From positions 32,001-96,000 of the forward strand of contig CBFGTS010000011.1 in the NCBI GenBank assembly GCA_965652295.1: a stretch of 64,000 nt of DNA, read 5' to 3'. Each line of letters begins with the position of its first letter. The first letter of the stretch is position 1. Below, one piece after another: positions 1 through 64,000 of the stretch. The translations under genes and the position numbers were made by a program. The notes under the pieces were generated by a model. That model ran no database searches, was not told the origin of the DNA, and worked only from the letters and a program-made list of their open reading frames with translations. The stretch comes from an uncultured Haloferula sp. (GTDB taxonomy: Bacteria > Verrucomicrobiota > Verrucomicrobiia > Verrucomicrobiales > Akkermansiaceae).

Positions 1-16
1 CTAGGACGGGGGACCA

Positions 17-943
17 ATGAGCGACGTCGTTATTCTGTTTTCCGGCCAGGGTGCCCAGAAGGTGGGCATGGGAAAGGACTTCCATGAGGTTTCGGAGGCC
101 GCGCGGGCGAAGTTCGCGGCGGCCGATGAAGCGCTGGGTTTCCCGCTTTCTCAGGTGATGTTCGAAGGTCCGGAGGAGGAGCTGACGCGCACCTCGCGAT
201 GCCAGCCGGCGCTTTATCTGCACGGTCTCGTGGCGCTGGACCTGCTGAAGGAAAGACTGCCGCACCTGAACCCGGTGGCGGCGGCGGGTTTGTCGCTTGG
301 CGAGTTCACCGCGCACACGGCGGCGGGGACGTTTTCCTTTGAGGACGGTTTGCGGATCGTCGCCAAGCGCGGCGGCTTCATGGAGGAAGCCTGCGAGGCC
401 ACCCAGGGAGCGATGGCGGCGATGATTGGCGGGGATGACGAAGCCGTGGCCGCCTTGGCGGCGGAGCACGATGTGGACGTGGCGAACTTCAACTGCCCGG
501 GCCAGACGGTGATCTCCGGCGACGAGCCGGGCATCGATGCCGCGGTGGCGGCGGCCAAGGAAAAAGGCATCCGCAAGGCGGTGAAACTGAAGGTGGCCGG
601 TGCCTACCACAGCCGCTTGATGAAGTCGGCCCAGGACAAGCTGGCGGCGGCACTGGCGGGGGTGGAAATGCAGAACCCCACGATTCCCGTCGTTTGCAAC
701 TACGCCGCCAAAGCGGTGGGCGAGCCGGCGGAAATCCGGGAAATGCTGGAGAAGCAGGTGACCGGTTCGGTGCGTTGGACCGAGTCGATCCAGAAGCTGG
801 TGGCCGACGGTCACACGACCTTCATCGAACTCGGCCCCGGCAAGGTGTTGGCAGGGCTGGTTTCGAAAATCGCGAAGGACGTCAAGGTGGTGAGCATCGA
901 GGATCTCGCCAGCCTGGAGGCGGCGGTCGAGGTGCTTTCCTGA
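17..943 (+). CDS. fabD: Malonyl-CoA:ACP transacylase
   Basis: N-terminal LFSGQGAQ, catalytic GLSLGE, GAYHS and ELGPG motifs; 308 aa. Confidence 0.96.
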   Translation: MSDVVILFSGQGAQKVGMGKDFHEVSEAARAKFAAADEALGFPLSQVMFEGPEEELTRTSRCQPALYLHGLVALDLLKERLPHLNPVAAAGLSLGEFTAHTAAGTFSFEDGLRIVAKRGGFMEEACEATQGAMAAMIGGDDEAVAALAAEHDVDVANFNCPGQTVISGDEPGIDAAVAAAKEKGIRKAVKLKVAGAYHSRLMKSAQDKLAAALAGVEMQNPTIPVVCNYAAKAVGEPAEIREMLEKQVTGSVRWTESIQKLVADGHTTFIELGPGKVLAGLVSKIAKDVKVVSIEDLASLEAAVEVLS

Positions 944-944
944 C

Positions 945-3173
945 TCAGCGGCTGGTGGTGAGCCGGCCTGGTAAGGCGGTCATCGTATGTCCGTCGGAGA
1001 ACCGCACCTTCATCGGCCCGGTGCCGAAATGATAGACGGCGTAGGTCCGCTTCCCGTCTTTCTGATAGACATTGAAGAACGGGTGGTCGGCCTGCACCCA
1101 CGGGTCGTTGAGACCGAGGGAATCGAGGGTGTGGATCCATTGGTACATAAAGGCATGGGTGTTGCCGCCTTCGAGGCTGCATGCCGGATTTTCGTCCATG
1201 TATGCCACGGCCATCCGCGGATTCTGGAGAGCGTTGAACATGACGATGAGGTCGCCCCAACCGGTGTTGTAGTCGTTTCCCGCAGGGCGGACGCTGACGA
1301 TCCGGTCGTGGTTCTTCTTCACGTAGGCGGGGTGGCGTCCGAGGGAGATCGAGGCGGGTGTGAAGGGCAGCCAGTTGATGCCGTGGATGCAGTCGATGTC
1401 GCCGGGAAACCAGGTGGCAAAGGCTCCTTTGCCACCCCACACCATGCCGAGCGCGACTTGGGGGAAATCATCGGGAAAGTTCGTGCCATCGGCGTCGAAC
1501 CAATACTCCTCCACGGCGGTGCGCTCGGTGTTGTAGAGAAAGATGGCGGTTTCCATCAGCTCGCCGCGCCCGGTCGCCGCGCCCCAGAGCATGATGCCAT
1601 ACCAGGCGTTGAGCGATTCCGAGGAGGATTCCTGATTGTTGCCATCGCCAAAGTCGGCATGCCCGGAGGCCCACGAGTGCCCCGCGTAGAGATCGAAGCA
1701 GCGCAGTTTCGGAAACATCGGATCGTGCGGATCGGGAGAGGCGATGTCGCGGATCAGCAGTTCGACCATCGGGCCCCAGCGGTCCGCCCATTGCCGATCG
1801 ACCCGTGCCACCTCGGCCGCGGCGCGGATGAAGTAGCCGTAGTGGAAATGATGGTCGTTGAGCTGCGCATCGCTGCCATACGAGGGCGGGCTTCCGATGA
1901 GGGTTCCCCACAGCCTGTTGTAGGAAAACAGGGCTTCGGTTGCTCCGGGCGAAGCGGTGAGCCAGTTCTCCAGGCGGGCTTTGATTTCGGTGATGTAGCC
2001 GTCGCGTAGTTCGGTTTCGCCCAGGCTCTCGGCGATGCCGCTGAGGGTGGCGAGTTTGCCGAGGTGTTTGCCCTCCCAGTAGGTGTCCTTGAATCCCGTC
2101 ACGGGAGCCGGAGGTTCCTCGGCTAGATAGCCGAGAAGCCGCTCGCGATCCGTGATGCCGTCCGCAGGCAGCATTGGTAGCAATCCCTGGATCGGAACCC
2201 GGGTGGTGAAACCGGTGCCCCGCGCGAGCTTCATTTCTCCGCGAACGGAGGCGTAGCTCTGACCGGTGAGCGGTGTGGAGGTGTATTTCCACTGATGGGG
2301 ATAGAGCGCGAAGAGGGTTTCGTCGCCATCCCCCTCCATTGCCTCGGTGGTGAACTGGTAGCGGGCGTCCACGCTGCCGCCGCGGATCTGATGGCTGACG
2401 CGGGTGACGGTGACGTGGCGGTGGGCGACTTCGGCAAACGCTCTCAGGGTTTCCGGCTTCGCGTTCGGTAGCAGGGCGATGGAAAAGTAGTTCTTTTCCG
2501 ATTCCAAGGTGAGCGTCGCGGAGCCATCGGATTTCCAGCCCGACCCGGTCGGTCCGAAGACTCCGTAGGCATGACCGCGTACCGTGAGGCCGAGGGTGGA
2601 ATCGCCCTCCGCACCGGACCAGATGACCGGCTTTTCGGCGAAGCGGAGCACCGGTGCCGCTCCGGCATGGCGAGCGTAAACGAAGGGGCTGCCGTGACCG
2701 AAACGGACATCAAGACGCGCTTCGTCCTTGGTGAAACACACGCCGACGAACCAATCGGAAAAATCCGCGAGGACGGCTTCGGGGAAAGCTTCTTTGCTGG
2801 AAAGCCCCAAGGTGACGTCTCCGGTCTCGCCGATGCCGCCGCCGATGATGCCGTGCTCGTTGGCGACGATCGCGGTGCCCGGATAGCCGATCGCCAGCCC
2901 CTGCGGCAGGCAGCGCAAAGCGAGCGGGTGGGGAAAGAGATTCTGCGAATGCTCCTGCCACACGATCGAGCTCCACCACTGGTTGGTCGGCGTGGGACCG
3001 GTGAGGGAAGGAGCGCGGAAGAGGTGCTTCGGCAGCGGCTCGCACGGCCCCGGAAGCGCGGTGGTGTAGCTGCCGGGTCCCACGGAGACGATGTCCGCCG
3101 GGGCGGCGTTCGTGCCGAGCAGCAGGAAACCGAGGGTGAGTGGCAACCGGAGTAGTCGCGGGGTGGACGGCAT
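945..3173 (-). CDS. Secreted GH81 endo-beta-1,3-glucanase
   Basis: GH81 motifs LNDHHFHYGY, HSWASG, NQESSSE; ATG at 3173 followed by a signal peptide (MPSTPRLLRLPLTLGFLLLGTNAAPA). Confidence 0.88.
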   Translation of the reverse strand: MPSTPRLLRLPLTLGFLLLGTNAAPADIVSVGPGSYTTALPGPCEPLPKHLFRAPSLTGPTPTNQWWSSIVWQEHSQNLFPHPLALRCLPQGLAIGYPGTAIVANEHGIIGGGIGETGDVTLGLSSKEAFPEAVLADFSDWFVGVCFTKDEARLDVRFGHGSPFVYARHAGAAPVLRFAEKPVIWSGAEGDSTLGLTVRGHAYGVFGPTGSGWKSDGSATLTLESEKNYFSIALLPNAKPETLRAFAEVAHRHVTVTRVSHQIRGGSVDARYQFTTEAMEGDGDETLFALYPHQWKYTSTPLTGQSYASVRGEMKLARGTGFTTRVPIQGLLPMLPADGITDRERLLGYLAEEPPAPVTGFKDTYWEGKHLGKLATLSGIAESLGETELRDGYITEIKARLENWLTASPGATEALFSYNRLWGTLIGSPPSYGSDAQLNDHHFHYGYFIRAAAEVARVDRQWADRWGPMVELLIRDIASPDPHDPMFPKLRCFDLYAGHSWASGHADFGDGNNQESSSESLNAWYGIMLWGAATGRGELMETAIFLYNTERTAVEEYWFDADGTNFPDDFPQVALGMVWGGKGAFATWFPGDIDCIHGINWLPFTPASISLGRHPAYVKKNHDRIVSVRPAGNDYNTGWGDLIVMFNALQNPRMAVAYMDENPACSLEGGNTHAFMYQWIHTLDSLGLNDPWVQADHPFFNVYQKDGKRTYAVYHFGTGPMKVRFSDGHTMTALPGRLTTSR

Positions 3174-3217
3174 GGCCACCTTACCGGCGGCGGGGCAAGA
3201 GCCTTTCGGCGATGCGC

Positions 3218-6200
3218 TCAGCGATTGCGATAGCGCGGCACGAAGGGTTTCTCGACGGCGTCCGCCACGTCTTCCAGAAGCACCTCGACCGCCTTTTCCA
3301 GCTGTTTGTCCTCGCCGGCGATCAGGTCGGCGGGATCCGGCCAGATGACCACGTCGGGCTCCGCGCCATTCATTTCCATGTCCTCGCCCGTGTCCGGCAG
3401 GAACCAGCCGCGGAATGGCACGCGCAGGGTGCCGGCATCCAGAATGCGATCCTTGGTGGCGGAAATCACGCCGCCGGCGGTGGTCACGCCGACCAGCTTG
3501 CCGCGGCCGAGGGTCTTGATCGCGTGGGCGAAGATCTCGGCGTTGGAGTAGGAGTTCTGGTTGCACAGGACGACCAGCGGCTTGTGCCAGGAGGCGTAGA
3601 CCTTGCGGTCCTGCGGGTAGCCCGGACCACCATCGCGCGGGATCGTCACGGCGTGGCGCGGCTGGCAGAGGACGGTGAGGAGGTGGTCGGTGGTGAAGCC
3701 GCCGCCGTTGTCGCGGATGTCGATGACCAGTCCGCTCTTGCCGTGTCCGGCGGCGTAGATCTGGCGCTCGAAGCGGTCGAACTCGTCCCAGAACATCCGG
3801 GCGATGTGGACGTAGCCGAGTTTGCCGCCGGAAAGTTCTTCGACCTCTTTGCGGTTGTGGGCGATGACCTCGGCCTCGGCGAGGAGCGTGGCTTTCGGGT
3901 AGGAAATCGGCTCCAGCAGATGGGTGTGTTCCTTCTGATCGGAGTCGCGCACGACGAGTTCGATCCGGCGGTCCATGCGCCCGTTCATGAAACGGTGGAC
4001 AGGCGTGCTGCCATCGACCTGGCGTCCGTTGACCCGCACGATGGTATCTCCGGGACGCACCGGCGGGCGACAGGTGGCGGCGGGGCTGCCGGCGATGACG
4101 CTCGCCACGGTGAGGGGGTCTCCGGCACCGTGACGCTTGAAGCGGATGCCGAGGTGGCGCGTCCGCTGGAATTCGGAACCCTCCGCGTTCCATGGCTTCG
4201 GCCACTCTTCGGAAACGAAGGTCAGGTGGGAGGCGTTCAGTTCGCCGAGCAGCATGCCGACCACGCGGTCGAAGGTCCGCGAGTCGGCCGCTTCGGCCGC
4301 GACCGTCTCGTATTTGGTCAGCATGCGATCCCAGTCGAGCCCGTTCATTTCCGGGTCGTAGAACCGGTCGCGCAGCGTGCGCCAGACGAGCCGGAACGAG
4401 GTCCGCTGGTGCGCTCTGCGATCGCGCAGCAGCCGGGCCTCGATCGGGAACTTCTTCAGCCTGCCCTTTTTGAGCGTGGCCGGGGATTGATCGACGATCC
4501 AGTAGAGGGTGCCGTCCCTTTCCGCCCGGATCGGGAGACCGCGCTCGTCGGCCATCACTTCCATCTTGGCTCGCGGGCGAGGCTCGATCCGATAAAGGGT
4601 GTCGTTGCTGCTGTTTTCCGATTGGAAAAGGATCGCCCGGCCATCGCCGGACCACATCACTCGCTTCGGCTCAATGCCGCGGGTGTTCAGACGCACGACC
4701 CGCTCGCTGAGGCCTTCGAAGTCGATCGGCAGCCGTTTGCGGGTGCGCTGGGAACGCTTCTTGGGCGTGGGCTCCGGCTCCAGAAGTTCGCCGGAGATCT
4801 GATCGGGTTCGTCCTCGTCGCTCTCGGTTTCCAGCTGATAGGACGGGTCGTCCCGCATCGCCGCCTCGGCCTCAAGTTCTCGGAGGTCGCGTGTGGATCT
4901 CACCGCTTCGTCGAGCTGCAGGTTGACGTAGAAAAGCCCCATTTCATTGTCGAGACGGCGACCGGTGAAGGCGATGCAGCCGCCGTTGGGAGACCAGCGG
5001 GGCGAGCCTTCGAAATCCGGATGCCGCGAGACGTTGAACGGTTCGATGCTGCCATCGCAGGGAACGATGTAGATGTCGCGGTTGAAATTCTGATCCTGGG
5101 CCGCGAACACCATCCACTCGCCGTCCGGCGACCAGTCGAAACTGGGTGCGTTCCAGCATTCGAAGAGAACCCGCGCGCCCTTGCCATCGGCATCCGCCAC
5201 CACCAGGTGCCCGCTGCCTGAGACGTAGCCGAGCTTGCCGCCCTTCGGACTGAGGGAGAATCGTCGCTTCGGCTCGGGGGAAAAGGTGATCTGTTCGTGA
5301 ACGAACGATTCGGTCTGCCACCAGAACGAGTCGGGATCCTTCCGCGAAAGCCTCCAGATCTGACAGTCGATGCCGTCGTCCTTCGTGTAGTAGACGTATT
5401 TTCCGTCGGGGGAAAACACCGGGTCGTCCTCGAGGGCATCGCTGCGGGTGATCCGGTTCGGCTCCCGCAGCACGGTGTCCATCGCCCAGAGCTCGCCCTC
5501 GGCCTTGAAGACGATCTCCAGCCCGCTGGCGGAAAAATCGGCGTCCACCGTGCCATCGATCTCGCGCATTTCCTGGTGGGTGTCCGGCAGGTCTTCGGCC
5601 TGCCAGATGTCGAGCTTGACCGGCTCGCCACCCTTCTCCGGGTGATAACGCCAGAGGTCGAAGCCGCGGCGGAAGACGATGGTTGAGCCATCCGCGGAGA
5701 GCGATGGCAGCATCACCCCGTCCTCTGTGAAGTGGGTGAGCTGGCGATCCTGCGAACCGTCCATGCGGCGGCTCCACAGGTTGAAGGTGCCGTCCTGCTC
5801 GGAAACGTAGTAGAAGCCTTTTCCGTCCCGCCACGGCAGGGGCGAGCGTGCCTCCCACTCCTCCTTCACCAGCGCGGTGAAGCTTTCTTCGGCGAGGTCG
5901 TAGCGCCAGATCGAGGACGCGCGCGGACCCCGGTAGCCCTTGCGGTAGAGCTGTTCACCTTCGCGGCAGAAAAGCACCGCGGAGCCGTCGGGCAGCCACG
6001 AGGCGCTGTTGCCCTTGGTGTTGAAAAGATAGGCTTCGGGCGCGGTGCGGCGGAGGTCGATGCGGATCAGTCGCTGCGGCCGGAACCCGGGCTCGTCCCG
6101 CTCGCCGCGGATCAGGGCGGTGGTGCCGTCCGGCGAGATCGCCTCCAAGGTGCCTCCTTCGGAGTGAAAGGAAAGCTGGGTGGCGGGGCCGCCCTCAAGA

Positions 6201-6550
6201 GGCATCGAAAAAAGCTGCAAGGCACCCGCGCGGGTCGAACAAAAGAAGAGGGTTTTTCCATCCGGCGCGAAATGCGGGTAGCTGTCGCGCGCCGGGTGCG
6301 CCGTGATCCGCGTTGCCCGGCCACCTTCGGTCGGGCAGCTCCACAAATCCTCCCGCCATTCGAAAACCACCTGTTTCCCATCCGGAGAAACGCAGGGCCA
6401 GCTCGTCATCAGCACCTCGCCCGCGGCGGCGGGCCGCGCGGACTCCGCCGCTTGGAGCGGACAAGCCAGCCAAGCGGTCGCAACGATGAGAAAAAAGACG
6501 GAAACCCAATGCATCGACTCCAATCTATACGAGGAAGCGTCGAGTTTCAT
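3218..6550 (-). CDS. Tricorn-type S41 protease (beta-propellers, PDZ, S41 domain)
   Basis: Repeated SPDG propeller motifs, GELNASH, PDZ region, DIRDNGGG, YSNAE catalytic Ser; start may be ATG 6514. Confidence 0.9.
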   Translation of the reverse strand: MKLDASSYRLESMHWVSVFFLIVATAWLACPLQAAESARPAAAGEVLMTSWPCVSPDGKQVVFEWREDLWSCPTEGGRATRITAHPARDSYPHFAPDGKTLFFCSTRAGALQLFSMPLEGGPATQLSFHSEGGTLEAISPDGTTALIRGERDEPGFRPQRLIRIDLRRTAPEAYLFNTKGNSASWLPDGSAVLFCREGEQLYRKGYRGPRASSIWRYDLAEESFTALVKEEWEARSPLPWRDGKGFYYVSEQDGTFNLWSRRMDGSQDRQLTHFTEDGVMLPSLSADGSTIVFRRGFDLWRYHPEKGGEPVKLDIWQAEDLPDTHQEMREIDGTVDADFSASGLEIVFKAEGELWAMDTVLREPNRITRSDALEDDPVFSPDGKYVYYTKDDGIDCQIWRLSRKDPDSFWWQTESFVHEQITFSPEPKRRFSLSPKGGKLGYVSGSGHLVVADADGKGARVLFECWNAPSFDWSPDGEWMVFAAQDQNFNRDIYIVPCDGSIEPFNVSRHPDFEGSPRWSPNGGCIAFTGRRLDNEMGLFYVNLQLDEAVRSTRDLRELEAEAAMRDDPSYQLETESDEDEPDQISGELLEPEPTPKKRSQRTRKRLPIDFEGLSERVVRLNTRGIEPKRVMWSGDGRAILFQSENSSNDTLYRIEPRPRAKMEVMADERGLPIRAERDGTLYWIVDQSPATLKKGRLKKFPIEARLLRDRRAHQRTSFRLVWRTLRDRFYDPEMNGLDWDRMLTKYETVAAEAADSRTFDRVVGMLLGELNASHLTFVSEEWPKPWNAEGSEFQRTRHLGIRFKRHGAGDPLTVASVIAGSPAATCRPPVRPGDTIVRVNGRQVDGSTPVHRFMNGRMDRRIELVVRDSDQKEHTHLLEPISYPKATLLAEAEVIAHNRKEVEELSGGKLGYVHIARMFWDEFDRFERQIYAAGHGKSGLVIDIRDNGGGFTTDHLLTVLCQPRHAVTIPRDGGPGYPQDRKVYASWHKPLVVLCNQNSYSNAEIFAHAIKTLGRGKLVGVTTAGGVISATKDRILDAGTLRVPFRGWFLPDTGEDMEMNGAEPDVVIWPDPADLIAGEDKQLEKAVEVLLEDVADAVEKPFVPRYRNR

Positions 6551-6740
6551 ACGTTACATGTTTCGGGAAACCAAAGTATTTTTCCGCCGGTTAACCCCTT
6601 TCAGCACCCGCCGTACCAGCCGGGCGGCGATGATGGGCCGACGGGCCGGATCTGGAGAAGGCGGCGGTCGATGAACGACTTTGGTCCCGATGTCGAGCCT
6701 TGGAATCCCGCTTTCGCCGGGATCTCCTCGGGGCATCCCG

Positions 6741-8018
6741 CTATTGCTGGCTTTCCTGGTGCTCGCGGATGCGGCGGTTCATGTGGTCGACCACATTCGG
6801 CGGCAGTTCGTTCGAGGTCATCCAGCGGGTGGCCGCGTCGAAATCCCGTCGCATCCATCCTTCCAGCATGCGGCGATACATCCGCCCCTGCTGACGGCCG
6901 TCCTCGATGCGGTCGATGTAGCTGACGGCGACCTCGGGGTCCTCCCGGAACGCATGCCAGACGAACTGCTGATAAACACGGTCGTTGGCGTCGCCGGCGT
7001 GCTGGTCGAGGAACTCGGCGGCGGCGCGCGGGTTCTCCACCGCCATTTGATTGGTCAGGCCGCGGAGGGCATTGCTGCGCATGTCGCCCTCGGGCAGCGA
7101 ACGGAAAAAGGAGAGGGCACCGTCGCGGTCGGTATTCGCCCAAGCGGTGACGGCGTCATCGATGCCACGGCCGGCCTCCTCGCCGGGATTCGAGGAAAGC
7201 CAGTAGGCGGCGTCTGCCGGGTCGGAGCGCATCAGCTCGTCGGCCAGGCGGCGCACCGCACCATCGCGCAGGCGCTCGTCGGAGATCGCCGCGACCCAGG
7301 ATTTCGCGACATCGGTGCCTTGTTCGAGGATGTGCGGCATGATCGAGTTCAATGCCTCGCCCCGTTCCCGGGAGAAAGGCATCTCGGTCATCAGCTGGGT
7401 GGCCAGCGTGGGATCGTTCGCCGCGATGCCGCGGATCACGCCCACCATCAGCGGATTGGCGCCATCGCCCTCGTGAGCGGTGCGCGCCCAGGCAATCGCA
7501 CTCTGCGGGTCGCTCGCCGCCCAGGTGGCGAGGATGGTGTTGCGGGCAAAGGGGTGATCGATGTTCTCCGTCGCGTAATCGAGCGCTGCGAGCGGGTCGA
7601 GTTTCGCCCACGCCGTCATGAGCATCTCATACTCGGCCATGTTTTCCCGGGAGAATCCCTTCTCCCGGAACTGGGCGACCACCGCCTCGAACTGGTCGCG
7701 GTCGAGCGTATTGACAAAATCCAGCCACGCCTGGATGCGGGAGAGGGGGTCGCCGTCCTTGATGATCCGCTCCATTTCCTCGGTCAGCACGTCCCATGAC
7801 GGCTCCCCGGCCAGTGTGTCGCGTTCGCCGATTCTTGCGCCGGTCGACGCATCCGCTCCCGCAGAACTCCGGCTTCCGCGCCCGGTGAGGGCATGGTTGG
7901 CCTCCTCCAGCGTGCCGTCCGCGGGGGAGGCAGGGTGGGGTGCGGTCGCGCGGCCGAGGAAGAACGCGCCAGCTCCGGCGACGACGACGGTGGCGATCAA
8001 GGGTAGGGTAGGCTTCAT
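6741..8018 (-). CDS. Membrane-anchored helical-repeat hypothetical protein
   Basis: N-terminal TM segment; recurring W(A)xxDPxxAxxW/Y repeats. Confidence 0.75.
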   Translation of the reverse strand: MKPTLPLIATVVVAGAGAFFLGRATAPHPASPADGTLEEANHALTGRGSRSSAGADASTGARIGERDTLAGEPSWDVLTEEMERIIKDGDPLSRIQAWLDFVNTLDRDQFEAVVAQFREKGFSRENMAEYEMLMTAWAKLDPLAALDYATENIDHPFARNTILATWAASDPQSAIAWARTAHEGDGANPLMVGVIRGIAANDPTLATQLMTEMPFSRERGEALNSIMPHILEQGTDVAKSWVAAISDERLRDGAVRRLADELMRSDPADAAYWLSSNPGEEAGRGIDDAVTAWANTDRDGALSFFRSLPEGDMRSNALRGLTNQMAVENPRAAAEFLDQHAGDANDRVYQQFVWHAFREDPEVAVSYIDRIEDGRQQGRMYRRMLEGWMRRDFDAATRWMTSNELPPNVVDHMNRRIREHQESQQ

Positions 8019-8165
8019 GAGGAGGTTGGGAAAACGTGCCCCTTATACGCGGCACCGCACCGGATCTTATTTCCAAAACGTCCGGTCCCGGCGGGTGATG
8101 CGGAAACCGGAAAGGCGAAAGATGCGTCGCCTCTTTTGCTCCATCAAGTGACTCCATCGCTTTTT

Positions 8166-8183
8166 TCAAGCGTTTGTTTGACA
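8166..8183 (+). promoter_or_regulatory. Imperfect palindrome (candidate TetR operator) overlapping a TTGACA -35 box
   Basis: TCAAGCGTTTGTTTGA at 8166-8181; TTGACA at 8178-8183, about 30 nt before the tetR start. Confidence 0.5.
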
Positions 8184-8211
8184 ATGCTGGCGGGGAGGCA
8201 AGTTTTGCGCC

Positions 8212-8937
8212 GTGAAAGCCTCGATGACCAAGGTGGAGAGCGGGATTGCGACCCGCCAACGGCTGTTGGAAGCGGCCGAGGAATTGTTCGCCCAACACGG
8301 GTTTGAAAAGGTTGCTGTAAGGGATGTGACGGACAAGGCCGGAGCCAACGTGGCGGCGGTGAACTACCATTTCGGCAGTCGCGAGCAGTTGGTCGAGAAA
8401 GTCATCGAGCGCTACCTCACGCCGATCAACGAAGAGCGCCTGGCACGGCTTGACGCTCTGGAGCGGAAGGCTCCGGGCAAGGTCGTGAGCCTGGAGGAAA
8501 TACTCGAAGCCTTCGTTCGTCCCTTTCTTACCCAGCTCCGGCGTAGCGAGCTTTCCGAGCGGATGTGCCTGCGGCTGATCGGGCGGCTTTTCGGGGATCG
8601 GGCCGGGCAAATGCCCCAAGCGCTGACCATTCAATTCCAGTTGGTAATGAATCGATTCAAGCGGGCGTTTGAAAGGGCCTTGCCGGGGGTGGCCGAGGAG
8701 GATTTGATCTGGCGATCCTACTTCATGGCGGGCGCGATGATTCATGCCATGGGCAACGTGGAGGTGTTGCAGCAGGTCACCCAGGGCGACTGCGGGAATC
8801 CTTCGATGGAGCTGACCCTTTCGCGCTTCATCCGCTTCGCAGCGGCCGGAATGAGGCAGGGGGCAGGGGTGGGGGCGCCGGACTCTGATAAAGCGGAAAA
8901 ATCAGAGGATATTCCTCAAGGTGAGTTCCTTTTCTAA
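8212..8937 (+). CDS. TetR/AcrR family regulator
   Basis: TRQRLLEAAEELFAQHGF...ANVAAVNYHFGSRE HTH. Confidence 0.93.
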   Translation: MKASMTKVESGIATRQRLLEAAEELFAQHGFEKVAVRDVTDKAGANVAAVNYHFGSREQLVEKVIERYLTPINEERLARLDALERKAPGKVVSLEEILEAFVRPFLTQLRRSELSERMCLRLIGRLFGDRAGQMPQALTIQFQLVMNRFKRAFERALPGVAEEDLIWRSYFMAGAMIHAMGNVEVLQQVTQGDCGNPSMELTLSRFIRFAAAGMRQGAGVGAPDSDKAEKSEDIPQGEFLF

Positions 8938-8944
8938 GTTTTCT

Positions 8945-10357
8945 ATGAATCTTGGAAGCGTGGGATTCGCAATGGTGGCGGGTGGTCTGCTGACCGGCTG
9001 CATGATTCAGCCTCCGTCGAGCCGGATGGCCGAGGGTGGGGTTGCTCCCGGCTCGTGGTCGGCGACCCGGCAAGGCCAGGCGGGCGTCGATGACAAGTGG
9101 GTGGAGCGTATTGGAAACAATCGCTTGAAACGATTGATTTCCGAGGCGTATGCGGCCAATCCGGACTTGCGGGCGGCGGCGGCGCGGGTCCAGCGGGCGG
9201 CAGCGGTGGCGAAGGGTGCGGGCGCGGCGGCAAGACCCCAGCTGAACGCGGGTTTCAGTGCCAACCGGCAGAAGCAGAATTTCATCGGCCTGCCGATCGG
9301 CGGCGGGGGCGGCGTGTTGTCGTCGATTTCCGAAAGCTACGGCGCGTCGCTGAACCTGAGCTGGGAGATCGATTTGTGGGGCAAGGTCCGGGCTGGCGAA
9401 CAGGCTGCCCTGGCGGACTTGCAGGCGCAGGGAGAGACGTACCGGGCAGCGCGGGCCTCCCTGGCAGCCCAGGTGGCGCGGGCGTGGCTGGCGCTAGCGG
9501 AAGCGAACGAGCAGATCGAGCTTGCGGAGCAGGCGCTCAAGGTGCGGCGGGACAATGCGGAGTTGATTTTCGGACGCTTCGAGACGGCTGCGGCGGAGGC
9601 CGGAGCCAGCGGGGCCCAGGTGCGGCTCGCGGAGACGGATGTGGCGACGGCTGAGGCGAGCCTTTCGCAGCGCCGCGGCGAGGCCGATCAGGCGAAGCGG
9701 CAGTTGGAGATCCTGCTGGGGCGTTATCCTTCCGCGGAGATTCTGGGTGCGAAGCTTCCGGACGTGCCGCCGTTTCCGCCTGCCGGGCTGCCTTCCGAGC
9801 TGCTGCTGCGGCGCCCCGATATCCTCGCGGCCGAGCGCCGGCTCGCGGCGGCGGGGAAACGCCTGACGGAGGCGAGACTGGCCTACTACCCGAGCTTCCC
9901 GCTGACGGCTTCGGCCGGGACGACGACCAACGAGCTGAGGAATATCTTCGACAGCGATTTCGGCGTGTGGTCGATCGGCGGACGGATCGCCCAGCCGATT
10001 CTGGCGGGCGGCCAGCTGCGTTCGCAGGAGGAAATCCGAAGCGCTGAAGAAAAGGAGGCGCTGGCGAACTTGCAGCAGACGGTGCTGAACGGCTTCGGCG
10101 AAGTGGAGACGGCGCTCGCGGCCGATCGTTTCCTGGCGGAGCGCGAGAAGTCGGTGGCGGAGGCGCTGGAGTTGGCCGCGGATGGAGCGGATTCCGCCCA
10201 GGAGGATTTTGCCGGGGGTGCGGGCGACGTGCTGACGCTGCTGCAAGCGCAGTCGCGGCGGCTGGAACTGGCTTCGCAGCGGCTCTCGCTCCGTCGCCTG
10301 CGGCTGGACAACCGCGTGACCCTGCACCTCGCCCTCGGTGGCGACTACCGACCCTGA
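8945..10357 (+). CDS. RND outer membrane factor lipoprotein (NodT/OprM family)
   Basis: Lipobox LLTGC; SWEIDLWG, PSELLLRRPDI, LALGG motifs. Confidence 0.92.
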   Translation: MNLGSVGFAMVAGGLLTGCMIQPPSSRMAEGGVAPGSWSATRQGQAGVDDKWVERIGNNRLKRLISEAYAANPDLRAAAARVQRAAAVAKGAGAAARPQLNAGFSANRQKQNFIGLPIGGGGGVLSSISESYGASLNLSWEIDLWGKVRAGEQAALADLQAQGETYRAARASLAAQVARAWLALAEANEQIELAEQALKVRRDNAELIFGRFETAAAEAGASGAQVRLAETDVATAEASLSQRRGEADQAKRQLEILLGRYPSAEILGAKLPDVPPFPPAGLPSELLLRRPDILAAERRLAAAGKRLTEARLAYYPSFPLTASAGTTTNELRNIFDSDFGVWSIGGRIAQPILAGGQLRSQEEIRSAEEKEALANLQQTVLNGFGEVETALAADRFLAEREKSVAEALELAADGADSAQEDFAGGAGDVLTLLQAQSRRLELASQRLSLRRLRLDNRVTLHLALGGDYRP

Positions 10358-10376
10358 TTTCCAACTCTGATTGTTT

Positions 10377-11552
10377 ATGACCGATTCCAACGAAACTCCG
10401 CATCCCGAGGAAGAAGTGCACCGTCGCTCGGCGATCCGCGCGGTGACGTCGTTCGTGCTGGCGCTGGCGATTCTGGTGGTGGCGTTCGTTTTCGGAGTGG
10501 TGATGTTTTTGGACCGTGAAAAGGCCGAGACGGTGGAAACCGAAAAGACCATCCCGGCGGTGCGGACCGAGGCGATCGATCCCGGTGAAGTGACGCCCGT
10601 GCTCAACAGCGAGGGGGTGGTTGAGAGCCGGCGGGAGGTGAAGCTGGCCGCGCAGGTCGGCGGGAGGGTCGAGTGGATTTCCGATCAGCTTGTTCCGGGC
10701 GGAGAGGTGGGCGAGAACGAGGTGTTGGTGCGGATCGAGGTGTCCGACCTGAAGGCCCGCCTCGCGGCGGCCGAGTCGGCGCTGGCCGAGGCGGAGCTGA
10801 CGCTGGAAGTGGAAAAAGCCAAGGGCGAGCAGGCCCGGCGGGACTGGGCGAAGCTGGGGCGGGGAGAGCCCTCCGAGCTGACCTTGCGCCGACCGCAGAT
10901 TGCCAGCGCGGAAGAGCGTGTGGAATCCGCCGCGCAGGAAGTTGAACGCTCGCGGCGCGATGTCGAACGGGCGGAGATCCGGGCACCTTTCGCGGGGCGG
11001 ATCCGCACGGCCTCGGCTGAGGTCGGGGCGATTCTCGCGCCGGGCACGGTGGTGGCGGATCTCTATTCCGACTCGGATCTGGAGGTGGAGCTGCCGTTTC
11101 CCCTGAGGGACTTCGGCTTCATTGATCGCGAGGCGCACCCCGAGTTCAAGATCGCCGCCATGCTGGGCGGTGAGCGGCGCGAATGGCCGGCGAGGCTGGT
11201 CCGGGTTTCCGGCGAAGTCGAGCGGACGACGCTGACCGGAAAGGTGATCGCGAAGGTCATGGCGAACGACGACGGCTTTCCGCCGGTCGGGCTTTTCGTG
11301 GAGGCGGAGTTTCCGGGACGGACGATCCGTGAAGTGGTTGAGGTTCCTCGCTCGGCGGTGCGCGGCTTGAACGAGGTGTGGGTCGTGCGCGGGCAGCGAC
11401 TGGAGAAGATCGAGATCGAAGAAGTCTGGTCGACCCGCGAAACGGTAGTCGTTCGTGGGCCCTTCGAGCAGGGCGATCGCCTGTTGCTCACCCGCGTGGG
11501 CACGCCGGTCGAGGGGATGGAGGTCCGCGAAGTGGAGGAGGAGGCGAAATGA
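10377..11552 (+). CDS. RND periplasmic adaptor (MFP)
   Basis: N-terminal TM, QVGGRV, helical hairpin, IRAPFAG. Confidence 0.92.
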   Translation: MTDSNETPHPEEEVHRRSAIRAVTSFVLALAILVVAFVFGVVMFLDREKAETVETEKTIPAVRTEAIDPGEVTPVLNSEGVVESRREVKLAAQVGGRVEWISDQLVPGGEVGENEVLVRIEVSDLKARLAAAESALAEAELTLEVEKAKGEQARRDWAKLGRGEPSELTLRRPQIASAEERVESAAQEVERSRRDVERAEIRAPFAGRIRTASAEVGAILAPGTVVADLYSDSDLEVELPFPLRDFGFIDREAHPEFKIAAMLGGERREWPARLVRVSGEVERTTLTGKVIAKVMANDDGFPPVGLFVEAEFPGRTIREVVEVPRSAVRGLNEVWVVRGQRLEKIEIEEVWSTRETVVVRGPFEQGDRLLLTRVGTPVEGMEVREVEEEAK

Positions 11553-14500
11553 AGGCCGCGGTGAAATGGTTCAGCGAGAACCACGTCGCGGGCAATTTTC
11601 TGATGCTGGCGGTGGTGCTGGCCGGGTTCACGACCTGGTTTCAGCTCAAAAAGGAGATTTTCCCGGAGACGTCGATCGATGCGATCGCGGTTCAGATTCC
11701 GTATCCGAACGCCACCCCGGAGGAGGTCGAGCGGGGTGTTTGCGTGCCGGTCGAGGAGGCGGTGGCCGACCTCACGGGAATCAAGAAACTCCGGTCAACG
11801 GCCACGCAAAATATCGGCGTGGTGACCATCGAGGTGGAGACCGGATACGACACCCGTGAGGTGATGGACGACGTGAAGACCCGCGTCGATGCCATCGATA
11901 ACTTTCCCGAGCAGGCAGAGAAACCCGTGCTGGAGGAGATCCTGATCAAGAACCCGGTAATGAGCCTGGCGATCACGACCGAACGCGAGGTGGATGAAAT
12001 GACGCTCACCCGGCTGGCGGAGAGCATCCGCGACGACCTGCTCACCTACGAGGGACCGGGACCGAAGACGGTCATGGATGTGGTGGCCAATTTCCTGCGC
12101 GGGAAGCCCTCGATTTCCCAGGTGTCGATTGCAGGCACCCGCGACTACGAGATTTCCATCGAGGTCTCCGAAGACCGCCTGCGCGAGCTGGGCCTGACGC
12201 ACGAGCAGGTCGCCGCGGCGGTGCGCCGGACTTCGGTGGATCTGCCGGGCGGCTCGATCCGCACGGAGGGCGGCGAGGTGATCGTCCGCGCGCTGGGAAA
12301 GCGCTACACCGCGAACGAATTCTGCACGATCCCGGTGGCGACGCGTCCGGACGGATCGGAGGTGCTGCTGGAGGAAATCGCCGAGATTCACGATGGCTTC
12401 GAGGACGTGGATCTTTCCGCCAGCTTCGATGGTCGTTCGGCGGTGCTGGTGAACGTGTACCGGGTGGGGAGCGAGGACACGCTTGCGCTGGCCCAGCTCG
12501 TGAAGGACTACGTCGATCACTCCGAGGCGCGTGTGCCGGAAGGGGTGAACGTTTCCATCTGGAACGATCAGAGTGCGTATCTCAAGGGCAGGCTTGAGTT
12601 GCTCCAGCGCAACGCGGTGTTCGGTCTGCTCCTCGTGCTGCTGGTGCTGGCGCTGTTCCTGCGGCCTTCGCTTGCATTTCTGGTGGCGCTGGGCATCCCG
12701 GTTTCCTTCGCCGGCGGCATCTGGCTGATGCCGGTATTCGGCATCTCGATCAACATGATCTCGCTGTTCTCCTTCATCCTGGTGCTGGGAATCGTGGTGG
12801 ACGACGCGATCGTGACCGGGGAGAACGTCTACTCGAGGATCCAGAAAGGCGAGCATCCACGGCAAGCGTCGTACTTGGGCACGCACGAGGTGGGCACGGT
12901 GGTGATCTTCGGCGTGCTCACGACCATGGCGGCGTTCACGCCGATGCTCGGGTTGAGTGGGGTTTCGGGGAAAATCTGGCCGAACATCCCGCTGGTGGTG
13001 ATCCCGACGCTCGCGTTCTCACTGCTGCAATCGAAGCTGGTCCTGCCCGCCCACCTCGCGTTGCTGGCTCCGCATCAGAAGGAGAAACCGCGCAACCCGA
13101 TCTTCCGGCTCCAGCGGTTCATCGCCGACGGGTTGGAGCGGTTCGTGGAGAAGGTTTACACGCCGGCGCTGGAGGTTTGCCTGCGCTGGCGGATCGTCAC
13201 GGCGGCCGCGTTCCTGGGGTTGCTGATCGCTTCGTTCGGTTTTGTCGCGGGGGGACACGTGAAATTCAAATTCTTCCCCGAGGTCGAGGGTGACATCCTC
13301 TCGGCCAAGTTCGAGCTGCCGCAGGGGGCTCCTTTCGATGCCACTCAGGAGATCGGGGAGAGGCTCGAGGCTGCGGCGATGAAAGTCGGCCAGGAGTTGA
13401 AAAACAACGCGGGTGAGCCGGTGATCCGGCACCTGCTGGCCTCCTCCGGCACGCAACCGTTTCAGACCGGCTTCAACCCGAATGGTCCGCCGAAAGCCAC
13501 TCACCTCGGCGAGGTGACGCTGGAACTCACGCCGGCTGCGGGTCGATCCGTGACCGGGCGGGAGTTCATCGATGCCTGGCGCAAGGAAGCCGGCGATCTG
13601 CCGGGCTTGGAGGAGATCTCCTTCAAAGCGGAAACCGCGGGCGGAGGAAATGCGTTCGATTTCAATCTGGTGGGGCCTGACTTGCCGCGATTGCGCGAGG
13701 CGACGGACTGGGTGAAGGCCGAGCTTGGCGAGTATGCCGGCGTGATCGACATCGCCGACTCGAACCGCGCGGGAAAAGACGAGCTGCGGCTGATCCGGCT
13801 GACGCCGCAGGGCAAGGCGCTTGGCCTCAGACTCGACGACGTCGCCCACCAGGTGCGGGATGCCTTTTACGGAAACGAAGCCCAACGGCTTCAACGCGGC
13901 CGCGACGAGGTGAAGGTGATGATTCGCTATCCTCAGGAAGATCGTCGCCGACTGTCATCGCTGGAAAACATGCGCATCCGTACCCCGGACGGGGCGGAGG
14001 TGCCGCTGCCGCAGGTGGTGGAATACGAGTTCGGCCGCGGCCCGGCGGTGATCAATCGCACCGATCGACAGCGCTCCATCAAGATCACGGCCGATGTCGA
14101 GGGGGGGACGAACGCGAATGAGGTGATGGGGACCTACCGGCCCCAGATTCTCGAAAAGCTGCCGCAAAAGTTTCCCGGAGTGCGTTATCAGCAGGAGGGC
14201 GAGCAGAAGGACCAGGCGGACAGCGTGCGGGAGATCGGGATCGGTTTCCTCGGGGCTCTGGTGATGATGTATGTGCTGATCGCCGTGCCGCTGCGCTCCT
14301 ACTGGCAGCCGTTGATCATCATGGTGGTGATCCCCTTCGGCCTGATCGGAGCGATCGGCGGTCACCTGTTGTTGGGGATGAATCTTTCGATCATGTCGAT
14401 GTGCGGCTTGGTCGCGCTGGCCGGGGTGGTGGTGAACGACTCGTTGGTGCTGGTGGACTTCGTGAACCGCCACCGCGATGAAGCGGGATCGATCGTTGAA

Positions 14501-14773
14501 GCGGCGCGACAAGCCGGGGCGCGGCGCTTCCGGGCGATCCTGCTGACTTCGTTGACGACCTTCGCCGGGCTGATGCCGATGCTGGTGGAAACCGACGTCC
14601 AGGCGCGCTTTCTGATTCCGATGGCGGTGTCCCTGGGCTTCGGGATTTTGTTCGCGACGGTGATCACGCTGTTCCTCGTGCCGTGCGTGTATGTGCTTTT
14701 GGAGGATGTCAGGAAGCTGATGACCGGCCGGAAGATGAAGCGTTTGGAAGCGGAAGCGGGGAGGGTGGCATAG
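11549..14773 (+). CDS. RND efflux permease (AcrB/AcrD/AcrF family)
   Basis: GIVVDDAIV, RFRAILLTSLTT; ATGA overlap with the MFP stop. Confidence 0.94.
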   Translation: MKAAVKWFSENHVAGNFLMLAVVLAGFTTWFQLKKEIFPETSIDAIAVQIPYPNATPEEVERGVCVPVEEAVADLTGIKKLRSTATQNIGVVTIEVETGYDTREVMDDVKTRVDAIDNFPEQAEKPVLEEILIKNPVMSLAITTEREVDEMTLTRLAESIRDDLLTYEGPGPKTVMDVVANFLRGKPSISQVSIAGTRDYEISIEVSEDRLRELGLTHEQVAAAVRRTSVDLPGGSIRTEGGEVIVRALGKRYTANEFCTIPVATRPDGSEVLLEEIAEIHDGFEDVDLSASFDGRSAVLVNVYRVGSEDTLALAQLVKDYVDHSEARVPEGVNVSIWNDQSAYLKGRLELLQRNAVFGLLLVLLVLALFLRPSLAFLVALGIPVSFAGGIWLMPVFGISINMISLFSFILVLGIVVDDAIVTGENVYSRIQKGEHPRQASYLGTHEVGTVVIFGVLTTMAAFTPMLGLSGVSGKIWPNIPLVVIPTLAFSLLQSKLVLPAHLALLAPHQKEKPRNPIFRLQRFIADGLERFVEKVYTPALEVCLRWRIVTAAAFLGLLIASFGFVAGGHVKFKFFPEVEGDILSAKFELPQGAPFDATQEIGERLEAAAMKVGQELKNNAGEPVIRHLLASSGTQPFQTGFNPNGPPKATHLGEVTLELTPAAGRSVTGREFIDAWRKEAGDLPGLEEISFKAETAGGGNAFDFNLVGPDLPRLREATDWVKAELGEYAGVIDIADSNRAGKDELRLIRLTPQGKALGLRLDDVAHQVRDAFYGNEAQRLQRGRDEVKVMIRYPQEDRRRLSSLENMRIRTPDGAEVPLPQVVEYEFGRGPAVINRTDRQRSIKITADVEGGTNANEVMGTYRPQILEKLPQKFPGVRYQQEGEQKDQADSVREIGIGFLGALVMMYVLIAVPLRSYWQPLIIMVVIPFGLIGAIGGHLLLGMNLSIMSMCGLVALAGVVVNDSLVLVDFVNRHRDEAGSIVEAARQAGARRFRAILLTSLTTFAGLMPMLVETDVQARFLIPMAVSLGFGILFATVITLFLVPCVYVLLEDVRKLMTGRKMKRLEAEAGRVA

Positions 14774-14909
14774 GAGGTGGGACGCCCTCGTCCCACAAAA
14801 GGTGGAGCTGGTCTCACCGATGTTGGGGAAAACGAAACTCCTCCTGCTGCCGCCTTCAAGAGCGCCGCGGGCTGCGAGGGTTACGGGACGAGGGCGTCCC
14901 GCCTCCTAT
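14770..14909. repeat. REPIN/MITE-like element of two inverted 25-bp REP arms
   Basis: ATAGGAGGTGGGACGCCCTCGTCCC (14770-14794) and its inverse (14885-14909), 24/25 identical; each arm is internally palindromic. Confidence 0.85.
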
Positions 14910-15976
14910 TCCAAAACGTCCGGATAGGAGCCGAGGATCTTCACCAGCGAGCAGTGTTTTTCCAGTTCGCCGAGGGCTTCCTTGACCGCTTCATCGGCGC
15001 AGTGGCCGGCGAGGTCGACGTAGAAGATATACTCCCAGTCCTTGCGTTTGGAGGGGCGGCTCTCGATCTTCGACATGTTGATATCGAAATGCTCGAAGGC
15101 CTGCAGGGCGCGGACCAGGGAACCGGGACGATCATGGATGGCGAACAGCAGGGAGGTGCGATCGTTGCCGGTGGGGGGGCAGGTTTTTTCGCCGATCACC
15201 AGGAAGCGGGTGGTATTGGTCGCGCGGTCCTGGATGCATTCCTCGAGCATCTGGAGGCCGTTCATTTCGGCAGCCAGCGGTCCGCCGAGGGCTGCGGCAC
15301 CTTCGGATGCCTTCTCGCGGGCGATTGCGGCGGCGCGGGTGGTGGAGGACACCTCCACGAGGTCGGCCTCGGGGAAATGGCGCAGGATCCAGGTGCGGCA
15401 CTGGCCGAAGACCTGGGGGTGGGAATAGAGCGTGCGGATCTCCTCGCGAGGGATCGCGGCCATCAGACCGTTTTCAATGCGCAGCAGGATCTGGGCGCAG
15501 ATCTGGAGATGGGAGTCGACGAACAGATCGAGGGTGTGGGAGACGGCACCCTCGGTGGAGTTCTCGATCGGGACGACGCCGTAATCGGCCCTGCGACGGC
15601 TGACCTGATCGAACACCTCGGCGAAATTCGGCTGGGCCGAGTAGGCAACGGAGTGGCCGAATTTCTTGATCGCGGCCTGGTGCGTCCAGGTGCCTTCGGG
15701 GCCGAGGTAGGCGATCTTGAGGTCGTCCTCGAGCGCGAGGGCGGCGGACATGATCTCGCGGTAGATGGCGCGGATCGATTTCTCCGGCAGGCGACCGGAG
15801 TTCATCTCGATGAGCTTTCGCAGCAGGGCTTCTTCGCGCTCCGGGGCGTAGATCTGGAGGCCATCGCGCTTTTTCACCACGCCGACTTCATGGACGAGTT
15901 CAGCGCGCTGGGAGAGGAGCTGGAGGAGCTGGTGGTCGATGCGATCGATGTCGCGGCGGATGTCGTCGAGGTTCAC
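14906..15976 (-). CDS. pheA: Chorismate mutase / prephenate dehydratase (P-protein)
   Basis: CM_2 N-terminus, YLGPEGT, VPIENSTEG, NTTRF, ACT domain with IESRP. Confidence 0.96.
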   Translation of the reverse strand: MNLDDIRRDIDRIDHQLLQLLSQRAELVHEVGVVKKRDGLQIYAPEREEALLRKLIEMNSGRLPEKSIRAIYREIMSAALALEDDLKIAYLGPEGTWTHQAAIKKFGHSVAYSAQPNFAEVFDQVSRRRADYGVVPIENSTEGAVSHTLDLFVDSHLQICAQILLRIENGLMAAIPREEIRTLYSHPQVFGQCRTWILRHFPEADLVEVSSTTRAAAIAREKASEGAAALGGPLAAEMNGLQMLEECIQDRATNTTRFLVIGEKTCPPTGNDRTSLLFAIHDRPGSLVRALQAFEHFDINMSKIESRPSKRKDWEYIFYVDLAGHCADEAVKEALGELEKHCSLVKILGSYPDVLE

Positions 15977-16725
15977 GGCGTGTCCTGGGAGGCGGCTTCG
16001 GTTTCCGGCGTTTCCGGAGAAGGTGCGTCGGCCGGGGCGGCGTTCTTGCCGGTGGCCTTGAGGGCGAGCTGTTCCTCGGCGCTGGCGGCGGGCTTCTGAT
16101 CGCCGGGCTCGGGCAGTTTCACTTTGCGCAACTCGCCGGAGTTCGGGAGGTCATCGATCGAGCGGATCCCGAAGTGCTCGAAGAACAGCTCGGTGGTTTC
16201 GTAGAGCAATGGGCGTCCCGGCAGCTCGGCACGGCCGCCGATGCGGACCAGTTCGCGGTCGAGGAGCTTTTGCAGCATGCCATCGCAGGAGACTCCACGG
16301 ACGGCCTCGATGGCGGCCTTGGTGATCGGCTGGCGGTAGGCGATGATGGCGAGCGTTTCCATGGCGGGGGCGCTGAGCCGCTCGGGGCGGCGGCCGGGAA
16401 AAAGATGGCGCACGAATTCGCCGTAGTCGCCGCGGGTGAAAATGCGCCAGCCCTTGGCTCGTTCGGAGAGGGTGAAGGCGCGGCCGCTTTCCTGGTAGTG
16501 GCGGTTGAGCGCGCCGATGGCGGTGACGACGTCCTCGGCCGAGGTGGTGGCCAGCGTGGTAAGCCAGTCCGGCAGGTCGCCCGGTTGCCGGCCTTCCTCG
16601 ATTTCGCGGGCGCGGACGTCCTCGGCTTCCGCCACGCGGGCACGGACGAGGCGGGCGAGTTCCTCGGCGGGCAGGGCCTCGTCCGAGGCGGTGAGGAGGG
16701 CTTCGATGATGGACGGCAGTTCCAT
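15973..16725 (-). CDS. scpB: SMC-Scp complex subunit ScpB
   Basis: IIEALL, LSAPAMETLAIIAYRQPIT, IEAVRGV, GRPLLYETT. Confidence 0.93.
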   Translation of the reverse strand: MELPSIIEALLTASDEALPAEELARLVRARVAEAEDVRAREIEEGRQPGDLPDWLTTLATTSAEDVVTAIGALNRHYQESGRAFTLSERAKGWRIFTRGDYGEFVRHLFPGRRPERLSAPAMETLAIIAYRQPITKAAIEAVRGVSCDGMLQKLLDRELVRIGGRAELPGRPLLYETTELFFEHFGIRSIDDLPNSGELRKVKLPEPGDQKPAASAEEQLALKATGKNAAPADAPSPETPETEAASQDTP

Positions 16726-16911
16726 GGCGGGCGCGCAGCTTAGGTCGTGGTGGCGGCAGTTCAAGCGCGCCGAGTCTTTGGATGGAAAGCCATGCGGGAA
16801 ACTTTCCGCTTGAAGTGAGAAGTCACGGGCGCTAATCGACCGCGCCCCGCTGGCAGAGCTTTTTCCATTGGCTCTGAAAGCGGGCCGCGTTTTCCGAACT
16901 GACCCACACTC

Positions 16912-17502
16912 ATGCCTGCTAAAAAAGCTGCCAAGAAGGCGACGGCCAAGACTGCCGCGAAGAAGGCTCCGGCGAAAAGCTCCGGAGAGAAATCCGCAGC
17001 GGCCGAGACCAAGGCCACCAATGGAGCCGCGAAGCTCAGCCCCTTCATTTCCAAGCAGCGCCAGCGGCTGCTCGACCTGCGCGATGAGTTGGTCGATGCG
17101 ATGTCCGGCGTGGCTGGGGAGATTCGCAACGGCCCGTCCGGCAGCGAGGCCTCCGGCAGCGGCATGCACCAGGGGGATGCGGGCAGCGACGCCTACGACC
17201 GCGACTTCGCTCTCAGCGTGCTGGCGAAGGAACAGGACGCCCTTTACGAGATCGAGCAGGCCTTGCGGCGGATCGAGCGCGGCGTTTACGGCGTGTGCGA
17301 AATGTCCGGGGAGAAGATTCCCCAAGCCCGCCTTGAAGCCATTCCTTTCGCCCGCCTGACGGTCCAATGCCAGGCCGACTGGGAGAAGGATTACGGCAAC
17401 CAGCGCTTCCGTCCGAAGGGCGAGGTGGGCTTCAGCAACGGACGCCTTTCCGATGACGATGAGGATTCGGACTCGGTTTCGCTTGACGGTGACAACGATT
17501 GA
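16912..17502 (+). CDS. TraR/DksA family regulator with only two Cys in the zinc-finger region
   Basis: HQGDAGSD, EIEQALRRI, YGVCEMSGEKIPQARLEAIPFARLTVQC; Ala/Lys-rich N-terminus. Confidence 0.88.
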   Translation: MPAKKAAKKATAKTAAKKAPAKSSGEKSAAAETKATNGAAKLSPFISKQRQRLLDLRDELVDAMSGVAGEIRNGPSGSEASGSGMHQGDAGSDAYDRDFALSVLAKEQDALYEIEQALRRIERGVYGVCEMSGEKIPQARLEAIPFARLTVQCQADWEKDYGNQRFRPKGEVGFSNGRLSDDDEDSDSVSLDGDND

Positions 17503-17555
17503 ACTAGTCTCCGCGCCCCTGCTTTCTCCGACCCATTTCCGACCCGTTTCTTTCC

Positions 17556-17729
17556 ATGCCACGCGATATCATCATCCTTGAATGCACCGAGGCCCGTGCC
17601 GAGGGCAAGTCACCGTCGCGCTACGTGACGACCCGGAACAAGAAAAGCCTCCGTACGCCAGGTCGTCTCGAGAAGGTGAAATTCAATCCGGCCCTGCAGC
17701 GCCGCACCATTCACCGCGAACTTCGCTAA
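17556..17729 (+). CDS. rpmG: 50S ribosomal protein L33 (not in the ORF track)
   Basis: Manual translation MPRDIIILECTEARAEGKSPSRYVTTRNKKSLRTPGRLEKVKFNPALQRRTIHRELR, 57 aa, directly upstream of rpsR. Confidence 0.93.
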   Translation: MPRDIIILECTEARAEGKSPSRYVTTRNKKSLRTPGRLEKVKFNPALQRRTIHRELR

Positions 17730-17735
17730 TTTATC

Positions 17736-17978
17736 ATGTCCGAACCGAAGACCGTCGAACGCCGGATCGCCTTCCGCAAGGCGAACCGCACCATGCCCCG
17801 CCGCCGTCTGGATATCCCGACGGAGCAAGTCACCTACACGCACCCCGAGCTGCTCTCGAAGTTCACCTCGGACACCGGCAAGATCCTGCCGCGCCGTGTG
17901 ACGGGCGTTTCCGCCAAGCTGCACCGCAAGATCACCCGCGAGATCAAGCGTGCGCGTGCCGTGAACCTGATGCGCTGA
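17736..17978 (+). CDS. rpsR: 30S ribosomal protein S18
   Basis: [19 protein letters not shown]...IKRAR. Confidence 0.95.
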
Positions 17979-18015
17979 ACCGGCGTTTCCGGGAAACGGA
18001 GACCCGCTTTCCAAG

Positions 18016-18050
18016 AAGCCCGTCCGCGTTCCGCGCGTGCGGGCTTTTTT
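18016..18050 (+). terminator. Probable intrinsic terminator after rpsR
   Basis: AAGCCCG...CGGGC stem followed by TTTTTT. Confidence 0.65.
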
Positions 18051-18056
18051 CGTCCG

Positions 18057-18839
18057 ATGAAGGAACTCAAGGATACCCAGAACGAGCGGGACGACCGGAA
18101 TCTGCCGATCGACCGCGTGGGCGTGAAAGGTCTGCGCTTCCCGGTGGAGGTGCGTGACAAGGATGGCTCGACGCAGCGATCGGTGGCCACGGTGGCTCTC
18201 GCCGTGGACTTGCCGGAGCACTACAAGGGCACCCACATGAGCCGCTTCGTGGAAGCGCTCAACGCCCATGGCGGCTGCCTCGATGTCCGCACGATGGCGT
18301 CGCTGCCGGCGGAGCTGCTGGAGCGGCTGGACGCTCGCAAGGCGCATGTGGAGTTCGAGTTCCCATTCTTTCTTTCAAAATCCGCGCCGGTGACCGGTCG
18401 CCCGGGACTGATGGACTACGTGGTGCGCTTCGAAGTCGAAGCCGAACTCGACGGGCCGGTGGATTTCATCGTCACCATCCAGGTTCCGGTGGCCACGCTC
18501 TGTCCGTGCTCGAAGGAAATCAGCGACCGTGGCGCCCACAATCAGCGGGGGATCGTGACCTACTCGGTGCGCTTCCGCGAACCGGTGTGGATCGAGGACT
18601 TGATCGCCTTGGTCGAGCGTTCCGCGAGCTGCGAGCTCTACAGTCTGCTCAAACGTCCGGATGAAAAGGCGGTGACGGAGCGGGCTTACGACAATCCGGT
18701 GTTCGTCGAGGATCTGGTGAGAAACGTGGCTTCCCGCTCGAACGCTCACGACGCGATTCTTTGGTATCGCGTGGAGGCCGAGAATTTCGAGTCGATCCAC
18801 AATCACCAAGCCTACGCGGTGCTTGAAAAACGCGTCTGA
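18057..18839 (+). CDS. folE2: GTP cyclohydrolase I type IB
   Basis: IDRVGV, KGTHMSRF, TLCPCSK, GAHNQR, FVEDLVR, ESIHNH. Confidence 0.95.
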   Translation: MKELKDTQNERDDRNLPIDRVGVKGLRFPVEVRDKDGSTQRSVATVALAVDLPEHYKGTHMSRFVEALNAHGGCLDVRTMASLPAELLERLDARKAHVEFEFPFFLSKSAPVTGRPGLMDYVVRFEVEAELDGPVDFIVTIQVPVATLCPCSKEISDRGAHNQRGIVTYSVRFREPVWIEDLIALVERSASCELYSLLKRPDEKAVTERAYDNPVFVEDLVRNVASRSNAHDAILWYRVEAENFESIHNHQAYAVLEKRV

Positions 18840-18974
18840 ATCCCGCGCCTCTTCCAATGTAATCCGCATGATTCCGCGCAGTTGAAAAACTCGCGGAGAA
18901 TCTTCGATTACTTGAGAGTAAGCTTAAGCAAAGGATTTCCGCTGGTTTTTCAAGATTAGCGGCCTGTCGGAATT

Positions 18975-19200
18975 GTTGGTGTGTGTCCCAGCTGGGGGCT
19001 GGGCCTCAACTTCAGGATCTGATCCGTTTCGGCGGTCCGCAAGGGGTGCATGATTTCTGGGGGGAAGTCATGCGCCCCGCTTCGTTTTCAGTCGGTGGTT
19101 CTCCGAGGTGACTCCGGTCCGTTCCCGGCTGGGGGGATGACCAGAAAGGGACCGGAGTCGTCTGGGGGGAGAGGTTCGGAGTCCCGGCCGCTTTCCTTTC
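18975..19200 (+). ncRNA. Candidate structured small RNA with repeated G-rich-loop hairpins; boundaries approximate
   Basis: CTGGGGG(G) at 18992, 19057, 19129 and 19162; 15-bp and 11-bp stems; G-U pairs favour the + strand; lies between convergent genes. Confidence 0.45.
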
Positions 19201-19289
19201 GGCCGCGCACCGGTTTGATACGTTCATCATCCACGAAACCGGCGGGGCGAACATAACGGCATCGCGCCCCCCCGATCGAGGGAGGAGCT

Positions 19290-22200
19290 TCAGATCGAGC
19301 GGATCATGGCGATCGCCTCATCGAGCATCCTTTTCGGCTCCGTCGCGGTGAGGCGAGGGAAGCGTTTGCCTTCCAGGAAGAGGTAGTCGCCGTTGCGGTG
19401 GATCATGAGGCGCTGGCCCTGGATTTCCACCGAGGCGATGCCGACGTGGGCGGCGAGGAGGCGGAGGCGGGTGACGTCGAGGAGGTTGAGGACGGGTTGT
19501 GGCAGGCGGCCGAAGCGATCGGTCCAACGTTGGATCAAGGCGTCGAGTTCGCGTTCGTTGGCGGCTTCGGAAAGTTCGCGGAAGGCGGAGACCCGGAGCT
19601 GGGTGTCCTCAAGCCAGGCGGCCGGGAGATAGGCGGGCAGGCCTTTCGTCGGTGCCGCGAGATGCGCGGCTTCACGGACGACCAGGAAATCGGCCTTGAA
19701 GGCGCATTCATGGCGGTGGATGGCCTGCTTTCCGCGGAGCCGATCGACGGACTGGCGGAGCAGCCGGCAGTAGAGGTCAAACCCGATGGCGGCGATCTGG
19801 CCGGACTGCCGCGTGCCTAACAAGTTGCCGGCACCGCGGATTTCGAGGTCGCGCATGGCGATGCGGAAGCCGGAGCCGAGGGCGGTGTATTGCTTGATGG
19901 CGTGGATGCGTTTCCGTGCATCGCCGGTGGTCAGCATTTCCCGAGGCAGGAGGAGGATGGCGTAGGCCTTCTCACCGGCGCGGCCGACGCGGCCGCGGAG
20001 CTGATAGAGGTCGGCGAGACCGAAGCGATCGGCGCGGTCGATGAGGATGGTATTGGCATTGGGGATATCGATGCCGGTCTCGATGATGGTGGTGGCCAGC
20101 AGGACGTCGGCCTCGCCATTGACGAAAGCGCGCATGACAAGCTCGAGTTCGTCTTTCTCCATCTGCCCGTGGCCCACCAGAATGCGGGCCTCGGGGACCA
20201 GCTCGGCGAGGCGGTTGCGGACCATCTCGATGGATTTGACCCGGTTGTGGAGAAAGAAGACCTGCCCGCCGCGGGCCAGCTCGCGGCGGATGGCCTCGCG
20301 GATGACGCGCTCATCGTAGGGCGTGACGGTGGTGTGGACCGGGACGCGGTTGGGCGGCGGGGTATCGATGGTGGACATGTCGCGCGCGCCCATCAGCGCC
20401 ATGTAAAGCGTGCGCGGGATGGGCGTGGCGGAGAGCGTGAGGACGTCGATCTGCCGGAACATCTCCTTGAAGCGCTCCTTGTGTTTCACGCCGAAGCGCT
20501 GCTCTTCATCGACGACGGCGAGGCCGAGGTCCTTGAAGGCGATGTCGGAGGAAAGCAGGCGGTGGGTGCCGATGACGATGTCGACCGAGCCATTGGCGAG
20601 GCCCTCCACCGTGGCGCGGGATTCGGCGGCGGTACGGAAGCGGTTGAGGAGATCGATGCGGATCGGATAATCGGACATCCGCTCGCGGAAGGTGCGCCAG
20701 TGCTGCTCGGCAAGCACGGTGGTAGGGCAGAGGATGGCGACTTGTTTGCCGCCGGTGACGGCCTTGAAGGCGGCGCGGATGGCGACCTCGGTTTTGCCGA
20801 ATCCGACATCGCCGCAGACGAGACGGTCCATCGGCTTGGCCGACTCCATGTCGCGCTTGGCCTCGCCGATCGCACGGAGCTGATCCGGTGTCTCGGTGTA
20901 GTGGAAGGACTGCTCGAATTCCCACATCCAACGCGAGTCGGCGGGGTGGGCGAAGCCTTCGTTCGTCTGTCGCTCGGCCTGGACGCGGAGCAGTCGCGCG
21001 GCGTAGTCGAGGATCGCGTCCTCGGCCTGTTTGCGGACTTTTTTCCACGCGGTGCCGCCGAGTTTCGACAGCTCCGGATCCTTTCCTCCGAGCCCGACGT
21101 AGCGCCCGACGAGGTGGGCCTGGTCGATGGGCACCGCGAGCGAGGCACCATCGCGGTATTCGATCAGCAACTCCTCGCTCTCCTCGTTACTACGGATCCC
21201 GGAGAAGCGGCCGATGCCGTATTCGCTGTGGACGACGAGGTCGCCGTCGTTGATCTCCTCCAGCGAAGCCTTGGCTTCGGCGGCCCGGCGGCTGGTGCGG
21301 GTGACGAGAGGAGCGGTGGTGCGGTAGCGGCCGAAGATTTCAGCCGAGGAAAGGATGGCGACCTTGGCGGTGGGGACGGTGAAGGATTCCATCAACTCGC
21401 CGGTGAGCGTCTCAAAGTGACGGTCGGAGCCGGCGGGGAGGAGCTCGATGAAGCGGACGGCCTCGCCTTGGTTGGCGAAGACGATGGCGATCTGCCAGCC
21501 ATCGCGATCCCAGCGGGCGAGTTGCTGGACGAAAGCGTCGCGGCGGATTTCCTCCAGAACGAAGTCGCCTGCCTCGAAGCGTCCGAACGGCTCGGCGTGG
21601 CAGGCGGTGGAAAAGTCCTCTTCGCGGCCGGGATCGGCGGGCTGCGGGGTGATGACCACGGCGGCGTCGCTCTGCGCGGGGTCTTCGGTCAGCTCGATGA
21701 CGAGATCGCCGGGCCGGAGGTAGTCGCCGACCGTGCCGGCCATTTCGGGGTCGGCCAGGGCGAATTCGGCGCGGTCGAGCTTGCGGGCGGAGGTCTGGGA
21801 ATCGAGGTCGAACTCGCGGATCGATTCGATGTCGGTATCGAAAAATTCGATGCGGAGAGGCATCGGGACGTGCCAGGGAAAGACATCGAGGATGCCGCCG
21901 CGGACGGCGAACTGGCCGCGCCCCTGGACCAGCGGAGCGCGCTCGAAGCCCTCGGCGGCAAGCTGGTCGATGAGCCGCGCGGGATCGAGCGGATCACCGC
22001 GTTTCAGCACCACTCGGGAAGCGGAAAGCTCGCCGGGCGGCGGTGCGGGGTGATCGAAGGCATCGGGGGCGGCGAGGACGACGCAGCGTTGGGCACGGTG
22101 GATGAAACCGAGGGCGTCGATGCGTTCGGCGGCGGCCTCCGGGTCGGGGGCTTCGTCGCCCTGGATGCCGAGGATCGGGTCGGGAAGGATGCGGACACGG

Positions 22201-22445
22201 ACGCCCCAGAGCCGGAACTCGGCGGCCAGACGTTCGCGGTTTTTGGGCGAGGGATCGAGGATCCAGGCGCGGTCGCGGGGAGTGGGGTGGCCAAGAATCA
22301 GGGCGATCAGCCAGGCGCGGGCGGCGGGATCGACGTGATCGAACACAGTGCGTCCTCCGCCAGCGGCCACGGCGGCCAGGCGTTGGGCGAAGTCGGGCTG
22401 GTCGGCGGCGGGGCGCAGCCAGCGATCAGGCGCCGGGGAAGGCAC
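19290..22445 (-). CDS. mfd: Transcription-repair coupling factor
   Basis: UvrB-like region, CarD-like RID, GDVGFGKT, DEEQRFG, QLRGRVGR, TRCF C-terminus; probable GTG start at 22445. Confidence 0.95.
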   Translation of the reverse strand: MPSPAPDRWLRPAADQPDFAQRLAAVAAGGGRTVFDHVDPAARAWLIALILGHPTPRDRAWILDPSPKNRERLAAEFRLWGVRVRILPDPILGIQGDEAPDPEAAAERIDALGFIHRAQRCVVLAAPDAFDHPAPPPGELSASRVVLKRGDPLDPARLIDQLAAEGFERAPLVQGRGQFAVRGGILDVFPWHVPMPLRIEFFDTDIESIREFDLDSQTSARKLDRAEFALADPEMAGTVGDYLRPGDLVIELTEDPAQSDAAVVITPQPADPGREEDFSTACHAEPFGRFEAGDFVLEEIRRDAFVQQLARWDRDGWQIAIVFANQGEAVRFIELLPAGSDRHFETLTGELMESFTVPTAKVAILSSAEIFGRYRTTAPLVTRTSRRAAEAKASLEEINDGDLVVHSEYGIGRFSGIRSNEESEELLIEYRDGASLAVPIDQAHLVGRYVGLGGKDPELSKLGGTAWKKVRKQAEDAILDYAARLLRVQAERQTNEGFAHPADSRWMWEFEQSFHYTETPDQLRAIGEAKRDMESAKPMDRLVCGDVGFGKTEVAIRAAFKAVTGGKQVAILCPTTVLAEQHWRTFRERMSDYPIRIDLLNRFRTAAESRATVEGLANGSVDIVIGTHRLLSSDIAFKDLGLAVVDEEQRFGVKHKERFKEMFRQIDVLTLSATPIPRTLYMALMGARDMSTIDTPPPNRVPVHTTVTPYDERVIREAIRRELARGGQVFFLHNRVKSIEMVRNRLAELVPEARILVGHGQMEKDELELVMRAFVNGEADVLLATTIIETGIDIPNANTILIDRADRFGLADLYQLRGRVGRAGEKAYAILLLPREMLTTGDARKRIHAIKQYTALGSGFRIAMRDLEIRGAGNLLGTRQSGQIAAIGFDLYCRLLRQSVDRLRGKQAIHRHECAFKADFLVVREAAHLAAPTKGLPAYLPAAWLEDTQLRVSAFRELSEAANERELDALIQRWTDRFGRLPQPVLNLLDVTRLRLLAAHVGIASVEIQGQRLMIHRNGDYLFLEGKRFPRLTATEPKRMLDEAIAMIRSI

Positions 22446-22553
22446 GGGGCGGAAGGTGGGGGCGGTGCGGAGCTTTGGCAAGAAGCCGCGTCGGAGGGAT
22501 GCCGGATTTGATGGCTTTGCCTGCGGACGAGTGCGTGTTATCTCACGACCCGT

Positions 22554-23288
22554 ATGCGTTGGCACCTTCTCCTTCTCCTCGTTGCGGCGGCCGTTTTGAC
22601 CCAGTGCAACCAAGTCGGGCCACCCCCTGGCTTCAGCGACGTAAGTGTTCCGATTTTCGGGAGCACCACGACCTCGGCCAGCGTTGCCCAGGTTCAGAGG
22701 GGCGGGGTCGACGGCCTCCGGCGATCGATCAACCTGAGGGTCGACCTCGTCCCCAGGGGCACCCACGGCCGGCGCGTGGTGCGGCCGATGACGCCGCGCT
22801 ACATCACGATTCATTCCACCCAGAACTTCAGTGCGGACGCGGAGCGCCATGCGTTGGCCCTGAAGCGCGGTGCGCTGCGGGCTCCGAAGCGGGCGGGGGG
22901 AAACCGGATCGGCTACCTGATCTGGCATTTCACGGTGGATGACAACAGCGCCGTGCAGCACATGCCGACCAACGAGCAGGGAGAACACGCGGATTTCAAC
23001 GGACCGGGAAACAACTACTCGATCGGCATCGAGATGTGTGAGGAACGCGGCAGCAGTCTCCGGTCCACCATCGATCGCACGGCGCGGCTCACGGCCTATC
23101 TCATGCACCGCCACGGAATTCCGGCGAGCCGGATCGTACCCCACTATCACTGGCCGCGTCGCGGGGTGAGCCAGCCGCACAAAAACTGCCCCCACTTTCT
23201 TTTGGACAACGGTCGTCCCGGCCGGAAATGGCGGGAGTTCCAGAAACTCTGCCAGCGCTACTACGACACCGCCAAGGCGCAGGGATGA
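22554..23288 (+). CDS. N-acetylmuramoyl-L-alanine amidase (Amidase_2), probable lipoprotein
   Basis: ITIHST, WHFTVDD, HA, SIGIEMC, HKNCP; signal peptide ending VLTQC. Confidence 0.88.
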   Translation: MRWHLLLLLVAAAVLTQCNQVGPPPGFSDVSVPIFGSTTTSASVAQVQRGGVDGLRRSINLRVDLVPRGTHGRRVVRPMTPRYITIHSTQNFSADAERHALALKRGALRAPKRAGGNRIGYLIWHFTVDDNSAVQHMPTNEQGEHADFNGPGNNYSIGIEMCEERGSSLRSTIDRTARLTAYLMHRHGIPASRIVPHYHWPRRGVSQPHKNCPHFLLDNGRPGRKWREFQKLCQRYYDTAKAQG

Positions 23289-23686
23289 GCGGGGCCTTCG
23301 GAAGTCCGGGAAACACCGGGGTGTGGCTCGATCCTGAGACCTACTACGTTTGTCAGAGATGCACCGCCTGCTGCCGCTGGCCGGGCGACGTGCGTCTGGA
23401 GGACGAGGAGATTCCGCGGATTGCGGCGTTCCTCGGCCTCGGAGAAAGCGAATTCATCGACCACTTCACCCGTCTGCGGACGAATCGCACCGGGCTTTCC
23501 CTGATCGAAAGGGAAAACCACGAATGTGTGATGCTGGAGGAGGGCGGCTGCCGGATCCACGAGGTCAAGCCCTCCCAATGTGCCGGTTTCCCCAACAAGT
23601 GGAATTTCCCTGGCTGGCGTCAGGTCTGCGAGGCCAAGCCGATCCCAATGGCCGAGGCGCGGGCGCGCGGATGGGTGGGGGAGTGA
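23285..23686 (+). CDS. YkgJ-family CxxCxxCC metal-cluster protein
   Basis: CQRCTACC...CVML...CRIHEVKPSQCAGFP; ATGA overlap with the amidase stop. Confidence 0.88.
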   Translation: MSGAFGSPGNTGVWLDPETYYVCQRCTACCRWPGDVRLEDEEIPRIAAFLGLGESEFIDHFTRLRTNRTGLSLIERENHECVMLEEGGCRIHEVKPSQCAGFPNKWNFPGWRQVCEAKPIPMAEARARGWVGE

Positions 23687-23699
23687 AAGGCCGGAGGGC

Positions 23700-24770
23700 T
23701 TAGAAGTCGGTGCCGGTCTTCAGCTCAAGGTAGCAGCGCGCCGCGGCGACCCGGTTCTCGACATTGAGCCGTTGGAAAATCGCCTCCATGTGCTTTTCCA
23801 CGGTGCGCGGGCTGATGCCGAGAATGGTGGCGACCTCCCAGCTCGTCTTGCCTTCCGCGATCCATTCCATGATCTCGCACTGACGCGCGGTGAGCACGAG
23901 CCGGGTGCGGTCTTCACCTTGTTTGCGGGTTTGGGCGACGGTGAAGAGGTAGAACTGCTTCGTCGCGTTGGGGAGGACGTAGAAGGTCGCGGGTCCGGCA
24001 CCGAGGTCCAACTCCAGCGCCTGGAACCTCGCCCGCAAGGGATCCTGCCACGAACTTTCGACCCTTGAGAGAATCCGTCGCAGGTCTTCGTCGTCGATCT
24101 GGCGAAACGCCTCGTCGGCAGGCCAATGGGCCTCCACGAAGCGGATCGCCTCGTAGTTCACGGGCATCACGCCGCCGTCCTGCTTCATCGAAAACGCCAT
24201 CACCGGGCCGGCACCGCTCTGGGTGGTGAAAAAGTTGTGCACCTCACGTTCGACGTTCTGGCCGGCGAGGCGGTGGCACAGGGTTCGAGCGGCATAGATG
24301 ACGATGTTGAAGCGTTCGATCGCTTCCTCGCTGAATTGAGACTCGGCCCGGTGGATGACGAGTAGCGCGCTACGCCGGCTCCAGGAAAACAGCGTCCCCA
24401 TGAGGGTGTCCGAAACCACGCCCTTGCCGTGCATTTCGCGAACGAAGCGGCTCTCGCGATACTCCGAGATGTTGGTCTCCCTGCTTACGGCCCAGCCGAG
24501 TTCTTCGGACGAGGGTTTCAGGATCCGGTGGCTGAGAGGATGCTCCTCAAGGAGTTCGTTGAGCTTCTGAAGGGTTTCCGCTCCGTTGCCCCCGACCTGG
24601 GCGAGGGTGCGGATCACTTCCACTCTCCGATTGTCGAAGAGCTGATAAACCACCGCATCATGCCCCTCCACCAGCCGGGGCAGCTCGGCCATGATCCACC
24701 CGCAAAGCTCCTCGAAAGACGAGGCGTTCCTCATTTTCGCCAGCAGATGGAATGTGGATTCTCCGAGCAC
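23700..24770 (-). CDS. LuxR-type C-terminal HTH regulator with an unrecognised N-terminal sensor
   Basis: LTARQCEIMEWIAEGKTSWEVATILGISPRTVEKH. Confidence 0.85.
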   Translation of the reverse strand: MLGESTFHLLAKMRNASSFEELCGWIMAELPRLVEGHDAVVYQLFDNRRVEVIRTLAQVGGNGAETLQKLNELLEEHPLSHRILKPSSEELGWAVSRETNISEYRESRFVREMHGKGVVSDTLMGTLFSWSRRSALLVIHRAESQFSEEAIERFNIVIYAARTLCHRLAGQNVEREVHNFFTTQSGAGPVMAFSMKQDGGVMPVNYEAIRFVEAHWPADEAFRQIDDEDLRRILSRVESSWQDPLRARFQALELDLGAGPATFYVLPNATKQFYLFTVAQTRKQGEDRTRLVLTARQCEIMEWIAEGKTSWEVATILGISPRTVEKHMEAIFQRLNVENRVAAARCYLELKTGTDF

Positions 24771-24898
24771 GTAAATTTACGGGTTGTCCACGCGTACATT
24801 CCCATAATTTCTACGTTTTATCCAGCTCGATCTCGCGTTTCTCAGGGGCGCTCTTTGGGCGTTGCCCTCGCTTCACCTGCCTCTTAGCTTCGCTCCGG

Positions 24899-26932
24899 AT
24901 GTGGTTCCCCTCCTCAATCGCCCGGATCGCGGTGTTCTCGTTGCTGACACTGCCGGTCTCCGCGCAGGAAAGCCCCGCCGGCCCCGCCGCCGCGGCTTCG
25001 GCGGATGACGCCTCGATCTTCAGTCGCAAGGACGCGCGGACGCTCCAGCTTGAGATTCCGGCACCGCGCGGACCCATTCTGGATCGCGAGGGCTTTCCGC
25101 TGGCGCAGAACCGGGTGGTTTACCGGCTGGCGGTCCAGTATGAGCAGTTTGTCGACGAGTCCCGCGAAGCGGTCGTGAAATGGGGCCGGGAGCGAGTGGA
25201 AGCGGCGAAAAAGCTGTTATCGTCGGTCCAGGAACCCACGGACGAGGAGCTTTTCCAGCACTACCGGCATCGCCGGTGGTTGCCGTTGCCGGTGTCTCCC
25301 ACGCTCGAGGTCTCGGAGGCGGAGGAGGTGGAGAAAAAGCTCTCCCGTGGCATTGAGCTGCAGGCGATCTACGAGCGCTACTACCCGGAGCGCGAGGTGG
25401 CGGCCCACATCGTGGGCTACACCGGGGAAGAGGGGAAACTTCCCAAGGGGCCGATCAACCTCAACGATCCGTTGTGGGAGAAATCCGAAGGACGCTCCGG
25501 GTTTGAGAAGATCTTCAACGAGGAGCTGACCGGCACTTCCGCGACCTTGCGGATGGTTTTCAACGAAAAGGGGGAGATGCTTCTGCGCGAGCAGCGGGGG
25601 CAGCCCCGCACGGGCGGGGCGGTGGTTTCGACGCTGAACCTGCGGTGGCAGAAGCGGGCGGAGGAGGTGCTCGACGAGTATGCCCGGCGGGGCGCGTTCG
25701 TGGTGATCGATGTGGCGACCGGTGAGGTCCTGGTGATGGCGTCGAACCCGAGCTTCGACCTCAACAAGTGGATTCCGGGAATCAGCCACGAGGACTATCA
25801 GGAGCTTCGGGAAAGCCCCGACAAACCTCTCTACGCGCGGGCTTTCCAAGGAGGTTATCCGCCGGCGTCGTCGTTCAAGCCGGTGATCGCCCTGGCGGCG
25901 CTCAACAACGGAACCATCCATCGGGATACGGCCTTCCACTGCCCCGCTTTCATCACCTACGGCAACCACCGTTTGTGGAACCACAACCGCCGGGCGATGG
26001 GCGACCTTTCGGTCATCCAGGCTCTCAAATGGTCGAACAACCCGTGGTTCGCGCAGGTGGGGAACCGGGTAGGTTCCAGCGAGTTCTTCTCGCTTGCCCG
26101 CCGCCTCGGCTACGGTTCCGAAACCGGGCTGCCGCTCATCGGCGAGTCCGCGGGTTTCATTCCCACCGCCGAATGGGTGCGCGAAAACTACAAACGCCCG
26201 ATCACCGAGGGCGATGCCGCCAACTGGTCGATCGGCCAGGGCGCGGTGCTGGCGACGCCGCTTCAGGTGGCCCAAGGCATGGCGGGCATCGCCAACGGCG
26301 GCGTGCTGCCGAAGCTTCACCTCGTGATGCAGATCCAGGATGGTTACGGGCGGGTGATCCGCAGCGCCCAGCCGGAGCGCAGGAATTGGCTGAGCGTCGA
26401 TCCCGAGGCGGTCGCCATCGTCCAGGAAGGCATGCGCGAAGTCGTCGAGGGTGGCACGGGCCGGAGCGCCGGTCTGGGCTGGATCGATGTGTGCGGCAAA
26501 ACCGGTACGGGCCAGTGGGGCCCGGAAAGCAAGCGGCAGGGGGTGGCTTGGTTCGCCGGATTCATGCCGGCGGAGGAACCGCGTCTCGCCTTTGCCTGCC
26601 TCTACGAAGGACGGCCGGGACAGAGAGTCAGCGGCAGTGGCAACGCCGCACCGATGGTTCCGGCGTTCTTCAACAGCTTCCGCGAGGAGATCGAGGAAAT
26701 GTGCGAGCCCGCCCCGAAGGCGGTGTTGGTGGTGGATGAAGTCGAGGAGCAGGAGAAGACCGAGGGAATCCTGCGGGCACTGCCCGTGAGCCCGCTCGAT
26801 GAGGAACTTCTGGAGGAGGAGATGGAGGAGATCCCGCAGGCCCTTCCGGTGGATGAGGAGATCCCGGCGGCGATTCCAGTCGATGAGGAATCGCTTGAAA
26901 ATGAGCCGGCCTTCGAGCCGGAGATGGATTGA
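24899..26932 (+). CDS. Class B penicillin-binding transpeptidase (PBP2/MrdA-like)
   Basis: APRGPILDREG, SxxK (SSFK), SxN (SNN), KTG. Confidence 0.9.
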   Translation: MWFPSSIARIAVFSLLTLPVSAQESPAGPAAAASADDASIFSRKDARTLQLEIPAPRGPILDREGFPLAQNRVVYRLAVQYEQFVDESREAVVKWGRERVEAAKKLLSSVQEPTDEELFQHYRHRRWLPLPVSPTLEVSEAEEVEKKLSRGIELQAIYERYYPEREVAAHIVGYTGEEGKLPKGPINLNDPLWEKSEGRSGFEKIFNEELTGTSATLRMVFNEKGEMLLREQRGQPRTGGAVVSTLNLRWQKRAEEVLDEYARRGAFVVIDVATGEVLVMASNPSFDLNKWIPGISHEDYQELRESPDKPLYARAFQGGYPPASSFKPVIALAALNNGTIHRDTAFHCPAFITYGNHRLWNHNRRAMGDLSVIQALKWSNNPWFAQVGNRVGSSEFFSLARRLGYGSETGLPLIGESAGFIPTAEWVRENYKRPITEGDAANWSIGQGAVLATPLQVAQGMAGIANGGVLPKLHLVMQIQDGYGRVIRSAQPERRNWLSVDPEAVAIVQEGMREVVEGGTGRSAGLGWIDVCGKTGTGQWGPESKRQGVAWFAGFMPAEEPRLAFACLYEGRPGQRVSGSGNAAPMVPAFFNSFREEIEEMCEPAPKAVLVVDEVEEQEKTEGILRALPVSPLDEELLEEEMEEIPQALPVDEEIPAAIPVDEESLENEPAFEPEMD

Positions 26933-27050
26933 AGGGTGTGACGAAAATTGGCGGGTTCGGCGCTGGACGGCTCAAGGGGAAAACGTGAACTTCGCTCCCG
27001 TGTGTCCGCCGGGTGCGGACCCGGAACCCACATTTCCCAACCAAGACCTC

Positions 27051-27476
27051 ATGGATATTCAAATTGCGTCCCTTTGTGACTTCGCGGCTGACTACAACGG
27101 CAAGCTTGTCGTGAGCGGCACCTTCGACACCCTCGCCGCCCGCGCGCTGCCCGTGGCCCACCCGATGTGCGCCCTGGCCCTCCGTTTCTGCTTCACCCAG
27201 GAGGATGCCGGCCGCCACAAGCTCTCGATCAACATCATCAACGAAGACGGCGAGTCGCTCGACCCGCAGAACATGCCGATTGAGCCCGAGTTCGAAGTGC
27301 AACTGCCGCCGAACGTGCCCTTCCTGACCCGCAACCTCATCATGAACCTGCAAGGTCTGCGTTTCCCGGCCGCCGGCATCTATTCCGTCGACATCAGCTG
27401 CGATTCCGAGCTGATGATGCGCCTGCCGTTGCGGATCGTCCACGTCGAGCAACCGGCTGGCACGCCGCAGGGCTGA
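27051..27476 (+). CDS. Conserved hypothetical protein (DUF6941-like, from recall only)
   Basis: MDIQIASLCDFAADYNGKLVVSGTFD...; beta-rich, 141 aa. Confidence 0.7.
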   Translation: MDIQIASLCDFAADYNGKLVVSGTFDTLAARALPVAHPMCALALRFCFTQEDAGRHKLSINIINEDGESLDPQNMPIEPEFEVQLPPNVPFLTRNLIMNLQGLRFPAAGIYSVDISCDSELMMRLPLRIVHVEQPAGTPQG

Positions 27477-28273
27477 TGCCTTCGACGAAAACCTATGCCT
27501 GTGCCCTGGTGACCGGAGCCTCCTCCGGTCTCGGGGCCGAATTCGCCCGGCAACTCGCCGGGCGCTGTCGTTTTCTGGTCCTGACGGCGCGGCGGGAAAC
27601 GTTGCTGCAAGCGCTGGCGGACGAGTTGCGTGCGGCGAATCCGAACCTCGAAGTGGCCGTGGTAGCCGCCGACGTCACCGAACCCGCCGATCGCGAGCGG
27701 ATCCTGGAGGCGTGCGAGGGGCGGCCCCCCGAACTCCTCGTCAACAACGCCGGAATGGGCGACTACGGCGAGTTCGTTTCCTCGGACTGGTCGAAGATCG
27801 AAAGGATGCTGCGCCTCAACGTCGAGGCCCTCACGGCGATGTCGCACGTCGTCGCCCCGTGGATGGTCGCGAACGGCGGCGGCGACATCATTCAGGTCAG
27901 CTCGCTGGCCAGCCTGATGCCGATCCCGGACTTCGCGGTTTACGCTGCGACGAAAGCCTACGTCTCCAGTTTTTCCGAAGCCCTGCGGTTGGAACTCCGC
28001 GAGCACGGCATCCGCGTCACCGCCCTGTGTCCCGGACCGGTGCACACGGAGTTTGGAAACGTGGCCCGCCGGGGTGAGTCGAAGGATGAGAGCCCGTTCC
28101 GAACTTGGGCTTACGTTCATGCGACACAGGTGGTGGAGGAAGCCTTGGCGGGAGTGGAGAGCAACCGGCCGAGGGTTTACCCCGGGCTGAAGATCGCGGC
28201 CGCGGCAGTGGTGCTGGGATTGATTCCCCTCGGGCTCATGCGCCTCGCGATGTCCACTCGGCCGCGGAGATAA
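27476..28273 (+). CDS. SDR family oxidoreductase
   Basis: TGASSGLG, NNAG, YAATK. Confidence 0.93.
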   Translation: MPSTKTYACALVTGASSGLGAEFARQLAGRCRFLVLTARRETLLQALADELRAANPNLEVAVVAADVTEPADRERILEACEGRPPELLVNNAGMGDYGEFVSSDWSKIERMLRLNVEALTAMSHVVAPWMVANGGGDIIQVSSLASLMPIPDFAVYAATKAYVSSFSEALRLELREHGIRVTALCPGPVHTEFGNVARRGESKDESPFRTWAYVHATQVVEEALAGVESNRPRVYPGLKIAAAAVVLGLIPLGLMRLAMSTRPRR

Positions 28274-28284
28274 CTCCCGGCGAT

Positions 28285-30975
28285 CTACTTGCGGTCTTTG
28301 GCCCGCTGGTAACGCGAGCGGCGGTTGGAATCCTGTGAGGGTGTCGTGACCTCGGGCTTTGGCGTGGGCTTCGGAGCCTCGGCCGCGGCCAGATGCGGCT
28401 GCCTGGGTGCCTTGGCGGGCTTCGGTTTCCGCTCGAATCGCAGGCGGCCGGGCAGGGGCATGCGCCAGCCGGTGCGGGTGACGAGGGCGTCGCCGAGAAG
28501 AAGGAACAGCAGCGAGCCGGCGAGCCAGGGGCGCAGACCCACGGCGCGCTCGCGGGCGGGGCGCAGCCAGGCTTCAGAGAGATCCAGTAGTTCACGTCCG
28601 CCGGTCTGGCGGGAAACGGTGCGGAGGTCCTCGATGCGTTCGGGATCGAAGGCCCACTCCACGGAGGCACCGACGGAAAGCGGACCGAAAGGAATCGCAT
28701 GCTCACCGATCTGGGCTGCGCCGCGCAGGACGGAGCCTTCCTCCAGATCGCGCGTGAGGGTGAAACGACCGGGCTCCATCCGCCGCCACGGGACGTCGTA
28801 GGGTGCGGTGAAATTGCCTTCCTCCAGCAGCCGGACTTTCGGCGGGGCGATGGCGAAGGTTTCACCCCACTCCTCGGGATCGTAGAGAAGATCCACCGTC
28901 AAGCGGGTGCCATCGAGCCGGTGCTTCAGCCCGATGCCGGGCGGCAGGTCCAGGCCCATCAGCCAGCGGGTCAGGGTTTGGGCGAAGTCGCCATACTGCG
29001 ACCACGCTCGCGTGCGATCGGAGAACTCGCCGCCGAGCGGAAAGGAAACAGCAGCGGTGCGGCCGAGCCCCCGACGGGCCTGGGCGACGAGCGGAGCGTG
29101 GTATTCGTCAGTGGTCACGAGCGAGACCGTGGCGTCCTCGCGGGCGTAGGAGAGGTTGTAGCCATCGACCTCGCCGGGCCACTCCAAGGGTTTCGGAGAA
29201 ACCTCCGCCCAGCGGCCGGACGGTAGCGCGCCGACGGGTGAATCAACGAACGCGGAGCGGGCGATGGTGACGGTTTCCTGGGCGAAAATTTTCGGGATAT
29301 CGACCGCCCGCTCGGAGAAGAAGATCCGGCCGTCGCCGCGCTTGGCGATGTCCTCAAGGAGCTGCGCGTCCGGGTCTTTGCGGGTGCCGAGGCCGATCAC
29401 GGAAACGGTGGCACCCTCCTTCTTCATTTCCTCCAGCAGGCGTTTGTAGTCGCCCGGTTCCTCGGAGTCCGCGGCGTCGGAGAAAAGGATCACGTGGCGG
29501 GTGCCGACCTGGGTTTTCTTGAGCTGGTCCCACGCCGCCTTGAGGCCCTCGTAAACGTAGATGCCACCGCCCATCGACTGCACCTTGCGCGCCTGTTTCT
29601 GGAGCTTCGCCTTGTTCGTGCCGATCCGCGTCATGGGGACGATCACGTGCGGCGCGCTGTCCACGGCGATGATGCTGACCTGATCCTGCATTCCTAGTAG
29701 TTCGATCGCCTCGGCCGCGCCGTTGTTGGCGAGGTCCATCTTGGTCACGTTCTTGCCGCCGGCGTTCACCGTCACGGCCATCGAGCCGGAGCGGTCGAGC
29801 ACCACGGCGAGCGCGACGGCGAGCTTGCGGTGCTCGTTCTTCAGCTCCATGGAGACCGGCAGCAGCGGATCGATGGACGACTGGAAATAGCCGCCCGAGC
29901 CGAAGGAATGCTTCCCGCCGACCATCAGGAAGCCGCCGGCCTGCTCGCGGACGAAGAAATCGAGCGCCTTCAGGAAGTCATCGGGCACCTCGTGGGCCGG
30001 GACGTTGTTGAAGATCACGGCGAGGCAGCCGGAGAGGCGGCCGGGCCGGAGCGACTGGGACTGCGATTCGACGTCCACGGTGAAATCCAGCGAGCGCAAC
30101 ACGCGGGCAAGCGGATCATCGGTGTAGTTCGAAACGATCAACACGCGCGGGCCGCCGGTGATTTCGATCCATTTCGACGAACGGTTGTTTCCCGGGTGGG
30201 CGTCGTTTTCCGGCACGATCTCGGCGCGGTATTCGAAGGAGCCGGTGACGGGGATACGATCGGTGAACTCGGCACGGCCGACGCCGTTGACCAGCTCGAC
30301 CTCGGTATCGAGCAGCTTTTGATCGCCGCGGTGGATGGCGAGCGGAAGTTTGTCATCGATCGAGCCGCGGACGGTGACCGAAAATAGGAACGGTTCGCCT
30401 GCCTGGCTGCGTTCCGGGAGGTCGATGCGGGCGATGCGGAAGTCATCGAGCGTTTCATCGCGGATGAGTCGGAAATCGACCGGGATGCCCCGCTTCTCAA
30501 GTTGTCCGGCGGCTTCGGTGAGCGGTTCGGTGGCGAAGCCGTCGGTGAAAACCAGCACGCGTGAGGAGCGGTTTTCATCGGCCAGCGCGGCGACGTGCGA
30601 CAGCGCGAGGCCGGTGCGGGTGAGCTTGCGCGAGCCGGTGAAGGTGTCGCCATCCTTGCCATGCTCGACGATTTCCGCGGCGTAGTCGTGGACGATGAGG
30701 CGGTCGCGTCGCGAGGGCTTCGCCTTCTCCAACAGCCGCTGCCACTCGGGCAGGCCCTTGTCGACGAGGTCTTCGGTCGAGTTCGAGCGATCGAGCAGGA
30801 CCCAGAGATCGACCGAGTCATCGCGGCGGACGAGAGTGGGATCGGCCAGCAGGGTGGCGGTCAGCAGGACCAGCAGCAGCCGCAGCGGCGAAAACACGTG
30901 CAGCCCGCGCCATACCCAGCCGATCAGGAGCACGGCGGGCAGGATGAGAAACCATTGGGGAGCGGCGAAAGTCAT
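28285..30975 (-). CDS. Membrane protein with two VWA domains and a GATase1-like domain
   Basis: MIDAS motifs DRSNS and DRSGS; GGFLMVGG..SFGSGGY..LLPV; TM segments at both ends. Confidence 0.85.
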   Translation of the reverse strand: MTFAAPQWFLILPAVLLIGWVWRGLHVFSPLRLLLVLLTATLLADPTLVRRDDSVDLWVLLDRSNSTEDLVDKGLPEWQRLLEKAKPSRRDRLIVHDYAAEIVEHGKDGDTFTGSRKLTRTGLALSHVAALADENRSSRVLVFTDGFATEPLTEAAGQLEKRGIPVDFRLIRDETLDDFRIARIDLPERSQAGEPFLFSVTVRGSIDDKLPLAIHRGDQKLLDTEVELVNGVGRAEFTDRIPVTGSFEYRAEIVPENDAHPGNNRSSKWIEITGGPRVLIVSNYTDDPLARVLRSLDFTVDVESQSQSLRPGRLSGCLAVIFNNVPAHEVPDDFLKALDFFVREQAGGFLMVGGKHSFGSGGYFQSSIDPLLPVSMELKNEHRKLAVALAVVLDRSGSMAVTVNAGGKNVTKMDLANNGAAEAIELLGMQDQVSIIAVDSAPHVIVPMTRIGTNKAKLQKQARKVQSMGGGIYVYEGLKAAWDQLKKTQVGTRHVILFSDAADSEEPGDYKRLLEEMKKEGATVSVIGLGTRKDPDAQLLEDIAKRGDGRIFFSERAVDIPKIFAQETVTIARSAFVDSPVGALPSGRWAEVSPKPLEWPGEVDGYNLSYAREDATVSLVTTDEYHAPLVAQARRGLGRTAAVSFPLGGEFSDRTRAWSQYGDFAQTLTRWLMGLDLPPGIGLKHRLDGTRLTVDLLYDPEEWGETFAIAPPKVRLLEEGNFTAPYDVPWRRMEPGRFTLTRDLEEGSVLRGAAQIGEHAIPFGPLSVGASVEWAFDPERIEDLRTVSRQTGGRELLDLSEAWLRPARERAVGLRPWLAGSLLFLLLGDALVTRTGWRMPLPGRLRFERKPKPAKAPRQPHLAAAEAPKPTPKPEVTTPSQDSNRRSRYQRAKDRK

Positions 30976-30987
30976 GGGAAAAGCGCT

Positions 30988-31090
30988 GTGGCATGATCGT
31001 TCCGATCATGAAGGGGACGAGCTGGAACGATGAGAGGAGTTTTAAAGTGGTATGGGCATCGAGGGTTCATGATCGGGACGATCATGCCAC
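30988..31090. repeat. Second REPIN-like element (different REP family)
   Basis: GTGGCATGATCGTTCCGATCATGAA (30988-31012) and its inverse (31066-31090), 24/25 identical. Confidence 0.85.
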
Positions 31091-32878
31091 GGGTAGTTGG
31101 GTCGGGTTTTCGGGGGTGGGACGTTTCGAGAAATGCCAGGAGACGAGCACGAGCGCCAGCAGCAGCAGGACCCAGGCGCGCCACCAGTGGTCTTCGGTGG
31201 TGTGGCGATCGACAGCTTGTGAGCCGGCGTCGGCGAGGTCGCCCGCGGTGGCACAGAGCGTCAGATCCGCCTCGCGCGAATCGGCGAAATACAGGGCGGC
31301 GGAAAAGAGCTCGGTGCCCTGTTGCCGCACGCTGAGGTAGCCGGGTTCGGCGGGAGCTTGAAGCTGGATCGAGGACGCCGCAGGCAGCTGCCGGCTGAGT
31401 GTTTCGCCGATGCGGAGATCGGTGGTCGTAACACTGACCGGGAGGGCGGGGTCGGTGGCGAGCTGGAGAAGCTGGTTGGTTTCAAGATTGGCCGATGACG
31501 GCGCGACCCGCTGCTCGCGCAGGCTTTCCACAAAGCGATGGAGGCAGACGATGAAGGCCGGCTGGGTGGCGGCATTGGAGAGCCGGAGGTCGAAGTTGAA
31601 GCAGAGCTGGCGGGGGCCGGAGGCGGTTCCGCTGAGGAAGATCAGCGGTCGCTCGTCCTGCCACAGCAGCACCTTGTCGGCGGGCGCGCGGTCGAGTTGG
31701 ATGGTCTCGCGAACGAGCAGCGACTGCCAGTTCAGGCCGGTGACCAGCGGGTGATCCTCGGCCACGATGCCGCCCTTGAGAAACGCTCCGGCGCGGGTGC
31801 TGTCGTTGACGAAGACGATCGAATTTCCGTCAGGCAACGTCGGATCGAGCGGATCATAGGAGACGATCGAGAGGTCCGCCTGCGAGAGATCGCCCACCGG
31901 CTCGATGGCTTCCAGCGAGCGGGTCATGCGTTCGGCCAGAGTGTCGAACTCGGGAGCGGTGGCGGTGAAAAGCCGCACGGTCTTCGGCCGCGGGCGGACA
32001 AGCGGAAGTACGTCGTCCATCGTAAAGGCATCGCCGGAGAGCCTCACCACCGCCCGCTCGCGGCCGGCCGGCAGGGCGGCTTGGAGGGAAACCACCGCAC
32101 CTGCGGCGAGATCGAGGGTCTTCGGTTCGCTCGCGCTGCCGTCCGGATAGGTCACCTGCCAGGTGCGGTTCGCCTCGCGCGTGCCGTGGTTTCTCACCAG
32201 CGCGTGCCACACGTCGGCCCCTTGCTCGCGGCTGAACCGAAGGCCGGTGAAGCCGACGTTTTCCTCCGGTGAACCGACCGCCAGCAGGCGCGCGTCGGAG
32301 GGCAGCGATTCGACCGGTGTGTCGGTGGCGTACACCACGATGCCTTCGCGCCCGACGAGCGAGCGGGCGATGCGCAGCGCGGGGCCGGGGGCGAGCGTGC
32401 CTTCCGTGGGCGTCCAGATTTCCAAGGCGGCGAGTGCGTCCTCGATTGAGACGCCGTGGTAGAGGCGTTCGCGACCGGGCGTGCTTTCGAGAACCGTCAG
32501 CTCCAGCGTGGCCGCCGCTCCACGCAGAGGTGGGAGTTGCTCGCGCAGCGCCTGCATCAGCGGTTCGCGGAAGACGCTCATCGAGGCCGAGCCATCGAGC
32601 ACCACCGCCACGCGTTGGGTGCTCTGCGGCCGCTGGTAGCGCGGCTCGGCGAGGATCCATGCGAGCAGCAGGACGCCCAACAACTGCATCCATAGTGGCA
32701 CGGAATTCATCAACCGGTCGAAGCGCCGCCCGCTCGCGGACTCGCGCTGCGTCTTCGCCAGGAGGAAGAGCGTGGTGACCGGCAGCTCGCGCGCGCGGCG
32801 CTGGAGAAAATGGATGGCCAGCACGGCGGGAATGCCGAGCAGGGCCCAGAGTCCGGCTGGATTGGCGAAGAACATCAT
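31082..32878 (-). CDS. BatA N-terminal domain / VWA protein
   Basis: FANPAGLWALLGIPAVLAIHFL, LAEP, DGSAS MIDAS, C-terminal TM. Confidence 0.87.
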   Translation of the reverse strand: MMFFANPAGLWALLGIPAVLAIHFLQRRARELPVTTLFLLAKTQRESASGRRFDRLMNSVPLWMQLLGVLLLAWILAEPRYQRPQSTQRVAVVLDGSASMSVFREPLMQALREQLPPLRGAAATLELTVLESTPGRERLYHGVSIEDALAALEIWTPTEGTLAPGPALRIARSLVGREGIVVYATDTPVESLPSDARLLAVGSPEENVGFTGLRFSREQGADVWHALVRNHGTREANRTWQVTYPDGSASEPKTLDLAAGAVVSLQAALPAGRERAVVRLSGDAFTMDDVLPLVRPRPKTVRLFTATAPEFDTLAERMTRSLEAIEPVGDLSQADLSIVSYDPLDPTLPDGNSIVFVNDSTRAGAFLKGGIVAEDHPLVTGLNWQSLLVRETIQLDRAPADKVLLWQDERPLIFLSGTASGPRQLCFNFDLRLSNAATQPAFIVCLHRFVESLREQRVAPSSANLETNQLLQLATDPALPVSVTTTDLRIGETLSRQLPAASSIQLQAPAEPGYLSVRQQGTELFSAALYFADSREADLTLCATAGDLADAGSQAVDRHTTEDHWWRAWVLLLLALVLVSWHFSKRPTPENPTQLPVA

Positions 32879-33759
32879 CCGGCGGCGGTTTCGAAGGCGG
32901 CTGCGGGCACGGCTTCGGCGAAGAGGGAGGTCTGGAGATCCGACCCGGCGGCGACGCGGGCGAAGGCGGCGTGATGACGGCGCGCCGCGTTTTTCCAGAG
33001 GGCGAAATGGCGGGTGTAGGCTTCCTTGTAGCGGCGCAGCACGTTCGGTTCGATGCGGTGCGGGTGACGGCTGCCGGCCTCGGCGTCGATGAACTCGACG
33101 TTGCCGTGCCACTCGGGATCCGCCTCGGCTCGGGAAAACGGCGCCAGCACGATGGGCGAGCCGTGACGGCCGGAAAGCAGGCGCAGCGGAGGCTCCGGAT
33201 CGCCCTCGAACAGCAAATCTGACACGAACACGCGGATCGCGTTCTGGCGCAGCGGGATGCGTGAGAGATCCGGCGACGAACTGGCGGCGGTGGCGGGCAG
33301 CGCGCGCGCGGTATCGAGCCATCGATGGGTCACGATTTCCTCCACCGGCACCGGGCGCATGGCGTCGCCGCGCACCAGGTGAACGGCGGTCGAGGCCCCG
33401 GAGTGGCGCGCGCTTTCCACCACGAGGTAGAACAACTCGACGGAGCGCGCTGCTTTCTCCGGCTCGAAAAACATCGATTCGGAGACATCGAGGACGACGT
33501 CGACCACCGGGCGGACTTCCTCGCGGTAGAGCTTCATCGTGTAGTGCCCGGTGCGCGCGTAGGCCTGCCAGTTGATATGCCGCGGGTCATCCCCGGGGAC
33601 GTAGGTCCGGTGGTCCTGGAAATCGAGCGACGAACCGGTGCCGGCCCCGTGAAACTCACCCGCGGCTCCTTTCCACACCCGCGACCGCAGTGGCAGCCGC
33701 AAGCGTCCCGCGGCGGCGAGCGCGCGGGCGTGGCAGGTGGCGAGGGTTTCCGGCGTCAT
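32875..33759 (-). CDS. DUF58 domain protein
   Basis: GSSLDFQDHRTYVPGDDPRHINW, DVSES, FVSDLL. Confidence 0.92.
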   Translation of the reverse strand: MTPETLATCHARALAAAGRLRLPLRSRVWKGAAGEFHGAGTGSSLDFQDHRTYVPGDDPRHINWQAYARTGHYTMKLYREEVRPVVDVVLDVSESMFFEPEKAARSVELFYLVVESARHSGASTAVHLVRGDAMRPVPVEEIVTHRWLDTARALPATAASSSPDLSRIPLRQNAIRVFVSDLLFEGDPEPPLRLLSGRHGSPIVLAPFSRAEADPEWHGNVEFIDAEAGSRHPHRIEPNVLRRYKEAYTRHFALWKNAARRHHAAFARVAAGSDLQTSLFAEAVPAAAFETAAG

Positions 33760-35249
33760 GGGTGCGGACGGCATTGGTGTTCGATCGCGCGGACCTTCCC
33801 GAGTTGCAGCAACGCGGCCACCACAACAATGCCGAGATAGAGCGAGGTGAAGATGGAGAGGACGACCCACAGAGTCGAATCGCGGTACTGGCCGCCGGAT
33901 TCCATCATCACGAGGCCGACGCCGGGGAGCCATGAAAACGCCCAGAGGAACCCGCGCTCACCGCGTGAAACGGCCTCCGCGAGCACAACGAGCACCATCA
34001 CGAGGATGATGTTGGTGAGCAGGATCAGGATGCAACGCGTGAAACGTTTCGGCGCGTCGTTGCGGAAGAAGGAGAGCAGCGTGGCGGGGAAAATCAGCGC
34101 CATGAGGAACGAGAGGAGAACGACGTAGCTGGTCGTATGGCTACCCGGATAGCGGCTGTAGTGGTTGTAGGTGACGGCGACGGTGGCGGCGGTGAGTCCG
34201 AGCACCGGCAGCAGCCAGAGCACGGCGGAGGGCCAGCCGGGGTAAAGAAAGCGCCCTGCGAGGCGGCCGAGGGCTCTGTTCCGAACAAACGGAGCGCAGT
34301 GGGGCGGCAGCAGGGCGAAGGGTTCGGCCAGCGCCAGGAAGGCGACCGGGGCGATGAGGAAGAACAGGATGGTGAACGTCGCGCCCGCCGAAAGCGCGGG
34401 GATCGCCGCGCGGATGCCGAGGAAAACGAAGAGCAGCGCCAGCGTGACGATGCGCCGGACGGTGCTGTGGTTCTCGGCGGCCGGGGCGATCATCGATGCG
34501 CCGATGCCGAGCGCGAGCCAGGAGAAATAAGTAAAGCCGGCGACCAGGCTGAAGACGACCCAGCGACCCTCGGAATCCTGGAGGGCGAAGATTTCGATCA
34601 ACTCCAGGAAGTCCCGGTCGAAGACGAAGGCGGGGATGAAGATGATGCCTGACGCCAGCCCGAGCAGCGGCAGCAGCCCGCGGATCAGTACGCTGGGAAT
34701 TGCGGAAATGCCGATGACCGTCGCAGTGAGTGCGGCCGAAACGAGCAGGATGAAGGCAAGCAGGTGAAGTTCGCCGAACAGGTTCATCTCGCCGAACCAG
34801 TAGCGCAGCACGAGGTAGGGCAGCACCGCGGCGAAGAGCAGCGCGGACTGGGCGACGATCGAGACCCATTTCCCCAGAACGATCCGCCACGCGCTGAGAC
34901 GGGTGAGCACCATGAGTTCGAGGGTGTTGGCGTCGATCTCGCGATGCAGCGCACCGATCCCGCGCATCGGCTGGATCACGATCAGGGCGAGACCGTAGAA
35001 GAGGAAGACGATGCGGCTCACGGCCACACCGGCATCGCCCGGATCGCGGGTGGCGGCGATAAAGGTGAGCATCAGCAGCGCCAGAATCCCCTGGAGGATG
35101 AGGAAGACGGCGACGAAACTCTTCGCCCGCAGACCCTGGCGCAGCTCCTTGACCAGCATCGGGGAAAGCCGGTCGCTGAAGTCCCTCAGGCGGTCCGCGA
35201 CCCAGACGGGTGCGGGCTCCGGCGCGGTAGCGGGTGGGGTTTCCGGCAT
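33756..35249 (-). CDS. ABC-2-type permease-like membrane protein
   Basis: SPMLVKELRQGLR, ELMVLTRLSAWRIVLGK; many TM helices. Confidence 0.82.
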   Translation of the reverse strand: MPETPPATAPEPAPVWVADRLRDFSDRLSPMLVKELRQGLRAKSFVAVFLILQGILALLMLTFIAATRDPGDAGVAVSRIVFLFYGLALIVIQPMRGIGALHREIDANTLELMVLTRLSAWRIVLGKWVSIVAQSALLFAAVLPYLVLRYWFGEMNLFGELHLLAFILLVSAALTATVIGISAIPSVLIRGLLPLLGLASGIIFIPAFVFDRDFLELIEIFALQDSEGRWVVFSLVAGFTYFSWLALGIGASMIAPAAENHSTVRRIVTLALLFVFLGIRAAIPALSAGATFTILFFLIAPVAFLALAEPFALLPPHCAPFVRNRALGRLAGRFLYPGWPSAVLWLLPVLGLTAATVAVTYNHYSRYPGSHTTSYVVLLSFLMALIFPATLLSFFRNDAPKRFTRCILILLTNIILVMVLVVLAEAVSRGERGFLWAFSWLPGVGLVMMESGGQYRDSTLWVVLSIFTSLYLGIVVVAALLQLGKVRAIEHQCRPHP

Positions 35250-35254
35250 GGTCT

Positions 35255-36253
35255 TCAGGGCGCGAAGGTGGGCGGCGCGGTGGGCATTTCGGCGGGCACC
35301 GCATTTTCCTGATCGAGGCGCCCGAGCATGTCGATGAAGGCGTCCTCCAGGTTGCGCTGTTCGCGGTGGAACTCGGTGATATGGAGCTCGTCCTTCACCA
35401 TTCGGGCGAGCACGAAGGCGGCGCGATCGGGCTCGTTGCCCTCGATGCGGATCCGGCCGCCGAGCTTGCGGGCTTCGAGGAACTCCACGTGCGGATTGAC
35501 CGCGCACCACTCCGCCAGCCGCGCGGGATCTCCGGCCACCTGCACGTCGTAGAGCATGCCTCCGCCGGTGTCGGTGCCGTTGCGCAGCGATTCGGCGTCA
35601 CCGTGATGGACGATGCGGCCGTTGTTCACGAACAGCAGGGAGTCGCACATCTCGCCCAGCTCGGAGAGGATGTGGGAGGAGATGAAGATGGTTTTTCCCT
35701 CCTGGGCGAGAACGCGGATGAGGTGCTTCAGCTCGACGCGGGCCTTCGGGTCGAGCCCTGCGGCGGGCTCATCCATGATCAGCACCTGCGGGTCGTGCAG
35801 CAGCGCGCGGCCGAGGCAGAGGCGTTGTGTGAGGCCCTTGGAAAGCTTGTTCGAAAAGCGGTCGGCGAGCGGAATGAGGTCGGTGAACTCCATCACCTCC
35901 TGCACCCGCTCACGACGTTCGTCGCCGGAATAGCCGAAGGCGCGGGCGTAGAAATCGAGGTATTCGAGCACCGTCATGTGCTCGTAGTTGCCGAAGTGGT
36001 CGGGCATCCAGCCGATCAGCCGGCGGACTTGTTCCGGGTGATGGACCACGTTGATTCCGCAGATCTCGGCCGTTCCCATCGTCGGATAGTCGAGGCTGGC
36101 GAGGATGCGCATGGTGGTGGTCTTGCCGGCACCATTGGCTCCGACGAAACCGCACACCGAGCCGTGAGGGATCTCAAAGGAAATCCCGTTCACAGCCTTC
36201 AGTTGGCCGAAGTAGCGGTAGAGGTTGTGGACTCGGATGGCGCTGTCGGACAT
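35255..36253 (-). CDS. ABC transporter ATP-binding protein
   Basis: GANGAGKTT, LSKG, MDEP, SSH. Confidence 0.94.
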   Translation of the reverse strand: MSDSAIRVHNLYRYFGQLKAVNGISFEIPHGSVCGFVGANGAGKTTTMRILASLDYPTMGTAEICGINVVHHPEQVRRLIGWMPDHFGNYEHMTVLEYLDFYARAFGYSGDERRERVQEVMEFTDLIPLADRFSNKLSKGLTQRLCLGRALLHDPQVLIMDEPAAGLDPKARVELKHLIRVLAQEGKTIFISSHILSELGEMCDSLLFVNNGRIVHHGDAESLRNGTDTGGGMLYDVQVAGDPARLAEWCAVNPHVEFLEARKLGGRIRIEGNEPDRAAFVLARMVKDELHITEFHREQRNLEDAFIDMLGRLDQENAVPAEMPTAPPTFAP

Positions 36254-36272
36254 GGGAAATCTACGGGCGTGT

Positions 36273-38036
36273 TCAGCGGGCGACCGGACCGGTCAGGACG
36301 GTGGTGGTGGATTGCCAGCGGATGGACGGAAAGGTCTCGATGGCGGGGGCTTCGGTGGTGAGGGCGATGAAGTGGTCACTCCGCGGAGCGACCTGCTGGA
36401 GCATCCGGCGGTGGCGCGCACCGAAGAGGTCGGAGGTCTCGGCCAGCGCGGTCTTGCGTGTTTTGGCATCGATGGTCACCGCCTCGACCGGTTTCCCGGC
36501 TTCCAGGTTGCGCGCGATCCAGTGGGCTCCGCTACGGTCGGTGTAGTAGAGGGTTTCGAGGGGGAAATCGAACGAGGAGACCAGTTTCGGAGCCCCGGTG
36601 CCGTTCTGCTCACGGACCTCGATACGGCCGCGGGTGGGCACGATGGCTTCGACGACCTGGCCTTGTTCGGAGCGGCTGCTGAACCAATCGCCGCCGAGAC
36701 GCAGGCCTTCGTCAGTAAAAGCCGTGGTGTAGACGAAGTCTTCGGCACCCATGCCGGACTTGAGGCGTGTCCAGGGACCGTCGGCGATCGGCACCGGTGC
36801 GATCACCGCCTCCTCGTTAACGGTGAAGGACGACCCGAGCAGCACACCGGTGCGGCTGACCTGCTCCTGGTGGACGTAGGCGCGGTTTTCATCGCCACCC
36901 GCCCGCACTTCGATCAAGGCCACTCTTTCGCCGCGGCCGCCGATGCCATCGCGCATCAAAATGAGACCGAGCAGCAGCGCGCAGGTGGCCAGGGAAATGA
37001 TCGGCGTGGTGATGAACAGCCGGTGACGACGGCCGGACTTGGCGAAAACGAAGAGGTTCACCGGCCCGACGACCACGCCGAAAGCGATCAGCACCACGAT
37101 GAACAGCGCGTAGTTGAAAGCGCGGGAGCCGAAGCGGACATGCAGCGGCCAGACCGACGAGTAGTCTTGTTCCAAGCTGAGCAGGCGCGAGTCGGAGTGG
37201 CTGCGGAGACGCGTAACCACGGTCGGCGCATCGAGTTTGAGATCGGCGGGCACATCGCCGAGCGAGACCGAACCGAAGCCATAGGTTCGGTTGCTTTGTC
37301 CCTCGTCCACTTCGATGCCGAGACTGGCGAAGGTGGCCGGGCTGCCTCCGACCCGCAGGATTTCGAGATCCGCGCCGAGGCGGCACCACTCCAGAATGGC
37401 GGCGCGGGCTGGCGGGGAGAGGTCGAGCCAATCGGCATCGGTCAGCATCAGCAGATCGTATCCGGCATAGGCGCGCCAGTCGGCGGGCATGCGTTTGGGA
37501 TCGAAGCTGGCGGCGAACGAATAGGTCCGGTAGCCGCTCGACGAGGTGTTGAGCTCCTTGTCGAGTTCGCCGCGATTCGGGGTGAAAAGCGCCTCGGACA
37601 GAAGTACGGCGGGCATGGTAGGCGACCACTCGCCTTCGAGACCTCCCTCAAGCCGGCCGAAGGAGCCGCTGGAGATCACCGACACGCTGGCGTCGATCTC
37701 CGAGCCGCTCAGCAGGGCGGTGTTGAGCGGCACGAGCAGATCGCGCGTGACGGTGCCGCCGGCAGGGAGATCGATTTCGAACGACGATGACATCTCCGAC
37801 CCCGCTCCGGTCACGGAAACGGCCCGCAGGTTGAGCGTGCCGTCGGTTTCCCGCTGGTTCGCGCCGGTCACGCGGACCGGCAGAAATCCGCCGGGCGCGG
37901 GCATGCTGAAGAGCGCGGTGACCTCGATGCGGGTGCGGTCGGTCGGATGGCGCGGCTCCGGCGCGAGTTGGAAAAGCGACTCCTGGGCGGAGACCAGCGG
38001 AGCCAGCAGCAGCAGGGCGAAGGTGCGAAATCTCAT
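36273..38036 (-). CDS. Exported/membrane hypothetical protein of the MoxR operon
   Basis: Signal peptide; two central TMs with VVGPVN motif. Confidence 0.75.
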   Translation of the reverse strand: MRFRTFALLLLAPLVSAQESLFQLAPEPRHPTDRTRIEVTALFSMPAPGGFLPVRVTGANQRETDGTLNLRAVSVTGAGSEMSSSFEIDLPAGGTVTRDLLVPLNTALLSGSEIDASVSVISSGSFGRLEGGLEGEWSPTMPAVLLSEALFTPNRGELDKELNTSSSGYRTYSFAASFDPKRMPADWRAYAGYDLLMLTDADWLDLSPPARAAILEWCRLGADLEILRVGGSPATFASLGIEVDEGQSNRTYGFGSVSLGDVPADLKLDAPTVVTRLRSHSDSRLLSLEQDYSSVWPLHVRFGSRAFNYALFIVVLIAFGVVVGPVNLFVFAKSGRRHRLFITTPIISLATCALLLGLILMRDGIGGRGERVALIEVRAGGDENRAYVHQEQVSRTGVLLGSSFTVNEEAVIAPVPIADGPWTRLKSGMGAEDFVYTTAFTDEGLRLGGDWFSSRSEQGQVVEAIVPTRGRIEVREQNGTGAPKLVSSFDFPLETLYYTDRSGAHWIARNLEAGKPVEAVTIDAKTRKTALAETSDLFGARHRRMLQQVAPRSDHFIALTTEAPAIETFPSIRWQSTTTVLTGPVAR

Positions 38037-38039
38037 GCC

Positions 38040-39056
38040 TCAGGCAGGATGGCTGGAAGTCATCACCCGCGGCGTGCCGGAGGCCTGGCCGGGCACCTCG
38101 TCGAGAATCGAACGGACGACGTCGTTCTGCGAAATCCCTTCGACCCGCGCATTGTATTCGAGCACCAGGCGGTGGCGCAGCACCGCGGGGGCGACGAAGC
38201 GGACGTCCTCGAAAGAGGCGTTCACGCGGCCGTTCATCAGCGCGCGGGCCTTGGCGGCGGAGGCCAGCGAAAGCGCGGCGCGCGGGCTGGCCCCGTAACG
38301 CACGCTGCGCGAGGCGGCGGATTGGCCCGGGTGGGTGGCATCGACGAGCCGGGCGATGTAGTTGGCGACGACTTCCGGAAGGAAGATCCGTCGCACCAGG
38401 GTGAGGATCGCTTCGAGGTCCTCCGCACTCATGATCGCCTCCACGACCGGTTCGGCTCCGAGTTCGCGCTGGGTGACGATTTTCTCCAGCGTCTGCACGC
38501 TGTTGCGGGTGACCTCGAGTTTGAAAAGGAAGCGGTCGAGCTGCGCCTCGGGCAGCGGGTAGGTGCCTTCCAGCTCGATCGGGTTCTGCGTGGCGAGGAC
38601 GAAGAACGGTTTCGGCAGCTCGTGCGTCTGGCCGAGGACCGTGACGCGCCGCTCCTGCATGGCTTCGAGCAGGGCGGACTGGGTTTTCGGCGAGGCGCGG
38701 TTGATCTCGTCGGCCAGCACGATGTTGGTGAAGAGCGGTCCCGGCTGGAACACGAACTCGCGGCGTCCCTCGACCTCCTGGAGGACCGGGTTGCCCGTGA
38801 TGTCGCCCGGCAGCAGGTCCGGCGTGAACTGGATCCGCTTGGTGCCGAGGTGGAGGGTCTTGGACAAGCCCTTGACCAGCTCCGTTTTCCCGAGGCCCGG
38901 CAGGCCTTCGAGCAGGATGTGGCCGCGGGAGAGCACGCCGGTGAGGACCAGCTCGACGAGTTCTTCCTGGCCGAACAGGACCTGGTTGAGCGCCGCGGTC
39001 AGAGAGCGGACGTGTTTGCCGGCGGCGGCGACTTCGGTTTCGGAGGCGAATTCCAT
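38040..39056 (-). CDS. MoxR family AAA+ ATPase
   Basis: GLPGLGKT, RIQFTPDLLP, DEINRASPKTQSALL, ATQNPIE, AQLDRF. Confidence 0.95.
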   Translation of the reverse strand: MEFASETEVAAAGKHVRSLTAALNQVLFGQEELVELVLTGVLSRGHILLEGLPGLGKTELVKGLSKTLHLGTKRIQFTPDLLPGDITGNPVLQEVEGRREFVFQPGPLFTNIVLADEINRASPKTQSALLEAMQERRVTVLGQTHELPKPFFVLATQNPIELEGTYPLPEAQLDRFLFKLEVTRNSVQTLEKIVTQRELGAEPVVEAIMSAEDLEAILTLVRRIFLPEVVANYIARLVDATHPGQSAASRSVRYGASPRAALSLASAAKARALMNGRVNASFEDVRFVAPAVLRHRLVLEYNARVEGISQNDVVRSILDEVPGQASGTPRVMTSSHPA

Positions 39057-39180
39057 ACGGTTCTAACGAAAGAGTCTGCCGGGATTATTGGAGGGATTCA
39101 TGAATGCGCGATGAAAAACCTTGGAAGCTTGCCGCGCCGTTTCCCGCCAGCGTGCTCGCACGGCTTTTCCATGGAAACGC

Positions 39181-39213
39181 AAAACCCGCCCGACGGGACG
39201 CGTCGGGCGGGTT
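39181..39213 (-). terminator. Probable intrinsic terminator after the LysM gene
   Basis: Minus strand AACCCGCCCGACG-cgtcc-CGTCGGGCGGGTTTT. Confidence 0.65.
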
Positions 39214-39262
39214 GCCATGCCCCTTGTTGACGGGCGTTTCTCAGCGAGGAAGTCGGCCTCTA

Positions 39263-40132
39263 TTAAGGCTGAGCGGGAATATAGAGTTCCGACCCTTCGG
39301 CAAGGACCTGACCTGGTTCGAGGTTCAGTCCGTTGAGAGCGTTGAGTTTGGCAGGGCTGGCGCCATACCGGTTGGCGAAATCGTTGAAGCTGATTTTCTC
39401 CGTGATGCGGATCGAGCGCACGGTGGTCCGCTGGCTGACGGTGCGGGTGGAGCCGCTCTCCGCTTTGCGCGGTGTGGGCACTTCATTCTTGGCCGGGGCA
39501 TCAGGCCGCGGGCTCTCGGTCACGGCCGGGGCGGAAGTCTCGCGGGAAAGCTTGAGCGATTGCCCGATGCGAAGCGCGTTGGGATTCACTTCCGGATTGG
39601 CGCGGGAGAGATCATCGACGCTCAATCCGCGGCGGCGGGCGATGCTGTAGAAGGTTTCGCCAGCGGCCACCTTGTGCACCGGGGTGTCGGCGGCCACGGC
39701 AGGGGTCGGTTTGGACTCCTCGCCCGCAGTGATGCGGAGTTTCTGGCCAATGCGGATCAGCCCGGCGTTGCGCAGGCCGTTCAGCTTCACCAGAGCCGAG
39801 GTCGAGGTGCTGTGCTTGCGGGCGATGACCGAGAGGGTTTCGCCCGACTTGACGGTGTGGTAAACGGGCTCTTTCGCCGCGGCGGGGGCCGGGGAGGGCG
39901 CGGTGGCTTCGGCCGTGCGGACGATCTCCTCCTTCTTGGAGGGGGCGGTTACCTCCGATTCCCGATGTTCGGTGAGCAGCTCGCGAAGTCGGCTGTTTTC
40001 CAGCTCAAGCCGGCGGATCTGCCGTTCCTGCTCATCACAACGATGGCGAAGGGCGTCGGCGCTTTCCGCGGCCGAGGCCAGCGGCAGGGTCAAGACGCAG
40101 GAGCTGAAGAGAATCGTGGCCAGCGCTTTCAT
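39263..40132 (-). CDS. Secreted protein with a coiled coil and LysM domains
   Basis: HTVKSGETLSVIARKH, HKVAAGETFYSIARR, and a third degenerate LysM. Confidence 0.9.
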   Translation of the reverse strand: MKALATILFSSCVLTLPLASAAESADALRHRCDEQERQIRRLELENSRLRELLTEHRESEVTAPSKKEEIVRTAEATAPSPAPAAAKEPVYHTVKSGETLSVIARKHSTSTSALVKLNGLRNAGLIRIGQKLRITAGEESKPTPAVAADTPVHKVAAGETFYSIARRRGLSVDDLSRANPEVNPNALRIGQSLKLSRETSAPAVTESPRPDAPAKNEVPTPRKAESGSTRTVSQRTTVRSIRITEKISFNDFANRYGASPAKLNALNGLNLEPGQVLAEGSELYIPAQP

Positions 40133-40276
40133 GATGGGGTGGAGATTTTCAAAAAAGTTAGGTTAGATCAATTAGAATTTAGAATTTCTTAAATATTGGG
40201 CGCAAATCCGTCCTCAAGTCGTTGAGAATCAATTTTTTCGCTGAGTCGTCTGATGGACGCAGGGGCCGCCGAGGCC

Positions 40277-41479
40277 TCAGGAGTCGCCTTGATCGGCCTC
40301 TTCGGGAGTGCCGGTGGTGACGGGCGCGGCCTCGATGATTTCCACCGGGGCGCCATCGGGGGCGTAGGGAAGGCGGGTGGTGGCGAGCCACTGCCCGGCT
40401 TCCAGTCCTTCGGCGATGACCAGCGTATCGGCGGTGGACCAGATGGGGTTGATTTTGGTGCGAAGGATCGCGGGTTCGTCGTGATCGACGAGGTAGACGG
40501 TATTCACGCCACGCAGGGCATGGCGGGGAATAACGATGACGTTTTCCAGCACGTGTCCCTCGATCGTGGCGCGGACCGGCTGACCGATCCGCAGCGGCTC
40601 GTGCCGGGAATGGAGGCCGAAGGGGTCGTCGATGCGGGCGATGACGAAAAGCTCCCGCGATGCGGGGTCGAGGGCACCCTCGGTGCGGACGATCCGGCCG
40701 GACCAGGTGGCGGGTTCGGCCGCGGGGGTGATGCCGAGGGCGTCGGTGAGGGTGACGGGGAGGGACGGATCGCTTTCCTGAACGGGGAGGTCGATGAACG
40801 CGAGCTGCTCGGGGGTGAGGGGCAACCGGACTTCCGCGAAATCCGTGGCGAAGAGGGTGCCGAGGTCGGTGGAGGCACCGACGGATTGGCCGAGACCGAC
40901 GAGTCGCTGCCGGACCCGCCCGTCGAAGGGTGCGCGGATCTTGGTGCGCTGGAGGTTGCGTTCGGCCTGATCGAGTTCGGCGCGGGCGGCATCGACGGTG
41001 GCGCGCGCTTGTTTGAGCTGGGGAATCCGCAGTACCAGCTCGGAGGGATCCTCATCGTAGCCGAGGTCCTCCCAATTCAGCCGGGCTTGGCGGGCGCGGG
41101 CTTCTTCCTGAGCGAGGGCGGCCTCGGCCTGGGCGAGCCGGGAGCGGGCACCTTCGACGGTCGCGGTGAAGTCCGCGGGATCGAGTTCCGCAAGAACATC
41201 GCCCTTTTTGAAGAACGCGCCGTCCTCGAAGTTGGAGTGGATGGAAACGATGGTGCCGGAGACGGTGGGCGTCAGTGGCGTTTCATGGTGGGCGCGGACG
41301 ACGCCCTGCGAATCGAGCAGGACGCGGTAGTCGGTCCGTTGCAGCTCGGCGACCTCGGTTTTGAGCTTCTGGGGCTCGACGTGTTCCATCTCCGGCGGCG
41401 GCTCCGGAATGGAGATGCGCCATGCCAGCAGGCCGCCGATGCAGAGAATGACGAAGGGAATCAGGGTGCGGGTCAGCAT
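40277..41479 (-). CDS. RND periplasmic adaptor (MFP)
   Basis: VSGTI, FKKGDVLA, IRAPFDG; paralog of 10377-11552. Confidence 0.9.
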   Translation of the reverse strand: MLTRTLIPFVILCIGGLLAWRISIPEPPPEMEHVEPQKLKTEVAELQRTDYRVLLDSQGVVRAHHETPLTPTVSGTIVSIHSNFEDGAFFKKGDVLAELDPADFTATVEGARSRLAQAEAALAQEEARARQARLNWEDLGYDEDPSELVLRIPQLKQARATVDAARAELDQAERNLQRTKIRAPFDGRVRQRLVGLGQSVGASTDLGTLFATDFAEVRLPLTPEQLAFIDLPVQESDPSLPVTLTDALGITPAAEPATWSGRIVRTEGALDPASRELFVIARIDDPFGLHSRHEPLRIGQPVRATIEGHVLENVIVIPRHALRGVNTVYLVDHDEPAILRTKINPIWSTADTLVIAEGLEAGQWLATTRLPYAPDGAPVEIIEAAPVTTGTPEEADQGDS

Positions 41480-41551
41480 TGGGGCGGGCGGACTGTCGGT
41501 GAGGAGTCGGACTTTGCCAAATACGAAGGACGGGCGGAAATGTTGCGCCGT

Positions 41552-42961
41552 TCAGGATTCGCGAGTGCGGAAATCGCCGCCGAGCGCCAAGTGGAGGTCG
41601 ATGCGGTTGAGCAGGCGTTCGTTACGGAGGCGGATGAGGCTGGCCCGGGCATTGTTGGCGCGGCGCTGGGCTTCCAGTACGTCGAGGATGTCGGAGCCCT
41701 CGATGCCGTCGGCGTAGTCCCGGGTGGACTGCTTTTCCGCCAGCGCGGCTTGCTCGACCTCGGTAATAAGGTATTTTTCCTGCTCGGCGAGCGAGTGATC
41801 GGCATCGAGGGCCGACTCGACTTCACGGAAGGCCTGAAGGGCGGCCTGGTGGTAGTCGTGAACCGCGGCCTGGTTCTGCTCCGCGGCGGCGCGGGCCTGG
41901 TTGCTGAGCGCGCCGCCGGAGTAGAGCGCTTGGGCGAGGTTCGCTCCGATGCTGGCGACGAGCCAGTCGGGGTTGAGGAGGTTGCTGAAAGTGGAGACCG
42001 GCGTGCCGGCGGAGGTGGAGAGGCCGAGAGAGGGCAGCAGGGATTTGCGAGCTGCGTCGGCGCGGCGGGCGCTGGCGAAGATTTCCGCACGGGCGGCGGC
42101 GAGGTCGGGGCGGCGCTCCAGCAACTCGGACGGCAGCCCGGCAGGGACGCGCCGGCTCAGATCCGGCAGTTCGCGGCCGGCTCTGGATTTGCCGGAGGGA
42201 TAGGTGCCGGTGAGTAGCTCGAGCGTGCGCGCGGCTTCGTCGCGGGCGAGCCGGCGGCTTTCGAGATCGCGGCGGGCGGAAGCCACGTTGGTGCGGCCGA
42301 ACTGGACGTCGAGCGCACCTTGGCCGGTGCCCTTGTAGTTGCGCTCGCTGATGCGCAGGTTCCGTTCGAAGGAATCGAGCGTGACCCGGGCGAGTTCCAG
42401 CTGTTGCTCGGCGGCGATCAGGTTGCACCACGCGCGGGCGGTGGCGGCGGCGAGGGAAAGACGGGCCCCGCGGAAAAGCGCGCGGGTCGAGAAATAGTCG
42501 GCATCGTCCGCGGCATTGAGGTCGCGCAGGCGGCCCCAGAGGTCGGCTTCCCATGACGCGGAGACGGTCAGACCGTAGCTTTCCGAGCTGCTGGCCGGTG
42601 CCCGACCGTTTTCGGCCCGGCTGAGATTTCCGGACGACCCGAGCGCCGCTTGCGGGAGCACGCGCGACCGGCCGGCGAGACGGACGTATTTCGCGGAGCG
42701 CATGCGTGCGGCGGCGGCGGCGAGGTCCTGGTTGTGGGCGATCGCGGCATGAACGGTACGTTCCATGTCACGGTCGCCGAAGGTATCGATCCAACTCGTG
42801 CTGATGCGGCCGTCATTGCCTTGCCCGGCGCTGCTCCATGAGGCGGGCGAGGCCACCGCCGAGGCGCTGACGGGGGCCCGGAATGTCCATGAGGAACAGC
42901 CTGTGACGAGGAAGATGAGGAGGCTCAGGATGCCGGGATAACTTCGTGAATTCCGTTGCAT
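41552..42961 (-). CDS. RND outer membrane factor lipoprotein
   Basis: Lipobox LVTGC; SWEADLWG, PSELLERRPDL, LALGG. Confidence 0.9.
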   Translation of the reverse strand: MQRNSRSYPGILSLLIFLVTGCSSWTFRAPVSASAVASPASWSSAGQGNDGRISTSWIDTFGDRDMERTVHAAIAHNQDLAAAAARMRSAKYVRLAGRSRVLPQAALGSSGNLSRAENGRAPASSSESYGLTVSASWEADLWGRLRDLNAADDADYFSTRALFRGARLSLAAATARAWCNLIAAEQQLELARVTLDSFERNLRISERNYKGTGQGALDVQFGRTNVASARRDLESRRLARDEAARTLELLTGTYPSGKSRAGRELPDLSRRVPAGLPSELLERRPDLAAARAEIFASARRADAARKSLLPSLGLSTSAGTPVSTFSNLLNPDWLVASIGANLAQALYSGGALSNQARAAAEQNQAAVHDYHQAALQAFREVESALDADHSLAEQEKYLITEVEQAALAEKQSTRDYADGIEGSDILDVLEAQRRANNARASLIRLRNERLLNRIDLHLALGGDFRTRES

Positions 42962-42993
42962 TTGGAAACGATCAATGTTGAAAGTCGCCGCGC

Positions 42994-43716
42994 GTGACCA
43001 GCAACCGAAAGTTCCTTACGTGGATGGCTTGCCTGCTATTTCTTGGCAAGGGTGGAGGGCTTCTGGTTGCAGCGGAAACGGACAAGCCGGAACCTCCCCC
43101 GGCCGCGGAAGTCGCGGCGGAGGATGAGAAAAAGGAGGAGTCGAAGGAGAAGCCGGACGAGGAGGAAACATCCGATAAGTCCGATAAATCCGATGAGTCG
43201 GAGGTGGAGGAGATCGACGTCGTCGAGGAGGAACGTCGTGAGGAAGAGGCCGCTGTGGCGCGTCCGGTGAACGGCGATCCGGTTCAGATTTACGGCTGGC
43301 GTGAGTGGGTGGTGTTGGAGAATGACAACGAATCCGAGAAGTTTCCCGCCAAGCTCGACACCGGTGCCCTCACCAGTTCGCTGCATTGCGAGGACAAGAC
43401 GCTTTTCGAGAGGGACGGGCGCAAATGGGTCCGCTTCATTGTCACCAACCCGCGCAATGAGAAGTCGAAGCGGCTTCAGATGGAGGCACCTCTGGTGCGT
43501 ATCGCCCACATCAAGGAGCCCGCGGGAGAATCGGAAGCACGCGAAACGGTGATGCTCCGCTTCAAAATCGGCGAGCGAAGCCTCAAGGCCGAGTTCACGT
43601 TGAACAACCGCTCCAACATGCTCAGCCCCGTGTTGATCGGCCGCAAGACCATCAAGGAGCTCGGGTGGGTCGATCCCAGCCGCGCTTACCTTGCGGACAA
43701 GAAGGTGCTGCGCTAA
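42994..43716 (+). CDS. RimK-associated retropepsin-like aspartyl protease (often annotated as ATP-dependent Zn protease)
   Basis: GWREWV, AKLDTGA, EFTLNNR, VLIGR; signal peptide and acidic linker. Confidence 0.85.
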   Translation: MTSNRKFLTWMACLLFLGKGGGLLVAAETDKPEPPPAAEVAAEDEKKEESKEKPDEEETSDKSDKSDESEVEEIDVVEEERREEEAAVARPVNGDPVQIYGWREWVVLENDNESEKFPAKLDTGALTSSLHCEDKTLFERDGRKWVRFIVTNPRNEKSKRLQMEAPLVRIAHIKEPAGESEARETVMLRFKIGERSLKAEFTLNNRSNMLSPVLIGRKTIKELGWVDPSRAYLADKKVLR

Positions 43717-43770
43717 CCCTTGGTTCAAGCCGCGGCCCGGCCCCTTGCCGGACCGTTTCCTGGTCTCCCC

Positions 43771-45312
43771 ATGAGAGCCCGATTCAAACTTCTCGCCATC
43801 GTCCTGATCCTTGCGCTGCTGGGCGGAGGCCTCGCGGCTTACAAGCACACCGTCATCGGCATCCCCTTCAAAGCCGGCGAGAACCCGGCGGAGTGGCTGG
43901 TCGAAGCGAAGGTCACGTTCGCGGCCTTCGGCGATCCGGTCGTGGTCAAACTCTCGCTTCCGCCCGCGGATATCACGAGGGACCTGGGGATCGACGCCCA
44001 GTCCTCTGGCTACAGTTTCCGCACCGAGGCGGACGAGCAGGGCGACCTGACGGGGATCTGGGAGTCGGACTCGCCGGAGGGTCCGCAATCGCTCTACTAT
44101 CGCGTTCGTTTTCCGAGTTCCGGCATCAACAGCGCCGGGCCGGTTTCCGCCGTAGGTGAGGCTCCTCGGGCGATCGATCCCGGGATGCCGGGCAGTCGCC
44201 GCGCGGCGGCGGAGAGTGTGATCCGTCGTGTCAGTGAGTTTTCTTCCACCGCTGACTCGCGCTTTGTCGGGATCTTCCGGGAAATCACGGCCATCGAGGC
44301 CTCGCAGGAGATCGCGCTGTTGAAGCGGGCTTACGCCGAGGGCGATGGCCGCCGCGGGCTGATCAGCCTCGGCATTGACCTGCTCAATCTTGCCGGCATT
44401 CCCGCACGGCTTGCCTACGGTGTGCGGTTGGAGGAGATGCGGGGTTCCCAAGAGGTGCTGCTCCTGGTCGAGTATTTTGACGGGGTGCACTGGAAGGTGC
44501 GCAATCCCGACGCCCCCTCAGATCAGCTCCGGCCGCACGAGGTCTTCGTCTGGAACCGTGGCGGTGACGCCCTGTTCGAGGTGAACGAAGGCGCGGAGAA
44601 CTCGAGCCTGGTTTTCACCGCGGTGCGCGACCCGATCCCGATGGAGCGGCTGACGGATCTCAGCGATTCCAGTCTCATGGTTTCGACGATTCTGGCGCTG
44701 CCGGCTTCCGAGCGGCAGGTGTTCCGGTTCGTCGTGCTGATCCCGATCGGCGCCTTCGTGGTGGTGCTTTTGCGGAACATCGTCGGCATCGCCACACTGG
44801 GCACCTTCATGCCCGTTCTGTTGGCGCTTTCGCTGCTGGAGATGCCCCTGCGCAGCGGTCTCATCATGTTCGTGGTGATCATTACCGCGGGCCTCTGGTT
44901 CCGGTTCCTGCTTTCGCGGCTGAACCTGCTGGTGGTGCCACGGGTGGCGGCGTGTGTGGTGATCGTGACCCTGCTGATGATGCTCCTCAGCGTGATCAGC
45001 TGGAAGCTGGGCATGCGCGACGGTCTGAAGATCACGCTCTTTCCGATGATCATTCTCGCCTGGACGATCGAGCGCATGTCGTTGATCTGGGAGGAGGAGG
45101 GGAAACGCAGCGCGTTGTTGCAGGTGACCGGCTCGCTGTTTGTCGCCGTGGTGGCGTTCTCCGTGATGGAGCAAAGGCAGATCCGCTACTGGGCGTTTTA
45201 CTTCCCCGAGCTGCTGTTGGTATTGCTCGCAGGGATCATCCTCATCGGCCGCTACACCGGATACCGGTTCAGCGAGCTGATGCGCTTCAAGAATTTCGAG
45301 CCGGCAGCATGA
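43771..45312 (+). CDS. Inactive transglutaminase fused to a 7TM domain
   Basis: AGIPARL transglutaminase core without an evident catalytic Cys; LIPIGA..LRNIVG..TLGTFMPVL, FPMIILAWTIER, GRYTGYR..EL.RF. Confidence 0.85.
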   Translation: MRARFKLLAIVLILALLGGGLAAYKHTVIGIPFKAGENPAEWLVEAKVTFAAFGDPVVVKLSLPPADITRDLGIDAQSSGYSFRTEADEQGDLTGIWESDSPEGPQSLYYRVRFPSSGINSAGPVSAVGEAPRAIDPGMPGSRRAAAESVIRRVSEFSSTADSRFVGIFREITAIEASQEIALLKRAYAEGDGRRGLISLGIDLLNLAGIPARLAYGVRLEEMRGSQEVLLLVEYFDGVHWKVRNPDAPSDQLRPHEVFVWNRGGDALFEVNEGAENSSLVFTAVRDPIPMERLTDLSDSSLMVSTILALPASERQVFRFVVLIPIGAFVVVLLRNIVGIATLGTFMPVLLALSLLEMPLRSGLIMFVVIITAGLWFRFLLSRLNLLVVPRVAACVVIVTLLMMLLSVISWKLGMRDGLKITLFPMIILAWTIERMSLIWEEEGKRSALLQVTGSLFVAVVAFSVMEQRQIRYWAFYFPELLLVLLAGIILIGRYTGYRFSELMRFKNFEPAA

Positions 45313-46289
45313 AGCGTTGGTGGCACCGCTGGATGCGCACGCCCTCCGAGCTGAGGGAAATGGGCGTCGTGGGCATCAACATGCGCAACGCCCGCTATGT
45401 GCTGCCGAACAATTCGCGACGGCTCTACGACCTGGTGGACAACAAGGTGCGGACGAAGTCGCTGGCGGTGGAGCGGGGCATTGCCGTGCCGGAGACCTAC
45501 GGCGTGGTGCGCGATCCGGGCGACGTGCGAAATTTCGAGCGGCTGCTGGATGGGCGGGAATCTTTCGTGGTCAAGCCGACCCGTGGCTCGGGCGGCAAGG
45601 GCGTGTTGGTCGTAGCGGGCCGCGAGGATGGAATGTACTACAAACCTAGTGGTGCCAGGCTTTCATCGGCCGAGGTGCGCCATCACTTGCAGAACATCCT
45701 GGCCGGGCTCTACAGCCTCGGCGGCAAGCGCGACACCGCCCTGGTCGAATACAAGGTGGTGGCGGAGCCTCTGATGACCTCCATCAGCTTTCAGGGTGCG
45801 CCGGATATCCGCATCGTCCTTTTCCATGGCTACCCGGTGCTTGCCATGCTGCGCGCCTCGACCCGCGAGTCGGACGGACGCTCGAATCTCCACCAGGGAG
45901 CGCTGGGCATCGGGGTCGATATCGTGACCGGCCGGACGGTCCATGCGGTCCACCACGGGCGGGCGGTGGAAAAGCATCCGGACCTGAAGGTGCCGGTGGT
46001 GGGCGTGCAGGTTCCCGAGTGGGACCGGATCCTGGAAATCGCCGTGACCTGTTATGAAATGACGGGCCTGGGTTATCTTGGCGTGGATTTGATGATCGAT
46101 GAGACCAAGGGCCCGCTGATGATCGAGGTGAACGCCCGCCCGGGTCTGGCGATCCAGCTCGCCAACGGGGTGGGCCTGCTCAAGCGCCTGGAACCGATTT
46201 CCGCCCGTGTGAAGAGCCATCCGAAAGAGACGCCGGAGCGCAGGATCGCCTTTTCGAAGAAAAGCTTTGCCCGTGCCGCCGCTGAGTGA
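45309..46289 (+). CDS. Alpha-L-glutamate ligase-like ATP-grasp protein
   Basis: GINMRN, VKPTRGSGGKG, PDIRI, SNLHQG, YLGVD, EVNARPGL. Confidence 0.88.
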   Translation: MKRWWHRWMRTPSELREMGVVGINMRNARYVLPNNSRRLYDLVDNKVRTKSLAVERGIAVPETYGVVRDPGDVRNFERLLDGRESFVVKPTRGSGGKGVLVVAGREDGMYYKPSGARLSSAEVRHHLQNILAGLYSLGGKRDTALVEYKVVAEPLMTSISFQGAPDIRIVLFHGYPVLAMLRASTRESDGRSNLHQGALGIGVDIVTGRTVHAVHHGRAVEKHPDLKVPVVGVQVPEWDRILEIAVTCYEMTGLGYLGVDLMIDETKGPLMIEVNARPGLAIQLANGVGLLKRLEPISARVKSHPKETPERRIAFSKKSFARAAAE

Positions 46290-46302
46290 GGGAGTCAACG
46301 GT

Positions 46303-46983
46303 ATGATCGAAGCAACCAACCTTCACCGCAGCTACCGCATCGGCGCGAAGTCGATCGAGGTGCTGCACGGCGTGGACCTCCACCTGCGCAAAGGCGAGTG
46401 CGTGTTTCTGTGCGGACCGAGCGGCGCGGGAAAAACGACGCTACTCTACACCCTCGCGGGCTTGGAAAGGCCGCAGCAGGGGTCGGTGCGGATCGCGGGA
46501 ACCGATCTTTACGCCCTCGGCGGGCGCAAGCAGGCGGCCTTCCGCAACCGCCACATCGGTTACGTTTTCCAGAATTACCTGCTGCTTCCGGAGCTGACCG
46601 CGCTGGAGAACGTGATGGTCCCGGGGGCGATCGGGGGGGCGGACACCCGTGGGGAGGCGATGCAGGCCCTGGAAAAGGTGGGATTGGTCGAGCGGGCGGA
46701 TCACCTGCCGGCGGAACTGTCCGGCGGGGAGCAGCAGCGGGTGGCCATCGCGCGCGCGATCAGCGCCCGGCCATCGGTGCTCTTCGCGGATGAACCCACT
46801 GGCAATCTCGACACCCGAAACAGCGAGGAGGTGATGGCACTGCTCACCGGTCTCGCGCGGGAGAGTGGAACTACCCTGGTGGTGGTGACGCATAACCCGG
46901 CGCTCTCAAGTCGCGGCGACCGCACCCTGTGGATGTGCGACGGAACGTTCAGCGAGCGGCTGCCTGCGGAAATGGCACCCTGA
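46303..46983 (+). CDS. LolD/MacB-like ABC ATP-binding protein
   Basis: GPSGAGKTT, LSGGEQQR, ADEPTGNLD. Confidence 0.9.
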   Translation: MIEATNLHRSYRIGAKSIEVLHGVDLHLRKGECVFLCGPSGAGKTTLLYTLAGLERPQQGSVRIAGTDLYALGGRKQAAFRNRHIGYVFQNYLLLPELTALENVMVPGAIGGADTRGEAMQALEKVGLVERADHLPAELSGGEQQRVAIARAISARPSVLFADEPTGNLDTRNSEEVMALLTGLARESGTTLVVVTHNPALSSRGDRTLWMCDGTFSERLPAEMAP

Positions 46984-47164
46984 CAAAGGGCGGGCTGCAC
47001 CATCGACATCGCGGATTGCATGCCCCGGCCGGACTCCGCGGGTCGGGCGATATTCGTAATGCGCTGGCTTCAAGCTAATTATGTTCAGGTTGCCGACGGA
47101 ATGCCGTGTGCATGGGAAAAGGAGCCGGCGTATTCGAGCCGGATTTGAACCCCTCTTTACCAAT

Positions 47165-47605
47165 ATGAGCACGACCATCCAAAAAGACTGTATCGACGTT
47201 TGCAACCGCCTCCTCCGTGGCGAGATCTCGGCGGTGGAAACCTACGCCCAGGCCATCGAACGATTCGAAGGCGAGCCGGAGGTGACTGTCCTGCGCCGCA
47301 TCCAGGACGAGCACCGCGCGAGCGTCGCCAAGCTGAAGGCCCACGTGATTTCCATGGGCGGTCAGCCCGACAGCGACTCCGGCGCATGGGGCAATTTCGC
47401 CAAAGGCGTCGAGGGAGCAGCCAAGCTGTTCGGCGAGAAATCCGCCGTCTCCGCTCTGAAGCAGGGCGAGGAATTCGGGATCGGCCTCTATGAGTCGGCG
47501 CTGAACGACGAGGACGTCCTCCCCGACGCCAAGACGATGATCACGACGGATCTGCTTCCGCGTCTGCGGACCCACCTGAGCAGCCTTTCCGCCATCGGAG
47601 CGTGA
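47165..47605 (+). CDS. Ferritin-like four-helix bundle protein (PA2169/DUF2383-like)
   Basis: NRLLRGEISAVETY, DEH, LKQGEE..Y pattern. Confidence 0.8.
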   Translation: MSTTIQKDCIDVCNRLLRGEISAVETYAQAIERFEGEPEVTVLRRIQDEHRASVAKLKAHVISMGGQPDSDSGAWGNFAKGVEGAAKLFGEKSAVSALKQGEEFGIGLYESALNDEDVLPDAKTMITTDLLPRLRTHLSSLSAIGA

Positions 47606-47706
47606 AGCCGGACATTCGATAGCTGCGTCTCCTGCGACGGTCTTCCGGGGCCGTCGCTTTCTTTTGAAGGTGGCGGCGAAGGGTTTTCGCGGCATGTTAG
47701 GGAACG

Positions 47707-49137
47707 ATGTCGCGGATACGGATACCAGTTGCCGGTTTGGTCCTGTTGTTGAGTTCCTGCGGAGCTTCGCTGCGGATGGCGGGGCTGCGCGAAGCCGGAG
47801 AAGCGGCGAGCCATCCTATCAGCGGATATGGCGAGGTGGCGGGGACCATGGGCCGCGCTTATGTGACGGCTGCCTTCCGCTCGCCCGTCAACTACACGGT
47901 GACCGGTCTGGCGATGGCCCTTCGCCGACCCGCCGAGGTGGTCAGCGGCAACCTGCCGGCCGAGGCGCTTTTCGGCGACACGCCGCCGGCTGCGCCGGGC
48001 ACGCTGGAGTTCGAGAAATGGCTGACTGCGGAGGGAATGCCCGAGCCGGTGGAGGGAAAACTTGAGCTGCTGATCGATGGCGACGAGTTCTTTTCCGCTC
48101 TCGATCGCGAGATGGACAAGGCGCGGGAATCGATCGATATCCAGACCTTCATTTTCGACAACGACGACTTCGCGGTCGCCTTCGCGGAAGACCTGAAGCG
48201 GCGTGTGGACGAGGTGGAGATCCGGGTGATGTATGACGATCTGGGCACGGCGCTTTCCTCCACGGTGGCACCGGATACCCCGGCCCCCGAAGGATTCGCG
48301 GCACCCCCGACGATCGCCAGAGTGCTGAAACGAAGCCCGGGGAGGGTCGAGGTGCGCCGGACCCTCAACCCGTGGCTGGTGGCGGATCACACCAAACTCT
48401 ATCAGTTTGATGGAGGTGTCGCGTTTGTAGGCGGGATGAACATCGGCCGCGAGTATCGGTCCGAGTGGCACGACATGATGGTGCGGGTCACCGGGCCGGT
48501 GACGGAGGTCCTGGCCCACGACTTCCAAGCGCGGTGGCGTGCGTGCTGGTTCCCTGGACGGCTCCCGGGAGCGGCGAACATGAAAACCCCTCCGCCGCCG
48601 GCCCGCGACGAATTGTGCGGCGTGCGGGTGCTGAGGACGGATGTGGTCGAAAACCGTTTCGAAGTGCTGTCGTCAGCGGTGGCGGCGATCCGCGCGGCGA
48701 AGGAACGGGTGTGGATGGAAACCCCTTACTTTTCGAGCGATACGATCGAGCGCGAGCTGATCGCCGCGGCGCGGCGCGGTGTGGATGTGCGGGTGATCTT
48801 CCCCGGCACCTCGGACTCGGAGCTGATGAAGATGGCCAACGCCGCGTCCGCGGTGGATCTCAGCGCGGTGGGCGGACGGGTTTATCTGTACAAGGGCATG
48901 ACGCATCTGAAGGCGTTGCTCTGCGACGGCTGGGCGATGGTGGGATCGGCGAACTACGACACCCTTAGTATGGCGATCAACCGCGAGCTGAACGTCTCGA
49001 CCTGTGAGCCCGCGTTCGTGCGCGAGCTGGAGTGGCGCGTGTTCCGCCGGGATTTCCGCGACAGCGAAATGCTCGATACCTCGACGGTCAACGCGGTGCT
49101 TTCCCGGATCGCCGAAGCGGTGGCGGACCAGCTGTGA
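47707..49137 (+). CDS. Phospholipase D / cardiolipin synthase-like lipoprotein
   Basis: Two HxK-x4-D motifs (HTKLYQFD, HLKALLCD), GGMNIG, GSAN; lipobox LLSSC. Confidence 0.9.
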   Translation: MSRIRIPVAGLVLLLSSCGASLRMAGLREAGEAASHPISGYGEVAGTMGRAYVTAAFRSPVNYTVTGLAMALRRPAEVVSGNLPAEALFGDTPPAAPGTLEFEKWLTAEGMPEPVEGKLELLIDGDEFFSALDREMDKARESIDIQTFIFDNDDFAVAFAEDLKRRVDEVEIRVMYDDLGTALSSTVAPDTPAPEGFAAPPTIARVLKRSPGRVEVRRTLNPWLVADHTKLYQFDGGVAFVGGMNIGREYRSEWHDMMVRVTGPVTEVLAHDFQARWRACWFPGRLPGAANMKTPPPPARDELCGVRVLRTDVVENRFEVLSSAVAAIRAAKERVWMETPYFSSDTIERELIAAARRGVDVRVIFPGTSDSELMKMANAASAVDLSAVGGRVYLYKGMTHLKALLCDGWAMVGSANYDTLSMAINRELNVSTCEPAFVRELEWRVFRRDFRDSEMLDTSTVNAVLSRIAEAVADQL

Positions 49138-50208
49138 TCAGGCCAGCATTCTCTCCACCGCCCAGATGAGGCCGACGACCGCGATCGTCAGCGAGCCGCC
49201 CCGGCGGAGGTGGTCGAAATGGTGCTTTTTCCACCAGCCGAAGCAGGCCAGGGCGACCGCGAGCACCGCGACCTGACCGGCCTCGACGCCGAGGTTGAAG
49301 CCGACGATGCCGCTGAGGAGCACCTCCGGCCGACCCGGTGGGAGGAGCGGTGCCAGCATACCGGCGAAGCCGAGACCGTGGATCAAGCCGAAGACGGCGA
49401 TGGTGGTGTAGCGCACGGCCCCGAGGCGGCGTTTGCCGAAGTTCTCGATCGCGATCCAGGTGATGCTCAGCGCGATCAGCACTTCCACCGGCTTTGACGG
49501 CAGGTGCACCCATCCGAGCGCGGCGAAGATCAGGGTGGCGGAGTGGGCGAGGGTGAAGGTGAGGCTCTGCTTGAGCAGAGGCCGCCAGTTGGGCGAGAGG
49601 AGAAAAATGCCGAGGATGAACAGGATGTGGTCGAGTCCTTTCGGCACGATGTGGTCCCACCCGATCCGCACCCAGGTGACGAAGCCCGGGCTGCGCTCGA
49701 AGAGCGTTACGGTCTCGCCGCTGATGACCGGAAGGATGTCGTCTTGCGTGGAGAGGATGAGCACCACGCCGAAGGGCTCCTCCCATTTCAGCCGGATGGC
49801 GCCGGGAGGAAAGGGGACTTCCGCGCGCACTTCGATCATCGGCGGCATCTCCGCGAGGCCCTGCGAAACGAAGCGGGGTGGAGAGGATTCGAAGTCGGGA
49901 AAAGTCAGATCCAAAGAGGCCCGGCCGGCCTGGGTTTCGATCGCGATGCAGTCGTTCAGGTAGGCGGTGGCTTCGCGACGGATACGCGCCCATTCCTCAG
50001 GTTCTCGGGTTCTCAACCAGGCGAGGTCGAGCGGCGGCTCGTCTTCATCTCCCCGGAATTCGGGCAAGGCATAGGCCGCATCGAGATAAAAGCGAAAGAC
50101 AACGGAGTCATCGGTCCGCTCCACCTGCCCGCTCATTTCCGCGATCTGATGGGCGGAAGCGGCGAGGACGAGGCCGAGGCAGGAGAGGATTCGGAAAATG
50201 CACTTCAC
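49138..50208 (-). CDS. HupE/UreJ family membrane protein with a periplasmic N-terminal domain
   Basis: GWDHI..GLDHILF, FTLAHSATL, FGLIHGLGFA, FNLGVE.GQ. Confidence 0.87.
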   Translation of the reverse strand: MKCIFRILSCLGLVLAASAHQIAEMSGQVERTDDSVVFRFYLDAAYALPEFRGDEDEPPLDLAWLRTREPEEWARIRREATAYLNDCIAIETQAGRASLDLTFPDFESSPPRFVSQGLAEMPPMIEVRAEVPFPPGAIRLKWEEPFGVVLILSTQDDILPVISGETVTLFERSPGFVTWVRIGWDHIVPKGLDHILFILGIFLLSPNWRPLLKQSLTFTLAHSATLIFAALGWVHLPSKPVEVLIALSITWIAIENFGKRRLGAVRYTTIAVFGLIHGLGFAGMLAPLLPPGRPEVLLSGIVGFNLGVEAGQVAVLAVALACFGWWKKHHFDHLRRGGSLTIAVVGLIWAVERMLA

Positions 50209-50250
50209 CGGCGGCAGCGTAGCGGCCGGATTCGTGAGGTCGAGCGCGCC

Positions 50251-51000
50251 TCAGCGGCGATAATAACCGATCCTGAAGAAATCGGCCGGTCTGACCTGGG
50301 GACCTACGGACACGGAGCCGCGGGAGCCGATGGCGACCGCACGCGTGAGGATGGGATCGTTGTCCAGAGAGGACTGCCGCCACACCTCGAAGATCGATCC
50401 CGGACGGGCATCGGTCAGCGAAACGTCATCGTCCACTTGCAGCGTGAATTTTGGCGGCGAGGTGAAACTCCACGTTTCCCCCACCGGGCCGGGTGCGGAA
50501 AGGAAGACATACGTATGATACTGCCAGCGGTTCGGGGGAGCGTGACCGACGCCGATGACGACCTCCGAGCGGTAGAAGTCGGTTTTGCCAAAGACATGGT
50601 TCGCATGCGCAGGCGAGCTTCTCCACAGGCTCAAGGCATCGGCGGGTGTCCCGACGACGCTGCCGGCCATGCTCTCGATGTAGTTCTGGTTGGCGGGGAA
50701 GTGGGCCGGAAGCGGATAGCCCTCAGCGATCGCCCGCCCGTTGGCATTCACGCCGTCAGGGTTGGTATGGGAGAAAAACCGGCGTGCCTGCGTGTCGATC
50801 GCGTGCTTGCGGGCCGCATGGCAGAGCCGTGGATCGAGAATCACCTGGGCGCGCTGTTGTTGGGGATCGTTGCGGATCAGGAGGTAAAGTTCGCGCTCCT
50901 TCGCGGTAGGGGCGAAGGCCGCACCTGCGGGCGGGACCGCCGCCTGCGCGGTGCCGATCGCCAGAAGCAGGAACCCCAGATGATTAAGAAACCTCCTCAT
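50251..51000 (-). CDS. Secreted CAP/SCP domain protein
   Basis: AARKHA, FFSHTNPDG, WRSSPAH. Confidence 0.82.
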   Translation of the reverse strand: MRRFLNHLGFLLLAIGTAQAAVPPAGAAFAPTAKERELYLLIRNDPQQQRAQVILDPRLCHAARKHAIDTQARRFFSHTNPDGVNANGRAIAEGYPLPAHFPANQNYIESMAGSVVGTPADALSLWRSSPAHANHVFGKTDFYRSEVVIGVGHAPPNRWQYHTYVFLSAPGPVGETWSFTSPPKFTLQVDDDVSLTDARPGSIFEVWRQSSLDNDPILTRAVAIGSRGSVSVGPQVRPADFFRIGYYRR

Positions 51001-51085
51001 CTAAGGAAGCTAGCACTTCCGCCGGACTTCGCTACCGACGGATTCCGGGCTTTTCCCCTCCGGAGGGTGGTGGCATCAAGGGCCC

Positions 51086-52375
51086 ATGCCTGACGCACCG
51101 AAGCTTTTCCTGAGAAACGTGAGAATCGTGGACGAAGATCGCGGAGAGCCTTTTGAAGCGGATGTCTGCGTGGAAAACGGGCGCTACCAGGCGATCGGAC
51201 GCGGGGTTGAGGCCCCCGCCGGAGCCCGGGTGATCGAGGGGGGCGGGCGGTTGCTGATGCCGGCGATGTTCGACGCCCACGTCCACTTTCGCGAGCCGGG
51301 AGGCGAGGCCAAGGAAGACATCCGGAGCGGCAGCCAGGCGGCGATCAACGGCGGAGTGACCGGCGTGGTGATGATGCCGAACACCACGCCGTCGATCGAC
51401 TCCGGCGCGGTGGTCAAGATGGTCCTCGATAAGGCGGCCGCCGTTTCGCCGATCCGGGTGATGACCTCCGGCTGCGTGACGCTCGGCCGCCACGGCAAGG
51501 AACTCGCCGCCTTCGAGGCGATGCGGAACCTCGGCGTGACGATGCTCACCGACGACGGCGATACCACGGGCAACCCGGCGGTGCTCTACCGGGCGATGCT
51601 CTACGCGAAGGAGTTCGGCATGTTTTTCGCCAGTCACTGCGAAGTGCCCGAACTGGCCGGACCCCGCGCTCTGAACGATGGTGCGATGGCCTACCGCCTC
51701 GGCATCCAGGGCAGCCCGGCGTGTGCCGAGGAGATCATCATCGATCGCGACATCCGTCTGGCACACGCCACCGGCGCGCACATCCACATCCAGCACGTAT
51801 CCACGAAGCTCGGTATGGAGACGATTCGGTGGTGGAAGGAACGCGGCGATGTGAAGGTGACCGCCGAGGTCGCGCCGCACCACCTGATGTTCATCGATGA
51901 GGACATCGCCGACTTCGACACCCACTACAAGATGAACCCGCCGCTGCGCACGCGCGAGGACAACGAGGCCCTGCTCGCCGCGCTGAAGGACGGGGTTTTC
52001 GACCTCCTCGCGACCGACCACGCGCCGCACACGCCGTTCGAAAAGGCCCAGGATTTCACCGCCGCGCCGAACGGCATCACCGGTTTGGAAACGGCGGTCG
52101 TCTCGATGTTCGACCGCTTCATCGCCCGCGGCGAGCTGGGGTGGGACGTCCTGGTGAAACGCTACTCCGCCGAGCCACGGCGCATGATGGGCCTCGATGC
52201 CGTGCCGGTGAAAGAGGGCGGCGTGGCGGAGTTCCTGCTGTTCGACGAGCAGGCGGAAACGACCTTCTCGGCGGATTTCATGAAGTCCAAGGCCCGCAAC
52301 ACGCCCTTCCTCGACAAGACCCTCAAGGGCCGGATCGATCTGGTGGTGAGGGAAGGCGAGGTGCTGCTGGGTTGA
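51086..52375 (+). CDS. pyrC: Dihydroorotase
   Basis: DAHVHFREPG, MPNT, KMNPPLR, ATDHAPH. Confidence 0.93.
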   Translation: MPDAPKLFLRNVRIVDEDRGEPFEADVCVENGRYQAIGRGVEAPAGARVIEGGGRLLMPAMFDAHVHFREPGGEAKEDIRSGSQAAINGGVTGVVMMPNTTPSIDSGAVVKMVLDKAAAVSPIRVMTSGCVTLGRHGKELAAFEAMRNLGVTMLTDDGDTTGNPAVLYRAMLYAKEFGMFFASHCEVPELAGPRALNDGAMAYRLGIQGSPACAEEIIIDRDIRLAHATGAHIHIQHVSTKLGMETIRWWKERGDVKVTAEVAPHHLMFIDEDIADFDTHYKMNPPLRTREDNEALLAALKDGVFDLLATDHAPHTPFEKAQDFTAAPNGITGLETAVVSMFDRFIARGELGWDVLVKRYSAEPRRMMGLDAVPVKEGGVAEFLLFDEQAETTFSADFMKSKARNTPFLDKTLKGRIDLVVREGEVLLG

Positions 52376-52573
52376 ACGGGGCGGCAGAGCGGCTTCATGA
52401 CGCCAGCGCTGGGGACCTCTGATCTGACGGCGGCTGCAATGGCGGAGATCAAGGCGATGATGAGGCTGGAAACACAGATGCCAAATCAGTGGCGATAAGT
52501 GGGAGCTTGCTCCAGCGTGCGCAATGTTTTCGATGATAGATCTTTACGGGACGGTGAAACATCAGGTTTGCTG

Positions 52574-53182
52574 ATGGCGATGTTTTCACGATTCCTCATC
52601 ACGACGGGTATGGCGGGCTTGGCGGCAGCTGGCGCGCATGCGGCGACAACGGTGTACGATTTCGACGATCTGGCACTGGCAACCCACCAGAACAGCTTCA
52701 GTGAAGGAGGGTGGACCTTCGACACGGAGACATCGGGTTCCGGCCCGGTGAATCTGGCGGTGGAATCGGGAGTGGGTCGGCTCAGTAGCGGGCCGTCCGA
52801 CAAGATGGTGACCTTCGGCTTTCCGGCAGAGGCTGGCAGTCCGATCACCATGGTGCTGATCCGCCCGACGAACGATGAGCCGTTCAAGCTGGAGTCGCTC
52901 TGGGTCGGAGATGGTTTCGGCAATGCCAATCTGCGATTCGAGGCCTATCTTAACGGCAGTGCGGTAGGCGTGGCGGCGGTGGATGTGAACATCTTCAATA
53001 CCTCCACTCAGGTGACGTTCACCGGATGGGATCAGTTGGACGAGATCCGCGTCTCGAACTCGAGCGGCTCGCCGGACCTGAATTTCGAGATCGATGATCT
53101 CGCCGTGGCTCCTGTGCCAGAGCCGGGCCTTCCTCTGCTGGTGGCTGCGGGAGCGCTCCAGGTGTTCCGTCGTCGGCGTTGA
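52574..53182 (+). CDS. PEP-CTERM surface protein
   Basis: Signal peptide; C-terminal VPEP + hydrophobic stretch + RRRR. Confidence 0.88.
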   Translation: MAMFSRFLITTGMAGLAAAGAHAATTVYDFDDLALATHQNSFSEGGWTFDTETSGSGPVNLAVESGVGRLSSGPSDKMVTFGFPAEAGSPITMVLIRPTNDEPFKLESLWVGDGFGNANLRFEAYLNGSAVGVAAVDVNIFNTSTQVTFTGWDQLDEIRVSNSSGSPDLNFEIDDLAVAPVPEPGLPLLVAAGALQVFRRRR

Positions 53183-53436
53183 GGCGGCTAGGGGCCGCCC
53201 TTTTGGGAACGGAAGACATCTGCGTCCTTGGTTCGGGAAGGAGGTAGTTCAGGTGCGTTGCCCCTCCCGATCTGGTGCCATCGCCTTGTCACCGGCGGTT
53301 CCGACGGCTGGCCCGGCTGCACTGCCGATCCCGGACGACGTTCTCCCGTGCGGGTTCTTCGCCTCGTTCAGCAGGGCTCGAGCGTGCCATGGCCGGGCCG
53401 CGGCGCGGCGTCCGTGTCAGTCGGGAAGCCGGTAGG

Positions 53437-53497
53437 CGGCGAGCGGGAATTCAACTTGCAGGCGTATCGCCAGTTGCATCCCACTACTTGTTCGGCA
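53437..53497 (-). mobile_element. Truncated attC (R'' half) ending the HAD cassette
   Basis: Minus strand TGCCGAAC (53490-53497) is the exact complement of the cassette entry GTTCGGCA (54146-54153); inner GGCGA/TCGCC stem; distal arm not found. Confidence 0.6.
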
Positions 53498-54137
53498 CCT
53501 TGTTTAGGAGCGCGACTAAATCGCTGGGAGCCGCCGCACAAGCGTAGGCACTCGCCGCCTCCAATTCCTCCCGGGTCCCATAGCCCCACAACACTCCGAG
53601 ACCAGCCACACCATTTTGGTGCGCACCAAGCATGTCGTGCTCGCGATCTCCGATCATGACCACACGACTCGGGTCGATCTCTTCTCGCTTCAGGATGTGG
53701 GCAATCAGTAGCGTCTTATCGCTCCGCGTTCCGTCGAACTCGCTGCCATCGACCGTATGAAAATATCTCCTTAATCCAAAGTACTGTATGATCCGTTCCG
53801 CAAAGACGGTCGGCTTCGAAGTTGCTACGCTTAGCCTGTAACCGCAATTCTGTAGCTCATCCAATGTTCGCTCAATCCCGGGGTATACGTTATTCTCGAA
53901 AAGTCCCACCGAACCAAACCGCTCGCGATACCTTGCCAACGCTTCATCGGCGAGGTGTTCATACAGTGGCCCGAGAAGGGTGAGCAGACTGCTCTTGAGT
54001 GGAGGTCCGATACACCAGCGGAGGCTCTCGGCGGACGGCAGCGGCTGTCCGAGGCTGGTGAGGGCGTGCTGGATACACTTGGTGATGCCGGGGAAGGGAT
54101 CTGTGAGTGTCCCGTCGAGATCGAATAGTAGATGCAT
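53484..54137 (-). CDS. HAD-IA hydrolase (phosphoglycolate phosphatase-like), cassette 3
   Basis: LFDLDGTL, VATSKP, MIGDREHD; lower GC than flanks. Confidence 0.92.
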   Translation of the reverse strand: MHLLFDLDGTLTDPFPGITKCIQHALTSLGQPLPSAESLRWCIGPPLKSSLLTLLGPLYEHLADEALARYRERFGSVGLFENNVYPGIERTLDELQNCGYRLSVATSKPTVFAERIIQYFGLRRYFHTVDGSEFDGTRSDKTLLIAHILKREEIDPSRVVMIGDREHDMLGAHQNGVAGLGVLWGYGTREELEAASAYACAAAPSDLVALLNKVPNK

Positions 54138-54145
54138 GATTCTTT

Positions 54146-54231
54146 TGCCGAACGTCGAGTCCTCCGAGACTTGGCGTTGCATTTCACTTTTGAAGTGAAG
54201 CTTCTGATTTTGATTAGCGGCCATAGTTCTG
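54146..54231 (-). mobile_element. Degenerate attC-like junction between cassettes 2 and 3
   Basis: Ends ACTCGACGTTCGGCA, similar to the TTTGACGTTCTCC end of the intact attC; CAGAAC at the other end; arms pair poorly. Confidence 0.45.
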
Positions 54232-54471
54232 AACTGCCTCAGTCATCAGCGCATCCAGAACCTTCTTGTCGGCATGTGCGATGCCAGGCAAAGCTCGTGT
54301 GCCATTCGAAATCACGAACAAATTGCCGGACGGCTGCACAGAATAATTCTGGGAAAAGTCCCAACCATCGAAAGCTTCAGATACCTGAACTGCCTTGATA
54401 AAGCTCTTGGACAGCGATCTGACTGCCGATTGCTGTTCCGCGGTGAGTCGGTTCCATGTTCCCTCGTCCAT
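54214..54471 (-). CDS. Hypothetical protein, 85 aa (cassette 2, second ORF)
   Basis: ATG 8 nt after the upstream stop; same strand as the other cassette genes. Confidence 0.5.
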   Translation of the reverse strand: MDEGTWNRLTAEQQSAVRSLSKSFIKAVQVSEAFDGWDFSQNYSVQPSGNLFVISNGTRALPGIAHADKKVLDALMTEAVQNYGR

Positions 54472-54479
54472 AGTTCAAT

Positions 54480-54713
54480 TTATTCGTAAATCTTGGCCGC
54501 TTGTAATGCGTCAGCGAAAAGCTGCCAACTTGCAATCTCAGGATTGAGGCTTGAGCCTGTGTTCGTGTAATACCCATCGCAATCGCCGAGCCAACCGCTT
54601 AGTGATTTAAGAAACGACCCGAGACCGCAATTTTCCCACTTCGATGTGTCTTCGGTGGATAACTCCGCGATTAGAGCAATCAGCTCGTCTCGTGTGTTGA
54701 TCTGTCGCTGCAT
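54480..54713 (-). CDS. Small acidic immunity-like protein, 77 aa (cassette 2, first ORF)
   Basis: WEN..L..FL..L..W..D..GYY.N...SWQLFADALQAAKIYE pattern; ATG about 10 nt after the attC GTT. Confidence 0.7.
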   Translation of the reverse strand: MQRQINTRDELIALIAELSTEDTSKWENCGLGSFLKSLSGWLGDCDGYYTNTGSSLNPEIASWQLFADALQAAKIYE

Positions 54714-54719
54714 TTTCTT

Positions 54720-54844
54720 GGAGAACGTCAAAGGCCTGACACCCGCTACCGGGAGGCAGGCTTCGACTCAGGTTGAGGGTTATGGCTACCATCCAGCTTC
54801 GACTCGGAGGCGGTAGCGGGTTGTCCAGCGCCGTCTTGTTCGCT
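54720..54844 (-). mobile_element. Intact attC site (about 125 bp)
   Basis: Minus strand AGCGAAC...GTTCTCC ends; internal perfect stem ACCCGCTACCG/CGGTAGCGGGT plus a bulged outer stem. Confidence 0.8.
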
Positions 54845-55603
54845 GTTAGTTGCAGGGATGAAGCGGTCTCCATTGTAGGCATATTCTGCCCAGACATACC
54901 TCTCTCCCGGATCCATGAAATTCTCTCTTCCGGTGACTTTAACTGTATTTCCCTTCTGCGGAAGCTCATAGGTCAACCAGATTGACTTCTTTTGTGTGGG
55001 CTGGTTAAGGTGCGCCTTGTAGTGATTGCGGTAGCGGTCGAGGATGCGATCGACGGACAATTCGGGCAATATCGAGTCCGGAATCCGCATCAACGAACCT
55101 CCTTCGGCGAAAGCTCCACCACGATATTGCCAGAATTCGGGTCGATTCATGGATATCGACCAAAGGCCTAGGGGGCCATTCTCCTTGGCAACAAAGAGCC
55201 TCTGGGTGCCGGCTTGGTGGCTGACCGCGACAAGCGGGTTGTCTTCGTTCCCAAATATCCGGATTGTGACTGAAAAGGCTCCTGCGTCGCAGGAGGGTAT
55301 CGTGTATTCAGCATTTAGATATTTGTCGCTCAGGGTGGCACGATTGATAAACGTGATCCTGCGCTCGGTCTCATGTGCGATGTTCGTAAAATACCTGCCG
55401 GAAAGTAGCAGGTAATAGTCCAAGGCAACCTTGGGAGGATCAGATCGCTTGGCCAACAGCGCCTCTTCGTCATCCGTCAATGTGACAGGGAGCCACTTCC
55501 ATGAAGAGGTCTCGTGACCGGGGTTGTCGAATGTGACCTGGCGCTCTTCGGACCACGCCATGCCCTGTAGAAGTGCAATTAGGATGAATAGTGTAGTTTT
55601 CAT
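54746..55603 (-). CDS. Secreted hypothetical protein (cassette 1) that reads through its attC
   Basis: Signal peptide MKTTLFILIALLQGMAWS; last about 32 aa (SEQDGAGQPATASES...PQPESKPASR) are encoded by the attC. Confidence 0.8.
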   Translation of the reverse strand: MKTTLFILIALLQGMAWSEERQVTFDNPGHETSSWKWLPVTLTDDEEALLAKRSDPPKVALDYYLLLSGRYFTNIAHETERRITFINRATLSDKYLNAEYTIPSCDAGAFSVTIRIFGNEDNPLVAVSHQAGTQRLFVAKENGPLGLWSISMNRPEFWQYRGGAFAEGGSLMRIPDSILPELSVDRILDRYRNHYKAHLNQPTQKKSIWLTYELPQKGNTVKVTGRENFMDPGERYVWAEYAYNGDRFIPATNSEQDGAGQPATASESKLDGSHNPQPESKPASR

Positions 55604-55609
55604 TTTTTG

Positions 55610-55660
55610 AGCGAACAGTTTTTATTAGTAGGGTCGAGGATGGTTATATCCAGCGATCCT
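55610..55660 (-). mobile_element. attI-like site
   Basis: Minus strand CCCTACTAATAAAAACT-GTTCGCT; GTTCGCT complements the cassette-1 R'' AGCGAAC; no long palindrome upstream. Confidence 0.6.
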
Positions 55661-56166
55661 TTTTGAGGAGGGTGGCCTGGAATCCTTGATTTTACAAGGA
55701 TTTTTGCGGTCTGGGTGCGTATATCGGCCGAGGTAGAAGTGCGTTTCGAGGGGGCGGAGGGGGGTGGCGATATGGGCGGTCTTCCACCGGTGGTGGGTCG
55801 TGGGGGGCGGAGCCGGGCAATGGCTATCGTCGCAGCGCGACCCATCTCGGGATCGAGCGTGCTGGGAGATCCTTTTGAAGCCACTATCCCTCGCCACTTT
55901 TTCCTTTTTCCTCATCACTCGCGACTTCTGCCAGGCGCTCGCCCAACCCTTTCCCGGACTTGATCGCCCTGCTCCGTTGCCTCCGTCATCTCCGTTGCTC
56001 CGTGCCGGAGAGAAAAGCCCACTCGCGCAACTCCTGGCTAATCTGGCGGAGAGCCTTTCTTTCTTCATGCGCGGATCTCACGCGGATCTTGCGGGGTGAA
56101 TCGATGGGGTGGCGCGGGTGCACTGTGGGTGGAGAAGAGGGTCGTTCGGGTTTTGGAGGAAGGTGG

Positions 56167-56326
56167 AGAGGTGGCGGGCTGCTGGGGTGCACAGGCAAGA
56201 TGCCTGTGCTCCTTTTGGGCGCGTCTCGATTTCATCATTGGCGTTCCGTGGCTCCGAGACGGAGAAGCTCCTGCCAGAGGTGGCGGGCTGCTGGGGTTGT
56301 GGGACGGGGGCGTCCCACCTCCTACT
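56167..56326. repeat. Cluster of two REP-like units sharing a 22-bp leader
   Basis: AGAGGTGGCGGGCTGCTGGGGT at 56167 and 56276, followed by palindromes GCACAGGCAAGATGCCTGTGC and GTGGGACGGGGGCGTCCCAC; both end in CTCCT. Confidence 0.75.
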
Positions 56327-56384
56327 CTGGTGCTTTCCGGTTGCTTCACGGGAGCTCTGGGGTCATGAAGCCGTGCGCCCTACG

Positions 56385-58061
56385 ATGTCCGAAACCACCA
56401 GCTCCAAGTCCGATTTCATCCGCGATATCATCGCCGCCGACCTGGCGGGCGGGAAGCATTCGACGACGATCACCCGCTTTCCCCCGGAACCCAACGGCTA
56501 CCTGCACATCGGCCACGCGAAGGCGATCTGCCTGAATTTCGGGATCGCCCTCGAAAACGCAGGGACCGGGGCCGAGTGCCACCTGCGCTTCGACGACACG
56601 AACCCGTCCAAGGAGGAGACGGAATACGTCGAGAGCATCAAGGAGGACGTCGCCTGGCTGGGCTTCGACTGGGGCAGGCACCTTTATTTCGCGTCCGATT
56701 ACTTCGAGTATTTCCACGACTGCGCGGTGGCGCTGATCGAGAAAGGCCTCGCCTACGTGGACGAGCAGACGCCCGAGGAAATCAAGGCGGCCCGGGGAAA
56801 CCTCACCGAACCGGGGACGCCCTCGCCTTTCCGTGACCGGACGGTGGAGGAGAACCTCGACCTGTTCCGCCGGATGCGGGCGGGGGAGTTCAAGGAGGGC
56901 GAGGCGGTGCTGCGGGCGAAGATCGACATGGCGGCGCCGAACGTGGTGATGCGCGATCCGGTGATCTACCGGGTGATGCACGCCTCCCATCACAACACCG
57001 GCGATGCGTGGTGCATTTACCCGATGTATGATTTCGCGCACCCGCTGGAGGACGCCAAGGAGCACATCACGCACTCGCTGTGCACGCTGGAATTCGAGAT
57101 CCACCGGCCGTTCTACGACTGGGTGATCGAGCACTGCCCGGTGCCGGCGAAGCCCCGCCAGATCGAGTTCGCGCGGCTGAACCTGAGCTACACGATCATG
57201 AGCAAGCGCAAGCTGCTGCAGCTCGTGAAGGAAGGCCACGTCGGCGGCTGGGACGACCCGCGGATGCCCACGATCAGCGGTCTGCGCCGCCGCGGGGTGC
57301 CGCCGCAGGCGATCCGGAACTTCTGTGAACGGATCGGGATCACCAAGTTCAACGGCGTGACCGATGTCGCCCTGCTTGAGTTCGAGATCCGGGATTACCT
57401 CAACAAGGAAGCCCCGCGCCGCATGGCGGTGCTGGATCCGGTGAAGCTGGTGCTGACGAACTACGAGGAAGGTCGTAGCGAGGAGGTCGAGGTGCCCAAC
57501 AACCCGGAGAAGCCGGAGGAGGGGAGCCGGAAAGTGACGCTCACCCGCGAGCTGTGGATCGAGCGCGAGGACTTCATGGAAGAGCCGCCGAAGAAGTTCT
57601 TCCGTCTCTTTCCCGGCGGCTACGTGCGGCTGCGGGGCGGTTACATCATCCACTGCACCGGCTTGGAGAAGGATGCGTCCGGGAAGATCACGGAAATCCA
57701 CTGCGAGTTCCTGCCGGATACGATCGGCAAGGACGCGCCGGAGGGCGTGAAATGCAAGGCGGCGATCCACTGGGTTTCCGCGGAGCATGGCGTGGCGGCG
57801 GAGGTCCGTCTCTACGACCGCCTGTTCACCGTGCCGAATCCCGACGCGGCCGAGGGCGGTTTCGTTTCCGTGCTCAACGCCGACTCGCTGCAAAGCGTCC
57901 AGGCGTGGGTCGAGCCTTCGCTGGCGGATGCGGAACCGGAGCAGATCGTGCAGTTCGAGCGGATCGGCTACTTTGTCGCCGACCGCCACGACCACGTCCG
58001 CGGCTCGCGGGCGGTGTTCAATCGCACCGTCGCCTTGCGGGATTCCTGGACGAAGAAGTGA
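56385..58061 (+). CDS. glnS: Glutamine--tRNA ligase
   Basis: [36 protein letters not shown]. Confidence 0.96.
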
Positions 58062-58098
58062 TCAGGCGCGGTGCCCTGCCGGGACACGGCCTGCCGCT

Positions 58099-59502
58099 TC
58101 ACGCGTGGTGAAGGATGATCGAGTTGGCGGCGATGTGATCGGAGAGGATATCCGAGACGATGACCAAGGGGGTGCCGGGGGTGATGTGGCCGCACTCGAT
58201 GAGGAGGGCGGCGGCGCGCTTGATGGTTTCATCGATCGAGGCGGCGAACGGTAGGCGCAGCGCGGTGACGTTGCGGCTGACGGCGAGCTGGCGGCAGACG
58301 ACCTCGCTGGGGGTGAAGGCGTAGAAGTCGGTGGTGCGGGGCCGCAGCATGGCGGTGTGGTTGGCGAGGACGCCGCGGCGGGTGAGCACGACGAGGCGGG
58401 CGTCCGGCATGGAATCGACCAGGGTGACGGCGGCCTTGGCGGTCTTCTGTCTTTCCTCGCGGAGCAGGACGCCTTGCCCGTATCCCATGCCGCCGGAGCG
58501 CTCGATGCGCGAGGCGATGCGGATCAGGGCATCGACGCAGCGCAGCGGGTGCTTTCCGACGCTGGTTTCCCCGGAGAGCATCAGGGCATCGGCTTCTTCA
58601 TAGACGGCGTTGGAGCAATCCGTGACTTCGGCGCGGGTGGGGGTGGGGTTCTGGATCATGGACTCCAGAAGCTGGGTGGCGACGATGACCCGGCGGCTGA
58701 GTTCGTGGCAGCGTTTGACGATGCGGCGCTGGAGGATGGGGAGTTCCTCGAAGGCGACTTCGATGCCGAGGTCGCCGCGGGCGATCATGATCACGTCGGA
58801 CGCCTGGATGATGGCGTCGATGTTGCGAACGGCCTCCTGGTCCTCGATCTTGGCCACTACCTGGGCGGTGCCTTCGAGGGCCTCGATCGCACGGCGGATT
58901 TCGTGGACGTGGGCGGAATCGCGGACGAAGGAACCGGCGATGTAGTCGGCGTCGCACTCGATGGCGAGGGCGAGGTCGTGGTGATCTTTCTCGGTCATCG
59001 CCGGCAGGTTGAGGCGGGTGCCGGGGAGGTTGATGTGGCGGCGGGAGCCGAGTTCGCCGGCGTTCTTGCACTCGCAGATGATGCGGTCGTCCTGGCGCGA
59101 CTGGATCTGCATGAGGAGCGTGCCGTTATCGACGACCAGGGTGCTGCCCTCCGAGACGTCATCCATCATGCCGCCGTAGTTGACGGTGGTGGAAATGGGA
59201 ATGGTCGGCTGGGTGCCCTCGCGGCGGAACTCGACGAGGTCGCCGATGGCGAGCTGGTAGGCTTTCGCCACCTCGCCGGTGCGGATCGAGGGGCCGGTGA
59301 GATCGAAGAGCACCGCGACGTGGATCTCGCGATGGGCGGCCTGACGGCGCACGAGCCGCGTCATTTCACGGGCCCAGGCGTGTTTCGCGTGGCTCATGTT
59401 GAGGCGGAACACATTGGCTCCGAGGTCCATGAGCTTGCCGATGGTTTCTTCCGATTCCGTGGCGGGCCCGAGGGTGACGATGATCTTGGTGCGGCGTGAC
59501 AT
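58099..59502 (-). CDS. pyk: Pyruvate kinase
   Basis: RTKIIVTLGPAT, RLNMSH, AKIE, IARGDLG, TRAE, MLSGET. Confidence 0.96.
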   Translation of the reverse strand: MSRRTKIIVTLGPATESEETIGKLMDLGANVFRLNMSHAKHAWAREMTRLVRRQAAHREIHVAVLFDLTGPSIRTGEVAKAYQLAIGDLVEFRREGTQPTIPISTTVNYGGMMDDVSEGSTLVVDNGTLLMQIQSRQDDRIICECKNAGELGSRRHINLPGTRLNLPAMTEKDHHDLALAIECDADYIAGSFVRDSAHVHEIRRAIEALEGTAQVVAKIEDQEAVRNIDAIIQASDVIMIARGDLGIEVAFEELPILQRRIVKRCHELSRRVIVATQLLESMIQNPTPTRAEVTDCSNAVYEEADALMLSGETSVGKHPLRCVDALIRIASRIERSGGMGYGQGVLLREERQKTAKAAVTLVDSMPDARLVVLTRRGVLANHTAMLRPRTTDFYAFTPSEVVCRQLAVSRNVTALRLPFAASIDETIKRAAALLIECGHITPGTPLVIVSDILSDHIAANSIILHHA

Positions 59503-59586
59503 GAGGTGAGGCAGGGAAAGCATTTCTTCGGCCATCGCGGGGGTCGAGATCGAAGTGGCCAGGGTGACGAAAGGGTTGCTCAAGCG

Positions 59587-60630
59587 CTACTTGGCGAGCG
59601 TGCGGACGAGGGCGGCGGCGCACTGGTGGAAAGCGGCGGAAGCCGGGCTTTCGGACGGGTCCGTGAGGGCGATCGGCCGGCCGGTGTCGCCGCCTTCGCG
59701 CACGGGCGGTTCGATCGGGATCTGCGCCAGCAGCGGCGTGCCGAGGGTGGCGGCTTCCTTCGCACCGCCGCCTTCACCGAAGAGGTGGTAGCGGGTGCCG
59801 TGTTCGCATTCGAACCAGGCCATGTTTTCGATCAGACCGAGGATCGGGACGTTCACCTTGCCGAACATCGCAACGGCTTTCCGGGCGTCGATGAGGGCGA
59901 TTTCCTGAGGGGTGGTGACGATCACCGTGCCATCGACGGCGACGGTCTGGACGATGGTGAGCTGGATGTCGCCGGTGCCGGGTGGCAGGTCGAGGACAAG
60001 GTAGTCGAGATTGTCCCAAGCGACCTGACGCAGGAACTGCTGGGTGTAGCGGGTGGCCATGGGGCCGCGGACGATGACCGGCGAGCGCTCTTCGAGCAGG
60101 AAACCCATGGACATGAGCTGGATGCCGTGGGCTTCGACCGGGATGATCTCGTCCTGTTCGTTCGCCATCGGCCGCTCGTGGCTGCCGAACATCATGGAAA
60201 TGGAGGGGCCGTAGAGGTCGCAATCGCAGAGGCCGACGCGGGCACCGGTTTTCGCCAGGGCGATGGCGAGGTTCGAGGCGACGGTGGACTTTCCCACGCC
60301 GCCTTTGCCGGAGGCGACGGCGATGATTTTCTTCACGCCGGGAATCGAGGACTTGCCCGTGGTGGCCTGGTCGCCACCGGCGGCGGGGGCATCCTTGATG
60401 TTGATCTCGATCTTCGGCGTGCCGATGTCGGGGATGCCGGCGAGGGCTTCGTGGCTGGCCTTGAAGATCTGCTGCGGGACCTCGGGATCGCGGGTTTGGA
60501 TTTCCATCCGGACGTGGAGCGTGCCGTCTTCCACCACCACCTCCTTGACCAGTCCGAAGGAAACGATGTCCCGGGAGAATCCGGGATACTTGACGGTGCC
60601 GAGCGCTTTCTTGACGAGATCGATGTTCAT
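59587..60630 (-). CDS. Mrp/NBP35 (ApbC) Fe-S cluster carrier ATPase
   Basis: GKGGVGKST, DLPPGTGD, VTTPQ, ENM; N-terminal DUF59-like domain. Confidence 0.93.
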   Translation of the reverse strand: MNIDLVKKALGTVKYPGFSRDIVSFGLVKEVVVEDGTLHVRMEIQTRDPEVPQQIFKASHEALAGIPDIGTPKIEINIKDAPAAGGDQATTGKSSIPGVKKIIAVASGKGGVGKSTVASNLAIALAKTGARVGLCDCDLYGPSISMMFGSHERPMANEQDEIIPVEAHGIQLMSMGFLLEERSPVIVRGPMATRYTQQFLRQVAWDNLDYLVLDLPPGTGDIQLTIVQTVAVDGTVIVTTPQEIALIDARKAVAMFGKVNVPILGLIENMAWFECEHGTRYHLFGEGGGAKEAATLGTPLLAQIPIEPPVREGGDTGRPIALTDPSESPASAAFHQCAAALVRTLAK

Positions 60631-60705
60631 GCTGCCGGGCCCACAAGAGCGGCGGGTGAAGCGATGATCAAACCCTGATCCCGGAAGCCGCCGATTTTCA
60701 CGACA

Positions 60706-62103
60706 TCAGAAGGTCCGCCGCAGGTGGGAGGGCAGGATGCCGAGCTGGTCCCGGTATTTTGCAACGGTGCGTCGCGCGACCGGAATCCCCTGGGTCTTGA
60801 GTGCTTTGGCGATGGCTTCATCGGACAGGGGTTTGGACGGCGGTTCCTTGGAAATCAGTGCGTGGATGGCTTCGCGGACGCCGGCGTTGGAGACCTCCTT
60901 GCCGTCTTCCGTTTGATAGCCGGCGGCGAAGAAGGCGCGCATTTCCATCAGCCCGTGTGGCGTGAGGACGTACTTGCCGGCCACGGCGCGGGAAACGGTG
61001 GTCGCGTGCAAGCCGAGTTCGTCGGCGATCAGGTTCATCGTCAGGGGCCGCAGGTGGCGGGGGCCTTTTTCGAGGAAGTCGGGCTGATGCTCGATGAGTT
61101 TGTCGGCGATGCTGAGGATCGTTTCCTGGCGCAGGGAAAGCGAACGGATGAGCGTGCGGCCCTCGCGCAGGTTGTCGCGGAGGAACTGGCGACCCTTGGT
61201 GTCATTCGTCGTCTTGCCCAGCAGGTCCTTGTAGAAATCGCTGATGCGCAGGCGGGGGAGATACTCGTGGGTCAAGCGGGCGATCCATTGGCCGTCCTCT
61301 TTTTCGAGGATCACGTCGGCCCGGATCATCGGGTTGCCCGTGGGATCGTACTCGCCGCCGGGATTCGGGGTGAGTCGGCCGATGGCCTCGGCGGCCTCGG
61401 AAATGCGCTCGATGCTGGTGCCGAGGGCGCGGGCGATCTGGGGGTAGCGTTTGCGGGCGAGGTCCTCGAGGTGGTCGGAAACGATCCGGTGCTCGATCGA
61501 TGATCCCTGGCCGCGGCGCTCGAGCTGGAGCAGGAGCGAGTCCTTGAGGTCGATCGCGCCGATCCCCGGAGGGTCGAAGCCGCGGATCACGGCGGTGGCG
61601 GATTCGATGTCATCGGCCGAAATGCCCAGGCGGACGCCAAGTTCGGAGGGCGGCAGGTCGAAGAAGCCCCGGGGGTCCATGTTTCCCAGCAGGGCTTCGG
61701 CCGCGATCCGCACGCCGGGTTCGAGCAGCGACACCTGGAGCTGGGCGGCGAGGTGCTGTTGCAGCGTCTCAGGGGCGACGATGGAATTGTAGAGATGGTC
61801 GCGCCGTTCCTCGTCGTCCTGCGAATAGGTCTGGTTCCGGCGCTCCATGATCATCAGGTCGCGCAGGTCGTCGTCCGTGTCGTTCAGGTAGTCGAGCGAG
61901 TCCGCTTCCTCTGGGTCCGGGGCGTCTTCGTCGAGCGACGCCATTTCCGTGACATCTTCCAGCACCGGGTTGGTTTCCAGCGCCTGACGCACCATCTGGG
62001 TCAACTCCATCGAGTTGGCCTGGAGGATCTCCAGGCTGCGTCGCATCTGGGGAGCGAGCGACTGCTGCTGGGAGAAGGACTGCTGGAGCGAGGATTCCGC
62101 CAT
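60706..62103 (-). CDS. rpoN: RNA polymerase sigma-54 factor
   Basis: Q-rich region I, HATTVSRAV, RpoN box ARRTVAKYR. Confidence 0.97.
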   Translation of the reverse strand: MAESSLQQSFSQQQSLAPQMRRSLEILQANSMELTQMVRQALETNPVLEDVTEMASLDEDAPDPEEADSLDYLNDTDDDLRDLMIMERRNQTYSQDDEERRDHLYNSIVAPETLQQHLAAQLQVSLLEPGVRIAAEALLGNMDPRGFFDLPPSELGVRLGISADDIESATAVIRGFDPPGIGAIDLKDSLLLQLERRGQGSSIEHRIVSDHLEDLARKRYPQIARALGTSIERISEAAEAIGRLTPNPGGEYDPTGNPMIRADVILEKEDGQWIARLTHEYLPRLRISDFYKDLLGKTTNDTKGRQFLRDNLREGRTLIRSLSLRQETILSIADKLIEHQPDFLEKGPRHLRPLTMNLIADELGLHATTVSRAVAGKYVLTPHGLMEMRAFFAAGYQTEDGKEVSNAGVREAIHALISKEPPSKPLSDEAIAKALKTQGIPVARRTVAKYRDQLGILPSHLRRTF

Positions 62104-62162
62104 AAGACTTGCGGCCTGACAGGGCCGACGGAGTCAACTCTAGGAATGCAGCATCAATGTCC

Positions 62163-62180
62163 AAGCATAAAACGTGCCAA
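62163..62180 (-). promoter_or_regulatory. Sigma-54 -24/-12 motif upstream of rpoN
   Basis: Minus strand TTGGCACGTTTTATGCTT (GG-N10-GC), 60 nt upstream of the rpoN ATG. Confidence 0.7.
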
Positions 62181-62265
62181 CGATAAAAATAATTTCCGCA
62201 AGGGATTTTTTATGTCGAGGAATCCGGTGTTGTCGTAGCGGTGGCCCAGGCAGTTTTCAGACGTC

Positions 62266-63642
62266 ATGACTAGCGAGGAATTTGATGCATTCGAGCGAAA
62301 AATGGAGCAGGCCGGAGTGATGGACGCCGCGATCGGCGCCTTCCGGCACAACTACGAGGCGCTGCGGCGCAATGAGAGCGGGCTGATTCCGGAGGAGGGG
62401 ATCGAGCCGGCGGAGGAGCTGGCGACGGTGGAGCTGGGCTCGGCGGAATTTGACCCGGAGCTGCTGGCGCAGACGGTGGTGATCAAATTGAACGGGGGCC
62501 TTGGAACCAGCATGGGGCTGGAAAAGGTGAAAAGCCTGCTGGAGGTGCGGCCCGGGGTGACATTTCTCGATCTCATCGTCCGTCAGATCCGCAGTCTGCG
62601 CGGGCGCACCGGTGCCGAGGTGAGGCTGCTTCTGATGAACAGCTTCGCGACCAGCGACGACACTCTGGGTCATCTGGCGCAACACGCACCGGCGGAACTG
62701 GCCGATCCTTCAGAGGTCGAGCTGATGCAGAACCAGGTGCCGAAGATCGATGCGGCTTCGCTGGCTCCCGCGGAGTGTCCGCAGCAGCCGGACTTGGAAT
62801 GGTGCCCCCCGGGTCATGGGGATCTTTACCCCGCGCTTTCCGGCTCGGGCTGGCTCGATCGGTTGCTGGATGCAGGAGTGAAATACGCTTTCGTTTCCAA
62901 CTCGGACAACCTCGGGGCGGTGCTTGATCCCGCACTCTTGAAGTGGTTTGCGGAATCCGATGCGCCCTTCATGATGGAGGTGACGCGGCGGACCTCGGCG
63001 GACCGGAAGGGCGGCCACTTGGCGCGTCGGAAAGCGGACGGGCGGCTGCTGCTGCGCGAGGTGGCGCAATGTCCGGATGAGGATCTTGATGTCTTCCAGG
63101 ACATCCATCGCCATCGTTATTTCAACACGAATTCGATCTGGCTGCGGCTGGATCGACTGAAGGAGCGTCTGGAGCAGGGGGGCGGGGTGCTTCCGCTGCC
63201 GATGATCCGCAACCGCAAGACGATCGACCCGCGCGACAAGGCCTCGACGCCGGTGATCCAGCTCGAGACGGCGATGGGTGCGGCGATCGAATGCTTCGAG
63301 GGGGCCACGGCGGTGGAGGTCCCGAGGAGCCGTTTCGCTCCGGTGAAGACGACTTCCGACCTGCTCGCGTTGTGTTCGGATGCTTACAAGGTGGGCGAGG
63401 ATGGTTCGGTTTCCCTCGATCCGCGACGGCAAGGCAAGCCGCCGGTGGTGAAGCTCGACGACGCGCATAAGTTCGTCGATTCGCTTGAGTCGCTCGGGGT
63501 TCCTTCGCTGCTGGAATGCGAGTCGTTGGCCGTCGAAGGCGACGTTCGCTTCGAGCCGGGCGTGGTGATCCGCGGGAGCGCGGAATTCCGCGCATCGGAC
63601 GGCGAACTCATGGTTCCGGCTGGGATTTATCCGACATCGTGA
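62266..63642 (+). CDS. UTP--glucose-1-phosphate uridylyltransferase, UDPGP (eukaryote-type) family
   Basis: KLNGGLGTSMG, WCPPGHGD, SNSDNLG, QLETAMG, RFAPVK. Confidence 0.92.
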   Translation: MTSEEFDAFERKMEQAGVMDAAIGAFRHNYEALRRNESGLIPEEGIEPAEELATVELGSAEFDPELLAQTVVIKLNGGLGTSMGLEKVKSLLEVRPGVTFLDLIVRQIRSLRGRTGAEVRLLLMNSFATSDDTLGHLAQHAPAELADPSEVELMQNQVPKIDAASLAPAECPQQPDLEWCPPGHGDLYPALSGSGWLDRLLDAGVKYAFVSNSDNLGAVLDPALLKWFAESDAPFMMEVTRRTSADRKGGHLARRKADGRLLLREVAQCPDEDLDVFQDIHRHRYFNTNSIWLRLDRLKERLEQGGGVLPLPMIRNRKTIDPRDKASTPVIQLETAMGAAIECFEGATAVEVPRSRFAPVKTTSDLLALCSDAYKVGEDGSVSLDPRRQGKPPVVKLDDAHKFVDSLESLGVPSLLECESLAVEGDVRFEPGVVIRGSAEFRASDGELMVPAGIYPTS

Positions 63643-63711
63643 CGGGGGTGTGACATCGTTTCATGGATGTTGACTTGTCATCCACGGCCGGGCTGCTAAC
63701 CCGTCCGCGCG

Positions 63712-64000
63712 ATGGCAAATGTGGGATCTATTGATTGGCAGGTGGACGGAATCGAGGGAATCGTTTTCGACTGTGACGGAACTTTGGTGAACTCGATGCC
63801 GGCTCACTTTGCCGCATGGTGCGAAGCATTGGCGTTCTACGGGGCGGCCAACGTTTTCCAGGAGGACGTTTTCTATGCCATGGGCGGCCGTCCGACGAAG
63901 GACATCGTCGTCCAGCTCAATGGTGACTATGGCCTGAAGCTCAACCCGGAAGCCGTTGCGATGAAGAAGCGTGAGGCGTTTCTCGCCCGGCTGGGAGAGG
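63712..64000 (+). CDS. HAD-IA sugar phosphatase / beta-PGM-like protein, truncated by the window end
   Basis: Manual translation MANVGSIDWQVDGIEGIVFDCDGTLVNSMPAHFAAW... Confidence 0.85.
   Translation, partial: MANVGSIDWQVDGIEGIVFDCDGTLVNSMPAHFAAWCEALAFYGAANVFQEDVFYAMGGRPTKDIVVQLNGDYGLKLNPEAVAMKKREAFLARLGE

Follow-up and report, generated by a model that had tools for sequence, protein, structure and literature searches.

Two predicted small RNA families with complementary G-rich and C-rich loops meet between folE2 and mfd in an uncultured Haloferula

What is encoded in the 450-bp gap between the convergent genes folE2 and mfd of this Haloferula genome, where the heptamer CTGGGGG recurs four times? 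A preliminary description of the window (the whole stretch of 64,000 nt analysed here, whose coordinates we use) had read positions 18975-19200 as one novel small RNA with repeated G-rich loops. Our comparisons indicate that the gap is composed of two elements on facing strands, not one, both predicted from sequence to be small RNA genes (Table 1). The gap itself stood as described, with folE2 ending at 18839 and mfd at 19290 and both genes scoring above their NCBIfam cut-offs; the mfd start is that of our own gene finder, and the open frame reaches 23195. Upstream of folE2 lie a DksA/TraR-type gene (16912-17502) and open frames at 17582-18157, 16174-16743 and 14777-16099 that match no Pfam or NCBIfam family.

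Table 1. Genes and predicted elements in and around the folE2-mfd gap, in window coordinates
Feature	Position	Strand	Basis
folE2, GTP cyclohydrolase FolE2	18057..18839	+	NF010200, 281 bits (cut-off 215)
Promoter-like motif TTGAAA-N17-CGATTA	18882..18910	+	Pattern before related copies; probably for an alternative sigma factor
G-loop small RNA, ~170 nt, predicted	18917..19089 (conserved core 18976-19090)	+	Model R2, 78.8 bits; covariation; G-U bias
Predicted 5' hairpin, variable part of G-loop RNA	18939..18962	+	Fold; two G-U pairs read on + strand
First G-loop hairpin tip, G5 at 18994-18998	18987..19003	+	Stem, alignment, fold
Second G-loop hairpin (G6 at 19059-19064), a terminator, followed by an imperfect U tract	19043..19089	+	Covariation, G-U bias, U tracts
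C-loop small RNA core, predicted	19095..19183	-	Model R3, 52.6 bits; homologues in relative G021 and at C3:225150
mfd, transcription-repair coupling factor	19290..22481	-	TIGR00580, 931 bits (cut-off 800)

The four CTGGGGG copies first reported begin at 18992, 19057, 19129 and 19162; no other stretch of the 4.37-Mb genome carries four on one strand within 300 nt, and dinucleotide shuffles of 18975-19200 (n = 5000) held at most two. The stems noted earlier at 18987-19003 and 19110-19159 are present, as is that at 19043-19078, which contains two G-U pairs, is followed by GCTTCGTTTT and forms the sole terminator-like site. Folding z-scores against shuffles were -3.2 on the plus and -3.8 on the minus strand. 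An Rfam scan agreed with the earlier statement that no SRP, 6S, RNase P or tmRNA motif could be recognised: the window had no match at the gathering score and, at E ≤ 10, one chance match inside mfd, with none of the Rfam 15 families (6C, cuckoo, CsrB/Rsm, SRP, 6S, RNase P, tmRNA) found over the element at E ≤ 10.

The alignment of the folE2-mfd region across relatives that had been proposed as a check proved impracticable. In 0 of 28 relatives was mfd seen after folE2 (some of these loci end at contig edges); folE2 is a non-conserved neighbour, with other genes downstream of it in relatives. A BLAST-type search with the gap in 60 relatives returned no match. Since gene order is not kept and this search was empty outside the genome, the locus was studied through paralogues and models. 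BLASTN of the gap against its own genome gave two short similar hairpins at E ≤ 0.003; a REP or MITE element, expected in many near-identical copies, was rejected on finding only these two, and none in the 60 relatives.

Hairpin scans and nhmmer retrieved six further copies of 18975-19090 in the genome. A model built from these seven genome copies (R1) gave hits at E ≤ 0.01 in 15 of 61 genomes, of which two owed theirs to single-loop or unrelated terminator hairpins, and a second model (R2) was built from 33 hits including the seven starting copies, leaving out duplicates and two hits above E 0.0002. Members of this family begin with a variable 5' part followed by a Y-GGGG-G hairpin; after another variable stretch they close with a terminator hairpin whose loop is of the same type. 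The loop, first described as an open UGGGGG, is predicted to be a GGGG tetraloop closed by C-G or U-G, with the four Gs unpaired and their flanks paired. Weak hairpin tips (at most 4 pairs) were found in 66 of 115 G-loop tips compared to 13 of 34 controls, a borderline difference (p = 0.054).

In the 33-row alignment, which was fitted to the model and whose kin are not independent, 92.6% of the cells pair, compared to 29-53% in slid controls, and both sides change in 19 of 22 pairs; its covariation score was reached by 0 of 500 shuffles. Only the G runs are fixed, with exactly two runs of G5 or longer in 30 of the 33 members. The expectation of conserved loops on covarying stems was therefore borne out in this alignment of paralogues and homologues, and the proposed novel structured RNA is supported, with the difference that just the first two of the four tracts belong to the G-loop family. 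The UUCG (19028) and GCAA (19039) tetraloops that had been suggested are not conserved at these places.

Several features point to transcription of the G strand. The alignment holds 75 G-U as opposed to 12 C-A oppositions, and a U tract follows the last stem in 46 of 56 members, with an A tract before it in 18. At several copies the upstream gene points away, and these copies therefore need a promoter of their own. In the lineage formed by the window's genome (G000) and its relatives G021 and G032, the pattern TGAAA-N17-CGAT(T/A) precedes 13 of 20 copies, the window's included, against a shuffle mean of 0.3, and a sigma-70-like motif precedes 5 of 13 other copies, both patterns having been derived from the same upstream sequences in which they were counted. 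The position of the motif places the window's RNA at about 18917-19089. Motifs of the TTGAAA-N17-CGATTA type are not enriched before the mRNAs of the genome. The commonest promoter pattern genome-wide is TTGC-N17/18-CTAG. The spacing of the motif resembles that of the sigma-28 consensus; sigma-28 was nevertheless rejected as the driver, no FliA/WhiG scoring over the cut-off in the genome. A gene for a small protein or type I toxin was likewise rejected: the longest reading frames in the 33 copies measure 0-50 codons and share no sequence, and no open reading frame is conserved among them.

Could these be something other than RNA genes, such as REP- or MITE-like hairpin repeats scattered through the DNA, or simple terminators? 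Several copies per genome with changing neighbours, and the proximity of two clusters to tRNA genes (L034:642-714 and L033:3036-3107, at distances of ~0.6 kb to the C21 RNA cluster and 0.9 kb to that on C3, where C numbers denote contigs), would suit such a reading. Yet the copy number is low and pairing is kept while the sequences diverge. The strand bias in G-U pairs and U tracts, the promoter-like motifs of the copies themselves, and orthologous copies that several species keep at the same place, next to a MazG-like gene, also argue for RNA genes, and where the upstream gene points away there is no mRNA to be ended. We therefore consider a mere repeat or terminator very improbable.

R2 matched all 35 genus genomes, with 1-12 copies each (about half of the hits inspected individually); the window's genome has 9 and G021 has 12. 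A family-wide sample gave matches in 3 of 3 genomes of the own genus, in 2 of 4 of one sister genus and in 0 of 18 other genera. In a phylum sample 2 of 149 matched, both of the own genus, and the four extra hits in an order sample proved to be lone terminators with a GGGG or GGAG loop; as each genome search scored only part of the candidates (24-129), the negatives in these samples are weak. Scanning GTDB contigs by pattern retrieved at least 121 loci; among the 80 with titles, 17 score above 40 bits (labelled Haloferula, Luteolibacter, Akkermansiaceae and Verrucomicrobia, with one each labelled Akkermansia muciniphila and uncultured bacterium), as do 14 more among the other 41. Viral contigs gave 14 pattern matches, the best at 24.5 bits and none convincing.

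Ordinary-looking terminators with CC-GGGG-GG or CC-GGAG-GG loops occur in other Verrucomicrobiales and Akkermansia-type genomes (L108, L109, L110, L111, L047, L068), and such terminators are possibly the origin of the G-loop motif. At the other extreme, G000:C4:171080-171570 holds a very stably folding form of ~480 nt with five G loops, which ends in the family terminator; upstream G tracts are also found in its G021 and G032 orthologues.

The 3' half of the studied stretch belongs to a different element. Positions 19095-19183 align with a repeated element found beside other G-loop copies, and a model of that element (R3, built from 11 sequences, the window copy among them) scores them on the minus strand, which makes the third and fourth tracts more plausible as C tracts on a minus-strand RNA than as G tracts. 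In this orientation a single-stranded C6 (19164-19169) is joined by a short linker to the 19110-19159 hairpin with a C6 loop (19131-19136), both C tracts being predicted unpaired. The window copy has no terminator of its own, so its strand is assigned by homology. The 5' end lies perhaps near 19250, and the transcript could continue into the G-RNA gene, antisense to it.

At E ≤ 0.02, R3 matched 22 of the 35 genus genomes. The 21 hits inspected mostly carry two to eight UCCCCCC(A/G) repeats with a C-loop terminator at the end. The stems of the family covary, and 31 of 37 homologues, training-set outsiders included, have a U tract on the C strand, where the G-U bias is weak (33 vs 22). Outside the genus R3 found nothing convincing (4 of 121 genomes matched, with one weak hit outside the genus), which lends no backing to the idea that C RNAs are older and more widespread than G RNAs. 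Another conserved C-loop RNA is found in 16 of the 35 genus genomes. Searching Rfam with the G and C RNAs of 10 related loci gave only sub-threshold chance hits.

Among the C-loop RNAs, those at L150:1380-1570 and L166 (both G002), L156, L164, L165 and L153 look CsrB-like: they have a C-loop terminator and repeat AUCCCCCC(A/G) five to eight times in single-stranded form, and some of these RNAs are present in tandem copies. The palindrome ACG(C/T)GATC(A/G)CGT, often followed by GGCAAAATCGGACA, lies at G000:C3:225368, C12:43988, C1:337281, C7:64053 and C19:11464 and upstream of many C-loop RNAs. It has 13 intergenic and 12 coding matches in a genome that is ~13% intergenic, and is likely a transcription-factor site controlling these RNAs.

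A single plus-strand transcript with all four G tracts, which might fold into the G-quadruplex envisaged in the preliminary description, appears to us hardly credible. The imperfect U tract after 19078 would permit read-through, and the window C copy lacks a terminator; however, the minimum-energy fold is unchanged when quadruplexes are allowed, so that none is predicted, members of the G-loop family have two G runs and end at the terminator, and homologues of the 3' half carry their U tracts on the C strand. In the one soil metatranscriptome available (n = 1; Logan contigs, 5% of words), a 204-nt contig is 99% alike over 19190-19393 and leaves 18914-19115 uncovered; strand, ends and level are not readable from it.

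The two families are complementary in their loops. The (Y)GGGGGGA of the one is the reverse complement of the UCCCCCC(R) of the other, over 7-10 bases. Six is the usual run length on both sides, found in 93 of 112 G runs and 52 of 73 C runs; A comes after the G run in 91 cases and U ahead of the C run in 60. In G000, G021 and G032, 18 of 40 loops have CU just ahead of the G run, compared to 3 of 70 elsewhere, and AG follows the C run in 13 of 65, compared to 1 of 66 elsewhere. Judged from these sequences, both flanks have shifted in step in one lineage (CUG5 with C5AG), a single event among kin. Outside these three genomes the match ends at 7-8 nt, with CC before the G run in 66 of 70 and GG after the C run in 3 of 66. 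Both the flank shift and the complementarity could also be explained by a common origin of the families via inversion.

In two genomes the genes of the two families also tend to lie together, in convergent and divergent arrangements. A C-loop gene is found within ~600 nt of 6 of 11 G-loop copies in the window's genome and of 3 of 12 in G021, against a roughly estimated chance rate of ~2.5% each. The shared loci are five in the window's genome (the window, C21, C3:59k, C13 and C3:225k) and three in G021; among the other genomes none showed such clustering within 1.5 kb. Among C copies detected without reference to a neighbour, C3:225150 alone lies next to a G copy, and that G copy scores weakly (20.7 bits). 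A 77-residue gene without a Pfam match adjoins G/C clusters at G000:C3:58656-58889 (L033:1157-1390) and at two G021 loci.

After opening costs, the window's G RNA and the adjacent C RNA are predicted to pair with a net -11.2 kcal/mol, a value equalled by 2 of 2398 mRNA 5' regions; -7 kcal/mol is reached by 9 of 10 C RNAs as compared to 144 of the 2398. In this count the 1580 mRNA regions with a C-rich word were scored and the remainder entered as misses, and the comparison is partly circular because the C RNAs were defined by their C tracts. Beyond the main code there is a second complementary one, comprising a G-loop RNA with CACACACACC (L121:1079-1201, G021:C22), the conserved C-loop RNA with GUGUGUGUGUG (L074:1290-1330), and UGGUGUGUG of the window's G RNA (18976-18986), which is predicted to pair with CACACACCA of the C21 C RNA.

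We take the two multi-copy families as established, together with how they fold, the strands assigned to them by homology, their copy numbers, their clustering and the complementarity of their loops. By analogy, and at a little under an even chance, we tentatively propose that the plus-strand RNA is a RosA-like sponge that pairs its loops with the six-cytosine tracts of C-loop RNAs and neutralises them. From transcription on, every step of this scheme is inferred. The RNA would be transcribed from its own alternative-sigma promoter to the G-loop terminator. Its four exposed Gs would nucleate pairing with a C tract, upon which the hairpin tip would open and a duplex of 7-10 bp form, for the two window RNAs between UCUGGGGGGA and UCCCCCCAGA. 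Two G loops could engage two C tracts, in G-C pairing that would proceed without Hfq. The usual binding partner of the C-loop RNAs, either a C-tract-binding protein or G-rich mRNA sites, would thereby be set free. The earlier suggestion of a protein-sponge or base-pairing RNA thus gains in its second half, with a partner that had not been seen, and loses the CsrA-type sponge. In favour of the sponge we count the covarying G-loop family, the genus-wide C partner, the matched run lengths, the flank shift, the clustering, the pairing energy and precedent. Against it we count that only four Gs are predicted unpaired, that a tight tetraloop would suit a protein site equally well, that the match in most genus genomes is a short one of 7-8 nt, and that clustering is limited to G000 and G021.

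The tetraloop may instead point to a protein decoy, in which the Y-GGGG-G hairpin is the site of an RNA-binding protein titrated by the multi-copy RNA. In this scheme the C-loop RNAs would act in the same way on a different protein, and shared regulators would account for the clustering of the genes. A small invariant loop atop freely varying stems, the several paralogues and the ~480-nt five-loop form are what one would expect of such a decoy, single GGGG or GGAG terminator loops exist in other Verrucomicrobiales too, and the genome encodes four RRM genes and one KhpA/B gene. One RRM gene is even divergent from a G-loop copy, but it is the neighbour at 1 of 33 copies only, so that it was dropped as a conserved partner; no candidate protein is tied to the family. 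CsrA (PF02599) was not found in the 98%-complete genome, in a search whose control matched in 3 of 14, and this also disfavours the CsrB-type sponge of the preliminary description. A decoy would moreover leave the equal run lengths and the matched flank shift unexplained, and we judge it unlikely, if still a serious contender.

Alternatively, the G-loop RNA might be a primary repressor, its loops blocking translation by pairing with C-rich mRNA leaders, which would stand in for Shine-Dalgarno sites in this organism, and the multi-repeat C RNAs acting as decoys of the G RNA. Start regions genome-wide are C-rich (C 61% at -1 and 47% at -2) with little Shine-Dalgarno signal; UC5-7(A/G) occurs in 60 of 2401 leaders as against 28 for its reverse complement, some leaders would pair at -9 to -12 kcal/mol, and C RNAs with up to eight repeats do look decoy-like. 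However, by our own gene calls, C tracts within 40 nt of starts are depleted (C5, 125 vs 245 in shuffles; C6, 26 vs 88), and C tracts in leaders are unlinked to genes for secreted proteins with signal peptides or PEP-CTERM (p 0.15-1.0), a connection we discarded. The top predicted targets also differ among paralogues, with no common function or position. This makes direct repression quite improbable. An altered anti-Shine-Dalgarno was rejected as well, the 16S end being the usual CCUCCU in five relatives (the genome's own 16S is not assembled).

Returning to the sponge, a broader version of it can be drawn: a self-contained RNA-RNA titration circuit in a homopolymer code, in which multi-copy G6-loop RNAs with two to five loops and multi-copy C6 RNAs with two to eight sites multiplied in step. 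Their genes, often convergent or divergent, would answer to different promoters, and the RNAs would neutralise each other by multivalent loop pairing, setting a global switch in a lineage that has neither Hfq nor CsrA and makes no general use of Shine-Dalgarno sites. Hfq was not found in the genome with PF17209, used in place of the LSM family profile, which misses Hfq in the control. We hold this broader circuit to be rather doubtful.

Neither RNA family is described in the literature searched, which comprised mostly open papers in their main text, so that a listing in a motif or transcriptome table is possible. The gap therefore appears to hold two new RNA families, absent from Rfam, that most likely work as a known kind of sponge pair in a new architecture. 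The same literature says next to nothing about post-transcriptional control in Verrucomicrobiota. C-rich loops recur in bacterial small RNAs (6C, sX13, RoxS); no mirror-image counterpart, a multi-copy family built on G tetraloops whose genes lie with those of its complements, came up in Rfam or the literature searched. The G/C pair amounts to two short RNAs that can be tested directly, and offers a handle on the role of C-loop RNAs in this group.

Among known systems, CsrB, RsmY and RsmZ are sponges that titrate CsrA through a repeated loop motif, with paralogues and long multi-loop forms. The G-loop family shares the short motif repeated in loops, the several paralogues and the long multi-loop forms, but has Y-GGGG-G in place of the GGA motif in ANGGAN loops, and no CsrA was found. 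Cuckoo RNAs and RepG carry homopolymer loops on stable hairpins and act by G-C pairing. For the 6C RNA, the accessible part of the source describes G-C loop pairing that needs no chaperone (PMC6486639), and for the C-loop RNA sX13 the accessible text, which also mentions the H. pylori RNA, reports G-C pairing without Hfq (PMC3771888). Homopolymer loops, stable hairpins and chaperone-free G-C pairing (here proposed) are the common traits, and the C-loop partner family resembles these RNAs directly, whereas the plus-strand RNA is their mirror image with G loops and neither family matches Rfam. C-rich loops on the transcribed strand are in form present in 19095-19183 read on the minus strand and are absent from 18976-19090, where the G strand has the G-U pairs and U tracts.

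The FopS RNAs of Bacteroides are paralogous sRNAs with the RRM protein RbpB, as far as the accessible part of PMC11697453 goes; Bacteroides RRM proteins with sRNAs also appear in PMC13370968, whose accessible part holds nothing on binding motifs. The likeness lies in several intergenic sRNA paralogues encoded by a bacterium that has RRM proteins and neither Hfq nor CsrA. By the same accessible text FopS RNAs keep a single-stranded 5' seed, whereas here the 5' part and the middle vary and only the loop G runs are kept.

The closest comparison is RosA (S345) of Bacillus subtilis, whose G-rich regions sponge the C-rich RNAs RoxS and FsrA according to the accessible part of its description (PMC8216469), where RsaI of Staphylococcus is discussed alongside. 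As computed here, the G sites find complementary C-rich stretches in more than one small RNA encoded by the same genome; two-site pairing and an own promoter and terminator (here predicted) complete the likeness. The working G regions of RosA are single-stranded in that account (PMC8216469), whereas ours are tetraloops on long stems, one of them the terminator. Here, moreover, both sides are multi-copy families with a G6/C6 code and often adjoining genes, in a different phylum, and the two systems are likened by analogy alone.
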